Shown here: one piece after another, positions 1 to 64,000 of the stretch
Position numbering within the stretch: the stretch's first letter is position 1
How the letters are laid out: the number at the start of each line of letters is the position of its first letter
DNA from: Ophelia neglecta
Lineage: Eukaryota
DNA length: 64,000 nucleotides
Direction: 5' to 3'
Assembly (NCBI GenBank): GCA_965285935.1
Contig: OZ260661.1
Span: 56,606,001 to 56,670,000, forward strand
The notes under the pieces: model-generated
What the model was told of the DNA's origin: nothing
Seen by the model: only the letters and a program-made list of their open reading frames with translations
Databases searched by the model: none
Made by a program: the position numbers and the translations under genes

Positions 1-459
1 ATAAAATATCTATGTTATTGCATGAGTGACACATACGTCAAGGTACTGTACATGGGTATTATCAGTGTTGTAATATCATCAACATTATTTTCTCAGTAAA
101 CTATGTAATCCCACAAGTCTTTCAGCCAAAGCAGCCCATCATGAATAATTTATATGAAAACTTGTAATTTTCTAAACAACATTTAATAGTACATGCAGTT
201 CTAGTACCATTAAATAGTGATAAAATAAAAACAAACAAAAAAGTTAAACTATATAAATCACAACTGTGCACAACACTTTTTAATACACCTTCCCAGCATA
301 TATATATATATAAAATGAGTAACCCTCGGCAAATTCAATTTTTGTAAAACTACAAAAAATAAAGAAAAATCACATTGCCCATGAGATGCTTTGTTATGTT
401 GACATTTGGTCTTTTTGTTTGTACAATTTTATTTCCAGAAATGAACACAAATACCAGTC

Positions 460-1861
460 TCAGTCATCAGAGTAAACCAGTGTAGTATAGTGGGGATATC
501 TCAATTTCATTATGTCAACGGCTTGAGCATGATTGGCCTTTCCATATCCCTGAAACAAATGTATACATCCCGTTAACTGAATATAGGGTACTGGCTCGCC
601 ACTGTATGTACTACAGATTTGTTAATTCATCATCAATTTAGACCTCATTTGTGTTGTTACAAAATGCTTTCATCAAAGACAAATTTAACATTACACTCGA
701 GCATGCATGCGCCAAATGATTAGATATATCTGTGGAACTCTTCCGGGTAGAGATACACTTTTTGATGATGTCATCTTTATCTACTCTGCACTAAAATTAA
801 CAGGTGCCTGTTTCCAGATTTCCCCCAAAAATGTGGAGCACCAGAGCAGTACAGTTATACACCGCACAATATTGGCTAGATACACTATATGGGCATGTAT
901 CAACGGAAGCACTTGTACTGCCATGGGATGGAATCACGCACCCTAGAGACGGTTATACTATGGGTGGAAGTGTGGAAAGTACTCTCTTATAGTTACATGG
1001 ACACATGAATAAAAGACCCCAGGGTAAATGGATGGAATTCCCTCAAAAACAACTGTACACTGTTATAATGTCAAATATAAACATGGCAAATTCCTCTTAA
1101 CAATACTGAAAACTTGAAATATTTGCTAGACTTAATCCTAAAATTTGCATTCAGTTAATTTTTTGGTATACTGATAAGTCAGATTGTTTGCAGGATTTAT
1201 ATCTCACAAATCTCAAAAAGCACGTGATTGCTCTAATTTAATTACCTGGTCCATCTGTATCTCAGCACAGACTACTGTAAAGTCTTAATATTTGTGGGAA
1301 GTTATTTCGGCAAAATTAATTGTCCACAAACATTTTCGACTTTACAGTAAAAACACTGTTCATAGTAATTGAAGTAATTGTAGGACCTATTTGTTTTGAT
1401 ATTTTTGCGATTTTAAGCTTATTGCAAATTGTTTAATATAACCATATGTTAGGCTACCTGCGATTGGCCAGATACTTCAATGAAAAGTTCTGTCGAATTG
1501 TGGGTAATTTTGCCTCCTCCTAGACATTCACAAACCAAGCCAAGTTCTTCCAACTGGGCATCTAATTCATCATAAATATCAGCTGAAAACAAGCAGGAAA
1601 ACAAATTATAAACTGGTTTACTATTTATCCACTTAAATTATACTGATTTACTACTGCAAGGACTTTTAAAGGATTGAAAGAATACCTATACTCACAGTGA
1701 AATTCAGCACTTTTACTCCCTCTGACAATGATCTTGTATTGTTCAGGCTTTTCAGCTTCATATACTTTACAAAGCACATATTTAAACCTGCCGCCATCAT
1801 CAATCGCACAATCATCCACAGCATCCAACTTTGGGTTGGTGGGAATTACAGCTCCAGGCAT
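460..1861 (-). CDS. PHPT1: 14 kDa phosphohistidine phosphatase (Janus/Ocnus family); coding exons 1696-1861, 1458-1582, 460-549; 126 aa
   Basis: Manual splicing at GT-AG junctions gives MPGAVIPTNPKLDAVDDCAIDDGGRFKYVLCKV...IVRGSKSAEFH-SDIYDEL...CECLGGGKITH...EVSGQSQ-GYGKANHAQAVDIMKLRYPHYTTLVYSDD*. It carries the family motifs GxFKYVL, IVRG, catalytic H-x-DIYD, CECLGGGxI and GYGxAxH. An acceptor at 1882-1884 implies an upstream non-coding exon. Confidence 0.92.
1275..1347. mobile_element. Small Tc1/mariner-type MITE
   Basis: TIR CTGTAAAGTC/GACTTTACAG flanked by TA on both sides. Confidence 0.55.
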
Positions 1862-3034
1862 TTTGAAAAACTAGGCCAACACTGTAAAACAAATAACAAA
1901 CAGTATAACATGCTGCCATTGAAGAAAAATATATGTATCACAAGCTTCTGTCTACAGGTGATACAATCATGCGCCTAATGAAAACTTTTCGACCCTGTCA
2001 GAGGCCATGCCAATTCTGTGACCCCCTTAGCAGGGACTCTTTGGCCACCTCTTCTCAAATTCATTTTAACCCATAAGCATAAATTTACTTTTTTTTCTGT
2101 AATGGGTTTAATTCATAGTGCCCTGTGCAACCCCCCTTTTCTTAATACTTAATAGAGTAATTGAATTTTTTTGGGGTGTTCCATTTGGTTAAGGTTAGGG
2201 GTCGACTGGTAGACAATTTTTTTTAAATCGATCTTTTACCGACTCCCCCCTCCCCCAATAGTAAATTGAGAATTACAAACACAACATTGACTACACACAA
2301 CAGCCGTCATTGGGAGTGAGATATGAACCAGTTGATCTGCATTTGTCCAATGTAAAGATCAAAGATACTGGCCACAGTAGCAGGCACCTTTGTCCCCACA
2401 GGTACTCGTTTATACCGTGTCGAGAAGTATAGCTGTCAAGCTGTCAACAGGGCCAAGGAAAGCGCTTTAAAATGTTTTACAAATTTATGAGAAGAAAAAA
2501 TAAGCATAGCAATTGCAATACTAACAACACTTTTCCTACTTATTAGCTTACGTATCACCAGAAGGGTATTGCATGCCAAACAAGTGGAAATTAAAAAAAC
2601 ATTATTTTCTGCGTATAGTCTTGAAAATATCTATGTTTTGCATACCCCAACAAAAGTTTAGGAGAATCCCTTTTGCTCACAACGAGGCTGCAGGGGGATT
2701 CCTTTGTTCAATCACGAAATCAATAAAACTGTGCGCTAAAATGTTTAGTTTAAAAATATATTGACAAAAAATGTTAATCATATCAATATGCTTGTCCACA
2801 GTCGAGTGGCTGATCATGCTGCAAAATGTATTGAAAGTCAAAGTACGCGTGTCTTCATCATTGCGACACTCTGATTTTGCAACAAGCTCCTCATCCGGTC
2901 AAAACATCCAGCCAGTAGTACAGTTTAAAACGAAATAGTTGGTGTTGACCAGTGATATACGAAGTGTCCGTGGTGTTGTGATACATGCATGCAAGAAAAC
3001 AAAATTTCTTGATTTAGCTTCCACAGCCGGAGAA

Positions 3035-6000
3035 ATGCCTTTACCCGCGGCATTGGCAGCTAGACTAGCTAAGAGGGGAATCGTTTCCACCCCTCCAACA
3101 CCCCCTGCTCCTAAGAAGGGTAAGGAATAAATAATTAACAGGGGACGATCATTCATTGTGATCGGGGGTGGCGGGGGTGGGGGGGGGGTTCTTTTCATAT
3201 ATACAGGACACTCTTTTCAAGCCCTGGTGAATATGTCAATTCTTAATTTAACCCTTTCAACATATACCCTAAACTTCACATTGTTTCTGCTATGCCCTGC
3301 ACTCATCATTGTATTTAAACTCCTTGCTTTTGTGTTTTTGCTGTCCTGGAGTCTACCTCATGTATAAAAGCCTGTTAATTCTCTTTATTACTTATTACGG
3401 TATGCTTGGGCCACCTGTTTCCACGCGATGCCTCATGGGATAATAGGAGGGGATAGAAAAAAAAGCAACGGCTTACAAATGGCTATACATTATGGTTACT
3501 GAATTTAATGCCTGGAGTTTGCTTGGTACTAGAAATTCACCGAGGAATGCACACAAACGATGTGTGGCATCTCGTCTAAAAGTCTAGCGCTGCATGGTAG
3601 GCCTGCTACGTTCTGTGTGCTTGAGAAATCGGTCCCCTGTAGGCTCAGGGACTTCCGGGAACGTAACTAGTGAAAGTGGTAATCATTGTTGAAGAGAATT
3701 ATGTACATATATTTCTGTTCCTTAATCAAACTGTAGAAATTAATGTAAAATCTATACTTATATTTTATCATTACACTCAACAGCTTCAGTCAACGATCAG
3801 GTTGAAGAAGTCTTTGCTGAAGACTACGATGAACATCCACCTGAACAACCAAAGAAAGTTAGAGATGATGGTGGTAGTGACAGCGAAGATGATGACCGAG
3901 AAATTATTCATGATTCTATTGCTTGTCCTAATAAATCAAACCCATACCACCAGTGTGTGGCATTCTGCCATGAGAAATGGGGAGCTCATGAGTTTGAGCC
4001 AAAAGTAAGCATGAAAAGGAAAAAAGATCGAATGCTTAAAAAATATCCTTTACCAGAAGGATGGGTTGAAGTTGGGGATCCTGAAACGTAAGTTGATTTT
4101 CTCAGTAGGAATGCCAAATTTCAGTGATCTAGTTTGAACACTTATTAATAACTAATAGGTTTATTTCTCAGAAATATTGCCAACAGATTTATTCAAGCTG
4201 ACCCCCCCCCCCCCTCTCCCATAGGCTGTCGTTATCTGGTACGGCCCCTGTGTACTACCAATAAGTACACGTTGCTTATTGGTAGTACACAGGGGCCGTA
4301 CCAGATAACGACAGCCTATGCCCTCTCCCACCTGCTTTAGGAGTGGGGCGGGATGGGTGCATGAAGAGACACACTTTTAACTGTGGCAGTTTGCCAGAAA
4401 CACTTAAATAGATAAAATGTTCACTATATGATTTTTTTCATAGTAAAGCAGAATATGAAAGGTATGGGTAATAATATTCTGTTTATACTTTCAGGAACAG
4501 ATATTATTACTGGAACACAGAAACAGATGAAGTGTCCTGGCTCTCACCAAAACATCCGCGGGCTAAAGTGTCCTTGTCAGCAGATGTACTCAAACGTAGG
4601 CACACTCTCATTTAACTAAATATTATATTACTGTTCAAGTTGCCATATCATGTAATTGTTCTATTTGTAATTATTTGGACATTTAATTCCTTTTCAACAA
4701 GCCTACAATCAATTTAAATGTACAGTCTACCCACAGTTAACCACCAACATCAGGACTTTATTATTTAAAGTGGTAGTTGGGCAAGGATGGAAAATAATCC
4801 GGGGTTGATAATGGGCTTTGGTTAATGACACAATTCACAAGGATTTCAGGCCCACTTTAGCTACACACGCCCTTCAAGACATAAGCCAATGCAAAACTTG
4901 CTTAATCTTTCTTAAAATACACCAGAAATCATGATCACATTAATGATACATACTGATTAAAATAAGTTTCAAGAAATTAGTGTGCGTATGTCCCTCACAT
5001 TGATTCCCTTGCAGTGCGGGACTGGGGCTAACGTTATCTTTTAACCTTAGTAACAAATTCAGCCAGTGCTCAACACTGCACTTGTAAAGATTGATGGTCT
5101 AGCTGCCTTTTGCTTGGCCCGTAATCCGGCAATGTCAAAGGCTGTGGCAACCATGTGTCCAGCTGAAGCCTAATTTGCATACATATGGCTGAGAAGGTGC
5201 AAAAATATCCACGTGGGTTTTTAGAATGTGCTTTTATTTTTTTTGCAGTCCCGTTACTTTATACCTGTTGGTGTTTATTAATTAATTTAATTGCCATGCA
5301 GGGTCAACTCAGCGACTTGGTGGACAGCTGGGAGGATCAGAAGAAAGTGAGAGTGAGAGTGATGAAGATGAGGAGAAGGAGATGGACCTCGACATGGATG
5401 TGAGTGTCTTGTGCTGAGAATATATGTACCACAATGTATTTATCAGTCATAAATTTAGCAAATTTGGTAGTTAAAGGCCAACATTGGAAATTAAAAAGTG
5501 CATAAGAAAAATATGCCCAATGACCGAGCATGAGGTTTGTGTCATACAAGAAAACATTATTTGAGAGCACACTGATGTAAACTGGAACCAAAAAAACAAT
5601 AATAAATTAATCTTTTATTGTTTGAATCAAAATAGTATTTTTGTTTTATTTTTCCTTCTAAGGATGAAGACTTTGAAAAGTTGGAGAGAGAAATAATGAG
5701 AGAGAAGCAAGAAAATGAAGAGAGGAGACAAAGTAGCAGAGGCGGCCGAAGTAAGCTTTGGTTAACTAATGTGACACCTAAAAATAGCTATAAAGCCCAG
5801 AAAGTCTTCACCTGTAAAAGTCTCTTTACCAGTAACTAGTCCAGAAACACACACTTTACTGTTACTTTGATTAATACCAAATTGAGTATTACAATGATAA
5901 TTTCTATGTATTTGAAGCTTTTCACGAAGCAAACCATGTTTACCATACATGTACATTCCTAAAGGTAATTGCAGACTTGGCATATAATTATGACACAAGA

Positions 6001-6750
6001 ACCCCGGCAGTGTGCCATCTAGTAGAGTCAGTGATTGGCCTTTTGCCTAAGCTGATTGGCTAGCCAAAAGTAAAACATTCTTGTTGTAAATCATTCTCTA
6101 CCATGTTATGCCTTGTCTAAAAACTATTTTTAACCCATTAATAACTGGATACTGGGGATGTGTAGCGAATAAACAGAGTTGTTAAAGGGTTAAACTATTC
6201 AAAGCCTTTTCAATAGAATGAAACCTTAAACACAGAGAACATTTATATTTCTGAACAGGAGGTAGAGAGAAAATTAAAGAAGAGCTGGATCCCATGGACC
6301 CTGCTTCTTACTCTGATATACCAAGGTGGGTATGAAGTCCTCAAGTCTATTGATACTTTCATTAATTCTTACTATAATTTGGCACAGTTGCCTCATTTCT
6401 GTGTACATGATTCTGATGCTGTTTTTATACTTAATACAACTATGTTAAATGTATTTTAGGTTTTTTATATGCATTTACTAGAGCTTAACAAAAATGTTTT
6501 TGTCCAGCAAGTAAGAACTACTCCTTTGGTGAATGTATATACTATGGCACCTGTGTTTGTTTGTTAACTCTTCATGGCCATGAATTTTACCAATTTTATT
6601 TTGTCACTCCCTTGTAGGGGCTCGTGGTCAGACGGATTAGAGAGAACAGGAGCCAAGACTGGGGCAGACGTCACTGCCTCAGGCCCACTCTTCCAGCAGC
6701 GACCATATCCTAGTCCTGGGGCAGTGCTACGCATGAATAAGGACAAATGA
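3035..6750 (+). CDS. PQBP1: Polyglutamine-binding protein 1; exons 3035-3119, 3784-4087, 4495-4595, 5302-5399, 5663-5750, 6259-6325, 6618-6750; 291 aa
   Basis: N-terminus [27 protein letters not shown] domain [31 protein letters not shown], and C-terminal [21 protein letters not shown]...[26 protein letters not shown] (YxxPxxVL motif that binds U5-15kD). Exon phases are consistent (876 nt in total). Confidence 0.96.
4220..4320. mobile_element. 101-bp palindromic MITE (hAT/P-type) in PQBP1 intron 2
   Basis: Perfect 46-bp inverted arms with a 9-nt spacer and an 8-bp TSD CCCTCTCC (4212-4219, 4321-4328). Confidence 0.9.
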
Positions 6751-6865
6751 TTTAATATTTATCACTTCAATTTTTTTATCACACCATTTTATATTTCAGA
6801 CCTCGTCTAATATCCACCATTCATTATTTTTTTCAATATGCATATTTTTGACTGCCTGGTAAATG

Positions 6866-6887
6866 AATAAAATCAACCTGAAATAAA
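6866..6887 (+). terminator. Candidate polyadenylation signals of PQBP1
   Basis: AATAAA at 6866-6871 and 6882-6887, about 120 nt after the stop, followed by GT/T-rich sequence. Confidence 0.55.
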
Positions 6888-8008
6888 CGAGTCGTTCTGG
6901 CGAAATTGTCTTTTATAGCTGGGTTTTTGAGAAAATACACTGTGGATTTTAATTATTATTGTAGGTGTATCGGTACTTAAGATGGTTCAATGCACTTGAA
7001 AGACATCCACTCTCCTGTATATGATGGTTATATTTTATTATTTTGTCTAAGTAAGCTTGTATGTGTGAAATAAACTGGGGTAACATGTATTTCTTGTTTT
7101 ATTTCATTTCCTTTAAATTTTTGATGCTGTTTTGCCTGGATACATTAAAACAAATTAAGTTAATGGTGTGCTGCACCTGGGTATAAATATTTGTATTTAA
7201 AATAAAATGTATCTATACAGCTTAAATTTCCATTTTTTGTCAAGGCTGAATGAAATAGGACATTGAATTATGTCATTTAATGTGGTAATTATAACTGTAA
7301 TTTATTTATTTATTTAAACTTTAAGGTCAGTCCTAAATGAACACAAATCTCCAGGATCAAACACCTTATTTGGCCTTGGTTTGACATTATTCCAACAAAC
7401 TGTCTGAGAGATATGGCAAAAAAGTCTCACAATAAAGCTATGCCTGGTTTCAAATTTTGAAACCTCAAGATCTTCATGCATGGCAAAATGAATCTTGAGA
7501 TCGAGGCGCTTCATTAAGATTTAGTTTTGTTTCAATACAACCAACAATTCAAGCCATTTAAGAAAAAATGTTGTTTTTCCACCAAAGTGCTGCCACTAGT
7601 GGTCAAACATGAAACAGGAAATTCACAAAGACACATTGAATCTTTTCCTACTGGTGGTCAGTCTGTGTGGTAAATATAAAAATTCAACATTGTGTTTTGT
7701 TTAAGTCATTGCTCAAACACAAAAACAGTATCCCTGATTATATTCAGGGATATAATTATGTAAGGGCTATACAAATTAAAAACAATGAGGTTGGGGTGGA
7801 GCACAGCTTCCCCCTCCCAATATATCATTTTTAGGACCTGCTCACAACCAGATGTGAACCTACCGAGATTAATTGCAATTCTCCCAAAATCACCAGTTGT
7901 ACATGTTTAAGAAAAATACCAGTATATATTACTTAATTATTACCTGCAAGACATGCAAACTTTTCATTCGAAATAATGAAAGACTCAATTCATTTAATTT
8001 CATTCAAC

Positions 8009-8014
8009 TTTATT
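8009..8014 (-). terminator. Candidate polyadenylation signal of HUWE1
   Basis: TTTATT on + (AATAAA on -), about 900 nt past the HUWE1 stop. Confidence 0.45.
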
Positions 8015-8920
8015 CAACTGAATTGAACATTGTCAATAAACTTTCTCTTCTTATTCACACCCAGGAACCTGGAGCCTCCAAAGTAATTCATCAATCGTAT
8101 TAAATTGTACATCATTAATTATAAACACTAGTGTCTGTGGAAACCATTGAAGCAGCAGGACTCTGTTTTCCACTGCAATACTGAGAGTACATATTTTCAA
8201 CACGGCAGCACAAGTAGATCATTGTATTGTATGTATGTCTTGGCTAACAGTCAGAAGCCCTGGACTCCTAAGACGCAATGAAAAGTGAGGTTGGGTGAAG
8301 GCGTAAAGGATAACCTTGTTAGGGATTCTTTAACTGTTAGACATGGTGACCAGTAGCAGAAGTTTGGTGTAAAAGTATAGGGAGAACAGTAGCTCACCTT
8401 TTCACAAGACTCTAAAGCAAACCTTAACAAGCGACAGCTTTCAATAACTATAGTGTTTGCACATATTTATAGCTAGTCACATCAAAAGTTAGCATTATTA
8501 TCTTACATACCATATGCTGGAAATATTATTATTATTATATATATAGGTATCAAACTGCTTGTCTGAAATGTGTCAGAAATCTCCAGATGTAGCATCATCT
8601 ACATAATACAGGACCATGTGTATCCCATGCTTTGATTAGTACAAGTATTTAACATTACAAATTAATTGTTTCACACATATCTACAAAGCTGGCACACTAG
8701 CAGTTGGTAAGTGGCTCCCCCCAGGCTCAACACTGGAGCTAATCTTGCAGCTCAGCCTAGACATCCAAGTCTATATATTATTATTGTACTGTAGTGTAGC
8801 CCTAAATTACACACCATAGTTGCATTTTCATACAAATGATCAAGTCAACGAAACCATTTTCATTTTTTTTATACAAAATAGCATTATCACACTTGAGGGG
8901 AATACACTGCTATTCCAGCT

Positions 8921-11500
8921 TTAGGCCAGTCCGAAGCCTTCTGAACATTCATGTATAGCCGTCAGCATCTGTTTTCTTAACTTGTCATATGTTTCATAAG
9001 CAGGCAAGTCCAACTGGTTGAAACTGAAAATAGTAAAGTAAAAAATAGTGAAAATATGAACTAGAGCTCTACACATAAAATTTTAACTTAAAACTTCCAC
9101 CATTATACTGACTCATACTGTTCAATTTAGTGCAGTAAATTAAAGAAAACAACAGCCATTCGTACCACGTGTGAGCACAAGGCAGTCTATCAGTTGATCG
9201 GTCGTCCTTGTGAATCTGGAATTTCTGTGTGCCGTTCATGCCCTCTAGGAAGGCAAAGCCTTGTAGGGGCACCTTGGATGTACCGGTCACAAACTGTAAG
9301 AAGCAGGCCCTCTCCGCCTGGTCGAATGATCGCAGGGCTCGCCAAAACCATTGGATCTGCAAGGAAATTCACACAAGGTTTAACAACAATCACTTTAAGC
9401 TATGGCACTGGTCCTTATCAAAATGGCAGGCTCATAAAAAAAATTTCCATTTGAATCAAAAGTCCTCAATATTCGAAGTTTTACTACAGTGGTATGGTTA
9501 TTATCTTTTATTAAGAGTAGTTTTGTAACTGATTAAATATATTCCTCATAATAAAGATGGACCGAACCATTTCTGTTTTATACTTTGATTGGCAGATTGG
9601 TCAAATAACTTTCTATACAAATACTATTTCTAAGTCTGGCAGACATATATCATGGAGCGTATGAATTGGCTGGCTCACCTGCAGCGAGTTGATTTGGTAT
9701 TTATGATATTCGGTGTTGGCCTTGAGGTCGTCGATGTCGATGGTTGGCAGGCCAGAGATGAGCAGCTCCAGCTCCTGCTCGTTGAAAATGGAGATCAGCC
9801 TCTTGGGTATGATATCGTAGAAACCCTCTAGAAACCCGTTCAGCTGTTTGCGAATGGCGCCCGTCATTTTCATCTGACACACCAGGTTGACATATTCCTT
9901 CTTATTCTCCTCCGTCACCTTGATGTTTGCCCCATTGGGTTTCAGTTCCCGGGCTTCCGTTACTCCGAACTCTTGGATCTGTCCGGGTAACAAACAGGAG
10001 AGTTAGGATCTCAGATTAAGAAGGCTGTAGATATACGACATGTTCATACATTGTTCTGGTTACCTCAGGCTTCAGCCAGAAGGAAGACTTTACCTCTGTG
10101 TCTTTATACACAAATATAATGAATTCAAATCGATACAGTAGAGTTTAAAACTTTGAACAGTTAAACATTCCAATGGTATTGTTTCCTCACCTCTGTGCTG
10201 AACATCAGATCATAACCCAAATCCACAACATTATTTTCAAGCAAGAAAACTAGCCCCTGGTAAAACGCATAATCTTCACTCTCCATGTCAATATATCTGC
10301 AATGTATATCACATGGTTAATAAAAGATACCACATTCAAACACTATAGATAATCAGATAAAAATCAGATCAGACGCCAAATACATGCTGAGGTAAGAGGA
10401 GGGTGTCTTACTTGACAGGGACTCCCAGGATGTGTTTGTAGAAGGAGCGTGTGAAGTAGCATTCCAGCAGCTTATTGTCATAGATGGCCTTGGCAATGAT
10501 ACGGCCGACAAACTTGAAGTAGCTCAGGTGATTGGTGTTACAGTGTGAGGCGGGGTTGATAGTGTAGGTCACACGGTCACCCGACGAGGTGGAGAAAAGG
10601 GCGTACATGGGATTGAAGATCTCACGAGAGATGATGATATACCACTCACGTAGTAGCCCACCCGCATCCTGGCCTTCCTCCCCTGAATAACAAAACACCT
10701 ACATGTCAGAATTCACCATCAGGTTTTAATACAACCAACTACTTAAATCATTAACCTTTTTTACATGAATAAGATTTAAACATATTTAATTAACTGTAAT
10801 AAAAAGGTATTCCAATCATATACACAGGTGACAGAGATGGTGCATTTCTTCCACCGGTTAAAAGACAAAGTTCAAATACAAAGAAGATAAACAAGACTTA
10901 GTGCTTAAGGGAGTTATAAAAAGGTTAACTGAAGTTACCTATGCTATAGCATCTAAATTGTTACATAAAATTAATCTCAGGCCATAAATGTATTTCTGTA
11001 GACAACAATTTTTGTAGGCTTAGCCAATGCCGGGTTAACACCATTTCAAAGTGATAGCATCGTAAGTAGACTAGGCCATTTCATATCACCACACACTTTT
11101 CTTTAAAAAAAGTCGCATGCAATAAACTAAGGTGTCTGATAGGGAATAGCCCTGAAGACAGAATACTTCAATCATCAGGAAAATAACAACCATGTTCTTA
11201 TAGCACTTGAGGTAAGTTTCACTAGCATACATTGGCCAGGAAACCTTTCAAAAAGTGCACATCTTCCCCCCCCCCCCCTGGTGGGTTACTATACCTTCAA
11301 ATACAATGTAGAATCTGTGTTTCCATTCGTCCTGATTCCTCCTGTGTAGCTCCCTGAAGGAATCCTCAAAGACGTGTTCTCTCCTGACATGTACTGCCAG
11401 GTCTTCCCGCCTCAGCCCTTCGTCCATACGCTCCAGCTCCTGCCGGAAGTATCTACGCTTCACATCAAAGTCTAACACCTTGGTGTGGTCTACAAGGACC
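8921..11500 (-). other. HECT catalytic domain exons of HUWE1
   Basis: [39 protein letters not shown]; the catalytic Cys codon is split across the 9166/9023 junction (AHT-C-FNQLDLP). Confidence 0.95.
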
Positions 11501-14500
11501 GAGAACGGGCCGTCAGCCAGTGGGGTTGTGGACTGACGCAGGATTTGATTCAGTACTGTGCGATGAGTATCAGCAAACTTGAGGAATTTTTGTACATCTG
11601 GGGGTACATTTGAAGTGATGGCCTGTACGGAGTTCTCGCGGGAGAGCAGGCTGCTCTGATTGGCCTCGCTGGTGGACTGCGCCGGGGACATGGGGGCGGT
11701 GAAGTCCACATTGATGTGGGCCAGCTGGTCTTCTCGACGCTGTGCAGGCTGCTCCTTCTTCCTGGAGTCTTTTTCACCTAAAAGCAGTAATTCACATAGT
11801 GATAAGTGGCAAAGTTAAGACAAGACTCAGGAACAGTTTTGCTAATTATACTCCATTTAAGACATGACTAGTAAGGGAAGACTTGTTGCAGCAGTAATGA
11901 CTAGTAGGAATCAAGACATATAGATACATGGCATCTGGGAAATACTGCAATAAAACTTTGGGCATATGATAGAATGAAAGGTTTAGCAATTTTGTTTCTC
12001 AATACTACTGTCAGACTTTGATAATTGAAGATTTTTTGATGAATAATCCAAAGAAGTTTCAGCCATATAAGTTTCAGTCATATCAATATGTCATTTCTTT
12101 CTTAAATGCAACTTGTCATCGCCCACAGATTTCATGCAATAATTTGCCCCTCTGAACACTTTCCTTACACTCTGCGAGTGCAGGATAAAAATCTCACTGT
12201 GAAAACAGGTATGTTGAAAATAGTGTGTCTGATAGGGAATAACCCTGAAGACGGGAGAGTTCAACAGGGGAATAACTACCATGCTATTATAGCACTTGAG
12301 GTAAGTTCCACCGGCGTACAGGGGCCAGCAAACATTAAGAAAGTGCCGCCTTAATCAGCTGTGAACTGAACAATGGAGCCTCTTACCAGCATGTACAATG
12401 AAGAAGGCCTCGACAGCGGGCTGCAGTACGAGGACAGCATGATGGTCGGGTGTTTTGGCCAGCTCGGAGAGACACTCTCCCAGGGTGTCCCACAGCTCGT
12501 CCAGGGACAGCTGGTCAGACAGGCGGGGTAAGGAGTACTCCTCCTCTTTCTTCTTGCCGGCCTCCTCGCCTACGCCCTCTGACGTGCCTGGAGCGTCCAC
12601 GTCCATAGGCGTGTGACCGCCTCCTTCGGTGTCTGCCGGGTGGGAGGCGCTCTCGTTGCTCTCCACACTCGACTGAGCCCTTGGAGGATGGGCCGGCCGC
12701 TCACGACGGCCCACCAGGTCCATGATGGCCTCAGCCTCAGCCTCCAACAAGGCCATAGCCTCCGTGATGTTATGGAAGTCGGCACTTCTTAAACCTGCAA
12801 TATATACAGTCTTCAATAAATATACTTCATACAAGACAATATCATTGGATAAATACAAAGGGGCAAATTATTAGGAATAATGTGTCTTTATTAGCTGTCT
12901 GATAGGGAATAACCCTGAGGCAAAGAACCTACAACAGGGGAATAACTATCATATTCAGTTTTGCACTTGAGGTAAGTTTTGTAGGCAAAAAGATAGCCAT
13001 GAAACATTAAGAAAGTGCATCCTTGTATAGTATTTTAGACCTAGCCGTCTCTCAGCCTGTCCAAATGTTAGTCAAATGGATTTTTAATTACTTTCTTGCA
13101 GGTTTTCCATAATACTGGAAAATATGATAATATACCATTTATCACTTTTCATGACAAAATCAGTTCCTTCCATGTTCTTACAGGAATGTGCATGAGAACT
13201 CACGTTTTGACTTTTTCACCGCGTTTCTGGCCGCCTCTCGTAGTTGTATGATGACTTTCAGGATCCTCAGCAGGAACTGTTGGCTGGATGTCTTGGATGT
13301 GAGCAGCTGCATACAGGGGAGCTGCAGTTCCCGGCCGCTGCTGCCCTTCACCTTGGAGGGAGCGTGCACCACGATGGTAGACTTGCTGTAGCGGTCCTGG
13401 AGCAGGCCCTTGGCCTGACTGGTCAGCAGGCCGTCTTCTGAGCCCTCCTCGTCCTTGTTTTTGTTCAACGCACACAGCTCTTGAAGTAATGTTCTGGAGG
13501 AAATTAATTCAAAAACATTAGTCAATAGGTTTTACCAAACAACCAAATCTTGTGTAACTAACAAAATATATCGTATTCCCTTCCTATCATAATACCTGGA
13601 AATCTTACTATTTACTATTTTCTTATCCACAATTAGGTACATAATGTAATATCTCCTAGGACGCTTAATACAACATTTATAGATAGATGACAGTGTACAT
13701 ATATATTGCTAATTAGTTATGTTATAGGGACTTACCTGATATGAGAGCAGACTGTGAGCCCCAGGTGCCTGGCTCCGGCCAGTAACAGCTGTAGAACCGA
13801 GTCTCGTGTGGCGTTGTTGGCTCGTGACAACTGTAACAACAGGTTTGTGGCATCCTCCAAGCCTTCTTCAGAACACGACTTAGACGTCAGCACCTGGGAA
13901 AAATACAGTTTGGTTGTCAATAGGTAACACTCGTAATTACACATCTAAACATACATACATCAGAGTTCTAGACTTTGACGGGTTGTTTCCGGGAGTATTA
14001 ACTTATTGCTCACTTCCACGGCCAGTTTGAGTTGGTGTTCCAGCACAGCACTTTCCTCCTCTTCCTCCTCCTCCTCCTCCTCTTCAATGCGTTTATCCCC
14101 CTCACTTTCTGCCTTCTTCTCTTCCTTTCTGGCTGGTAAGGGTGTGGACGTTACCACCTCAGCTGTTGTCACCAGGAAAAGATTTATGTTAATGTCCTTA
14201 GCAATATTACATTATAACTTTCATATTTATAGCTTCCAAAAACTTTGGATAATCTTATTAAGAAACAGGCAGAAAACAAGAGTGCAAGAAAAAAAACTGA
14301 GACCAGAAGGCCGAGTGCAATACCAGGTAAAGGAAAAAATAAACAAGAAAAACAGAGTGCAAGAAATAAAGATAAACAAGGAAAACAAAGTGCAATAAAA
14401 AAATTAACAAGGAAAACAGTATGATAACAGAAAGCTAGAAACAACTTCGAAAATAGGTGGGGTGCAATAAATAAAAATGAAGTGTCTGATAGGGAATAAC

Positions 14501-17500
14501 CCTGAAGACAGGAGTGTTCAACAGGGGAATAACTACCAGGTTATTATAGCACTTGAGGTAAGTTCCACCGGCATACAGTGGCCAGCAAACATTAAGAAAG
14601 TGCACAACTATGCCAGTTGGGTAAAGCATATGTAGACTACAAGAAAATTATAGTGCAAGAAAAACAAAAGTTCAAAACCAGCAAATGCAGCCTACAATGG
14701 AGTTATTTGTCTTACACCTATCCTATTTCTCTCTTTAAATTTATACTTAGAAATTTGTTAGTATTTTATCATATTTCATAATATTTTGTCAACTTTTTTA
14801 ATCAAATTCATGTTTTAAAGATGCCTAGAGCTTTTGCTAGGCATGGTATAAAAAATCTGGTGTTTACCTTGGGAAGCTGCGGCTGAGATGTCCATGTTGG
14901 TGACATTGAGCCCCAGGGTGTCGTCCTGTCTGCTGGGGTCGGAGGCCGAGGCCACTGTGGTCGTACTCATCACAGTCGCCGTGCTCCCAGTTGACGATGT
15001 GGGGGCTGAGCCAATAAGAAAACCATTGGTTACTAGACCAAATAATTAAGCAGTCTTAGGTTTAATACAAGTTATTCACATCACACAAAATTAAAGCAGC
15101 ACCATTGTCAATGCAATTTTTTTTATTCAGACAATGTGAACACCATATCCCCTTTTTTGTTACAAAAAGTATGGTGGGGCACAAAAATCAGATTGTACAG
15201 GTCACACAATAACAACATACACATAAGTTACAATGATACTAACCGGCAGTGGTGGACAAAGAGGTTGTTGTTGACGTGGCCGTGGCTGCCGACGTGGAGG
15301 TGCTCTGCGTGACATCTGGTAATCCAATAGATACAAGCCCCAGCAGTCTGAGCAGACGGTCAGTCAGCACCTGACTCCGCCGTACCACCGGGTGGGCCAG
15401 CATGCTCATCAGGTGGCCCAGGGGGGAGGCCTCGAAGGTAGTCACCACAACTTCCCCCTCCCCTCCTGAATTGCTATGAGTACGCTGGAAGCCCTTGCCC
15501 TTCCTCCCCCCGCCTACGTTATCCAGCCTGACCAGCAGTTCCCAGAAGTCCGTCTCAGCCCCGGTCTTACCACTGGTGTCCACCTTACTGTCCGTCTTGC
15601 TAACAGGAGCAGCCTTGGCTGGGCTGGCTTGGTTAGAGTTTGTCCTAGAAGGCTCAGTCAGGTCCTTCTCCTCCCCCTCCTTGTCTCCCTCACAGCCCAC
15701 CTCCTTGGCCTTCTCCTTGTTCTGGGGCAGGAACTGACTGGGAAAGCTTTTAGCCAGGGAGATCAGAGTATCCAGCACATGACGACACACTATTGGTGCC
15801 GCCTGCATGTGTATGGTGACTGCGGTGTTGTTGGCAGCCATATGTTTCTTGCCTCCCACACTCCTGGTAATTTGGAAGACGTTGGCCCTGCAGCCCAGCG
15901 CCGCGTCCAGACTGATCGAGAGCCAGGACGGGGTGCCAGCACGAGCCACAGAGTTTTCAGAGCTTTTGGGTGTTTTACAGACTAGTACTTCCATAGGCTG
16001 TGACTGAGAGCTTCCTGGGCTACTACTGCTCATGCTGCCAGACACACCGACTGCGCTGGACTTCTTTTTCAGCTTTTCGCTGGACTTCTGACACGTACTG
16101 GGCAGGGCTCTGCTGTCATCTGACAGCTCCTGTACAGGTTTACACTCGCCAGTCCGTTGGAGTATGCTGAGAAGGGCGCGTATCACCCAGGTACGTGTCG
16201 GCCCGTGATAACATAGGTTCCGTAACACCCGGTGAAGGCGCCCAGTGTTCAGTTTGGGTTCGTCCACAAACAGCAGCACCAGCTGACAGGTGAGCGCCTC
16301 GTGGTCCAGCAGGTGGCGTCCACGCAGACGTACCGTGTTGGCATTGGAGGCCGTCGGGGGCTGCCTACTGCCGGCCCAGCCCCAGTGTGGGGCTCCTCCA
16401 CGCGCCGTGGGAGGGCGAATGGCATACCTGGTCGTACCGAGGCGACCAGACAGACCTGAAACGAAGCAAAGCCATAGGTTATACATGTCAGTTAAAACAG
16501 AGACAGTACTACTCGCCTTCCCATGTCATCAACTCCACCTCACTATACTACTTACACCAATCATACATTGTAATATCATGTCCTTATTCTAAAAAAACCA
16601 CAGCACATGACACCAACATTTCAATTAATTTGACAATGTATACTTTTACATTTCCTTTTGTGTTCAAATATCTCACACAAGTGCACAGAACTATTTATAT
16701 ATTGATGTTAATAGGAAGAAAATTTTAAACTATAACATTATATCATGGAAAAAAGAAAAAACACTGGGTCACGACCATCAATCTTTATACAAGGCACACT
16801 GATAGAGTCACATACAGAAAATTGTGCTACTGCTTGAGGGAGGATTTTGGTTGTGGATATGTTACAGAAGCTTATATATATATACTGGCTGTTATCAACC
16901 AGCTCGGCCATTTTGACAGGCACTAGGCGCTGACTGGTCCACGAGACTTGTTGAAAACCACAGATTAATATTCAGTCAAGCTTTTTGTCCAGGGGAAGAT
17001 GAAAGTGAATTCTAGTAAGTAGCCACACCGCTAAGCCTGTATTGACTGTCTGACACTGACCTTGACCTGTCAGACATAAACTTTCTCTATCTGACTCTAA
17101 TCTGCTTGATGCTATTATGATGGAAGAACAAATTTGATCGTTTAATACACATGACATGAATGGAATAAAACATAAATACAAGCATTTCTGAAATAAAAAC
17201 AATTTAATGAAACTAAACCACACCACTTAACTAAGAAATAAAAAAAACATTATAAAGCTCTACAACTATCAAATTATGGACACATCTAACAAATGCTACA
17301 TAAATCAAATTCTTATTTTGCCCATTTTAAATAAGAGCTATTCCATTTACAAAGAGGCCAGCAGGGGGACTAACAGTGATGTTAAAATTAGGACTGTCAT
17401 TGACATCCAAATTTTGTCGATACGATTATCACGATACTTTTTGTCGATATTTCGATTTTGTCATTATTTCGATATACTAGTTTTAGCACCTTTTCCTGGT

Positions 17501-20500
17501 ACAAAAGTTACCAGAACCAATTGTTTTTGCAAGAATCAGGCCTAAGTCTCTTCGAGCCATGTTTGCAGAGGACTGTTTCTGTTATAATCTGTGTATGTGT
17601 GGATAAGAAGAGGGCTTCTGTAGTGGTTTGGGTGAAGCAGGCTTGCGAATTTGAAAAGTTTTCTCTGTTTTCTTCATTATATGGCATTTTTATGGCATTT
17701 TTATGGCATAAATATGATTATTTCGATATTTCGATATTAAGCCATGTATATCGATACACATATTGATAAATAGGGAATAGCGATATATCGATATGTAGGA
17801 TATCGATGACGCTCCTAGTTAAAATTCCACCCAAAGGGGGGGGGGGGGGGGGAGAGAGAAAATCAGTATTCGTTACCATGTCATATCATATATAATTTGG
17901 ATTTTTTTTTTTAATTTCCATCCCCCCACCATTTTAAATGGAACAGCCCTTTAGTAAGTTAAATTTCCCCTCTCAGTACAGCCCATACTTATGCAATTTA
18001 TTTAAATAAAAAGAAAGCCACAAAAATCAGGGCAAACAGCCTAGGTTCATGAGGATCAGCTGTGACAGGACCATTTTGAATTCAGTTTTATGCAAAAATG
18101 ATTGGATTGCAATGGTTAAGTGCCGAAATGGAATCTAAACGCTTTCAGAATGGAGCCATTTGCTCAACAAGCTGGACATTTGCCCTGGCCAATCACCTGA
18201 GTGTCTGAGAATGCCAGAGATGAGACCTGCACCTTGTGCGAACAGACGTTCTTGCATGAGGCGCCTATGTCGCTCCTCCAGCTCGCGCCTGAGGAGGGTG
18301 GCCTCGGCCGCTAGGTCCGGAGGCAGGACGGCCACCATACTGTCATCCATGTCGGCCAAAACCTGCTGGCGAAGTGTCGGCGGCAGAGAGGAGATGAACC
18401 CGGCCGGGTCTACCGGCAGTTCGGAATTGGCGGCAGTACTGGGCGGCTGGCTGCGGGCCTGCTCAGCTCTCTGCTGGGCAAGCACCTGTATACAAGAGGA
18501 TACAATCAACAGAAAGGCAGAGATCAATGCTTATCTCACATGACTGTAATAGAGGCTTCAGGTATAGTGGCTTTCTAGAAACATTAAGCCAAATTCTTCC
18601 CATTTATAACAACAAATAATGTCTAAGGTAGGTCACCTCCTCCTGAATGTTAGGTGGCAGAGCTGCCAGAAATTCTGGGTTGACCTCCTGTACTCCACTC
18701 TGTTGGACATCCTGCTGTGCTCTTTGTAGGCGCTGTAACCTCAGCTGCTCTGAGATCACCTCCTGTCTGATGTTGTCAGGCAGGGCTGCCAGGAACGATG
18801 GGTCCACACCCTCAGGTATCACAATATCTGACAGGATTAACAGTTATATATATATATAATATAAATATATAATATAAAAGAACCCTAATTGGAGGAGCCA
18901 GCTAGTTATAACCAGATAGTCTATACATAAATGTTATCTTAAATAGTACTAATATAGTCAGCAATTATACAGCTTTCCCAATAGGGAATTTAATCCCTAT
19001 AAACAATGTAAAGTACTAGTTTTGGAGAATTCTTAAGAACTTACCCCCAAACATATTTGGAGGGTTATTGGGTCTTCCATTGGAAGTGGAGGCTGTCTCT
19101 GTTGCATTAGTAGCTGTCGTAGTAGTAGTTGTGGCGGCTGTGGTAGCAGCAGCTGAACTGGTGGAAGAGACAGAGCTAACAGTAGCATCTACAGAGGAAG
19201 AATTAGGCTGCTCGCTGAAAGGGGTCCCAATCTCAGCCACACTCGGACTCTCACAACTGTTGCCAGAGGAGTTGATGGTGACTGCGTCAGAGCTGGTGAT
19301 ATCCGAGGGCTGCTCTGGGGTCACCTCACCCGGGTTGGGCTGGGTGGACAGGGGGACATTGTCACTCTCCCCCTGGGAGGTAATCACCTCGGACTGCTCG
19401 GGAGAGGTGTCTGAACCCGGAGCCGAGGATTCCGAAGCCATGTGTGAGAGCTCCTCGCCTTGATAGACCGGAGGCTCTCCGAGATCCCTGCTAGGGACCT
19501 CAGGTGTATCAGTCTCTGTCCCCGGCTCATTGCTCTCCCTGGCTGTACCCAGCTCTACCCCGGCAGGGTCAGGGGGGATAGGGATATCAGCCAGCTGGGG
19601 GGTCGTGTCCATAGGCATGTCAGGCAGCCCTCGACTGGAGGTCCACATTGGTGTGTTCTCCACCCTATCTATGGGTGACTCAGGGTGATCCGACAGCCCC
19701 CTGTTAAAGCAAAAGCATTATAGAAATTAAACTGAATATATTTAAAACTCAAGTTAAGTGATGAAAAGTAACTTCATCCATTGTGACTTGCCTGCGTGAT
19801 ATTGGAGCTGATGGTGTTTCCAGGATGATATTTTGAGCTGGTGTGAAAAAGGATCCAATGGCATCAGGCCCTTGGGTTACTGACTGTGGCTGTGGGTTAC
19901 TCGTGGGCGTATCTGGAAAAAAAATAAACACACATGTTACTGTTTTATGTAAGTGTACAAATGGAGTTAACTATACAAATCCTGCCTACCTATTAAGCTA
20001 GAAGTAAATGACATGCTGACCTGATGGCGTGGTGGAGGTGAAGGAGGAGGACACCCTGCTGTCACTAGCCACTGCCGTGGCCACAGCCTCGGCCAGACTC
20101 TGGGCAGCACCTGCAACCAAAAAGTTGGTTGATTCCACTGTCAATCAACCAGCGTGGAATATATTTTCAGAATCTCACAGAAACACAATGTGAAACTAAA
20201 ACATTTTCATGAAGACAAATTTGATAAATCAATCTACATCTACCAGTATCATTCAATAATTGTTCATCTGAATATAAGAAGAGTAAAACCTACGGTGTAG
20301 CCGCTCTGACTCCAGTTCTAGAGGTTCGTTGACCAAGGAGTGGAGAAGACTGTTGCCTAGGACAGTGGACTGGTCAGTACTGCCTTGGACAGAGCTGTCT
20401 CTCTCCATCAGAGATGACCTGGCGCCTGACTCGGAACCTTCAGAAACCTACAGGTGAAGTAAAAACATTCCTACACTAGACAGTTGATTATCTAAATGTT

Positions 20501-23500
20501 TTCTTCCTCAAAAGTATTATCATGAAGTTCAGTGATATCATTTATGGCTGACCCCATAGAAGGTCTGGATTCCATTAAGTTTAATACAGTGTTGAACAAG
20601 TTAAAAAAAATTCATAACTATCAGAATTATTTTCTATATGTACCTCCATATTGCCCAGGGTTTCCAGTTGGTCAAGTGTTTTTTTTTCAATATCCTTATT
20701 TTCATCTTTTGCATTTTCCTTGTTAGTGTCGGTCTCTTTCTTGTCCTTCTCCTTCTTTGCAGCCTCTTCTTCTGCTGTTTTGCGTCTCTTTTCTTTTCTT
20801 TCTGCCAGCTCTTCATCCCTGTGTGTCTCTAGCTGGGATATGATGAAGGGTTTCAGCATGGTCATACAGTCATGCATGCTCTCCCCATCCAGCACGCGAG
20901 CTTCTTCTGTCCACCTGTTGAGAGCCGATGGTACTCCAGATAACACCCCAGAACTACTGCCCTCTCCATCAAACAGAGGGTCCTGAAATAAATCAAATAC
21001 ACAACTTACAATAATATCCAACAATTATAATGTTTTTGAAAGTATGCCTAAAACTTAGTACTGGTAAAAGTCCTAATATTTAATTCAGGAGCCATATTGG
21101 GGGCTATCCAATAAAAAATGTTGAGGGTTGGGGGGCAAAGATTTTGTCCACCCCTGCCCCTCAGATTCTTGAAAAACCCTCTTAACCCTGCTAAAGAATA
21201 TCCCATTATGCCCCCCTCCCCCCAGATTCTCGTCAGGGACATTTTTAAACCTAAGAGCCCCATCACAATATTGATATTAGGTTTCCTTTATACTAATCAT
21301 GAGCAGAAGTACTCACGTGGAAGAGGTCTTCAAACATGTCATCGTCTGCCGGCGCTCGGTTTCCCTGCATGAACCTCAGGTCGTCATTGGCAACAAAATG
21401 GAACCTGGTCTGACTGCCTGCTGACAGCGTGTTAGTGAGCTGGAGAACATCGGCGGCAGCACTCGGCCCCAACAGCCTGGAAATATCACTAAAAGGAGTC
21501 AACATAACATAAATGTCCAAGCCACATGCTATGATCACATAATTACAATGGTTATATAGGTGTTTGGACGGAGTGCAGGGATTTCTATAGAACTAGGGCT
21601 CGTGTACCTCTGTAGGATGGTAGGAGGGTTGGGGTGTCTGCTGGCCTGCTGGTTGTAGTGTACATGGAGTGTCTGGGTGGAGGGATTGTATCGGTAGGTT
21701 CCTCTCTGCCGCGCCCCCCGATGTACTCTGGCTGCCATAGGGCCGCCCATACCGTGGGCCTCGGCATGGCGTACCAAGAGGGGGTGTGCTGACGAAACAT
21801 TCCCTGGGGCTGGTGGTACACTGGGACCTAACAAAACACAAACATCTCTCATATCTCATATCCTACAAAACACTCAGCTATATACAATGTATAATTCAGG
21901 ATGTCATAAATATCCCTGTGAGTTACACAAATGCGTTGAGCTAAAACTGGCCCAAATAAAATTCAATTTACCTGCCACCTCATTACCATTCTCTGTGTCA
22001 TGTACTGCTATTGGCAGCTGGTAAGTTCTGACTTGGTTCTGTCCTCCAAACAGGCTCCCTCCTAGTACAATAAGATACAAACACAATCACAACCACTGTC
22101 CTCAATCATCAAACCATTACTTATCTATGTCTACCAGCCCTCCTTACCTTGTCTAATGAGGTGGCCCTCAGTGTATAGATAAGGTAGGGAGGGGTGGTAT
22201 ACAAGTTGTTGGTTTTATATCTACCACCATCTCTCGAGCACAAACTCGTACCTGGACATGGCACGGGGAGTCATTGTGGTTGGGACCTAAGGTGTGTTAC
22301 ACACTGTGGACACCATTAGCAGAGCTGCCATTGCTCATTTAATAGAAAACTTTTCAGCACACTCACCAGGTGGTAACATTTCCCCGAGCTGGACCATCAG
22401 GTCTTCATCTTCATGTAGACGGTAGAAAGCATCATCTTCCAATTCAGGCATGTCATCTTCATCTGCCTCCATATCAGACCCCTGAGCACATTAAAATATA
22501 TATTATTTCTTTCATCATTTCATTTATTCAGCAGAATATCAACACACACACACAATGTGTTTATTTATGTACGATTTCTTAAAAGAAAAATATAACTGTT
22601 GTGCAGACCAAGTAAATTCTCTACCTCATCTTCCTCATCCTCTTCGTCGCATGCACCTCCATCCCCGACACATTCATCATCATCTTCATCATCCCCATCA
22701 TCATCTTCATCATCGTCGTCGTCATCATCATCATCGTCGTCATCATCGTCGTCATCCTCCCCTTCGGTGGCATCATCATGATCATGTTCTTAAATGTATA
22801 ATATACATCCAGTTTCAAGGACAACCATATCGTTTAAAGGACAGAATCATATCTTTCTCTTTTCAATCATACAGATTTTGGAATCAAACACAGTACTGTA
22901 CCTTTTAAGTCCAATCCTTTAAAAAATTGAGAGGGTGGAGGGGCATGCCTGAATATTTTTTCTGCCCCCCCCCCCCAAATTTAGTTTCCTTAATCCACCC
23001 TCACCCTTACTACCGATTTTTCTATTATGCCACCCTCTGCCCACATACAAGTTTCCCTACAGCCCCAACCCCCCCCCCGGACTTTTTTTAAATGTAATAG
23101 CCCTAATTTGGTTTGGGTTTCTGTTCCCTCAAAGATACACTGTACAGCAGCCTACCTAATTCCGTTCCTTGGGTGTTATCCGCCTCGTCATCACTGATGT
23201 CCTGGGTCACCATCTGGGAGTCGTGGTTGTCGGCGTCTTCAAACGTTACCCGGCTGTCTTCATCCCCCACCAGGGTGGAATGACCAGGACCTGACAAATA
23301 CACCACCATAGCTTACTAGGTCTCCTCATCAAAATAAACAGCTCCATCATGCCAACAAATATCTTACTGGTTTTATGAAATGGATAATCTTATACACCCT
23401 TTTGAACATAGATCTACATGAACATATTAATATTATCACAACTTGTGAACTGAGACTAAATAAAGGGTGCAAAGACTCCTATATTTAACACTTAAAGACC

Positions 23501-26500
23501 TAGATCAACCGTCTGAAACTTCAAACTGATGATAATTAAATATAATATTGGAAGTTTATCTGCTTCTCAGATCACTTTCCAGGGGATAACCACTATGGGA
23601 CATGAAGGATACAAGCAGGGAAGGTGTTTTGAGACAAGGTTAAACAGCAGGAAGCTCCATCACCGAGTCCTGGGCTAAGACTAGGATCAGAAGACGGACC
23701 TGTATCCATGATTATATCCCCCAAGACTTGGCTTTCTTGATCCCCGTCGGCAGACCTCTGAAGTAACTGGTCTAGAACATCCTCCAACTCACCTTCCTCC
23801 AGCCCCTGAAACACAATATACAGCCATCAGTTCAGCAGCACAACATAAAAACACAGTGGCTGTAGATTTAATATGACATCTGATATCATTGGCACCTACA
23901 TGGAAAGGAAGCCTGGCACACTCAACTGTTTTAAAGCTTTAAAGGTTGAAATATTTTATTCTTCACATTTCAGTAATGGTGCCCCTCAATTCCTCTATGG
24001 ACTTGTCTCCTATTCATATTTATTGTTTATTTTAGGAGTACTGGCTATCAGGGAGTGTTATTTCTGGCAGTCAATGAGTGTTAGTAACTGGCTCTCAATG
24101 AGTGTTAGTAACTGGTTCTCAATCATTGTTAGTAACTGGATATTAGTGAGTGTTAGTCACTGGCTAGAAGAGAGTGTTAGTAACTGGCTATCAGTGAGTG
24201 TTACTACCGGATATCAGTGAGAGTTATTACTAGCTATCAGTGAGTGTTATTACTGGCTATGGGTGAGCATTATTACTGGCTATCAGTGAATGTTAGTAAC
24301 TGGCTATCAGTGAGTGTAAGTAACTGGCTATCAGTGAGTGTAAGTAACTGGCTATCAGTGAGTGTAAGTAACTGGCTATCAGTGAGTGTAAGTAACTGGC
24401 TATCAGTGAGTGTAAGTAACTGGCTATCAGTGAGTGTAAGTAACTGGCTATCAGTGAGTGTAAGTAACTGGCTATCAGTGAGTGTTACTACTGGATATCA
24501 GAGTTATTACTAGCTATGAGTGAGTGGTATTATTAGCTACGAGTGAGTGTTTTTACTGGCTATCAGTGAGTGTTATCAACAAAGGCTATGAGTGAGCATT
24601 ATTACTGGCTATCAGTGATTGTTTGTAACTGGCTATCAGTTAGTGTTAGTAACTGACTATCAGTGAGTGTAACTACTGGACATCAGTGAGTGTTACCAAC
24701 TGGCTCTCAGTGAGCATTAGTACTGGTTATCAGTGATTGTTTGTAACTGGCTATCAGTGAGTGTTAGTAACTGGCTCTCAGTGAGTGTTAGTACTGGCTA
24801 TCAGTGAGTGTTACCAACTGGCTCTCAGTGAGCATTGGTACTGGCTATCATTAGGTGTTACCAACTGTCTCTCAGTGAGTGTTACTACCGGCTCTCAGTG
24901 CGTCTTTATTAGTGGTTATCAGTGAGTGTTATTACTGGCTATCAGTGAGAGTTACCCGAGTGACGTCTGGCTCGATGGCCTCCAGGGGTTCCACTTCCTC
25001 CAGTCCTGTTTGGCTGGTGTCCCCAGTCACCTCCTCAATGTGAACATCACCTTCCACTGCCTGCTCACTCTGCTCTTGGTCAGCATTACGACGATTCTCT
25101 ATCAACATAACATTTATCATCAATGAAAAAGTCCAACATAATATACAGAAAACTAAAAATACCACAGTCATTTCTATCTGTACATACAAAACAATCATTT
25201 TAACTCAACAAGTATACGATATAACAGACTGCTACACTTTGCTGCCTAGTAAGGCAAAAACTGCTATCTATCTGTGATACTAGACAGTGTAAACAGACTT
25301 TTTGACCTGTACTAGTTACACATCCGTAGTTTGATGATCATACACAAGGCAGAAATTTAATACCTGTATAATCGACCACAAACCGGATAAGGTTTTTCTG
25401 GCCATCAGACACCCGTCTTAAATTATAAATTAAGAGTCCGCTGTTTGAAACACAAAGTGTGATACGACTGCTGTGGCATGTCTTTACTTCATCAGTCTTG
25501 GCCAAACGAAATACATGGGCTTTACGGAATTTTTTATCCTGCATGTTTGTTGTACTCACCCTCCTGCGGATTATTAGCGGCCGTCTCATCCACGATACCC
25601 TGTATGATTGACTCTACATTGGCCTTGTTTTTGCCGGTCTTGGTGGTGGTCACCGTCTGTGGCTGGTTGACGATGCGCGAGAGAGTCTCGAGCGGCTTGA
25701 GGGCGGCGTTGATGGAGCTGGCCATGCTAGGACTGGCCAGGTCCAGACTGTGAGGGATACGAGCCAGGTCGGTCACCAGACCCTTCTTTAATAGGATCTT
25801 TACCATGTTGTTCATAGCTGACTGTTGGCCTTTGAACACCTCATAAAACAATACAAGGCAATTAGAGATTTGGAAACAGCAGTGAAATCTGTCATTTATC
25901 AGTTTATTGCAACCTATTTCATAAATCATGTCTAATACACGTTATTATATATAAACTGCAAAATTCAGGTCTGCAAAGTAAGCATTGGATATAAACTTCA
26001 GGTTCATTTCTCTTTGCTTGCACCATACATGCTTAAAGTTAAAATAGAAACTGCCACCAGCCTATTGGTTATCAAAATAGTTGCCTACTTGGTTTGGCAC
26101 CTGACCGGGTATTGGACAGGCCTCAATGACGGTGCTGATGATCCCGGTGAGAGCCTGTATCTTGGAGTGCTTCTCTGTACACTCAGGCAGTGTCAGGGCC
26201 CTCTGAAGGGCTGACTTGATCTCCGAGGCGAGAGAGGTCTGGGCTTCTGGACTGTGGTTACACGCGGCCAGACTGGCAATGACAACGCGGGCCAATGCCG
26301 GGCAATCCTTGTCTCCACAGTCCTGGCATTGGGGAAGGAGGTTGTCCATGATGAATGCCAGCACACTACAATTCTGCAGAAAAAAAAGAACAACCTCCAT
26401 TAATGTACTTTCAAATCTTCATGACAGTACTCTTCATGCCAGATATCTGAACTTTATAAAACTTAGATAATCCTTGTATGATTCTGTGCACTAAAAGGGC

Positions 26501-29500
26501 TATTCCATTTGTCCCCAGGGGAGGGCCTGAACAGACACTTGTTGGGGGGAAGAGGTATAATCCAAAAATCAGTATAAATATAAAGGGGGTTCAAGAACTT
26601 ACAATTTAGAGGGAGGGGGGAGACAAATTTCTTCAGGCCTACCCCCTCTACATTTTAAATGGATTAGCACTACCATGCAAGTTACAACTTTCAGCATCAA
26701 TTTAGGTGAATTTAAAGTTTTATAGCAAACAATTGTAAGACATTCTGAACAACATATTTGAAGTTCCATATGACATAAAAATGTATACTAAAGTTTTGAA
26801 TCATAGCTGCACATAATTTGGATTTATAATAATAACTTGATATTTAGAGATAGGTGTGTTACTATGATGCCTTGCATATTGCAATGTGGTACTTTACTTC
26901 ATAGATGAAGCCCTTTATAACGGCACACTTGCCTCGGCTATGAGTTCCGACTGTCCAGCATGATATGTGTGTTGTGTGATGAGACTTGCACATCCCGCAT
27001 ATGATTTGATTAACTCCGCAAGCAGTCTCATGATTGCCGACTTGGGCAGAAGGGGGCGCTGCTTTTTCTCATTCTCCTCTTTTTGCTTGGCGTCCTTGAT
27101 CTTTTCAGCAGCCGATTGAGAATCTTCGGAGGCAGTGTCGGGCCGGTCCTCACTGGTTCCCTGGGTAACCTGAATGAAGTAACACAGTTAGGTTGGTCTC
27201 TCCAGACTGTATCTGGTCACTAAATACAGTGAAACCTGCCTTAAAGACCACCTCTATATTGAGACCACCTGTCAATTTAGACCACAAATATGAAGACCCT
27301 ACTGTGCATTTTCAATGTATACTAACCAGTCTAAACAGACCACCTCTATAATCAGACGAACATTTTACAGTCCCTTGGGTGGTCTCAATTGACAGGTTTA
27401 ACTGTACATTATATACTGGTGAGGACTTTACCTGGGCCTCTCCCTCAGCAGCTGGTAACTCCGGCGTGTTGTCCTGCTGTAACAGATGTTGTCGCTCGGT
27501 GATCTCCCGAGACACTTCATTCATCACCTCCTGTATGGCCTCGGCCAGCGTCTGAGCAGTCTTTACTTCAGGACCACTGCCTACAATTGAAGGAGGCTAC
27601 ATCATTAAACCAGTTTGCAACAATTAATATTAAAATGGTAGATAATGTGAATATACAAATTGTGGTACATATTTGTGTAACAACCGGTGGTCTCAGCGGG
27701 GTTTGAACTCACTACCCTTGGTTCTCCAGCCAACAACTCTACCAAGTTTACAAAGGGGTAACCCCTCTAGCCAAGCTAGTAGGAGTGTTGTGATCATGCA
27801 CCAGTGGCCACGACCTGCTCATTCATCTCTGTTACATTTGTATCCAGCCCATGAACTGCTAAAAATTATTGGTAATATGAATCAAGAGTAAAGAATATGG
27901 CTTCTAACAGTGTATTTCACATTTTTTATCACTGCCCACAGATCAATAACCACCGATCACCAAGTTCAATCATTCCCCACAGATCACTACTCATTGATAT
28001 CTGACTGGAGTTATTATTACAGACAAACACATTGCTCATGCCACCCTCCCCCCTACTTGAGATAATAACTGGTCCTGTTGTCTCCTACCTTCTGAGGTTT
28101 TCCAGGAGTACTTGACCGAGAGGCTGTCCAGCAGATCAGTGAGAACCTCCCTGATGTGACCCTCCAGCTCAGGCACCGGCGACACCTTACTAGGAACACA
28201 TTTGATCAGCTGGGGAGTGGCTGGACTTGTTAGCCGCACCTCATCTTCATCTGAAATATCAATACATTGTAATATGTAAATATATATAGAATAAAAACAA
28301 TGCCTTTTAGCATTTTCATTTGATAAAAGGAGAAAAACAATACTTTATATTATTTTTACAAAAAGACAATTTGATTGTTTATTTTTTAAAGCCTAGACCT
28401 AATTGTTTCTACTAGAGGCGTACCTCGTTTGGCAGGTGGAGGCAGAGCTATTCTCAGTGTTGATATAGCCACCTCCTGCAGAATTTCGGGGTTCCTGCAG
28501 GCTGCAGGGGTTAACACCTTCAGTACATAGTGTAACTCTTTGGATCCCATGCTGCCCTGGTCGACCCCGCTCATGCTGGAGCCGGCCCCAGTCGTAGAGG
28601 ATCTAATTACCTGCATAGTAAATAGGAACAATTGATTGAGCAAGAAACCTCACAGAATGTGAAATAGAACCAAACCACTTACAACGCTCAGAAATAGTGT
28701 TCAGCACAATATTATCAGTTATATGCTTGTCTGTGGTTGTTCATCACTGAGTTGTGGTATATAGCTAATCCTTGCTGTTTTTCCATGAAGGCGTGTCTTA
28801 CCTTTTCCAGTGTGTGTTTCAGTGACTTGGGTTCCTCCAGGATGTGTCGGAGGATGAGCGTTGTGAGTGAGGTGAAGCCTTGGAAGCTGGATGACTGCGT
28901 CAGGCCCAGCAGTAACTTTGGTCCCCCAAGCTCGGCAAAGAGCAGCGCGTGCTGGTGCAGTCTGGTCAGACGAAGGGTGAGCCTCATGACGGCGTGGAGG
29001 GTGTCTGGCTCGACGGGGATACCGATCAGGCCCACGGCCGAGCGTATCACACTCGACACCTGGTCAGGACCCAGACCCTTACAAATGTGTAACTCTGGCA
29101 TCTCAATGCTCTCATCAGTCTCCATCTTAGTACCAACATCTACAACAGCAAGGACACAAACTTGTATAACATACTTTATATATGTACATTTATATATTTA
29201 TATATTACAATGGTCTGTCAAATTTTTATACCAGAAACTAATGAGACTGATAAGAGGTATAATTTAATAACAACATAGGACAACTCCAAGCTAAAAGAAG
29301 ATACACTGACTCGCCCATTTGATGAAATAAAAACAAAATCTTTGTTTCCAATTTTAATATTTGTTTTTCCATGGTTAACTTAAACCAAGCCTACCTTTCT
29401 CTGTGGTTTCAGATTTTAACTTTTCTGTTTCTTTTTCTTTTTTGCCATCTTTCTTCACATTGTCCTTTTCCTTGTCCTCCTTGACAGGCAGGGAGAGCAT

Positions 29501-32500
29501 GATAGGCCGTCGATTGCCCGTGTCTTCATTGATCTGTACCATAGAACCGAACTGCACATTATACCTACGTCTTCCAGCAGTGAATCTACAAACAACAAGC
29601 CGAGTTATTGAGAAAGACCAAGAATGATAAAGCATAGAAAAGTTATGTACTGTCTGTCCCTGTCAGGCAAGGCTCAAAAAGACTTAAATAACAACTACAA
29701 ATATACAAACTATCATGTCTCTTACTAGTAAACACATTATGCTAAATGACCAAGGCATACTTCAAATTGCAGAAATAAATATTAGAACTCTGGACATTTT
29801 GAGCTGGAACATGTATAAATGGCATGGGTTTATCTGAGAGGGGAGACTTACCTTATAGATGACTCGCCAGCTTGGTAAGCATCATCAATAGTCTTGTTGT
29901 TGCTGGCACCATAGTTACTCCAGCGGCCTGTCCGATCATCAAACCACTTCCAAACTCTAGTTTTACCCTGACAATAAACAGTAATAATGGCAAAGTCTGG
30001 CAAATATAGCAGACACAATATAAGACAATACAAAACAGACCAAGTACAGAATGTAGCAACATCATCATTTGAAATAATCAAAGTTATGATTAAATCTTTT
30101 TTTTTATTAACAATGGTGCACATTAATGTAGCAGTAAATAACCAGATGAATTGTACAAGTTAACAGTCCATCCTTCTCAAACTGCTGGCTTGTAAATAGA
30201 AAAAAATCTTATAAATCACACAAATGATAGGCATGTAACTAAACTTAATAACTCACCACTAATTTATCAATTGCTCCTTTTCTTTTTGAGGCAACAGCCA
30301 TTTTCTCATACAAGTCTAGTAACAACAATAAGGGAGCCACCCATCTGGAATTAGAACACATGTACTTTTACTGGTTTGTTCCAAATTGAAAATATTATTA
30401 CTAGAAAAGAGTAAATGTACTAGCTTGTGGGTGTGAAGTATTCAGAAGGCCTTACTTAGGAGTAGATGCCTCCTTGGCGGCTGCCAGACAGCCTTGGGCG
30501 GTGTCCAGCAGTCTGACTAGGAGATCCAGTATGTCGGAATTCTCTACACACTCCGCACACGGCATCCTCATCTCCTACAACAACAAGGCGCCGTTAACAG
30601 AGGCACAAAAACCAGGCTGGCTTCAAGAACTTACATCATGGTACTGAATGGTTTACAGAGAGGCCGGTGGTGACTTACCTCAAAGAGAAGACTAAGTAGG
30701 TGTAACCTGACGGCCAGTTTGGAGGCCTCAGGCAGGTCGGAGAGTTGGCTGGCCCAGTCTAGAAGGGACTTGGTGTCACTGGTGGTCAGGGGAGAGGCCT
30801 CCTCAATCAGGTGTAAACACAGGTAGGCAATCTAAAACAGACAAATAAACAGGTTTAACTCAAGGGCTGCCATTGCAACAGTTCTGATTTCATTTTAAAA
30901 ACCAGGGCATAGACCATAACATAAACCATATGTGTATGAAAACAGCATATTCACTGCAGGAATGGTTCAAAAGGTACAGGCAATAGAAATTCATGTCTAC
31001 CAAGATACCACAGCTCAGCCCAAAGGGGTTGTTGGTAAAATATGGAACCAAAAACTGTTGGTCTTCTATTATAAAATGGCAGACTAAAACATACTAAAAT
31101 CATGGAAAGGGAGGGGGTCAAATTTGTCTGATCCCCTACTTATTAAATATAAAAGGCATTGCCTGAATATATTATTATATATAATTTATATTTGTAGCAA
31201 CACTATGAAATAAAATAAGTAAAAATAGAACCAAATCTTCATATCTACAATTGACATTGTGCACATTGATGTACCAAACCATAAGTCTTTTATTCAGAAA
31301 CATATCACTGATTTTGACTTTAATATATGACCTACCTCTCCTACAATACTTTCTAGCACCTCATCCCTCCAGGCTGGGCCATTACGTGTTGTGACCACCA
31401 CCAGCAAGTCACACACTCTGTACACAGACTCGGGTAAAGTGTCCAACAACTGCATACAACCTACAACACAAAGTCACTGAATGAAAACACTACTACATGT
31501 CAGTCCACCGCTCTCATTATTTCTGCTAATCCAAAATGGAAGAGGACACTAGAATGGTTATATGCAGGATATAGCTTTCATTTTCTCAACATGAAATATT
31601 TAATAAGTGTTAGTCTACTGACCAGGAAGGAGACTTTGGACACAGGTGTAGTCATCTAGGACTGACTTCTCTAATGGGACCTCTTCCTTCATTTTGTCTC
31701 TCTCCTCCTCTTCCTCCTCCTTTGTCTTCTCTTCTTTTGGCTTGGGTTCCTGAGGCGAAAGATATCAATATTAATATGACAACAAAATATTATATCTTAT
31801 AGGCTGTAACAACACCTGCATCATTAAAATAAGGTTCTATTTTTACTTAAACATATAAAAAGTCACACTCTGGTCAAAGAGTACAAGTAGCAATATCACT
31901 GTTTTGAGGCTCTTGTTTTCTTTTAATATTGAAAGTAATATTAGACATAAACTGCTCCACACCACAAAACTACAGGTATTAGAGAGTTGCTGTATTCCAA
32001 TTTTGATGGCAGGAAAATTTCACCAGTTGCCACACTTCACCCAATAGCCCCAATAAAAATAAATGTTTATTTATATTCAACCACACTGCTAGGCCATATG
32101 CAATTTTGCAACAACAAAATAATGTTTGCCAAAAATACATGCATACCGGTAAGTATAGTTTAAGCATGTCTAGAGAGGAATAAAAGCCTGGTTTTATAAA
32201 GGTAAAGCCTGTGTAGGTTTGGAAAGCAGATGCGTACCCCATCAGTTGAGACCAAGACATTGTCCCCCAGTGACATGGCTATGGCTCTCATCATCTGGTC
32301 CTCTTCAGACATATCTATATCCCCTGGTACCTTTAACACAGAAAAACATCACTTTCAATGCTTCAAGTATTAGTTAAAAGCCAAAATGCATTTTAAGCAA
32401 TCAATTTGTTGGGCTGTGTGATTTTATATGAGGCTTTACAAGACCACTGGCACTATGTTTTAGAAAATTACAATGAAATTTAAATGAATGCCTAGACAGT

Positions 32501-35500
32501 TTCATCTTCCCCTAATGTGAGTTGAACACCACTTTCACTTGAAGCAGTACTTTAAATATGTTTGAAACATATCCTTGATAAATTTTATATAGTATATTAA
32601 ATTTCGATTGAACCTTGTCTCTCAGTTCAGATTTCAGAAATTTATCTCCATAGCCCACTAGAGGATGACATTACATTAGCCATACACAATTACTGGTTCC
32701 CACCGAAAATAAATGTAGGAAATACATAGTTACACAAATCTGTGGGTTTTCATGGCTGCCTGTCATACAGGGAAAATAAGGCTTGACATTTCAAAATATG
32801 CAGCAGCCACACAAGTTCTCCATTCAAAAATATGATATTTTTCCTAGTATAAATGTTTATAAAAAGAACTGCCTTCTAGGTGACATAAAATACTGTATTA
32901 GAACCAGTGCAAGTCTGACTGTCACCTCAGAAAGCAGAAGTGCATATGTGACAGATAAACCAAAAGTAGTAATCAAAGCAAACCTAGACGAGATAACTGA
33001 CAGGCCTGTATCTAAAGGACTTGGCTGTGGTGTCAGTTTGTGATGTTAAGTCAGGTATAGGTTACTCTGTTTACAGTGAACACTAATGTCCCAGTCATAT
33101 ACTAACCGGTGGCGCCCCTGGAGCTGGCGTGGGTACTGGAGGTACTGGGTGTGTTAGTATGTAGTCCGTGGCCGACTCCAGGCTAGAGGTGTGGGTCAGG
33201 GCCTCGTTGGCATGCTCCCGGGTAAAACCCATGTCCACCAGCTGTAAAGATATATCAAACAGGGCTAGGTCGAGTCCAAAAAAGTTTTACTACAATAAAA
33301 TGGAATATTTCAAAATTGTGTTTGGAAGTAACCAAATACAAACAAGAACATTACAAACACAACTTCCAAAAATCAATACTGACTATACACACAAAACAAA
33401 TATTGAGTCATAACCAGAACAATAATTTGAAAAAATATGTATTAAACAGGATCAGCTCTATATAAACTGTCTGTCATAACTGGTTGCCTGTCAAAAAAAA
33501 GATTCCAGTTTGGGAGTCAGTGTGTTTTTTTAGTACCTGTTGTAGGTGCTCCGGGTTGGGTGGGTGCTCCTCCCGAGGATCCCGGGGTAGGGGCACAGAT
33601 ATAGACCCCCTGCCTGAGCCCGGGGCTGATCCAGGCTGGGAGGCAGGGGCCGAGGCTGTGGAGGAGGGACCGGGGGCGTTCTTCTCTGCCTCGGCCCTCT
33701 CCTTCTCTAACTTCTCCTGTAGAGTATACCAGAAACAACTTGTACATAGGAGAAATGAAGGGCAACAACTGACTCCTGGACAAAGATAATAACATCAGTG
33801 TGTAAGTCAACTCTGGAGAGGAACACACAAAATCTCAGATCGGCAAATAGTTTCAAGACTATCTTGAGCTTGCGCCCAACTCTTGACATATTTAGTCATC
33901 ATTGATTCATTCCAGATAAGATCTATTTAACTTCTGTGGTGCTCTAGTACTGACAATATGTTCTCTTGACTGACTCCCTATGATCGGTGAAGGCCTTAAT
34001 TTGAGTTTAATAAACAATATAAATCTTGATTTAGTACATACCATTATGACTTGCTCTCCCTTGATGATATGACACAGGATAGCCAGAATGGATTCCGACA
34101 TTCTTCCTCCGTATATTTTCAAAGGCTTCTTGTTCCACAGGTGCATCACAGATTTAAAGGCCATCTGTAAAGTATAAAACATGGCCTGTATTTCTACTGA
34201 AATCAGTCTGACCAGCATAAGAGAGGACAAATACCCAGGTGATCTGAGCTGTGGTAAGATGATCAGCTTGTAACCCACCTGAGGGGTGTGTATGAGGTAA
34301 TGTAACCCACCTTATGGGTGTGTATGAGGTATTGTAACCCACCTTATGGGTGTGTATCAGGTATTGTGACCCACCTTATGGGTGTGTATGAGGTATTGTA
34401 ACCCACCTTATGGGTGTGTATGAGGTATTGTTACCCACCTTATGGGTGTGTATGAGGTATTGTAACCCACCTTATGGGTGTGTATGAGGTATTGCAGAGG
34501 ATTGAATGCTACAAATCCGGGCTGGGTAGACTTGGCTGGCAGTGTGTGAGCAGTCTCCAGAACATTCTTGGTGTTTACCATCTTCTCCACCAACATCAAC
34601 CAGGCATCAAGAAATTCACCTGTACCATCTGCAACAATATCTGTATATTAGATATTTAATTCAAAAGGTTATTAAATAAAATCCCAATACAAGTTTTTCA
34701 ATAAGAATAAGTTTTGGTAGTTAACCAATTTTTAGACTACAACTTAGATCTCAGATCGGCAAATAGTTTCAAGAACATTTGGAACTTGCGCTCCATTCTT
34801 GACATATTTAGTCATCATAGATTCATTTTCATCATATGATTTAATCTTTAATAGCCATTTTTGTTTACTGAAGGGATACTCAAAATAAATTTACCATACA
34901 AGTCTTCACTTTCCAGTCCTTCATCTAAACTCAATTTCCCCCCACACGACAATGCCCAACGGAATGCTCTGAAGAATAAAGAACAATCACATTGGTAAGA
35001 GTGAAAAGAAATAAAATACCTGCATCTCCTGGGACAAAGTAATTTTTGTGATGGGATCATGACTAAACCATTACTCAAGGAGTACAGATCCACAAGAGAG
35101 AGAAAGAGATAGATCAATATTCACATCTTTGATCTCAGATCGGCAAATAGTTTCAAGAATCTTAGAGCTTACGCCCAATTCTCGACATATTTAGTCATCA
35201 TAGATTCATTCAACCTAGTAATAAGATTTGGTTAATTCCTTAAAAATTGGTAACTTACTCAAACAGAGCATCTTGCCCTCCACACGATACAAATTTCTGT
35301 AACATAAGGTGATATGGAAATTTCTTCTCGTCAAATAACATGGGTGAGGTGAAGCCCACCGAGCAGATAAAGAAGGTCAGTCTACAAAATAAATGTAGTC
35401 CATTATATAAACAGGAGTTCAGGGAAACATAAAAGCTTTTAAAGGTTTAAACACCATCCACATATAGCGTTTTTAACTATAAATTACAGCCCCATTTTAA

Positions 35501-38500
35501 GCCTAACTATAATAGTTACCTTAGTTTGGGGGCTGGAGAGCATTCCGGAGGAGACCATGACAGCCCTTGTGCCAGCAGGTTTGTGAGTGCCCCGGCCACA
35601 GCCCGTGCAGCCTGGGTGGGAGTGGAGGGAGCCGGGAGGAGCTGCTGGGTGCGTCGCTGGCGGACAGGAGAGCCCACACTGGACTTCACCAGCAGCCCAA
35701 ATAACTCAGCCAGAGCACGCCCCAGTCGTGACGATGCCGACAACAGAGGCTTGATCTGTTTGATCTGTGCCTGCAGTATAGGAGACATTTTTCCTTTCTT
35801 GCTGGTCAGATCTGATGAGTGGCTTTCCTCAGTGTCCATTGGTATGCTGTGGTTTTCTGAAGTAGACAGTGATTCCATGGCTGCACTTACTCCATTACTA
35901 CCCAGCTCACCAACACCGCGATTCAGAGTCCCAGAACTTTCAGCTTTGTGGATTTCCTCTGGCTGGCTATCCTTGCCATCCAGCTTAATGTCTTTTGGGA
36001 GGATTCTTTCCAAATCAGCCTTGCCAAATTCACATCCCGGGGGTAGTATATCCTCGCTACAGAATGCTAACAGTACTGTGCTTTCCCATACAAGTGAAGT
36101 GTACAGTTTAGAGAGTCCATTGAGCACCTGGAGGCCTAGGTCTGACCCCCAATGACTTACAGAGATGCTTCTAATATCACTCTGAAATGAACAAATTGTA
36201 AAGATCAGACTCAACAGGTCAATCAGCATCAATTTACTCTTCATTGATTCTTTAGGCCCAAAATTTGTGCGTCTGCTTCAAAGATGAGATTTGCCCATCA
36301 GCGATTTTGATTGAAAACTATCAAAAAATGAAGAAACCAAGCACATGTAAATCTTGAATTAATATCATTATTAGGACCCAGCTTCACCAAAGCAAAATGG
36401 GAAAACAATTTCAATACACTTTTTTCAATTTTTCAACAGAGAGGAAGGTAACCCACCTGGCCAACTTTACAGACATGGGTGAACATAGTAATATAAGCAT
36501 GGGCAGCCGAGAGGGCATGAAGGAGAGGTGTGGACTGGGCCGAGAGTGTGGGATCAGAAACACCCTGGGAGGTGGCCAGCTCTCTCAGTAACACACTGCC
36601 GCCAGGCACGTCCAGGAACCGGTGTAAAGGCTCCAGGGAACTCAGCACTGTGTCCAGGTTCATCAGGCCCTGCTTCAACACCTGGGGCTCCTGTGATAAT
36701 GTCTGGAAGCAGATTGTTGCAGGTTCAATACTAACCAACTGAATAAATGCTAAAAGAATAAGCAATATTAAGAAAGAGCAAATCCTATTCTATTTTCTAT
36801 GACTCATCTTTGATCTCAGATCGGCAAATAGTTTCAAGAAAGTATCCTTGTCATATTTAATCATCATTGAATCAAAGGGGCAAGTTATTTGCTCTCTGGG
36901 TTCCTGTTCTGAGACTTAAATCTGCTTACCAGCACAGATTTACAGACAGCCGCCACAGCCTGACAAGAAGGTGAGGCTGGGAAATCAATGGGGAGGTTGG
37001 GCAGGCCCAATATCCCCATCAGAGGAATGAGGCCTTTCTGGGTGACAAACTCCCTACAGTGATCATCTGTGGTGTTGTTACTCAAAATGGCCTCCACAAA
37101 CTTCATCTGGAACAATATATGTATTTGTACATTATGAATGCATGAAAATGTTTGATGGAGATAATAACACCAGTGCAGTCAAACTTGGGACTGAAGCATC
37201 TCAGATCGGCAAATAGTTTCAAGAACTAGCTTGAGCTTGCGCTCAAATCTTGACATATTTAGTCATCATAGATAAATGGCTCATGATAAATCAAGTGCCT
37301 GTAGAACTTAATTATTGGATGCTCTAAAACACAAAATTAAAGGCCAGCAAAATAAGTTGATTGTCTAAACAGCGACTATAATGGGTCGCAAAACATAAGG
37401 GTATTACACTGAAATCAAAGTTCCTGAAAGCAAATTCAACATAGAAATCAGATTTCTTACCACATTGAGAACATAGTCCATCAATGGAATAGCAATCCGT
37501 TCCTGGGTACTGCTTGATCTGTGGACAAAATCAAATACAAATTATCTTATTTGAAATCCCCCGAAAAAAGGATATTATTTAATATTAACCTTGATTAATT
37601 TGAGATATTTACAGAAGAATCAGAAGTTTATGATATTACTGGCCCCCAGCCAGTGAAGTGGGCAGTGCTAGGTGTTGTAGTTAGTACATACGGCTGGTCT
37701 GTGGTGGTGGGGCTGTCGGCGTCTCCCTGTTTGGAGACGGTCCCACTGTGGGTGCTGGCCACGTCGTCCTCCTCATCCTCGTCGTCAGACGACGTGGCCT
37801 CGTTGTTGACACTGGCCCTCACAGTCAGGTTAGCAGCCTGCTCCGTTTTTGGCTGGGGCTTCTGGCAAACATAGCGCTTGTCTCGGCCCATCATACAGAC
37901 CTCCTCTAGCAACTAATGTGGACAAATAAAAAGTACATATAACATCAAATAAAAGATAAGGTGACGAATGAATAACCCTTGTATTAAATAACACCTCAGT
38001 AAGACTAATCAACGCCCTCATGTATATGTCAAGGTTGGGATTTGTCATCATTGGTATGTGTCTAAAGTCAACTAGACTAACACGGTCAACTCGTTAACTG
38101 CTAATTAATATTGATCTAGGCTGACCTTGATGATAGCCTTCGTGGCCTCTGTCCTCAGAGAGGGCTGATGTCTCATCAACTCATCCATAGCACTGCCCAG
38201 GCTGCTGGCTGTGTCCCCTGGAATCAAACAAGTACACTATACAAGCCATACATGAAGATCTGGAATCGTGTGTTCAAAAGAAACTGGCTATGTTCTTATA
38301 TCTGAACTATACAAAGCTGGCATATTTTCTCTTAAATCTGGTATGTAAGACTTACCAGGAGGATCTGAGCTCCTTCGCCGTCTCATGGCTGGTAGGTAGT
38401 CAGGGGAGAGAAGCACCTTGAAGAGTCTGTCAAAAGGCTTACACTGGACAAACGCCTCCAAACCCCGGTTGTTCAGACACAACGCACTAAACACATTGGG

Positions 38501-41500
38501 AAGGGAGGCCAACACCTCACGTGTGGCGGGCACCTGCAACATCAAGATTGAAGATAAATTTTAAGACAAAACTGTCAAGAGGCAAAAAAAAATATCTTAC
38601 AAATCAGCAAGCCCATTCAAAGCTTCCATAGTTGTTGTCATTATACGTGCAATATTTTTTTTTTTTTTGCAGCTGAACTGTTTCTATTTTCAGAAGAAAA
38701 AAGACCAACACTAGGACAATGAGCTTACATCTTTGACTAGCAGAGCTTGTAGAACCACATCTGTCAGTCCATTGTCTTGTAGAGAGGACAGCAAGGAGGG
38801 CTCTTGGAATACATAGACTGTTACCACATCTGTAGCTGGAAAACACATAGCAACAATTAACATAGCTTGAAAATACTGTGTAGGCCAACATCCAAATGAG
38901 CATGGTATATAAATAATATATTTATAGCCAATACATTAGACCAGTTGTAAATATGCAGGGAAGGTGAAACACACATAATTTGCAACCCCCTCATCAACAT
39001 GCTATTCTCCCTATGTCTGCTGCACACGACTGCCCCAATGAGTGGGGGTACTGCGAAAAACAAGGTCACCTCTCCTGTCTCCATTTAACTAGAATCACTC
39101 TTTAATATGTAATGCTCAGGGACAATAAATAATACTGCCAATTACAAGAAAATACAGTGTAACTAAAACTTACCCAGTAAGAACAGAGAAGGACCGTAGT
39201 ATTCAGAATTACTTATTATATGCTTCAGAGACCTTGGCAGGGACCCATCCATCACTGAAAATAACACAATTCATTACCAGTATAGAACATATGTCAAGAG
39301 ACAGATCAACTGATCTTGTTGAGGTTAAAACATCACATAATAAATTTGCCATTATTTTATTTAAAAAAAAAGCTGTTTGTAATAAAGTAACTTACAATGC
39401 CGAATACTGTCTGAAAAGGCTGGGTCAGGAATTGCTTTCTTCAAAAAATTGAGCATTGATTTCAAAAGGGCAGCCCTTTGTGGAAAACATACAGGAACTG
39501 GAAGTTGAAGATAAAAGTAAGAGGTCAGTTCACAGGTTATTAGCAGTGAATATATAATGTGGGACTAAACATACTATATGCCTCTACTGTCAGGTGGAGG
39601 AACATATATAAATATTAATTAACAGTCAAAGGGGATCATTAAGCCAGAGGAAAACAAGTAGACAATAAGAGTAAGCCAGAGAGTTATGATCAAATACATA
39701 ATGGAAAATGACAGTAGATATATAATTTGTTGCATCTGACAAACATATAGACAAGTCACCTTTGCCGTCGGCAGACTTGATGGGCTGGAGTAGCACCTGG
39801 TCATCACTCTCACCAGATGTGGACGCCCCATGGTTGACGTCACTGCCACCTGCCTCCGTCTCCATGGCAACCTCGGTGGTGCCTCCTGGTGACATTGGTA
39901 ATGTGTCAATGCTCATCACAGACTCGCTTCTCTTAGGTCGGATCACAAATGGCTGCTCTTTTCTACAAATGTCTACCTCGTGCTACAGATAAATGGGTCT
40001 AATTAATCCATCTTGATATAAAATAATCAATTTATAGTATCTTTAATTCTGCAATTCCTTTAGTCTAATATTTTTTGTTGGTTTTAAATGAAGAGGAAAG
40101 TGCCATACCTCTAATCTATTGATAAATGCTGATAGGCCGCCATGCGATTGGAAAGCCTGCATGTCTAAGTTGGTAATGAGATCAACCACTCGAACAGCTC
40201 TGGTTACAAACTACAAACATATCAATTGAATATTACACAAGTTAGAACATCAAAATGTTTATTAATGAAGGAAACTTAATGGGTTAGTGATACACAGTGA
40301 AACCTGCCTATTCCAAACGCTTGAACAACACAATGTACACATTAAATGTTAAATAGCCAAACCACCTCTTCAATCAGAGCAGTATTTTAAGGTGGTCTTA
40401 ATTCACAGGTTTTGCCGTTTTTTAAATAATCTGTACTGTACTGTACTGTACTGTACTGTACAAGTTCAACTTACAGTAATGTGTTCTTGTCCATCTCCAA
40501 ACCAGTTAATAACTTTAAGTAGTGATTCCATCATACCACAGGAGACAAGGGCTTCTCCACCTGATACAAGAAACCGCAAGTCCAGCTTAATGTTAACTTT
40601 ATATTACCCCAAAACAAATACACATGGTACAAGAAAAATACATCATACACATCAGCAAGACTAATCAAAGCTTCCATATTGAAATCAAGGATATTTGTTG
40701 TCATCATCATAGGTGTAACTGTACAAGAGTCATTAAGTGGGCCTATTTTAATTTATTGGGCATTTGATATTTCACATAGTAATTTGGTTAGAAAAAAACC
40801 TTGTCTTACCATTCTCATAGCTAGCAAGATGATAAAGAAAGGAGAACAAAGCCGTTGCAAATGGCTGGAAGAAGGGCTCCAAATCAGGTTCTGAAGAAAT
40901 AAAAAAGTCCAGCAATTCAATTTATAATTCAACTAAGATATTGCCATTTTATCTAAAATAAGTTTTAGGACCTTAGTCTTAGTTTGTGTCAAAGAGGAGA
41001 CTTAATATATGTCATGCACTGGTATGGCTAAACATACCTATTTTTTTTTTTTATCGTAGTATCAATGTAGGTTCAATATTGAATATGTTTTAAACATAAA
41101 TATAATAATTGAAGACTAATTTCCATGACTTTCTGTTATAGTTTAGATGAAAGGTATTATGTAATTCTTAATTAACCCACATTGCCCCTGTCATTATAAA
41201 TAAGTATGTTTGATATAAGCACAAAAAGTTCAATTATGCTTGGTCTGATTGTCTACAACAAAAGGAGACTGTACCGGTCATATGTTGAATACAGGTTCTG
41301 ACTAATACAGGCAGGAAGCCGTGGTAGGAGGCAGCACCTGTAGCCTCAATAATGTTGTTTAATCTGAAAGAAGCAGTGCATTGCTAGTCATCTACATAAT
41401 TGATCTAGATATACACCAAAAAATTTAATACTATAAATTAAGTGATCATAGAAAATAAGCAAAAGTTCTCTAATACCTCGGATGCCTGTCCAGATTGATG

Positions 41501-44500
41501 ATGGAGGTCAAAGTTCTTAAAGCTGTGGCTTTTATATCCTAGGGAGCAGAAACAGACGGGTGAATTGATTAATACAGGCAAGGATTACACCACCTTAAAT
41601 TCACCCTTTACAACTCTCTTTTCAATGAAATCCCTGTCAAAAGACCAGCAAAAATGGCCAAAATAGCCCTTTTCAAAACGCTTTACTATACCAGCCATGT
41701 ATTTCAACCCCTGGTGAAAGATCACCCCTCTCATATATACAAGACCACTTATTTGGTGGGTCTCTCACGAGGGGTTCCACTGTACTACCTCTTGATACTA
41801 CTATACCGTATTGAAAATTTCATTGTTTATATCCACTGTTATTTTTTAACAAATATAAGAGGACATACATACCATTAGTTGCTCATTTTTAACCTCCAAT
41901 ATATCAACTAGCTCTTCAATGAAACCGTTGTACAGCAAAGTGTTCCCATTTTCTTGCATTGCATTTGAATACACTGAAATCAATATTTCAAAATTCAAAT
42001 ACACATAGAAAAACACTGACCTGCAATTAACAGCAACTCAATATATTCAGAAAACTAAATTGATGACTTTGTTGAATTGGCTTATAAAGAAAACAAGTAA
42101 AGAAAGCATCTAACACTCCCTTAAAATTATTAAAACATTATGTTACACAATTTTAAACATTATTTCTATTTGATGTTCTGCAATAAGTGGTGTATTATTA
42201 AATGTAGGTAAGGTTAGAGCACTGACCTAGAACAGAAATAGCCTGCAGTCGAGCCTGGACACACTGCAGTCGCTTCTCATTTTTAGAAAAAGCCTGGGCT
42301 AGCCTTATATGTGTAAAAAGCAGCATCTGAAATAAGAGACAAGGGCCATTTAATGATTTATTGTACTCCTACAAGACAAGTTTGAATTTGAGCAGGTTTT
42401 GATTTTGTTGTTGCAAACTTGTCAAAATATAACTTCACCCATATGAATAAATAATGATAAACCAGGGTAATAGAACAATGAGTTCTCCATCTTACCTGTT
42501 TGTCAGGCGGCACATTTTGGGTGGCCATCAAATCCTCCATTATGTGGGCCGCCAGCTTGGGCATCTTATCTACATTCTCTATGTGTATACATGATAATAC
42601 ACTCGTGGGCTGTAAACATAAATAGGTGGATATTGAAAATCTTCAAGCAACAGCCGTAGGAACCAGAAATTAGACAGCTATGATTGCTAACATAAATCAT
42701 TCAAGCTATAAGAGAATTTAAAAAAGTTTCTCAAACCTTTTTTGAATTTTTTTCTTCTTTTGCTTCAGCATAGTATTCAAAGTGCAAGGTGGTAGCACTT
42801 GAAGGGTATTTCTAGAAAAAAGGTAGAATTTGGCACATTTGTGAAGAGAATATTCTTAAATTATACGATACATATTTCGAGTTCACTTATTCGCACTTAA
42901 TAGAACTTCAAGTGAAAATGTGGCTTCCGTTTAGCAGTATGAAACATCTCTGACATGCTCTATTAAAAATGAACCTGAACCCCTGAAGAATGACTCAGGA
43001 TACCATCCTATATTGGCTGTGCCTGATTATGAAGGTAGTATGCACTCAGTTGTGCAGCCATCAGCTACCTCAGAGCTCATTTTCCTGATCACACTAGCTC
43101 GTGATCTATTCTTAGGTGAAATTTTTCGTCTTAATACTTACTGCAACAGAGGCATCTTGACAGCATTCAGCCAAACCAAAATCATTCTCTTTTCCTCCCC
43201 AACTCTATAAAAGTGCAAAACTTATTACTGTCTAAAATATATTAGGCTTATTTTCATGTACACATATAAGCAAGTTTAGTACATTACAAATTGAATGATA
43301 AAACCATCTATATTTACATGTTATTTTTTTTTCTTTAATTGCAATTTAATATTGATTCTTAATCTGGGGATCTAACTAACCTCAGCTAGATGTGTCAATC
43401 TCACAACAAGCCCTTGTTTCTTTTCCATGCTCAGTCTGGTAATAAAGTTACTCCGCTTGCTAAAATATAAAGATCTTAGTTAACCATGTTCCATTTATAT
43501 ACCTGTTTTGGGGCGGAGTCTGTACAGTTTTAGATCTTTCTGATCTGTCTGTCTGCTAACCGTGGGGCCCAACCAATCAGAAACAATTGTGACTTTGATG
43601 ATCACATACATGCAGTCCCCTGGCTAAATGTATTTGAGCTGGCTTGTCCAGTTGGCTTTTGCACAATGAAAGGTCCTAAATATCTAAAACTCTCTATGGT
43701 TTATTTAGTTTAGGGTGGAGGGGAAAGATAAGATTTTTTCCATTCTTCTTCCCACCACTTACTCACAGGACCATTTGTTACACCAAGTTTGGTAACTCTG
43801 TTTGATATCTTCTTTTTTTTTGGTATGAAGCTAAATCAAATCTCATTAACTCAAGTGAATCTGGCTTTCACCAAAACAGGAGTAAACACATATACTTTAT
43901 CTTGAGTAATGCCTCTTCCAGGCTGGTAGAATAATATTTATGAACTTTTATGATTGCCCAAAAAATATTATTTTGTATGGAATGATTCTTAAATGCTTGG
44001 ATGCAAATAGTAAAACCAAAAGAATGGACCATTCTTAACTTGACTAGGCTTACTGCTCTGTGGTTTTAATTTTTTAAAGAGAAAGTGAAGGTAAAAACAA
44101 GGAGTTGAATAATGGCATGCCAGGAGTATTTGAAGGATATGAAAGGTTTGAGTGATTGCCCTACAACTCACCTGAAGACATAGAGCAGGTTTAACACGCC
44201 CAACACCACTGTCATGTCACTTGACGCCAGAAGGGTAGTCAGATGTTCCATGGAATTGTACAAGTGACGGGTGAAACTGTGCTCTATCAGCAAGGCGGTG
44301 AAGTGTAAAACCTGAAGATCACAAAATAATTAACATCATTAATTCAATCAATAAATATTGAGCAACTGTAGTTGAACATGGGGCAAAAGAATAATCTATT
44401 CAACAAAAATTGCTGGGAAGTTGGGACCTACCAAAAGGAGCATATCTTTTTGTTTTTCATTGCCTGGAATATCACATGGCAGCACCCAGCCTCCTTCTCT

Positions 44501-45380
44501 TTCTTTCTTACAGGCATTTTCCAGTATCTCATCAAAGATGTCAAGAACATCAGCCCAGTTATACAGTTCACACTGAAATTTATCACAAGAGGCATGAGCA
44601 TAATATTAAGAATTTATAAAATAGTCAAGTCATCACCATCTCACATAAACATAGATAAATTAATCAAAAATACATAACCCCTCATAAAAAGTAGATTTAT
44701 ATATTATTCATAAACACATTCAACTCTTTCAGTGGTATTGGAGGGAAATACTTCTGAATACAATATACACTATAATAATTATATAATACAATATACAATA
44801 ATGCAATCCAAAATGGATACATAATATCAATGTTATCAATGCACCAGGGAAAGTGTTTAGAATTAATCTTACCTTTCCAAATATCCATGTTTTTATTTGC
44901 TTTAGCTCAGTTAGCAATTCTTCTCTGCTACATGCCTTAATCTTTGCAATCAGATTTTTGCATTCAGTTGGCTAAAATGGAAAAAAAAATCATTCATAGC
45001 TATTGCTGCAACACACAATGTTATGAACTAGTGTTTCATTAACACCAGAACTTGCATTTGGTAGGTAATTTAATACCTGGGGACACATTGTCTACGGGTG
45101 TGGTGTGCTCCAACGACATGGATTTCCTGCATTTAGTGTGAAATATAAATTGTAATTTTATTTTAAACTGGAAGACTAAGGATTTTGAAAAAGGCTTTGT
45201 CAGCAGCTATCTATACCCTAAGTCATAAGTACTAATAACCCTGATAAACAAAGCCTAAGGAATATTACTTAGATGCAAGATCATTACATCAATTACCACA
45301 AAAATATACAATCACAAGTTTTTTCATATACTTACCACTTCGGAGGCGCTCTTCTTGAGTTTGCTTCTGTCAATTTTCAT
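8921..45380 (-). CDS. HUWE1: E3 ubiquitin-protein ligase HUWE1 (Mule/ARF-BP1), full length, about 74 coding exons
   Basis: Start [15 protein letters not shown] (45380-45336), then [12 protein letters not shown]...KTWIFGK and [11 protein letters not shown]. Armadillo-repeat exons follow. [18 protein letters not shown] (33107-33242), [19 protein letters not shown] (about 32237-32330), [17 protein letters not shown] (29852-29967), acidic tract (22625-22788) and UBM repeats [14 protein letters not shown] (18637-18827). The HECT domain ends LPCAHTC-FNQLDLP...[10 protein letters not shown] with TAA at 8921-8923. Internal exon boundaries are approximate where not stated. Confidence 0.97.
11130..11259 (-). 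ncRNA. Intronic H/ACA box snoRNA, family A copy 1 (partly degenerate)
   Basis: Hairpin, H box (AUAAGA), hairpin, then ACA plus 3 nt. Homologous to copies 2-4; the 5' pocket strand is diverged. Confidence 0.7.
12223..12347 (-). ncRNA. Intronic H/ACA box snoRNA, family A copy 2
   Basis: GCACUU/AAGUGC lower stem, pockets UCUUAAU/UUACCUC and UUAUUC/UUAUUCC, H box AUAAUA, ACA box; both pockets lie 14 nt from their box. Confidence 0.88.
12893..13019 (-). ncRNA. Intronic H/ACA box snoRNA, family A copy 3
   Basis: Pockets and ACA box conserved, apical stems diverged, H box imperfect (AAAACU). Confidence 0.72.
14480..14604 (-). ncRNA. Intronic H/ACA box snoRNA, family A copy 4
   Basis: UGCACUUUCUUAAUGUUUGCUGGC...GCCGGUGGAACUUACCUCAAGUGCU-AUAAUA-ACCUGGUAGUUAUUCCCCUG...CAGGGUUAUUCCCUAUCAG-ACA-CUU; canonical architecture. 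Confidence 0.88.
17335..17949. mobile_element. GGGCTATTCCATTT-family MITE (Harbinger/Tourist-like), interrupted by the hAT element
   Basis: GAGCTATTCCATTT ... AAATGGAACAGCCC ends; related copies near 21100, 22906-23103 and 26497-26670. Confidence 0.6.
17389..17817. mobile_element. Non-autonomous hAT element
   Basis: TAGG...CCTA imperfect 20-bp TIRs, 8-bp TSD GTTAAAAT (17381-17388, 17818-17825), subterminal CGATA repeats. Confidence 0.85.
24040..24955. repeat. Minisatellite with a 21-24 bp unit (AACTGGCTATCAGTGAGTGTAAGT)
   Basis: About 40 units, homogeneous core near 24298-24484; abuts the HUWE1 donor at 24955. Confidence 0.95.
25399..25504 (-). ncRNA. Candidate intronic C/D box snoRNA, U21/U18-like antisense elements
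   Basis: Terminal UGGCCA stem, C box CUGAUGA and D box CUGA. UUUAAGACGGGU and UGUGUUUCAA are antisense to the conserved 28S segment ACCCGUCUUGAAACACG (recalled). Confidence 0.5.
26497..26670. mobile_element. GGGCTATTCCATTT-family MITE
   Basis: GGGCTATTCCATTT ... AAATGGATTAGCAC imperfect TIRs, G/C runs inside. Confidence 0.6.
27227..27404. mobile_element. Tc1/mariner-type MITE
   Basis: TA-CAGTGAAACCTG ... CAGGTTTAACTG-TA with internal GACCAC repeats; relatives at about 40295-40416 and 41636-41783. Confidence 0.8.
27676..27836 (-). mobile_element. Solo LTR with internal tRNA-like sequence (TRIM-type)
   Basis: TGTAACA...TGTTACA ends, 4-bp TSD TTTG; on the minus strand an A-box-like TGGTAGAG and a B box GAGTTCAAACC. 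Confidence 0.75.
33831..33907 (-). ncRNA. Intronic C/D box RNA, family B copy 1
   Basis: AUC/GAU terminal stem, C box AUGAUGA, D box CUGA, guide AAACUAUUUGCCGAU, internal GCAA-capped hairpin. Confidence 0.8.
34269..34494. repeat. 7 x 32-bp tandem repeat spanning a HUWE1 exon-intron junction
   Basis: Unit TGTAACCCACCTTATGGGTGTGTATGAGGTAT at 34269, 34301, 34333, 34365, 34397, 34429 and 34461. Confidence 0.95.
34748..34822 (-). ncRNA. Intronic C/D box RNA, family B copy 2
   Basis: Same boxes and identical guide as copy 1. Confidence 0.8.
35132..35205 (-). ncRNA. Intronic C/D box RNA, family B copy 3
   Basis: Same boxes and guide; the internal loop is GUAA, still a GNRA tetraloop. Confidence 0.8.
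36813..36870 (-). ncRNA. Intronic C/D box RNA, family B copy 4 (internal hairpin deleted)
   Basis: C box, D box and guide intact; about 20 nt central deletion. Confidence 0.65.
37198..37273 (-). ncRNA. Intronic C/D box RNA, family B copy 5
   Basis: Same boxes and guide; perfect UUGAGC-GCAA-GCUCAA hairpin. Confidence 0.8.
40431..40460. repeat. (CTGTA)6 microsatellite
   Basis: Read directly from the sequence. Confidence 0.9.
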
Positions 45381-47276
45381 TTTGATTGTGTCAATTTATT
45401 GTTAATACTTGATTTATGATGAGCTGTACAACTCAAAGACAATCCTCAAGTGATGTTTGTTTCTGTGGAAATAAAGGGTGGAATGATAATATAATACTGT
45501 CTCCGCCAATGGCCAAATTAGCTTACAGGACATTTGACCCTGTAAGCCCAGAGTTATTACAGGGCCGAAAAGGACTTTTACAGGAATAAAATACATTACT
45601 TGTATATCTGAAAGTCAAACAACCTACAGCAGCACTTAATTGAAAACTGCAGGTAGCATTATGTCAGGAGTATATCATATATACAATAACACTTTCATCT
45701 TTCATCTACAAACTATCACCTATCAACAAGAAATTTCAGCTACGTTTGTACTGCCTCAGCCATCTGGATGTTAGACATCGATCTAGGCTCGATACTGATG
45801 CTCTATCTGCCATCTTTATTTGCAGAAAAAAAGCTTAACAGATTGATCCATTGGGGAAAGTGCACAGAGAGCACTGACAGAGAGTTTCAACAGAAAGTCT
45901 CAACATATACTGCAATGATCTGGTCATAAAAGTTATATAATGCTCTGCTTTAAATGCTGAGATAGTGACTGAATATTTAACAATTAAAGTGATTGGGACG
46001 GCAAATATTTTTAAGATTGCCTTAAATGCTTCTCTATTCACTAGCTTATATGAGTCATCATTCTTCAACTACTCTGTGTATGTTAGGCCCTCCCCTCCTC
46101 CCCCCCCCCCCAAAAAAAAAAGAAAAAGGTCTAAAATGCACTTGAAATAGTCTATTTTGAGTATGCCAATGTCTGAGGGCAGCTTCATCATAATTCTCAT
46201 AAAAACTTTGAAGCTGACATGTTTTAGCCTAGGTCAGCTGAGAGACAGGAAACATAGTATATATATTTGGCATAATGGGGCAAATATTGCCATACCTTAA
46301 TACATGTTCAAACATTAAGTATTTCAGTCTCAAAATAATGACCTGCATAGCCTATGCTGCTTTTGGTAAATGAATATAATCTTGATAACTGTATCTTTTA
46401 TTCAATCACCTTTATGCCTAACAGGTGCCTTGACCTTTGCCTATGACAAGTTGGCTGCAACAAAATGTTACAGGCTTACAGCATGGTATGAAACTGATGT
46501 TAGCAACAGAATGGGTTGTTCTGTCCAAGAGACGACAGTAGCAATTTCTTTCAAGCAATTGATATCATATGACTTCTTTTTAAAAAATCTCATACTTATC
46601 CAAAATAATTAAGAATAAATATTAAAGAATAAACACATGATAAAGCATCATTCAGATATTCCAAAAGGAATGTAGTTGGTACTGTAAGACATTTTTGTGT
46701 GCTAATGTCAGCAAAGTCTGTCAAACGTTCCATCTAAAACTGACATAAGCAACAATTATATTTAAATTAAACAAGTTCCATGACAATATCTTTAGGTGTT
46801 TCATTTTCTTTTTACAGTTGGAATAATGTGTGCACAGTGAATAGCCAATACCAACAAGATTGATTCTGAGAAATTAATATAAAGTTAGCAGCTGGGAGTT
46901 AGTGGTGCACTCTTCTGTGGAATATGTCAGTAGTCAGACTGACCAGTGTGCTCAAGTTCTCTGCATGACTGAAATATCATTTTTACGAAAATTCAATGCG
47001 AGAAAATTCAATGTGAGAAAATCCATTTCTCTGCCTTAGGTGACCTCTGCCACCTTGACTTCACCCTTAAGGACAAACAGTTACCATTAAATCAACATGC
47101 ATTTAAACAGCAGAAGACAAGGTTATAGGCACAACCAGCAGGTGTGTGTATTACAGTAGAGGAGTCTGTCAGGCATGAGAATAAGAAGCTATGAGGCAAA
47201 ACTCCCATTAAGCCTTACCCAAACCGAACATATTGGCATGCGCACATGTGTGTGTGTGTTTTGTAAGGTAAGGTGT

Positions 47277-47520
47277 TGTAACACCGGTGGTAGCAGAGCC
47301 TCCCCACTTCCCGAGACAAAATTCCTGACGGCTGCCCAACGCTACAAGCTGGCTATCACCATTGACCAACCGGGATTGATTTCAATGCATTTTGTACGCC
47401 ACAAGTAGGCCCTACCCTGTTCGCCTTTCTCCATTTCTATCAGCTTCAGTTTAATACACACCCCGGGACTAGGGACATGTGTTTAGACAATTCCTTAGGA
47501 AAATGACCAGACAGGTTACT
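47277..47520. mobile_element. Degenerate solo LTR-like element
   Basis: Begins TGTAACACCGGTGGT like the 27676 element, ends GTTACT; near-TSD GTGT/GTGC. Confidence 0.4.
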
Positions 47521-47682
47521 GTGCAATAACTCTGGGAGCAATACATTTTCATGATCTATATTTTATATCTGATAGTTTCAATCATAATCACTATGTCTCA
47601 AACCAAATTTCTTTGTATATAGGGGGTTTTGAGGAGTAATCAAATGGATAGAACTCCTCCTCACAAAGGGTGATGTCATTAC

Positions 47683-48190
47683 CTGTTGGTAGCGCCGACA
47701 TTCGATTAAACAGTGGAAACATTACGGACGAAGCAAAAGAGTATTTCAGCGGTTCACTGTCACCGGCCACAGACAGAACAATATATATATTTGGCTGAAG
47801 GCGTGCGAGAGGGGAAATGACATGGCGCGGAATAGACAACCACGCACCTGATTGTCTGGCAAGTGGCACGTGAGAACCTTAATTCATTAATTTTTGTGGA
47901 AATGATTAGCGTAAACTAAAAAGTAGAATGCTGTAACTCAAATAACACCATAAATAAGACTGCCAACCTGGGAAATACTCGATAAAGCGTTAAAGAAATT
48001 GGACGCAAAATTGACCATTCATACCTCTGAAGGCCGCCATCTTGAGTTCCGGTAGCCCGGATCGAGCCTCGAACTGAATGGAAATTCCTTGCAGGGACTT
48101 TTGCAAGTAGTGTTTCTACCTCATGTCTTGACAGACGGCGCTCGAGCATTACGCAAACAAACATGAAGGAAGTAGTTTACGGCAAAAGAA
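47683..48190 (-). promoter_or_regulatory. Putative HUWE1 promoter and non-coding first exon(s)
   Basis: CpG-enriched patch. YY1 consensus CAAGATGGCGGC (48033-48044) is followed by donor GAG|GTATGA at 48025; second donor CAG|GTAATG at 47683; E-box CACGTG near 47867. A strong acceptor at 45463-45465 precedes the ATG exon. Confidence 0.6.
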
Positions 48191-48589
48191 ACTAGGGGAG
48201 AGTGGGGTTAGTTGATACAGGGGTAAGTTGATACATGATACTGGCCAAAATAAGAGAAATTACCTATATATTCTATCACCACTTGTTGTATACTTTGTGA
48301 ACACCTAGGCCTACGCATTACAACGCCAAAGGAAATTTTAAATATCTGAATAACACAATCCATGCTCCATTGTCGGTGTTAATAGACTGAATGGTACTCG
48401 ATTTATTAGGAGAATGACGAATAAAGACAAATGGTAAAGTCCAATATTATTCTATTAGTAACTTGTAATTTGTTCTTCTCTCTGATAACATATAATAAGT
48501 ACCAATAGAATTGCACTTACTAAAAATAACTCATTCTAACCTACAATATAAGGTCCAGTAGGCCTAACCAATAACCGTGATAATCACAT

Positions 48590-49190
48590 ATTACCCATAA
48601 TAAATCCCGATAACCTGTGATTAAATACGATAATCAGAATAACCTACGATAGAGAACGATAAAAGAAATAACTCTCAATAAACTAAGATAATTCGGGATA
48701 ACACAAGATATCACACAAAAACACATGAAACTCACAATAACCTACGAAAACTACGATAACCTGCAATATAACTCACAATAAAGCATAATAGAACTCAATA
48801 AACCATGATACCCTGCGATACCACAATAAATCACATTAAGGCAATACCAATACAATAATGACCAATACCATAAAAAAAAAGCAATAATGTACAATAGAAT
48901 AAAATAAGTAACAATAACTCATTATAATTTATGATAACTCACAATAATTCATGATAACTCATGATAAACAACGAAAAGTCAGGATAAACCACGATAACTC
49001 ACAATAATTCACGATAGATCTATGCAGCTCACGATTACCTACAATAATTCACGATAACCTAAAATAACTCACGATATACCAGGATAAAGCACGATAAATC
49101 ATAATAATGCATGATAAGCCAAACAATAACTCATACAAGGCCACAATTATCAACAACAAAATCTCACTCCCAATAACACACACTAACTCA
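48590..49190. repeat. Degenerate ~11-bp tandem array (CACGATAACTC-like)
   Basis: Recurrent GATAAC/CAATAA with about 11-nt periodicity. Confidence 0.7.
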
Positions 49191-50159
49191 CACTAATCAA
49201 CAAACCAACAATTGAATGCAACATCTCAAAATTCTTAATTATAGCCACATGATAATACTCGATATTATATAATCACAAGATAGATCTAGTTATACATCCC
49301 AATAGCAAATAAAGTCAAATAGCAAAAAAAAGACAATACCAGTCAGCCTGTCAATTTTATGCCCCCCCCCCCCTCAGAGACACCACCAATTCTGTTTTAC
49401 CCCTATCAGCGACCCCGCTGTTTCTCTAGTACCGCCCCCCCTCCCCGGTCACCTCTCTAGCAACCCCCCCCCCCACGCTCACGGTGGCGTTCCTACCGCA
49501 CTACGTTTTTTGGCAGTACGTGGTTAGGTTTACCTTTCTTTTCTAAGGGTCTTTTTTAATTGATAGAAACAACCAGCTAAAATGGAAACTCCGAAGTGGA
49601 AAGATTACTATTAAATATAGATCTAAACTTAAATAAAATAAAGTGAAATTAATTTAAAACAAATATTGTGTTAAAACAAGTTGAAATTGTCTACCCAGAG
49701 GTATTCTCTGAAATAAGTCGCAGGAACAGCCGAAACAAACCAATCTATGAGTATTGGAAAAATTGTGAAATCCCTACCACAAGACAATATATAATGAAAA
49801 ACATGTTTAAAAAAATGAGTTACAATAAAGAAATTATAGAAAATTGTACACGCATTTACATGGAAGAAGTTCTGTAATAGGGAATAGACGTGTTACAGTG
49901 GATTGGTAGAACCAAATTCTCTACCTTAAAATATTCCAAAGGTATCTATATTTGAGCAAATCACGGCGTTCAACTCTGGGTTATATTATTTCGCCAGTCT
50001 GGGCTATGGACGCTAGACAATACCTGTAAATTCAAAGATATGTCAGTGCATGTGGGCTTGATCAAGTGCAAGGTGCAATCTAGTTACATCGATCTGCCAT
50101 TTGATCTGTAACTTGAAGGTGAACGGATCACGTCTAGAAGTTCTGTTTCGCGGTAAAAA

Positions 50160-52603
50160 ATGGAGTCAATCAGTGACAGCGATATGTGGCTCACCCAGAT
50201 TAGCGCTTTGGATAAAACATTTGATTCCACCAATGTAGCCGAAGCAGCTGAAAGTCTCCTTAACCTCGGCGACACAAGATTCGAGGAGTTTGATGCATAC
50301 ACAGAGCATCCATCTTGTGAAAAGAATAATTTCATGAAGAAGGAGCCAAATAATCAGTACTTGCCCTGCAGTTTTCCGATATATCCGATGGAGAACTTGT
50401 TGCATCTTGCGAAAAAGTGAAATGCTCTTGGGATAAATTTTATAAGGTAAGGTATTATTTCTCAAAAATAAACTTTTATATTCATATTTTTTCGTCTACC
50501 TCTAAGCAGTGGGTTCGTATGCACGAATCTACTGGGACTTCCGAATCCACTTAACGAATAATGGTGTGACGTCATAACAATGTTTCAATAGGTGCTAAAA
50601 GTGACCCTCCAGTAGAACCCGAGTGCTTGGGTTAATAAAAAAAAGGTAGTAATGGTTAAGTATCACATGTCAGTATTTGTAGCCGTACAAAATTAAGGAA
50701 CAACGATACAATTTAAAGTAGGCAGCTTTAGTCTAGCCCCCTTCCAAAGGCGCACAAGCTCCCCCACAACGTCAACGGGATGGACAACTCACCAGCTAGG
50801 GAGAGTTGGACAGTAGATAAAGAGAATAACTAGAAGCCAAGTTTATGTTTAATCCAATGTGAGATAATATATAAAAATTACAATTTACAACGAACAGCTT
50901 TGAATGAATTACAATAAATCATATTTTAACACTACGACAAACAAAGATAAAGAAATCTATAAACATTATGCCTTCATGAGGGTGTACTTCCCTCCAGCTT
51001 TGGGAGTTATTCTGTTCTTTGATTTCACTAAATAAAATACATCTAGGTAAACCCATGGCAGCAATGGCATGTTAGAAATCAATTAAAAACAAAAAACATC
51101 AAGATACTAAATAAAGAGCATAACTAGAAAACACAATAATGTTAAATACAATGTGAGATAATATATAAACATTACGATTAACAACGAACATTGGGTAAAA
51201 AACATAAAATCGTAGCCCAAAAAAATACGAATACTTTAACCTTCCTGCCTTTAGTTTTTATTCTGCCCACTGATTGCACAAAATAAAATACATCTATGTT
51301 AAGATATGGCAGCAAAAGCATACTAAATTCATTTAAATGCTAATAAATGCTTGTAGATAGTAGCTAAAAAGTTAAACTAAAAGACAAGTTGATGCTAAGT
51401 GTGTTGTGGATAAAAAACGATTATCAATGAAGAACATTACATAGAATTACTTTAAATCGTAGCCTAAGTAACATATCAAGTTAAGGGTATTTTATAACTA
51501 GGTTATTCACGCCGAAAAAAGGTAACAACTCCCTTCTGCACTTCATAATGCACACCCACTTGCAAGCAGTATAAAAATGTCTGGCTATACCGTATGATAA
51601 AGGGATTGCTTTTTTTTACAATCCTTAACCATTAACTGATCTTAGGCCTGTACGCTAGCAAGTTTTAATAGCCAACTATTAAGAATAATATGTATAATAT
51701 GGACTTCTTTGTACCTTATTGAAAGCCCGGGCATCAAAGCTCATAAAACCGTGTTGGTCGAAAATTGATTTAAAACAATTATTAAATTATAAATAAAGGT
51801 CTAGGCCTAATTATGAACCACTTTGAATTAATAAGCTGGAGGGCTCACATAGATTACATTATGCTGGGATACAAATTTCGCCTAACCTCCAGTTAAATAT
51901 CGCCCGCCACTTTTCCGATTACTTCACCGGTGAATTAAAGCTCAGGGGTGGGTGAATTGAACAAAACCACTTGATTATTTCATAATGGCTGAGGTTTTTC
52001 TTCCATTGGAAATATACCATCGATTGTTATCAGTTTTAAACAATATTATGCAAAACTTGATGCAAACAGTTTACCAAGCCGGTCCATATAAACTTATTTA
52101 CATGAGAGCATTTTATTGAGTAGTAAAATTTTTACGGGTTTAGAGCTCACAGGTCAGTTGGTATAGCTATTCCGGTTTAAGTACATCGCCGGACACATCT
52201 CTTTTCCCGCATAGTTTCCGATATCAGACATAACGACGGCTTCATGTATAATACTACACTGAACTTTATGAGATGGCCCAGTAGCTAAGAAATTATTCCA
52301 CTTAAGATTATTTCCGGTCTCCCTGTAATTAACGCCTGTATTTCGATCGTGATATTCTGCTAAGAAGTGGTATTCCTAATAAAATCATTGTAAACACAGA
52401 CCGCAAGGGCGAAGCTCCCCAGAATAAGCTATTATGGCAGGAGGAAATTGCTAATGTCCAAATCTCTAGCTTCTTGTCTGGTAAGCCTATAGATATTCTG
52501 TCGGTAATAAAAGAGGACAACTTGGACCAGGAATTTGATGATAATTGGAATAAATTAATTTTTATTTGTTTCAATATAATTTCACTTTACACTTTAAAAT
52601 ATT
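50160..52603 (+). pseudogene. Possible decayed Crypton (tyrosine-recombinase/DUF3504-like) remnants
   Basis: Acidic ORF 50160-50420, a KLRGG*IE fragment near 51940 and RLYFD...GIPNKII...QISSFLSG at 52333-52480 loosely recall Crypton LRGxxE and C-terminal motifs; many stops. Confidence 0.3.
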
Positions 52604-53267
52604 GAAAGATTATCAAATAACAGAGGCACGGTCATATGGTTCCCTTCTTTTACAGGGCTTTACATGTATTCGGGTGGGTTAGGTTTTTGCCATTTAAACA
52701 AAAAAAAAATGCAAAAATGCACACAGATCTAAAGTTGTTCAATAGCCTCTGAGCCTATGTTGTTATTTCGTTAATTTCAACAAGTTTGATTAATTTAATT
52801 CTAAACAGTGCTCAAGCCACTTCCATGTATATCGGTGCCTATGACACAATATACATGCTAGGCCAACAGTTGATTGAGTCGCTGCATGGGCAAAACGCTG
52901 TCAGTTGCGATAACATTTTATTTAACATTTTGTAGAAGAGATGCGCTTGCCTAAAAATTGTCATTCAATCGGCAGATATAATTATTACGTGATAAGGGAT
53001 CGTACGAGTTTTAGGGTACCCTGTATAGGGCTTACAGCTCGCACGAAGCCGGCTATAAGTTTCAACTTAACAAAAATTTCTGTACAGGTGGGAAACTCGC
53101 CCTCGCAGCGAGAAGCGTTGACCTTTGAGCCGCAGCATTGAAACAGCTAAAGCGATGCTCTTAGGCATGCCCCAATGGCTAAGGTATTAATTTGGTCTTA
53201 TGTCGGTACGGATTTCGCTGTTTACTACATACACCAGCCTCATGCGCGCGAACAATATTGACAGTAA

Positions 53268-53607
53268 GGGACGCACCATTAGATATTTGGGGGGGGGGGG
53301 GGCGACAAAATATTTTCTAGTGAAACAAAAAAATTTCTAGCTTTGGTCAAACAAACAATTTATTTTTTCCTATCTGGGAAGCAAACAATTTTTTTTTCTA
53401 ACAAATCTCTGTCAAATATTTTTTCCCTAGCCTTGATCAAACTTTAAAAAAAAAAAAAAAAAAATTTAAAGAAAATATCAGACAAACAATTTATTTTTTC
53501 CAGAGTCAGAAACAAACAATTTTTTATGCATAACCAGAAACAAACAATTTTTTTTTTTAAATTTGTCGCCCCCCCCCCCCCCCCCCAGATATTGAATGGT
53601 CCGTCCC
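53268..53607. mobile_element. PIF/Harbinger (Tourist-like) MITE
   Basis: GGGACGCACCATT/AATGGTCCGTCCC TIRs, TAA on both flanks, internal AAACAAACAATTT repeats. Confidence 0.8.
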
Positions 53608-54630
53608 TAAAGCTGTTATGTACGTAGTATGCATGCATTGAATTCCTGTGCCAGTGCCAAGTAATTGCGAGTTTATTGTTGATAACACTGTTAATTGTTG
53701 TGGCTTACACATTAATGTCATGTATACATTACTGTTGTGTCCTTAAGTTACTGCCATGGGTAGGCCTAAATTTAATAGGGAAGGAGGGGGGAGGGGGGGG
53801 GGGGCTAATCACAGTTAACGTTTACGGAAAATAAAACTGACGAATCCCGTACACACTTCATAAAAAGATTGTTTTTGCGAGCAGCCGCACCAAGAATCTG
53901 ATGAAAATTCACAGGAAATTCAATCTTTCTTTCTCTATTCATAAGAAATCCGGGCGTCTCTTTACAGTTATCGCAAAAAAATTATTCCCGTTTTACAGGC
54001 AATTATTGTTTCACAATACACTTTGAACGAATGATAATAGGCTATAGCTGTTTATATTGCGCCAATCATGGTTACCAAAATACACCATACATGTCTGTAT
54101 AATCTTAATGTTTTTCATTTAATGTTTCTATATTTGAGAATTAACTGTCATTTACTAATATCAAATTTTCTTTTCATTATAGATTCCTTTACAGAGCCCA
54201 AGAAACTCTTACAGATAAATGTCAGTATGGTTTTCTATTTTTTCTTTTCGATATTTTATAATTAACAACGGGGTGACTATTTTATCTTAAATCTATTTTA
54301 TCGTCAAAATGTTCTCAATAAATGTTTGTATTAGTTTAAATAGATTTTTGCTATGATTATTATTTTGCTCTGTTGTAATTCAATTTTAATTTTAATTCTG
54401 TTTAAAATTTCTAATTAATTAAATTGAATATTGTATGTGCTTGATTGTCCTTTTTAATTAAATTGTTAATATTTGTTTTTAACTTAAATGCCGTGTTGTA
54501 ATTTAATTTTAATGTATCTTGCTGGTTAATTAATTATCACAAATGCTTGCTTGTAATTTTATTATAAACTCCCGCTTCTGTTTTATATTATTATTCATGA
54601 TTTTACTTTGTTTTTAACATGTTTTTTTTT

Positions 54631-55557
54631 GTCCTTGGAACTGAGAGGGCACTTCGTGGTTGGGATGTCCACACTTTGTCTGTGGCAGGCGTAAGGGTGG
54701 AGGTGTCTGACAGTCCCATAGGAAATCTTGGTGCCGTCTTTGATCGGCATTTGGACATGTCAGCACATGTGTCTAAAATCATTAAGGGAGCAAGTTTCCA
54801 CCTCAGGAACATAGGGATAGCCCGGAAACGACTTACTACAGAAACCACCAAGATGCTTGTGCAGTCACTTGTCATATCAAGACTTGACTACTGTAATTCG
54901 CTGCTCCTCGGCCTGCCGGACAAGTCGATTGCCAGGCTTCGCACTCTCCATCATCGTGCAGCTCGGATGGTTGTCTGTGCAAAAAAGGTAGACCATATAA
55001 CACCCATACTTAGGGACCTTCACTGGCTGCCCGTCGAAAGCCGCATTCACTTTAAGGTCCTTATTATGGTCTACAAGTCGCTAAATGGGATCGGTCAATC
55101 ATACCTGCGAGATTTGCTGGTTCCATATGTTCCATCTAGAGCCCTTCGCTCAGCAGACCAGCTTCTCCTTGTGCAGCCCAGGGCTAGAATGAAGACTGTT
55201 GGGGATAGAGCATTTGCCATCCATGCTCCTCGTTTGTGGAACAGCTTGCCATTATCCCTCCGCCGCGCTCCTGCATTAAATACTTTTAAGTCAGGTTTAA
55301 AAACTCTTCTATTTAAAGCAGCTTACAACTGTTAATTTCATATATGAATTTTAATTGTTTTTGCAGCAGTTAGAGATGTTCTATCAATTTTTATTTTTAT
55401 TTTATTATTCTTTAGCCTTTAGTATATTGTATTTCCCTTTTATGTTGTCAGGATATTAATTTCAGTTTTAATAACTCTGTAAGGCGCTTTTGAGCATTTG
55501 TTTTAGTGGAAAAGGCGCGGTATAAGTGTCATTTATTATTATTATTATTATTATTAT
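54631..55557 (+). mobile_element. 5'-truncated L2-clade LINE (ORF2 C-terminus, 3' stem-loop, (TTA)n tail)
   Basis: ORF 54619-55335 has NLGAVFD, LVISRLDYCNSLL, DHITPILRDLHWLPV, GDRAF..APRLWNSLP and FKSGLKTLLF. The tail is GCGCTTTT...AAAAGGCGC followed by TTA repeats. Confidence 0.9.
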
Positions 55558-56006
55558 GTGGGTAACTCATTTGTTTAATATATCAAATTGTCTTGTTATT
55601 AATTACATGTATGTATAATTTTATTTGACGCACTTTATTTTATTATGATCATTATTGCGTTTTGTTGTAATTTGATTAAGGTTTTCATGGTAGTTAATGT
55701 ATCACATATCTCATCTCATTGATTGTTGTTTCATTATGTTATCCGTTTTTGTTTTCTATTAATCTTCTAGTTGCGATTTGTATTATCTTTAAAAATTATT
55801 TGTACTTTTTAATTTGAATTTAAAAATTATCTTGCTACAATGTCTTTATTCCCTAGATGTATTTCATGCCATGTAAATGTATGTATTTTTAACTTGTATG
55901 CTTTATTGTGATTTGATTTTAATTTACTGTTCTAATTATTTATCTATTTATTTAGCATTTTCTTTACATTGTGTTGTATTAACTTTATTCTTTTTCTATT
56001 TTTTAT

Positions 56007-56090
56007 TTCAGCCCTCCCCCAAAGGCTGCTACCTTGTCGTGGTGGGGGAGCTTGTGTGCCTTTGGTAAGGGGCCAGACTAAAGCAGCCTA
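56007..56090 (+). other. Structured repeat motif with HDV-ribozyme-like topology (copy on +)
   Basis: P1 CTCCCCC/GGGGGAG, P2 GGCTGCT/AGCAGCC, P3 ACC/GGT with loop TTGTCGT, P4 GCCTT/AGGGGC, J4/2 GACTAA. Homologues on - at 50719-50808 and 58394-58484. Confidence 0.5.
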
Positions 56091-57034
56091 ATGAAGCTTT
56101 TAACTTTGTAGTTCTTAAGGTTCATGAAATAACCCATCATGATGTAGTCTATTGTAATTGTGTGTATATGTGTCTAGCGCTTTCATGACGGATGTTTAAA
56201 GGAGAACCAGATCAATTACCAGGATATAAGAAAATTTTAGCTCTATGAACTCCTAAATTTAGTCCTTTTTTATTTATTTGTAATGGTTTGGCTTATATTT
56301 TTAATTTCGTTCATTCAATCTTATTTAACATAATTCTAACTTAAGTAATTGTTTAATTAGTTTAAATTCATTTACTTACATGCCTCAATACGTTACATTA
56401 TGAATTGTGTGGTATCGGGGAAGTTTCTCCAAAAACCAAGTGCCTCTATGTTTTAAATATTGAAGTTGTGTGACACGGGACCGAGCCCCAAGAAAACACA
56501 TCCATCATGAGCCTGGCCCTTATGGCAGCCACCTTCCGCCCTTCTGGTTGCCGTTAACTCTATAAACATCGCTGTGTGACTGCCTTTTGTGATTAGTTGG
56601 TTTACCTGAAAAGGATAACATAGAAGTAAAGCGGAGTCAATTCACATTGTACCTCCTGATCAGTGGGATTCCCAAAACAATTTAATACGGTGGATGGCGG
56701 CAGCAAAAACCCCAAACACTAGTTTACAGGGTTTGTTGTGCCGCTCAAATCAGACTTTACACTTTCGACTTACGCACCCCTGGCAAGTGAGGCGCCAAAA
56801 TTGAATCAAGTCATACATAAATTAATTCCTTTCCTTTCATTTGAGAACTTCACCCCTTGTGAAATACATTTGATGGTCTGTATCACATTATCAGAACACA
56901 ATTGTATTTTTCTATGGGTATTAGCCTCACTTACCTTAATCGCAGAAGCTGCCATGCAGTACATGACAGATTGCTAGAAAAGCCAATAAGTTTGCTAGCT
57001 ACCACCCAATTAAGCACTACATATTCAACAAAGA

Positions 57035-57121
57035 AATAAACAATAGTATGAAAGTAACTCTCTGCCCCCTGGGTTGAAGCAATAAACAATAGTATGAAAG
57101 TAACTCTCTGCCCCCTGGGTT
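57035..57121. repeat. 41-bp perfect direct duplication
   Basis: AATAAACAATAGTATGAAAGTAACTCTCTGCCCCCTGGGTT at 57035 and 57081. Confidence 0.9.
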
Positions 57122-59924
57122 AACGAAAGAAAAAAATAAGATAAAAGTAACTCTCCAGCCCGTGACTTTTAAAAAGGCCTCTCTATTTTAAAAAGCCACA
57201 TGGATTCTAGATGCCATCGGGAAAAAGCCTTATCATAGAATCCTTACTCTGCCAATTATTTTCAATGAAAGGAATGTAGCCAGGACCTTGAAAAATTGCT
57301 TACTAATAATGAGAAAGCTGCAATTGCAAACATGGTAAGAACAAGGTTAAATAAGCTAGTTTAATCACATTTTAAACTTACAAAATTAATCAAACTAATC
57401 ACATTTATTAATTTGAATAAGAAATTAACATTATAAATAGTGCTACAGAAATTGTTTACTAAAGAAAATGGGAAAATAATTAACCCTGAAATAGGAACCA
57501 CATAATTATATAAGAACAAATTATTATAATTGCAGTCATTATAGAATCAGTTTAGAAAGGCATAAGCTAAAGGCAACTTATCAGTACTTAAATATCAGTG
57601 TGACTTGTACTTTTAAAATTGTAAACAAAGTATATGAAGCTAAAGTAAAAGAAAAAGAAACTATGATTATGTTCACCAGAAAAGACTTGGAAAGGAGAAC
57701 AAGTTGTCAGAATAACTCAAATGAACTAAGTAATTCTATTGCAGCCATTGGATTTTATGAAGAAAAAACAGATTAGATAGTAATAAGATAAGATATCAGT
57801 GACATTACAAATCTCCAAACATGAAACAAAAACTTGTTGAAGTCAATTATGACAGATGGTAATTTCTCATGCTTCATTTTCTGGATAAGGCTGATTCGTG
57901 CTGCACTTTGACCTAAATGTACATCATAAACATTGCTCTCCTTCCTACTATTTATCTACTACTATTACTAAATGCCTCCCCCAACATAACCTTGCTTATC
58001 CTCCCCCAACCCACCTATCCTTAACTATCTTCCCTCACCCCAACCCCTACCCCATCCCATCCCTAACTATGCCTGCCCCCCCCCCTCAACAATTACCACC
58101 CCCCAACCCCACCCCCTACTACCATATAAGAATGCATTTATAAAATTTATAAAAGTAAATGATTTAAAAAGTAGTAAAGTGTTAATTATCAATAAGGGAA
58201 GAATAAATGAAACAAAATCACACAGACATTACATTGATATGGAAACTCGTGGGTGGTCATACCGAGGTAGCAATGAAAACAAGATGTTGTCAATACAGGT
58301 CAATTATAAACTGGCAATCACAATTACATTAGATACCACAAAGCAATATGTTATTTCAAACCAAATTTAGATATAACAACTTAATTAAACTGTGCTGCCT
58401 TAGTCTGGCCTCTCACCAAAGGCACATAACCCCCCCCCCCCCCCTCCGCCCATGACAAGGCAGCAGCTTTTGGGGAGGGCTGAACTAAAAAGGAAAACAG
58501 AAAGAAACAAATTATAATTAACAAAAAGGAGATACCCAAGTATGAACAAGGCAATGAACAGGCAATCCTATATATTTTTAAAGTGTCTTACATTTCCAGA
58601 TACTTATGGTTAAAATGCCCCTCCACCCACCCCTTTTAATAAAACTTACTTCTACATAGAACTATATCACAAATTATCAACAAAATTATCAATTATGACA
58701 AAATTATCATACAGATGTTTAATAAAATTAAATGAAAAGAAATTTTGGCAAGTTGTTATTTATTTATCTAGTATCAACAAATAATTTATGCAAAACAGCA
58801 TTACTGGTAATAATAATTATTTGCAGTGACAAATTGTAACAAGTCAGATGAGTTTCCATTCAACATTCTCATTCTGAACCACACCTCACTGAGCAGGAGT
58901 GGGTTATCCCAGAATGTAGGGCCATATGACTGACAGTAAACAGATTTTTATTAATGCCAGCACCTGTTCAGAATTTATGAACTAAAACAGGTAGATGGCA
59001 TCCGATCACAGATGAATGTGGGGTGAAATAGGTACTAATATTTTGGTGTTTTTTTTGTTATTTTATTTTGATAAACCTATTTTGTATTGATAAACTCATA
59101 AAAAAAACTCATAAAAAAAATAAGGGATTTATTATGAAAATAAATTCAAAATACCATTCCTAAAATTGACCCAGAGGTAACATATGTGTTTGCAATACAT
59201 GGCACTCATCTTTACCATCCATATGGTGTGCTACATTAGAAGGTTGGAAAAACATAAATCTTTATTTGACTCCCAACACACCCACCTGGCTCTGCCATTG
59301 TGGTTTGAAGAAAATGTGTAATGTGTTGTACACGCAGGTGTACAAAATCTGAAGGCTGTCTCTATCTGAAATGGCCCAGTAATAATGAATAAGATTAGAA
59401 CCCATTATCTGTCCCCCAACGACTACTCTTTGAGCCACCCTTACCCTCAGTTTCTGCAATAGACATATATAATGATCATTAGGTATGATTGGGTATGGTA
59501 CATGACCAGGTTCAGAAAAAAACTTTAATCTAGACCTCCCTTCTCTTAAAATGTGTAAACTGTTGCACATCTTGGGTTATAAGTCTACATTATCCTAAAG
59601 TTTTAATAAGTTTTTATAAGTGAGGGAATCCTCCTTATTTTTGTATGGCTATCCCATTGGCATATAATAGTTGCCCACATAAAGTATTGATTGCATGTTT
59701 ACAGCCCATCTCAAGCTTCAAATGATATTCCTAAAAAGCTACATATAAAAAGATTCCAAAATGAAGGGCCTTTAGGTTGGTAAGCTTCTTGTGACTTAAT
59801 ATTGCAAGTCAGCTCAGATACCAACTACCAATATAATGGAGGTTACCTCACTGAGCCAATCTTCTCTAGCCTACCTTCCCGAGCTTACCTCCCAAAGCAA
59901 ACTATAAACATGGAACAACCAAAC

Positions 59925-60090
59925 AACTAGCAAAACCAGCTAATATATATAACACCCAGCAAAACCAGCTAATATATATAACACCCAGCAAAACCAGCTA
60001 ATATATATAACACCCAGCAAAACCAGCTAATATATATAATTATATAACAACCAAGAACCAGCAAAACCAGATAATATATATAACAACCAA
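59925..60090. repeat. 29-bp minisatellite
   Basis: Unit AAAACCAGCTAATATATATAACACCCAGC, about 5 copies, the last ones degenerate. Confidence 0.9.
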
Positions 60091-60389
60091 GGGGCAACAA
60101 GGGGGAGAATGGACAATGTAAACAAATCCCGTTTATTATAAGTAAAACTGTATGCCAATACATAACGTTACACCTTGCCATTCGACCATTCTATTTGTGT
60201 CCGATATAGTAGCCACATACCATGTGCTTTTCAAATAAGTTAATGAGGTTACCTAGATCATCACTAGTGAAGTTCTCATCATCTGCGTTCGTAGAAAGGA
60301 AACCATGATGAAAGAGGGCACTGTGAACTTAGTGGGGCAGGACTAACGTTACAAGTCAGGAGGCCCTATTTTGTTTGGTTCTTGGGCAC

Positions 60390-60470
60390 CACAGGGGCTT
60401 GTGTCAACAAACCTATACTATATAACGTTAAGTGTATATAAATACATAGGCTTTGACACAAACCCCTGTG
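60390..60470. mobile_element. 81-bp MITE (hAT/P-type)
   Basis: CACAGGGGCTTGTGTCAA/TTGACACAAACCCCTGTG TIRs and an 8-bp TSD TTGGGCAC. Confidence 0.85.
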
Positions 60471-61189
60471 TTGGGCACTGCCCATCACGTACCTGATCAG
60501 AGCCGTACACTAAATATCATTCTGAAATCGAGACACTACTTCCAGCAGAGTGTTTCTTTGTCTTTACACTTTCGGTAAATGACATCATTATGCCTACCGT
60601 TAGTCAGAAACTGAAGCAGATTAGTTTATTACCTTTTTATAAAAACCATTTAAATTAAGTGCATGGCAATAAACATAGTAAGAGGATAAAAGATTAACAG
60701 GACCTAAGAACAACATTATAACAGGTAATATACAGGGACACGAAAACATGACCGACCAACACAATCGATTGAAAAGGTAGCCTAGGGTTACTTTTACAAG
60801 TTTTTTTTTATACAAGACCTTAACTCTGTTGCTAATGTATTTTCTCTATCTAGCCAGAAAAACATATTGCGAGTGACATTATTATTATGCCCTTTATTTT
60901 CCCCTCGAGGCACAGAGGAGCATTAACAAATGAACATAATTAAATTACATAAAAATTACTATAAAGTTACCGATTGAAATGGAAAGAAAGCACGAAGAGA
61001 TATATGTTGCACCAGATTAACAATTGGTCCCATAATTGTCTTTTGACGTACCGGTATGTGCTAATTCCACTCTAGTACTTTCAGGACAATTCTAAAAGGC
61101 TGGTGTCTCGCCTCGCAGCGTTGTTAGAGTCAACGTTACTAATGTCTATGCCAATGCCTTCATTAAAACACGCAATTCAGTGCCTACTT

Positions 61190-61410
61190 TTATCAGTTTT
61201 ACATAGTAGACAGTACGTTTCATCACCCTTTATATTGTACTTGATTAAGAGATTACTTATTATACCAGAGGCACATCTTAGACTGGATATGTTTCTTCTA
61301 AGTTGGTCATCATTTACAAAATTTAATATCTTTCTGTCGCAAAATATTTCTTTATTGTTGAGTAAATCTCAAATTTACCAGCTGATTCACTATTCCTTTT
61401 AGAACGAAGC
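61190..61410 (-). pseudogene. Decayed LINE ORF2 C-terminal fragment
   Basis: SAGKFEIYSTIKKYFATERY / NFVNDDQLRRNISSLRCAS...YCLLC resembles the Y..FK..F..E.YL...R..S H...CxxC tail of invertebrate LINEs; frameshifted. Confidence 0.45.
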
Positions 61411-61504
61411 AAATCAAAGAAGTAAGCTAAATATAATTTGGAGCCAGTTTAACTTCTAATCTAGCAGGTGAGAAGAATGCATATGACTAGCCCACAGCTT
61501 TAAT

Positions 61505-61806
61505 AGAGGGGAGGTAAGGGGGTCCCCGTTTCCAGTTCCCAGTTTGAAAAATGGGCAAATCACGAATCATGAATGTTTGAAGTCTGCATTTTTCTGCCAT
61601 TGGGGATAAAAATATTTTCCGCATCCCGATATATTGAAATAGTGATTCCCTAGTCGCGGGAAATTAAACAGAACATTTCCATGTCACAGTAAATGAAAAG
61701 TCTTGATCCCGAATCACGGATAATTGTCGAATCCCGATTTACAAGAATTATTATTAAAAAGGCCTATCACGAAGGTCTGAAATACCCCTAACCCCCCTGC
61801 CCCCTA
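61505..61806. mobile_element. MITE with G-rich/C-rich ends
   Basis: AGGGGAGGTAAGGGG ... CCCCTAACCCCCCTGCCCCCT ends with internal TCACG/TCCCG repeats; partial relative near 53780-54000. Confidence 0.5.
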
Positions 61807-63747
61807 AAAAAGGGTTAAAGTTTTGATTTTGCAGCGCTAGTGAGCTCATTGATAACCTTTTAATCATAAGAAAAAAGAGAAAGTTTAAACATACTAAACA
61901 ACCCAGCATCATTTGTTTCGGTCACTGGGTGTGGAGAAAATGCCAGTTAAACAAATTTCCTTAGGCTTGGCGCCAGGTGGTATGTAAATTTCTCTTTCTC
62001 AGTTATTCTTCATAAATAAATCTATACAAGACCACTCTACCCAGCTTTACGAAATGTAAATTGGATCGATTTAATCATCAAACACAATCATGATTATGTA
62101 ATTTCTTCTTATTTATTGACAGTAGTTAATCGAACATTTACCCCTTATGTTTGACCGTATCAATTTAACAATTGGCGCGAAAATGTCTTATTTATACTTT
62201 TTAACGCACTTATCACCCTGTAGGTGTGTTAATTTTTTAAATTCATTTATTGGTATTAAACATCAAAGAACTAATTGAATATAATATATTACAATTCAAA
62301 AGAAACAGTCATATTAATATTAACGTTAATAGGAAATGGCTACAAAAAAATCCTCACAAATTTAATCTCTTAAACATAAAGGTAGATTTTCTATAAAGCT
62401 CAGCGGATTATTTGAGCAATATTTACTCACAAATTAAAACAAATAACAAATAACATTCCATTACTTAGTATTATATGAAGCATATAAAACTAGTAAAAAT
62501 TACCATTTACATAAAAGAATGCACATGTATTTCCTTTCTTTCGCCAGCCTATATACAAGTTGTCTTATACACAATATTAAATCCTGAAAGGTACATGGCG
62601 CAAAGTTCTCACAAATGTGTTAACACAGTAAATGTAACTAGTACCTAAGCTTGTTATTTCTTTATCAGAGTAATATTTTACTGATCAAATGACTATAAAG
62701 GTTTCCACAATGTATTTTATATCTTAAACCTGATTACCTGTAATTCAAAACATATACAAAATAATTAAATGCTCAGATTTGTTTTGATATGATAATGCCA
62801 AAGTGGTACATTCAAAGACTCTAGTATGTATAAAATAATTAAGTATTCTTTTATTATATAAAAATTATATTTATTCATAAATAAAATATACCCTTTAAGT
62901 GCTAGTGCTGTTAACATAGCATGGAAAAATGTCACAGATAATATATTACAGTGACAGGAAGCTTGAAACTCCCACTTAACATAATAACTATACAATATCA
63001 GTATACTCAAAATGAAGAAATGTGTGTAACTCTACAAGATGGGTCTGTTTAAAATAGCATTAATGTGACTTACGCTATAATATTCATCAGTGCAGGAATA
63101 CAGTCCCGCTGTCACTTTGTTAGCAGAAGAATGCCCCTTACAAAGAGTCATTTCTCCTGGGACAAGTCCTTCATCGGGGGAATAGTCGGTGTTTTCCTCT
63201 TCGGTAAATTTGTCATGATCCATTACGGAAAGTTAACATATTCATAAATACTTCTCCACAAATGAACAGGGTCAAGGATTCGCTCAATTAACAAAGCGAG
63301 TATGAATAGTTTGCACACATTATCCTGCCGTGCTGAAATTCTGCATGTCACATTTTGTGTTGTAAGAAGTATCAATGTCCCAGATACTACTTCTAAACAG
63401 AACCACTCAACAGGCGTTAAATTTGTTTGAATATTACACACACCCAATTGGCGCTGGTTCAGTTTAATAACCTGTAACTAGTCTAACGATCCTGGTTTTG
63501 CATTGAACAAAGTCATTTGTATCTAGTAGTCAGATTCAGATGGATCCCAAGTCTGAAACATAAAACGGAAAAATGCTATTTTAATTAGGTCTAAACATTC
63601 CCATAATTATGTTTAACGGCAGAAAATACACGTATTGATGAAAACATAAGGCTCAACTTTTAAAAAAGAGACCTGCGAAAAGGCGTTGTTTTTATTAGGC
63701 ATTAGTGTAATCCATTAGGCCTATGTCATTTAAATATATAACAAGGT

Positions 63748-63937
63748 CAGTGGCGGATCCAGGATTTCAGGAAGGGGGGGGGGCAAATTTTCCAAAGTTG
63801 ACAAGGTCAATGTCTGGATTGTCCTCGTTACCAACCCTCTGAAACCAACTTGCGTGGGTCCAGAAATAGGCCCTGGTCCGGGTCCACTTTTTGGCAAAAG
63901 GGGGGGGGGGGGGGCAGGGGCCCTGAATCCGTCACTG
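63748..63937. mobile_element. CAGTGGCGGAT-family MITE
   Basis: CAGTGGCGGATCCAGG/CCTGAATCCGTCACTG TIRs with AAGGT duplicated on both flanks. Confidence 0.75.
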
Positions 63938-64000
63938 AAGGTGTACATGACTACGACATGTACATCTGTTTAAAGGAGTATACCCTTTTTCATATACAAA

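Follow-up and report, generated by a model that had tools for sequence, protein, structure and literature searches.

A multi-copy family of putative intron-encoded box H/ACA snoRNA genes in HUWE1 of Ophelia neglecta, with two predicted target uridines in 18S rRNA

A short unit recurs in introns of the HUWE1 gene of Ophelia neglecta, and the locus raises the question of what kind of element the unit is, on what it would act and how its copies came to differ. The stretch of DNA analysed here, referred to as the window, comprises 64,000 nt. A first-pass annotation had read the unit as a dual-pocket box H/ACA snoRNA aimed at two nearby uridines of the 18S rRNA. This identity is supported by the architecture of the units, the match of their pockets to the species' own 18S rRNA, their selective conservation, their confinement to one host gene and the presence of an orthologue in a relative. 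Judged from sequence, the units are very probably intron-encoded box H/ACA snoRNA genes, members of a multi-copy family that is restricted to the lineage and has HUWE1 as its host, and we infer their expression, processing, protein binding and the formation of both pseudouridines.

Reading of the sequence around the units revealed HECT exons in a gene on the minus strand, and HUWE1 is the JGI name for the homologues of the exons of this host gene, as obtained in an exon-by-exon search in which homologues were sought one exon at a time, by reference. The splice junctions read from the sequence delimit six consecutive introns, all of the GT-AG type, and bear out that four of these six introns carry one unit each, always sense to HUWE1; the copies measure 124-129 nt, in keeping with the approximately 125 nt first proposed. 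The introns are as follows:

11294-10683, minus strand: intron I1, 612 nt, GT-AG, contains copy c1
12386-11778, minus strand: intron I2, 609 nt, GT-AG, contains copy c2
13203-12795, minus strand: intron I3, GT-AG, contains copy c3
Intron I4, minus strand: 242 nt, GT-AG, without a unit
Intron I5, minus strand: 120 nt, GT-AG, without a unit
14867-14163, minus strand: intron I6, GT-AG, contains copy c4

Within its intron, copy c4 stands 264 nt from the 5' and 317 nt from the 3' splice site. Both of its pockets and both of its boxes pass a rule scan for H/ACA units, its covariance-model score is 155 bits and its minimum-energy fold consists of two hairpins (z = -3.65). Its parts are:

14480..14603, minus strand: c4, fully canonical H/ACA unit of 124 nt in intron I6
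14591..14597, minus strand: pocket 1, 5' strand UCUUAAU, pairs with 18S 869-875, 7/7 Watson-Crick
14555..14561, minus strand: pocket 1, 3' strand UUACCUC, pairs with 18S 860-866, 7/7 Watson-Crick
14542..14547, minus strand: H box AUAAUA (fits ANANNA), from the rule scan
14527..14532, minus strand: pocket 2, 5' strand UUAUUC, pairs with 18S 820-825, 5 Watson-Crick pairs and 1 G-U
14493..14499, minus strand: pocket 2, 3' strand UUAUUCC, pairs with 18S 811-817, 7/7 Watson-Crick
14483..14485, minus strand: ACA box, from the rule scan

In this arrangement, pocket 1 leaves U867 and G868 of the 18S rRNA unpaired and the H box begins 14 nt past its first base, while pocket 2 leaves U818 and G819 unpaired and the ACA begins 14 nt past its own first base; downstream of the ACA, the similarity between copies continues for about 3-6 nt only. 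Copy c2 aligns with c4 without gaps at 94% identity, and its parts stand in register with those of c4:

12223..12346, minus strand: c2, fully canonical unit in intron I2, 40 nt past the 5' splice site
12334-12340 and 12298-12304, minus strand: c2 pocket 1 strands
12285-12290, minus strand: c2 H box AUAAUA
12270-12275 and 12236-12242, minus strand: c2 pocket 2 strands
12226-12228, minus strand: c2 ACA

The two remaining copies depart from this pattern in different ways:

12893..13020, minus strand: c3, in intron I3; four guide strands, ACA and lower stems intact
11130..11258, minus strand: c1, in intron I1, 36 nt past the 5' splice site

The hinge of c3 carries a 1-nt insertion and, at a distance of 13-16 nt from pocket 1, shows no ANANNA. 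The upper stem 1 of this copy has a low stability (-3.6 kcal/mol vs about -10 in the other copies). Copy c1 has intact boxes (H box AUAAGA, and ACA) together with degenerate guides: the 5' strand of its pocket 1 no longer pairs with the 18S rRNA, and in pocket 2, where both strands differ, a C stands opposite the base adjoining the target U and two pairs are G-U. The first-pass annotation had attributed the hairpin-ANANNA-hairpin-ACA layout, the canonical spacing and conserved pockets to the units as a group. The full layout is seen in c2 and c4 only, and in c3 the expected distance from the pocket holds no canonical H box; the rule scan places both pockets 14 nt from their boxes in c2 and c4, and in c3 this spacing holds for pocket 2 only, whose distance to the ACA is 14 nt. 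As for the pockets, they are identical in c2, c3 and c4, and c1 shows damage to one strand of pocket 1, the 5' one, and to the two strands of pocket 2. These features point to c2 and c4 as fully competent genes and to c3 as a copy with an impaired 5' domain that would probably still guide U818; c1 is likely a decaying or orphan paralogue.

Folding is in line with this classification. The minimum-energy folds of c2, c3, c4 and the copy found in a relative consist of two hairpins (z -2.3 to -4.3), that of c1 being less clean, and 97% of the cells of the proposed structure are paired, vs 35-54% when the partners are slid. The ACA box was found in all five units, that is, c1-c4 and the relative's copy, which carries AAAAGA or AAAGAA as its H box. 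Membership of the Cajal-body class of H/ACA RNAs (scaRNAs) was rejected, as no CAB box UGAG was seen by eye in the apical loops of c2, c3, c4 and the relative's copy.

With regard to the targets, both predicted strings, expected to lie about 50 nt apart, are indeed present in the species' own 18S rRNA, where the target uridines U818 and U867 are 49 nt apart. Pocket 1 of c2, c3 and c4 matches the sequence around U867 with 14/14 Watson-Crick pairs; this match is unique across the 18S, 5.8S and 28S rRNAs, and shuffled pockets matched rRNA in 1/5000 cases. Pocket 2 of the same copies pairs around U818 with 12 Watson-Crick pairs and 1 G-U (31/5000 shuffles). From sequence context, we take U818 to be position 866 of human 18S rRNA and, with a numbering that rests partly on the same context, U867 to be about human U914 and U871 to be the equivalent of human psi918. 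Since U871 lies inside the guide-paired stretch, it would not be a substrate of pocket 1 under the standard rule. We found no report, in literature on any organism, of a modification at the equivalent of U867, a site that the first-pass annotation likewise treated as not known to be modified. Its equation of the pocket-2 site with human psi866 agrees with the literature, where this position is a known pseudouridine with an H/ACA guide, sitting in a psi863/psi866/Gm867 cluster and served in vertebrates by SNORA28 (PMC6984369, PMC5733568). Near the pocket-1 target, psi918 is a conserved site guided by SNORA22/SNORA61 (PMC6984369). Well-complementary guides are sometimes inactive on endogenous rRNA, as in the case of SNORA19, whose activity on 18S-866, suggested at one time by a predicted antisense element, was excluded experimentally (PMC8522698). 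Loose pocket patterns occurred in the genome of the species as often as in a reversed-pattern control, and these counts are thus uninformative about redundant guides.

Conservation is selective, favouring the guides, the boxes and the lower stems over the apical parts. Among c2, c3 and c4, variable positions amount to 0/27 in the guides, 4/62 in the core and 22/57 in the apical parts (Fisher 3e-5). In a divergent haplotype from one sample, c3 shows a single, wobble-compatible change in 107 nt vs 13 over the 133 nt of intron next to it (P = 0.004). The proposal that apical stems vary with compensatory changes holds as to the variation; compensation is weak and not significant, with 1 pair altered on both sides among the four copies, a number not above the shuffle control.

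A comparison of HUWE1 introns in related taxa, suggested at the outset, uncovered one orthologue in a relative (L015) whose variable HUWE1 exon is 70% identical:

L015:7081-7212, sense in HUWE1: single orthologue, in a different intron from c1-c4

This copy is recognized by the covariance model with 83 bits (E = 7e-16) and folds with z = -4.3. Three of its guide strands are unchanged; in the fourth, the 5' strand of pocket 1, the 5 proximal bases are retained and the sixth is an A. The pocket-to-box distances are 13-14 nt and 14 nt. Its upper stem 1 is mostly rewritten with pairing kept, and pair-preserving changes are found in upper stem 2 (C-G to U-A) and in lower stem 2 (U-A to C-G). The stems of these two sequences were compared by hand, segment by segment, because automatic alignments that took in the relative were off by one base within the 5' hairpin. 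Beyond this relative, the model detected no homologue in about eight distant HUWE1 loci, within 10 kb of the exon by which each was found (L011-L014 via the exon adjoining c1; L016-L018, L057 and L058 via a 415-aa exon, at 50-59% identity), and the conservation of the family is therefore shallow. Rule-scan matches at these distant loci were discarded as AT-rich chance matches. The 34 metagenome loci that carry a pattern of three guide strands and ACA, 0 of which fit the model, were likewise attributed to chance.

At the scale of the genome, BLAST and covariance-model searches of the whole 762 Mb returned only these four copies. They are 73-94% identical, their 100-nt flanks are 50-57% identical vs a random level of 53%, and the similarity between copies ends at the unit borders. 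A weak match at 24109-24203 (plus strand; 20 bits) was rejected, lying on the antisense strand with most of the 3' hairpin missing.

Borders at which similarity stops so exactly are retrocopy-like and, together with the degenerate pockets of c1 and the lack of a canonical H box in c3, they would fit silent relics, namely snoRNA pseudogenes or retrocopies that are unexpressed or not in RNPs, the real guides, if any, being elsewhere. We regard this as improbable, however, given that c2 and c4 fully conform to all the rules, that the guides are invariant while the apical parts drift, that an orthologue with pair-preserving changes has been kept in a relative, that neither poly(A) nor target-site duplications were found around the copies and that no other genomic copy could serve as a master gene.

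Marginally less probable again is that the units yield expressed H/ACA-like RNAs with a main role other than rRNA guiding, either a cis-acting one in the splicing or expression of HUWE1 or one as a source of small regulatory RNAs, their rRNA complementarity being vestigial. Copies c1 and c2 do lie close to the 5' splice sites (36-40 nt) of two introns of similar size (612 and 609 nt), and cis effects of intronic snoRNAs in host loci are discussed in the literature (PMC11028025). Nevertheless, selection falls precisely on the guides (27 bases), on the boxes and on the lower stems, no conserved apical-loop motif was found and the relative has retained those guide bases in another intron; the selection on guide bases and their retention in that other intron argue for a trans-acting guide.

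A dispersed repeat, SINE-like mobile element or assembly artefact, as repeated sequence with sharp copy borders might evoke, has a negligible probability and is already refuted by the genome copy count and by independent contigs: instead of a high-copy repeat in random orientation there are 4 copies in 762 Mb, in a single gene and a single orientation, with terminal inverted repeats, target-site duplications and A-tails all absent, the first two as originally stated, and independent contigs from three runs (DNA, one sample) span all four copies. A search of sequencing runs for this region yielded none recorded as RNA.

The reading as intron-encoded H/ACA guides can be set against known snoRNAs. 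A scan of the 64-kb window at Rfam gathering scores returned nothing, and the Rfam check recommended by the first-pass annotation matched the unit to no family. In permissive scans, several H/ACA models align end to end with the units, on the minus strand only and all below threshold. The best and recurrent match among these, in the species' copies as well as in that of the relative, is SNORA19 (RF00413), which aligns end to end and has in common with the units a GUGCAC...GUGCUAUA lower stem and H box and a CAGACA 3' end; membership was rejected, with 20-23 bits vs a gathering score of 80 and a different pocket layout. SNORA28 (ACA28; RF00400) is also a two-pocket, intron-encoded H/ACA snoRNA with both targets in the 18S rRNA, one of them psi866 (PMC6984369, PMC5733568). 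Its second target, however, is psi815 (PMC6984369), whereas the other pocket of the HUWE1 units is directed to U867, at about human U914, and its host gene differs from HUWE1. Identity with SNORA28 was discarded, since neither the unit nor the relative's copy gave a match at E up to 10 (gathering score, 65 bits), and no SNORA28 was seen elsewhere in the genome among the 53 of 46,040 first-look candidates that were scored, a figure that speaks for those candidates and does not imply absence from the genome. The short 18S segment addressed by pocket 1 is served by SNORA22/SNORA61 as well, although their substrate is psi918, 4 nt downstream of the uridine targeted by this pocket (PMC6984369). No Drosophila snoRNA family of Rfam matched the unit. 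In Drosophila and other invertebrates, H/ACA guide isoforms form multi-copy clusters, with one snoRNA per intron in the sense orientation of a protein-coding host, and the HUWE1 cluster is organised in this manner.

We found no paper naming HUWE1 as a snoRNA host, nor any on snoRNAs and pseudouridylation in annelids. As snoRNA output depends on host transcription, a very long regulatory gene is an unusual host. Further candidate C/D snoRNA copies are present in the same HUWE1 gene, which may therefore rank as a major host of snoRNAs in the lineage.

These findings allow us to propose a model for the action of the units. Upon splicing of the HUWE1 pre-mRNA, the intron would be excised, debranched and trimmed by exonucleases, and trimming would stop at the RNA protected by dyskerin, Nop10, Nhp2 and Gar1, leaving a guide RNA some 124 nt long. 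Within the nucleolus, the pocket of the 5' hairpin would pair with 18S 860-866 and 869-875 and present U867 to dyskerin, while that of the 3' hairpin would pair with 18S 811-817 and 820-825 and present U818, both uridines being thereby converted to pseudouridine.

The snoRNA family is undescribed, the kind of gene itself being ordinary; in this regard, as a conceptually ordinary H/ACA guide, it adds to annotation and evolution and not to mechanism. The locus predicts pseudouridines at 18S U818, known in vertebrates, and at U867, not reported, and the pocket-1 target is probably lineage-specific. We lean, by a modest degree, towards a broader scenario in which the central domain would carry a lineage-specific pseudouridine at U867, at 4 nt from the conserved psi918. 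Its guides would belong to a young family that serves the psi866 equivalent as well and that undergoes birth-and-death within one host gene, with 2 competent copies, 1 failing in its H box, 1 failing in its guides and, in a relative, one copy only, placed in another intron of HUWE1. If this holds true, HUWE1 of O. neglecta, with paralogues in differing stages of decay within a single gene, would offer a model for the movement of intronic snoRNAs within one host gene and a compact natural system for the origin of new rRNA modification sites.

The minus strand of the window carries the coding sequence for the C-terminal portion of a large HECT E3 ligase, two of whose exons match Pfam HECT. Its identity as HUWE1 was assigned by reference from exon-by-exon searches, in which the homologues of two exons, each searched separately, carry that name at JGI. 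The junctions read from the sequence delimit six consecutive introns (I1-I6), all GT-AG, among which the four copies of the snoRNA unit (c1-c4) are distributed as follows.

HUWE1 introns and the snoRNA unit copies within them (window positions)
11294-10683, minus strand, intron I1, contains c1
11130-11258, minus strand, snoRNA unit copy c1
12386-11778, minus strand, intron I2, contains c2
12223-12346, minus strand, snoRNA unit copy c2
13203-12795, minus strand, intron I3, contains c3
12893-13020, minus strand, snoRNA unit copy c3
13735-13494, minus strand, intron I4, 242 nt, no copy
14013-13894, minus strand, intron I5, 120 nt, no copy
14867-14163, minus strand, intron I6, contains c4
14480-14603, minus strand, snoRNA unit copy c4

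The first-pass annotation was therefore correct in placing the unit, in sense orientation each time, in four out of six successive introns of the gene; the introns devoid of a copy are the short ones. I1 and I2 have a near-equal layout, being 612 and 609 nt long. The unit follows the 5' splice site by 36 nt in I1 and 40 nt in I2 and precedes the 3' splice site by 447 and 445 nt, and outside the unit the sequences of the two introns stand at random identity. This matching layout could be either a coincidence or the trace of an old duplication. A homopolymer at 11262-11275, which reads as G in the transcript and as C on the plus strand, lies between c1 and the 5' end of I1; its length varies among the sample's contigs, with one base gained or lost at 11265/11266.

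The unit measures 124-129 nt. When c4 was used as a DNA query against the whole 762-Mb assembly, matches were found only at c1-c4, and a covariance-model genome search, with the best 150 first-look candidates scored, returned the same four places only. Identity among the units is 73-94%, versus 50-57% among their 100-nt flanks, which is the random level (53 +/- 5%); likeness between copies thus ends at the unit borders. Together with the absence of target-site duplications and A-tails at the copies, these results rule out a dispersed repeat. Three runs of a single DNA sample yielded contigs that cover all four copies; among the runs recorded as RNA, none was found to include this region.

The copies c2, c3 and c4, as well as the copy found in a related species (see below), fold by themselves as two hairpins and a hinge; the fold of c1 is less clean. 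In c4, lower stem 1 (GCACUU/AAGUGC) leads to the pocket 1 strands UCUUAAU and UUACCUC, which flank a 29-nt apical hairpin. The hinge contains AUAAUA, and it is followed by lower stem 2 (CUGGUAG/CUAUCAG), the pocket 2 strands UUAUUC and UUAUUCC flanking a 27-nt apical hairpin, and a 3' end of ACA then CUU. In a rule-based scan, the spacing from the first base of a 3' pocket strand to its box is 14 nt in both pockets of c2, in both pockets of c4 and, in c3, at pocket 2. No Rfam family matches at gathering score. Permissive scans align several H/ACA families with the unit from end to end, exclusively on the minus strand and all far under threshold (SNORA19 leads with 20-23 bits, followed by SNORA5, SNORA52 and SNORA35), which points to a generic H/ACA shape and not to family membership. 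No CAB box was seen by eye in the apical loops.

Among c2, c3 and c4, variation spares the guides (0/27 positions), lower stem 1 (0/12) and ACA (0/3) and touches 1/13 positions of lower stem 2; overall, 4/62 core positions vary versus 22/57 apical ones (Fisher, 3e-5). The pockets, previously described as conserved, are so in these three but not in c1. There the pocket 1 5' strand differs in four places, an insertion among them, and has lost its 18S match, and pocket 2 sets a C against the nucleotide adjacent to the target U and relies on two G-U pairs. For c1, no other target in rRNA emerged. The H-box architecture likewise stands for c2 and c4 but not for c3, where all guide strands are intact and the hinge carries a 1-nt insertion plus substitutions, so that ANANNA is missing at 13-16 nt from pocket 1; upper stem 1 of c3 is also weak (-3.6 kcal/mol vs about -10 in the other copies). 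As for the apical stems, variable as had been proposed, compensatory change is thin within the genome: one pair is altered on both sides and several changes are single and wobble-compatible, which does not exceed a shuffle control.

One run's contig carries a highly divergent haplotype over I3 at 13017-13157, with 13 substitutions across roughly 100 nt and, at 13153-13157, three letters replaced by 51 others; the other runs agree with the assembly. This haplotype has 13/133 differences in the intron adjoining c3 versus 1/107 within c3 (Fisher, 0.004), the sole change there being a lower-stem C-G to U-G; we count the contrast as support only, because it comes from one haplotype with clustered differences.

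A further line of evidence comes from a relative. The closest homologue of a variable 415-aa exon (70% identity; all others <60%) lies on an ENA assembly contig, L015. A covariance model built from c1-c4 matches it once (L015:7081-7212, plus strand, sense to HUWE1; 83 bits, E = 7e-16). This copy folds as two hairpins (z = -4.3) with both boxes at the right distances; three guide strands are identical to those of c4, and the fourth keeps the five bases nearest the upper stem. Because automatic alignments slipped one base in the 5' hairpin, the stems were compared by hand reading rather than by covariation statistics; so read, their differences preserve pairing. Upper stem 1 has a rewritten middle with the helix still uninterrupted, the base of upper stem 2 changes from C-G to U-A, and lower stem 2 shows U-A to C-G, C-G to G-U and one U-U mismatch. 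The copy resides in a different HUWE1 intron, upstream of the UBM exons, and the introns matching I1-I6 hold none, so that the family has either moved inside the host gene or been differentially retained. In eight more distant HUWE1 loci, no homologue turned up in the sequence up to 10 kb from the exon that located them, and a metagenome pattern scan gave chance matches only. Two of these more distant species carry retroelement insertions (L016:1-3706 and L058:1-1918), seen as ORFs for reverse transcriptase and RNase H, in the stretch examined ahead of the HUWE1 exon that was matched.

All four 18S copies taken from the species' own assembly contain both target strings predicted by the first-pass annotation. 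By the standard H/ACA pairing rule, pocket 1 forms 7+7 Watson-Crick pairs with 18S 860-866 and 869-875, and U867 and G868 stay unpaired; pocket 2 forms seven with 811-817, and five plus one G-U with 820-825, the unpaired bases being U818 and G819. The pocket 1 match is unique in 18S, 5.8S and 28S even at two mismatches allowed, and shuffled pockets of the same composition found a mismatch-free target in 1/5000 cases for pocket 1 and 31/5000 for pocket 2. By its sequence context U818 probably corresponds to human 866, and U867 presumably lies at about human U914, where a position-based literature search found no pseudouridine. Vertebrate SNORA28 targets psi815 and psi866, whereas the present unit is predicted for U818, the probable 866 equivalent, and for U867; no likeness to SNORA28 was detectable in the unit or the L015 copy, and none appeared in a limited genome search. 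Human psi866, guided by SNORA28 along with psi815, sits in the psi863/psi866/Gm867 cluster of an unstructured central-domain loop and has been gained and lost among vertebrates (PMC6984369, PMC5733568). SNORA19, formerly a predicted guide for this site, has since been ruled out, and good complementarity may still fail to modify endogenous rRNA (PMC8522698). The conserved psi918, guided by SNORA22/SNORA61 (PMC6984369), is equivalent to U871 here and is not a pocket 1 substrate, because it lies within the guide-paired stretch.

Further HUWE1 introns hold copies of a C/D-like unit of ~80 nt.

33832-33911, minus strand, ~80-nt C/D-like unit copy
34748-34827, minus strand, ~80-nt C/D-like unit copy
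35131-35210, minus strand, ~80-nt C/D-like unit copy
37199-37278, minus strand, ~80-nt C/D-like unit copy

This unit, in at least four copies sense to HUWE1, has an AUGAUGA C box near its start and CUGA at its end; its presence alongside the H/ACA cluster suggests that the gene may host several kinds of snoRNA here. A single C/D-like unit at 25399-25504 (minus strand, sense to HUWE1) has a terminal stem GGCCA...UGGCC; CUGAUGA lies close to its 5' end, CUGA close to its 3' end. An intron of the gene also contains a tandem array at 34236-34526 (32-nt unit, ~9 copies, 93-95% identity). Our literature searches found no paper on HUWE1 as a snoRNA host, nor on annelid snoRNAs and pseudouridylation.

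Taken as a whole, the copies form a genuine H/ACA snoRNA family, encoded in introns and maintained by selection, with two apparently competent members, one impaired and one degenerate. From this we infer expression, RNA ends, protein binding and both pseudouridines. The predicted role of the family is to direct 18S pseudouridylation at U818, a site known elsewhere, and at U867, unreported as a pseudouridine in the literature searched.

What the first reader, a model, noticed from the sequence alone, without database searches (positions are those of the whole stretch)
33831..37273. Five intronic copies of an unusual C/D-box RNA with an invariant guide and a GNRA-capped central hairpin
Seen: one copy per intron in five nearby HUWE1 introns, sense orientation, about 75-165 nt upstream of the acceptor. 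Each reads AUC-N-AUGAUGA...CUGA-GAU (the 5' stem is altered in copy 4). The block UCUUGAAACUAUUUGCCGAUCUGAGAU is identical in all five, while the centre varies but keeps a stem closed by GCAA or GUAA, and no clear C'/D' boxes are present. Inference: the D-box guide could pair about 10 nt with the 28S segment GUCGGCAAAU (recalled from invertebrate GGGAAGUCGGCAAA...GAUCCG), placing a 2'-O-methyl on the second G of CGG. Otherwise it is an orphan guide.
Basis: partly seen in the sequence, partly recalled or inferred. Interest (0 to 1): 0.82.

Follow-up and report, generated by a model that had tools for sequence, protein, structure and literature searches.

The report
Five-copy intronic box C/D snoRNA family
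Five introns of an invertebrate HUWE1 gene each carry a copy of a conserved small nucleolar guide RNA found only in this species and a close relative; it is an ordinary kind of RNA, but a new family that may add one new methyl mark to the large ribosomal RNA.

Summary
Five copies lie on the minus strand, sense to HUWE1, one per intron, 91-162 nt upstream of the acceptor. These are the only five copies in the 762-Mb genome. All have a C box, a D box, a terminal stem and an identical 27-nt block at the D end. Four have a central hairpin capped GCAA or GUAA. Copy 4 and its orthologue in a related species lack that hairpin.

Between the two species the snoRNA segments are 89-92% identical, while the surrounding introns no longer align, so the RNA is under selection.

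No Rfam family matches. Weak similarity, mostly to the SNORD27 (U27) copy in the same gene, suggests a U27 duplicate that lost its 18S guide and gained six bases before the D box.

The D guide pairs 10 bp (one G-U) with the species' own 28S at 2163-2172, which predicts Gm2167. This match is no better than 5-17% of shuffled guides. No better target turned up in rRNA spacers or in U2, U5 or U6. No RNA data exist, so expression and the target are untested.

Verdict: a real, lineage-restricted box C/D snoRNA family, a new member of a known kind, with a plausible but unproven target. Other notes from this scan flag further snoRNA candidates in the same gene.

The parts
33830..33908 (-). Copy 1, in intron 34041..33717. 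C box 33902-33896, GCAA hairpin, D box 33838-33835.
   Evidence: (own model, 103 bits)
34747..34824 (-). Copy 2, in intron 34894..34629. C box 34818-34812, GCAA hairpin with changed stem pairs, D box 34754-34751.
35131..35207 (-). Copy 3, in intron 35258..34969. C box 35201-35195, GUAA hairpin, D box 35138-35135. Its orthologue is at L016:1644-1724.
36808..36877 (-). Copy 4, the short form without the hairpin, in intron 36929..36703. C box 36867-36861, D box 36819-36816, alternative 8-bp outer stem. Its orthologue at L016:153-218 is also short.
37198..37272 (-). Copy 5, in intron 37460..37107. C box 37269-37263, GCAA hairpin, D box 37204-37201. One contig of run X3 (probably the other haplotype) carries a D-box change at 37204.
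28681..28755 (-). SNORD27 (U27) orthologue in a downstream HUWE1 intron, the putative parent of the family. Its D' guide pairs 12 bp with 18S 26-37.
   Evidence: (79.6 bits)

Best explanation
These are five paralogous genes for a lineage-restricted box C/D snoRNA. Each would be released from a HUWE1 intron after splicing and trimmed back to the protein-bound C/D kink-turn. Only the D-box guide works. The C'/D' pair has decayed to a remnant (UUGAAA) and an internal stem (CAAGA/UCUUG), topped in four copies by a GNRA hairpin. The 12-nt spacer before the D box pairs with 28S 2163-2172 and would direct fibrillarin to 2'-O-methylate G2167. By my own count from memory of the yeast and human sequences, that corresponds to yeast G1906 and human G2842. 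The family probably arose by duplication of the HUWE1-resident U27 gene into neighbouring introns, with loss of the 18S guide and a 6-nt insertion that created the new guide.

Shown: the anatomy, the copy number, the position and the selection.
Inferred: processing, protein binding, the target and the U27 origin.
For: - **Anatomy and location.** The copies have canonical C and D boxes, a terminal stem with a 3-nt bulge, and a sense intronic position 91-162 nt from the acceptor. There are only five copies in the genome, all in this gene.
- **Selection.** Orthologues in a second species are 55/60 and 67/75 identical, while the intron flanks are 75/182 and 103/332, which is near random. Among the seven copies compared, the guide block never varies although the centre does. 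Allelic differences mostly avoid the conserved blocks.
- **Target.** There is a 10-bp duplex with the species' own 28S, with G2167 at position 5. Nothing of 9 bp or more was found in the spacers, and nothing involving the conserved guide in U6, U2 or U5.
- **Controls.** Confirmed snoRNAs of the same gene give 12-13 bp by the same scan.
- **U27 link.** A U27 model scores copy 4 at 19.3 bits, E about 0.04. Pairwise alignment gives p about 0.02-0.03. The family shares the ACUAUUU run after the UGAA of the window's own U27.
Against: - The duplex is short, and 5-17% of shuffled guides do as well.
- By energy, G-U-rich alternative sites score higher.
- The equivalent yeast position carries no modification: the review table lists nothing between 1888 and 2129.
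- No RNA run exists for this organism.
- The 5' element UAAAUA can pair with the guide and might mask it.
- The U27 similarity is marginal, and the family's own model does not find U27.
- One haplotype of copy 5 has a damaged D box.
Confidence: 0.45

Rival explanations
1. It is a genuine, selected box C/D snoRNA, but an orphan. The 28S match is coincidental, and the conserved 20-27 nt act on another RNA (mRNA, tRNA or another non-coding RNA) or in a role other than methylation.
For: The invariant stretch is longer than the 10 nt that pair with 28S. The 28S match is not significant on its own. The 5' element is also conserved, and pairs 10 bp (13 bp in the copy-4 type) with 28S 3626-3638 near the 3' end.
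Against: A genome-wide antisense search shows no excess over the control. There is no match in U2, U5, U6 or the rRNA spacers. The extra conserved bases can be explained as the C' remnant and the internal stem.
Confidence: 0.4
2. The copies are decaying U27 duplicates with no function of their own.
For: The D' box and the 18S guide are lost. Copy 4 has lost the hairpin. Copy 5 has a D-box variant allele.
Against: Identity to the orthologues is about 90% inside introns that are otherwise unalignable. The guide block is identical in seven copies while the centre drifts, a pattern that gene conversion alone would not give.
Confidence: 0.08
3. It is a mobile or retroposed repeat, or a hairpin RNA unrelated to snoRNPs.
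For: The whole unit can fold as one long hairpin, with z-scores from -1.3 to -3.9.
Against: There are only five copies, all sense and all in one gene. I saw no poly(A) tail or target-site duplications when reading the flanks. The C and D boxes are invariant. Covariation for the long hairpin is not significant.
Confidence: 0.03

Closest known systems
SNORD27 / U27 (Rfam RF00086)
   Same: It is an intronic box C/D snoRNA. An orthologue sits in the same gene here (28681-28755), in HUWE1 of related species (L014 with one copy, L022 with three), and on another chromosome. The family shares the C-box-proximal AUAUGAC/GACAAG region, a UUGAA-type C' box, and the ACUAUUU run before the D box.
   Different: The family lacks the D' box and the guide to 18S A27/A28. 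It has an internal stem and hairpin instead, and six extra bases before the D box. It scores 19.8 bits against an Rfam threshold of 52.
Multi-copy snoRNAs in successive introns of one protein-coding host, for example U14 in hsc70 (from my own knowledge)
   Same: There are several isoforms with the same guide, one per intron, in sense orientation.
   Different: The host is HUWE1, which the paper search did not link to any snoRNA. The family is restricted to a narrow lineage.
SNORD50 (28S C2848, G2863) and SNORD34/snR62 (28S U2824 / 25S U1888)
   Same: These guide methylation in the same 28S segment. The published sites lie, by my own alignment, 6 and 21 nt downstream and 18 nt upstream of the predicted G.
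   Different: The target nucleotide is different, there is no sequence similarity, and the predicted G is not a known site in yeast.

Membership tests
Box C/D snoRNA | C box RUGAUGA near the 5' end and D box CUGA near the 3' end | tested here: met
   AUGAUGA and CUGA are invariant in all five copies and both orthologues.
Box C/D snoRNA | Terminal stem that brings the boxes into a kink-turn | tested here: met
   AUC/GAU plus flanking pairs, with a 3-nt bulge. Copy 4 uses an 8-bp shifted stem.
Box C/D snoRNA | Internal C' and D' boxes | tested here: not met
   Only a UUGAAA remnant is left. CAAGA/UCUUG pairs instead, and two G-U-compatible changes keep that pairing.
Box C/D snoRNA | Guide of 10 nt or more, complementary to rRNA or snRNA, with the target at the fifth position from the D box | tested here: inconclusive
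   The guide pairs 10 bp (one G-U) with 28S 2163-2172, but shuffled guides reach this in about 17% of trials.
Box C/D snoRNA | Sense intronic location at a suitable distance from the 3' splice site | tested here: met
   91-162 nt from the acceptor.
Box C/D snoRNA | Stable RNA bound by fibrillarin, Nop56, Nop58 and Snu13 | not testable with these tools
   No RNA run holds the locus.
SNORD27 (RF00086) | Score above the Rfam gathering threshold | tested here: not met
   19.8 bits against 52. There was nothing at the gathering threshold.
SNORD27 (RF00086) | D' guide to 18S A27 | tested here: not met
   The guide and the D' box are absent. The true orthologue at 28681-28755 has them.
SNORD27 (RF00086) | Sequence homology to the U27 genes of this clade | tested here: inconclusive
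   A clade U27 model gives 19.3 bits, E about 0.04, for copy 4. Pairwise alignment gives p of 0.02-0.1.
Retroposed snoRNA / dispersed repeat | Many copies outside host introns, in both orientations, with poly(A) tails or target-site duplications | tested here: not met
   Five copies, all sense and all in one gene.

The most novel reading that the evidence does not exclude
This may be a recent birth of a new ribosomal methylation guide caught in the act. A U27 duplicate inside HUWE1 lost its old 18S guide. A 6-nt insertion lengthened the spacer before the D box to about 12 nt and created complementarity to 28S. The new gene then spread to five introns, adding a lineage-specific Gm in a 28S segment that is identical here and in yeast across the 9 Watson-Crick-paired bases of the target.
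Probability: 0.3. Interest if true: 0.5.

Novelty: new member of a known kind. Interest (0 to 1): 0.33.

Why it matters
The finding adds an unannotated snoRNA family that is clearly under selection. It also shows that HUWE1, which is not a typical host gene, carries several snoRNA families in this invertebrate clade, with turnover between species. If the predicted Gm2167 is real, this is a traceable example of how a new rRNA modification guide arises from an old one. Otherwise it is a conserved orphan snoRNA worth a target search.

Tried and rejected
- **Rfam.** Nothing at the gathering threshold, and only chance-level hits at the E-value threshold.
- **Expression.** No RNA run holds the locus. 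The three runs that do hold it are genomic DNA of one sample, with no splice joints.
- **Homologues in other species.** The family model found none in the HUWE1 loci of seven more distant species or samples. An exact-match scan of metagenome contigs also found none.
- **Other targets.**
  - The external and internal rRNA spacers have no match of 9 bp or more.
  - U6, U2 and U5 have nothing involving the conserved guide.
  - A genome-wide antisense 16-mer search shows no excess over the control. The one tandem hit is a 3.8-kb non-coding satellite.
- **A second guide for the neighbouring A.** None of the eight loci examined has a C box.
- **Literature.** The paper searches found no snoRNA linked to HUWE1, and no use of the guide or target strings in a snoRNA context.
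- **A corrected error of mine.** I first mapped the target next to the snR63/U46 site from memory. Counting against the published yeast sites showed this was wrong, and I dropped it.
- **Species identity.** It could not be established.
- **Spliced model.** Only a single exon was searched, by reference.

Full report
**What is there.** Even with three mismatches allowed it occurs nowhere else in the 762-Mb assembly.

The flanking exons carry DUF913 and UBA domains, and a search with one exon returns proteins named HUWE1. The gene is on the minus strand, so the copies are in sense. Reading that strand gives eight consecutive introns:
- Five introns hold one copy each.
- One intron of 138 nt is empty.
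- One intron holds a tandem repeat.
- One intron holds a different, weak C/D-like candidate.

The distance from the end of each copy to the end of its intron is 91-162 nt.

**Anatomy.** Every copy has the same parts:
- AUGAUGA and CUGA boxes, and an AUC/GAU stem with a 3-nt bulge.
- A conserved 5' element after the C box.
- A stem CAAGA/UCUUG.
- A 12-nt spacer before the D box.

Two substitutions in the CAAGA strand are G-U compatible. Four copies add a 5-6 bp hairpin with a GCAA or GUAA loop. Copy 4 lacks it and has a shifted 8-bp outer stem.

Pairs are formed in 92% of cells, against 25-49% when the partners are slid. With only one compensatory pair, covariation is not significant. No canonical C'/D' pair exists. 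The UUGAAA after the stem looks like a C' remnant.

**Is it functional?** One exon search led to a contig of a species whose exon is 90% identical. It carries orthologues of copy 4 (also short) and copy 3, and the start of copy 2.

The orthologous introns are otherwise unalignable. Flank identity is 75/182 and 103/332, whereas the snoRNA segments are 55/60 and 67/75 identical and the guide block is unchanged. The centre differs among paralogues while the two end blocks do not, so selection explains the pattern better than gene conversion.

DNA contigs of one sample confirm all copies. Their allelic differences fall mainly in flanks and linkers. The exception is one haplotype of copy 5, which has a D-box change.

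No RNA data exist, so expression is inferred.

**Relatives.** Rfam gives nothing at threshold. HUWE1 loci of more distant species lack the family but hold other C/D snoRNAs:
- A family whose guide pairs 12-13 bp with 28S 1114-1126. It is also present twice in this window.
- U27-type genes.

The window itself has a U27 orthologue at 28681-28755, whose guide pairs 12 bp with 18S 26-37. Three more U27 copies lie on another chromosome.

A model built from these U27 genes scores copy 4 at 19.3 bits, E about 0.04. Rfam SNORD27 gives 19.8 bits, and pairwise tests give p of 0.02-0.1. The family shares with the window's own U27, but not with the other U27 copies, the ACUAUUU run after the C' box, followed by six extra bases.

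I read this as probable descent from the resident U27, at roughly 55-60%. It is not proven.

**Target.** I extracted the species' own 18S, 5.8S and 28S. The guide pairs with 28S 2163-2172, with a G-U at position 1 and nine Watson-Crick pairs, which puts G2167 at position 5. A bulged U would allow two more pairs.

Shuffled guides reach this score in about 17% of trials. By energy, G-U-rich sites score higher. Spacers, U2, U5 and U6, and a genome-wide antisense search gave nothing better.

Using the published yeast sites and human sites, and counting on sequences recalled from memory, the site corresponds to yeast G1906 and human G2842. That is 18 nt after the snR62/SNORD34 site and 6 nt before the SNORD50 C2848 site. 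Yeast has no modification there. The target is therefore plausible but unproven.

**Unexplained.** The 5' element can pair with the guide itself. It also pairs with 28S 3626-3638, over 10 bp, or 13 bp in the copy-4 type.

**Verdict.** This is a real, selected, lineage-restricted box C/D snoRNA family in an unusual host gene. It is a new member of a known kind.

Noticed in passing
window 28681-28755 (-): A SNORD27/U27 orthologue sits in a HUWE1 intron. Its D' guide pairs 12 bp with 18S 26-37. It falls below the Rfam gathering score. Three more copies lie at G000:C7:105.816-105.832 Mb.
   Followed up: yes
window 37990-38058 (-) and 40646-40716 (-); L014:8698-8770 and 9555-9625: A second C/D snoRNA family in HUWE1 introns, conserved in a more distant species. 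Its D guide pairs 12-13 bp with 28S 1114-1126.
   Followed up: partly
window 36205-36303 (-): A weak C/D-like candidate in the intron between copies 4 and 3 (UGAUGG ... UCUGA; Rfam snoU31b 19.4 bits, E 2.9). The relative's orthologous intron also has UGAUGA ... UCUGA, but with a different guide.
   Followed up: partly
window 34260-34500 (-): A tandem 32-nt repeat duplicates the last 22 nt of an exon plus its GU donor about six times, giving a row of potential donor sites. Contig depth spikes here.
   Followed up: no
window 37204, 37224, 37235: One contig of run X3 (probably the other haplotype) carries three differences inside copy 5, including a D-box change from CUGA to AUGA.
   Followed up: partly
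L022:3793-3864, 4464-4536, 5800-5878: In a species whose exon is 68% identical, three U27-type snoRNAs occupy the HUWE1 introns just downstream of the large exon. This is roughly where copies 3 to 1 lie in the window.
   Followed up: partly
G000:C1:55.35-55.87 Mb: A 3.8-kb tandem satellite with no ORF of 80 aa or more and no Rfam match. It holds a 13-nt antisense match to the guide, which I judge to be chance.
   Followed up: partly
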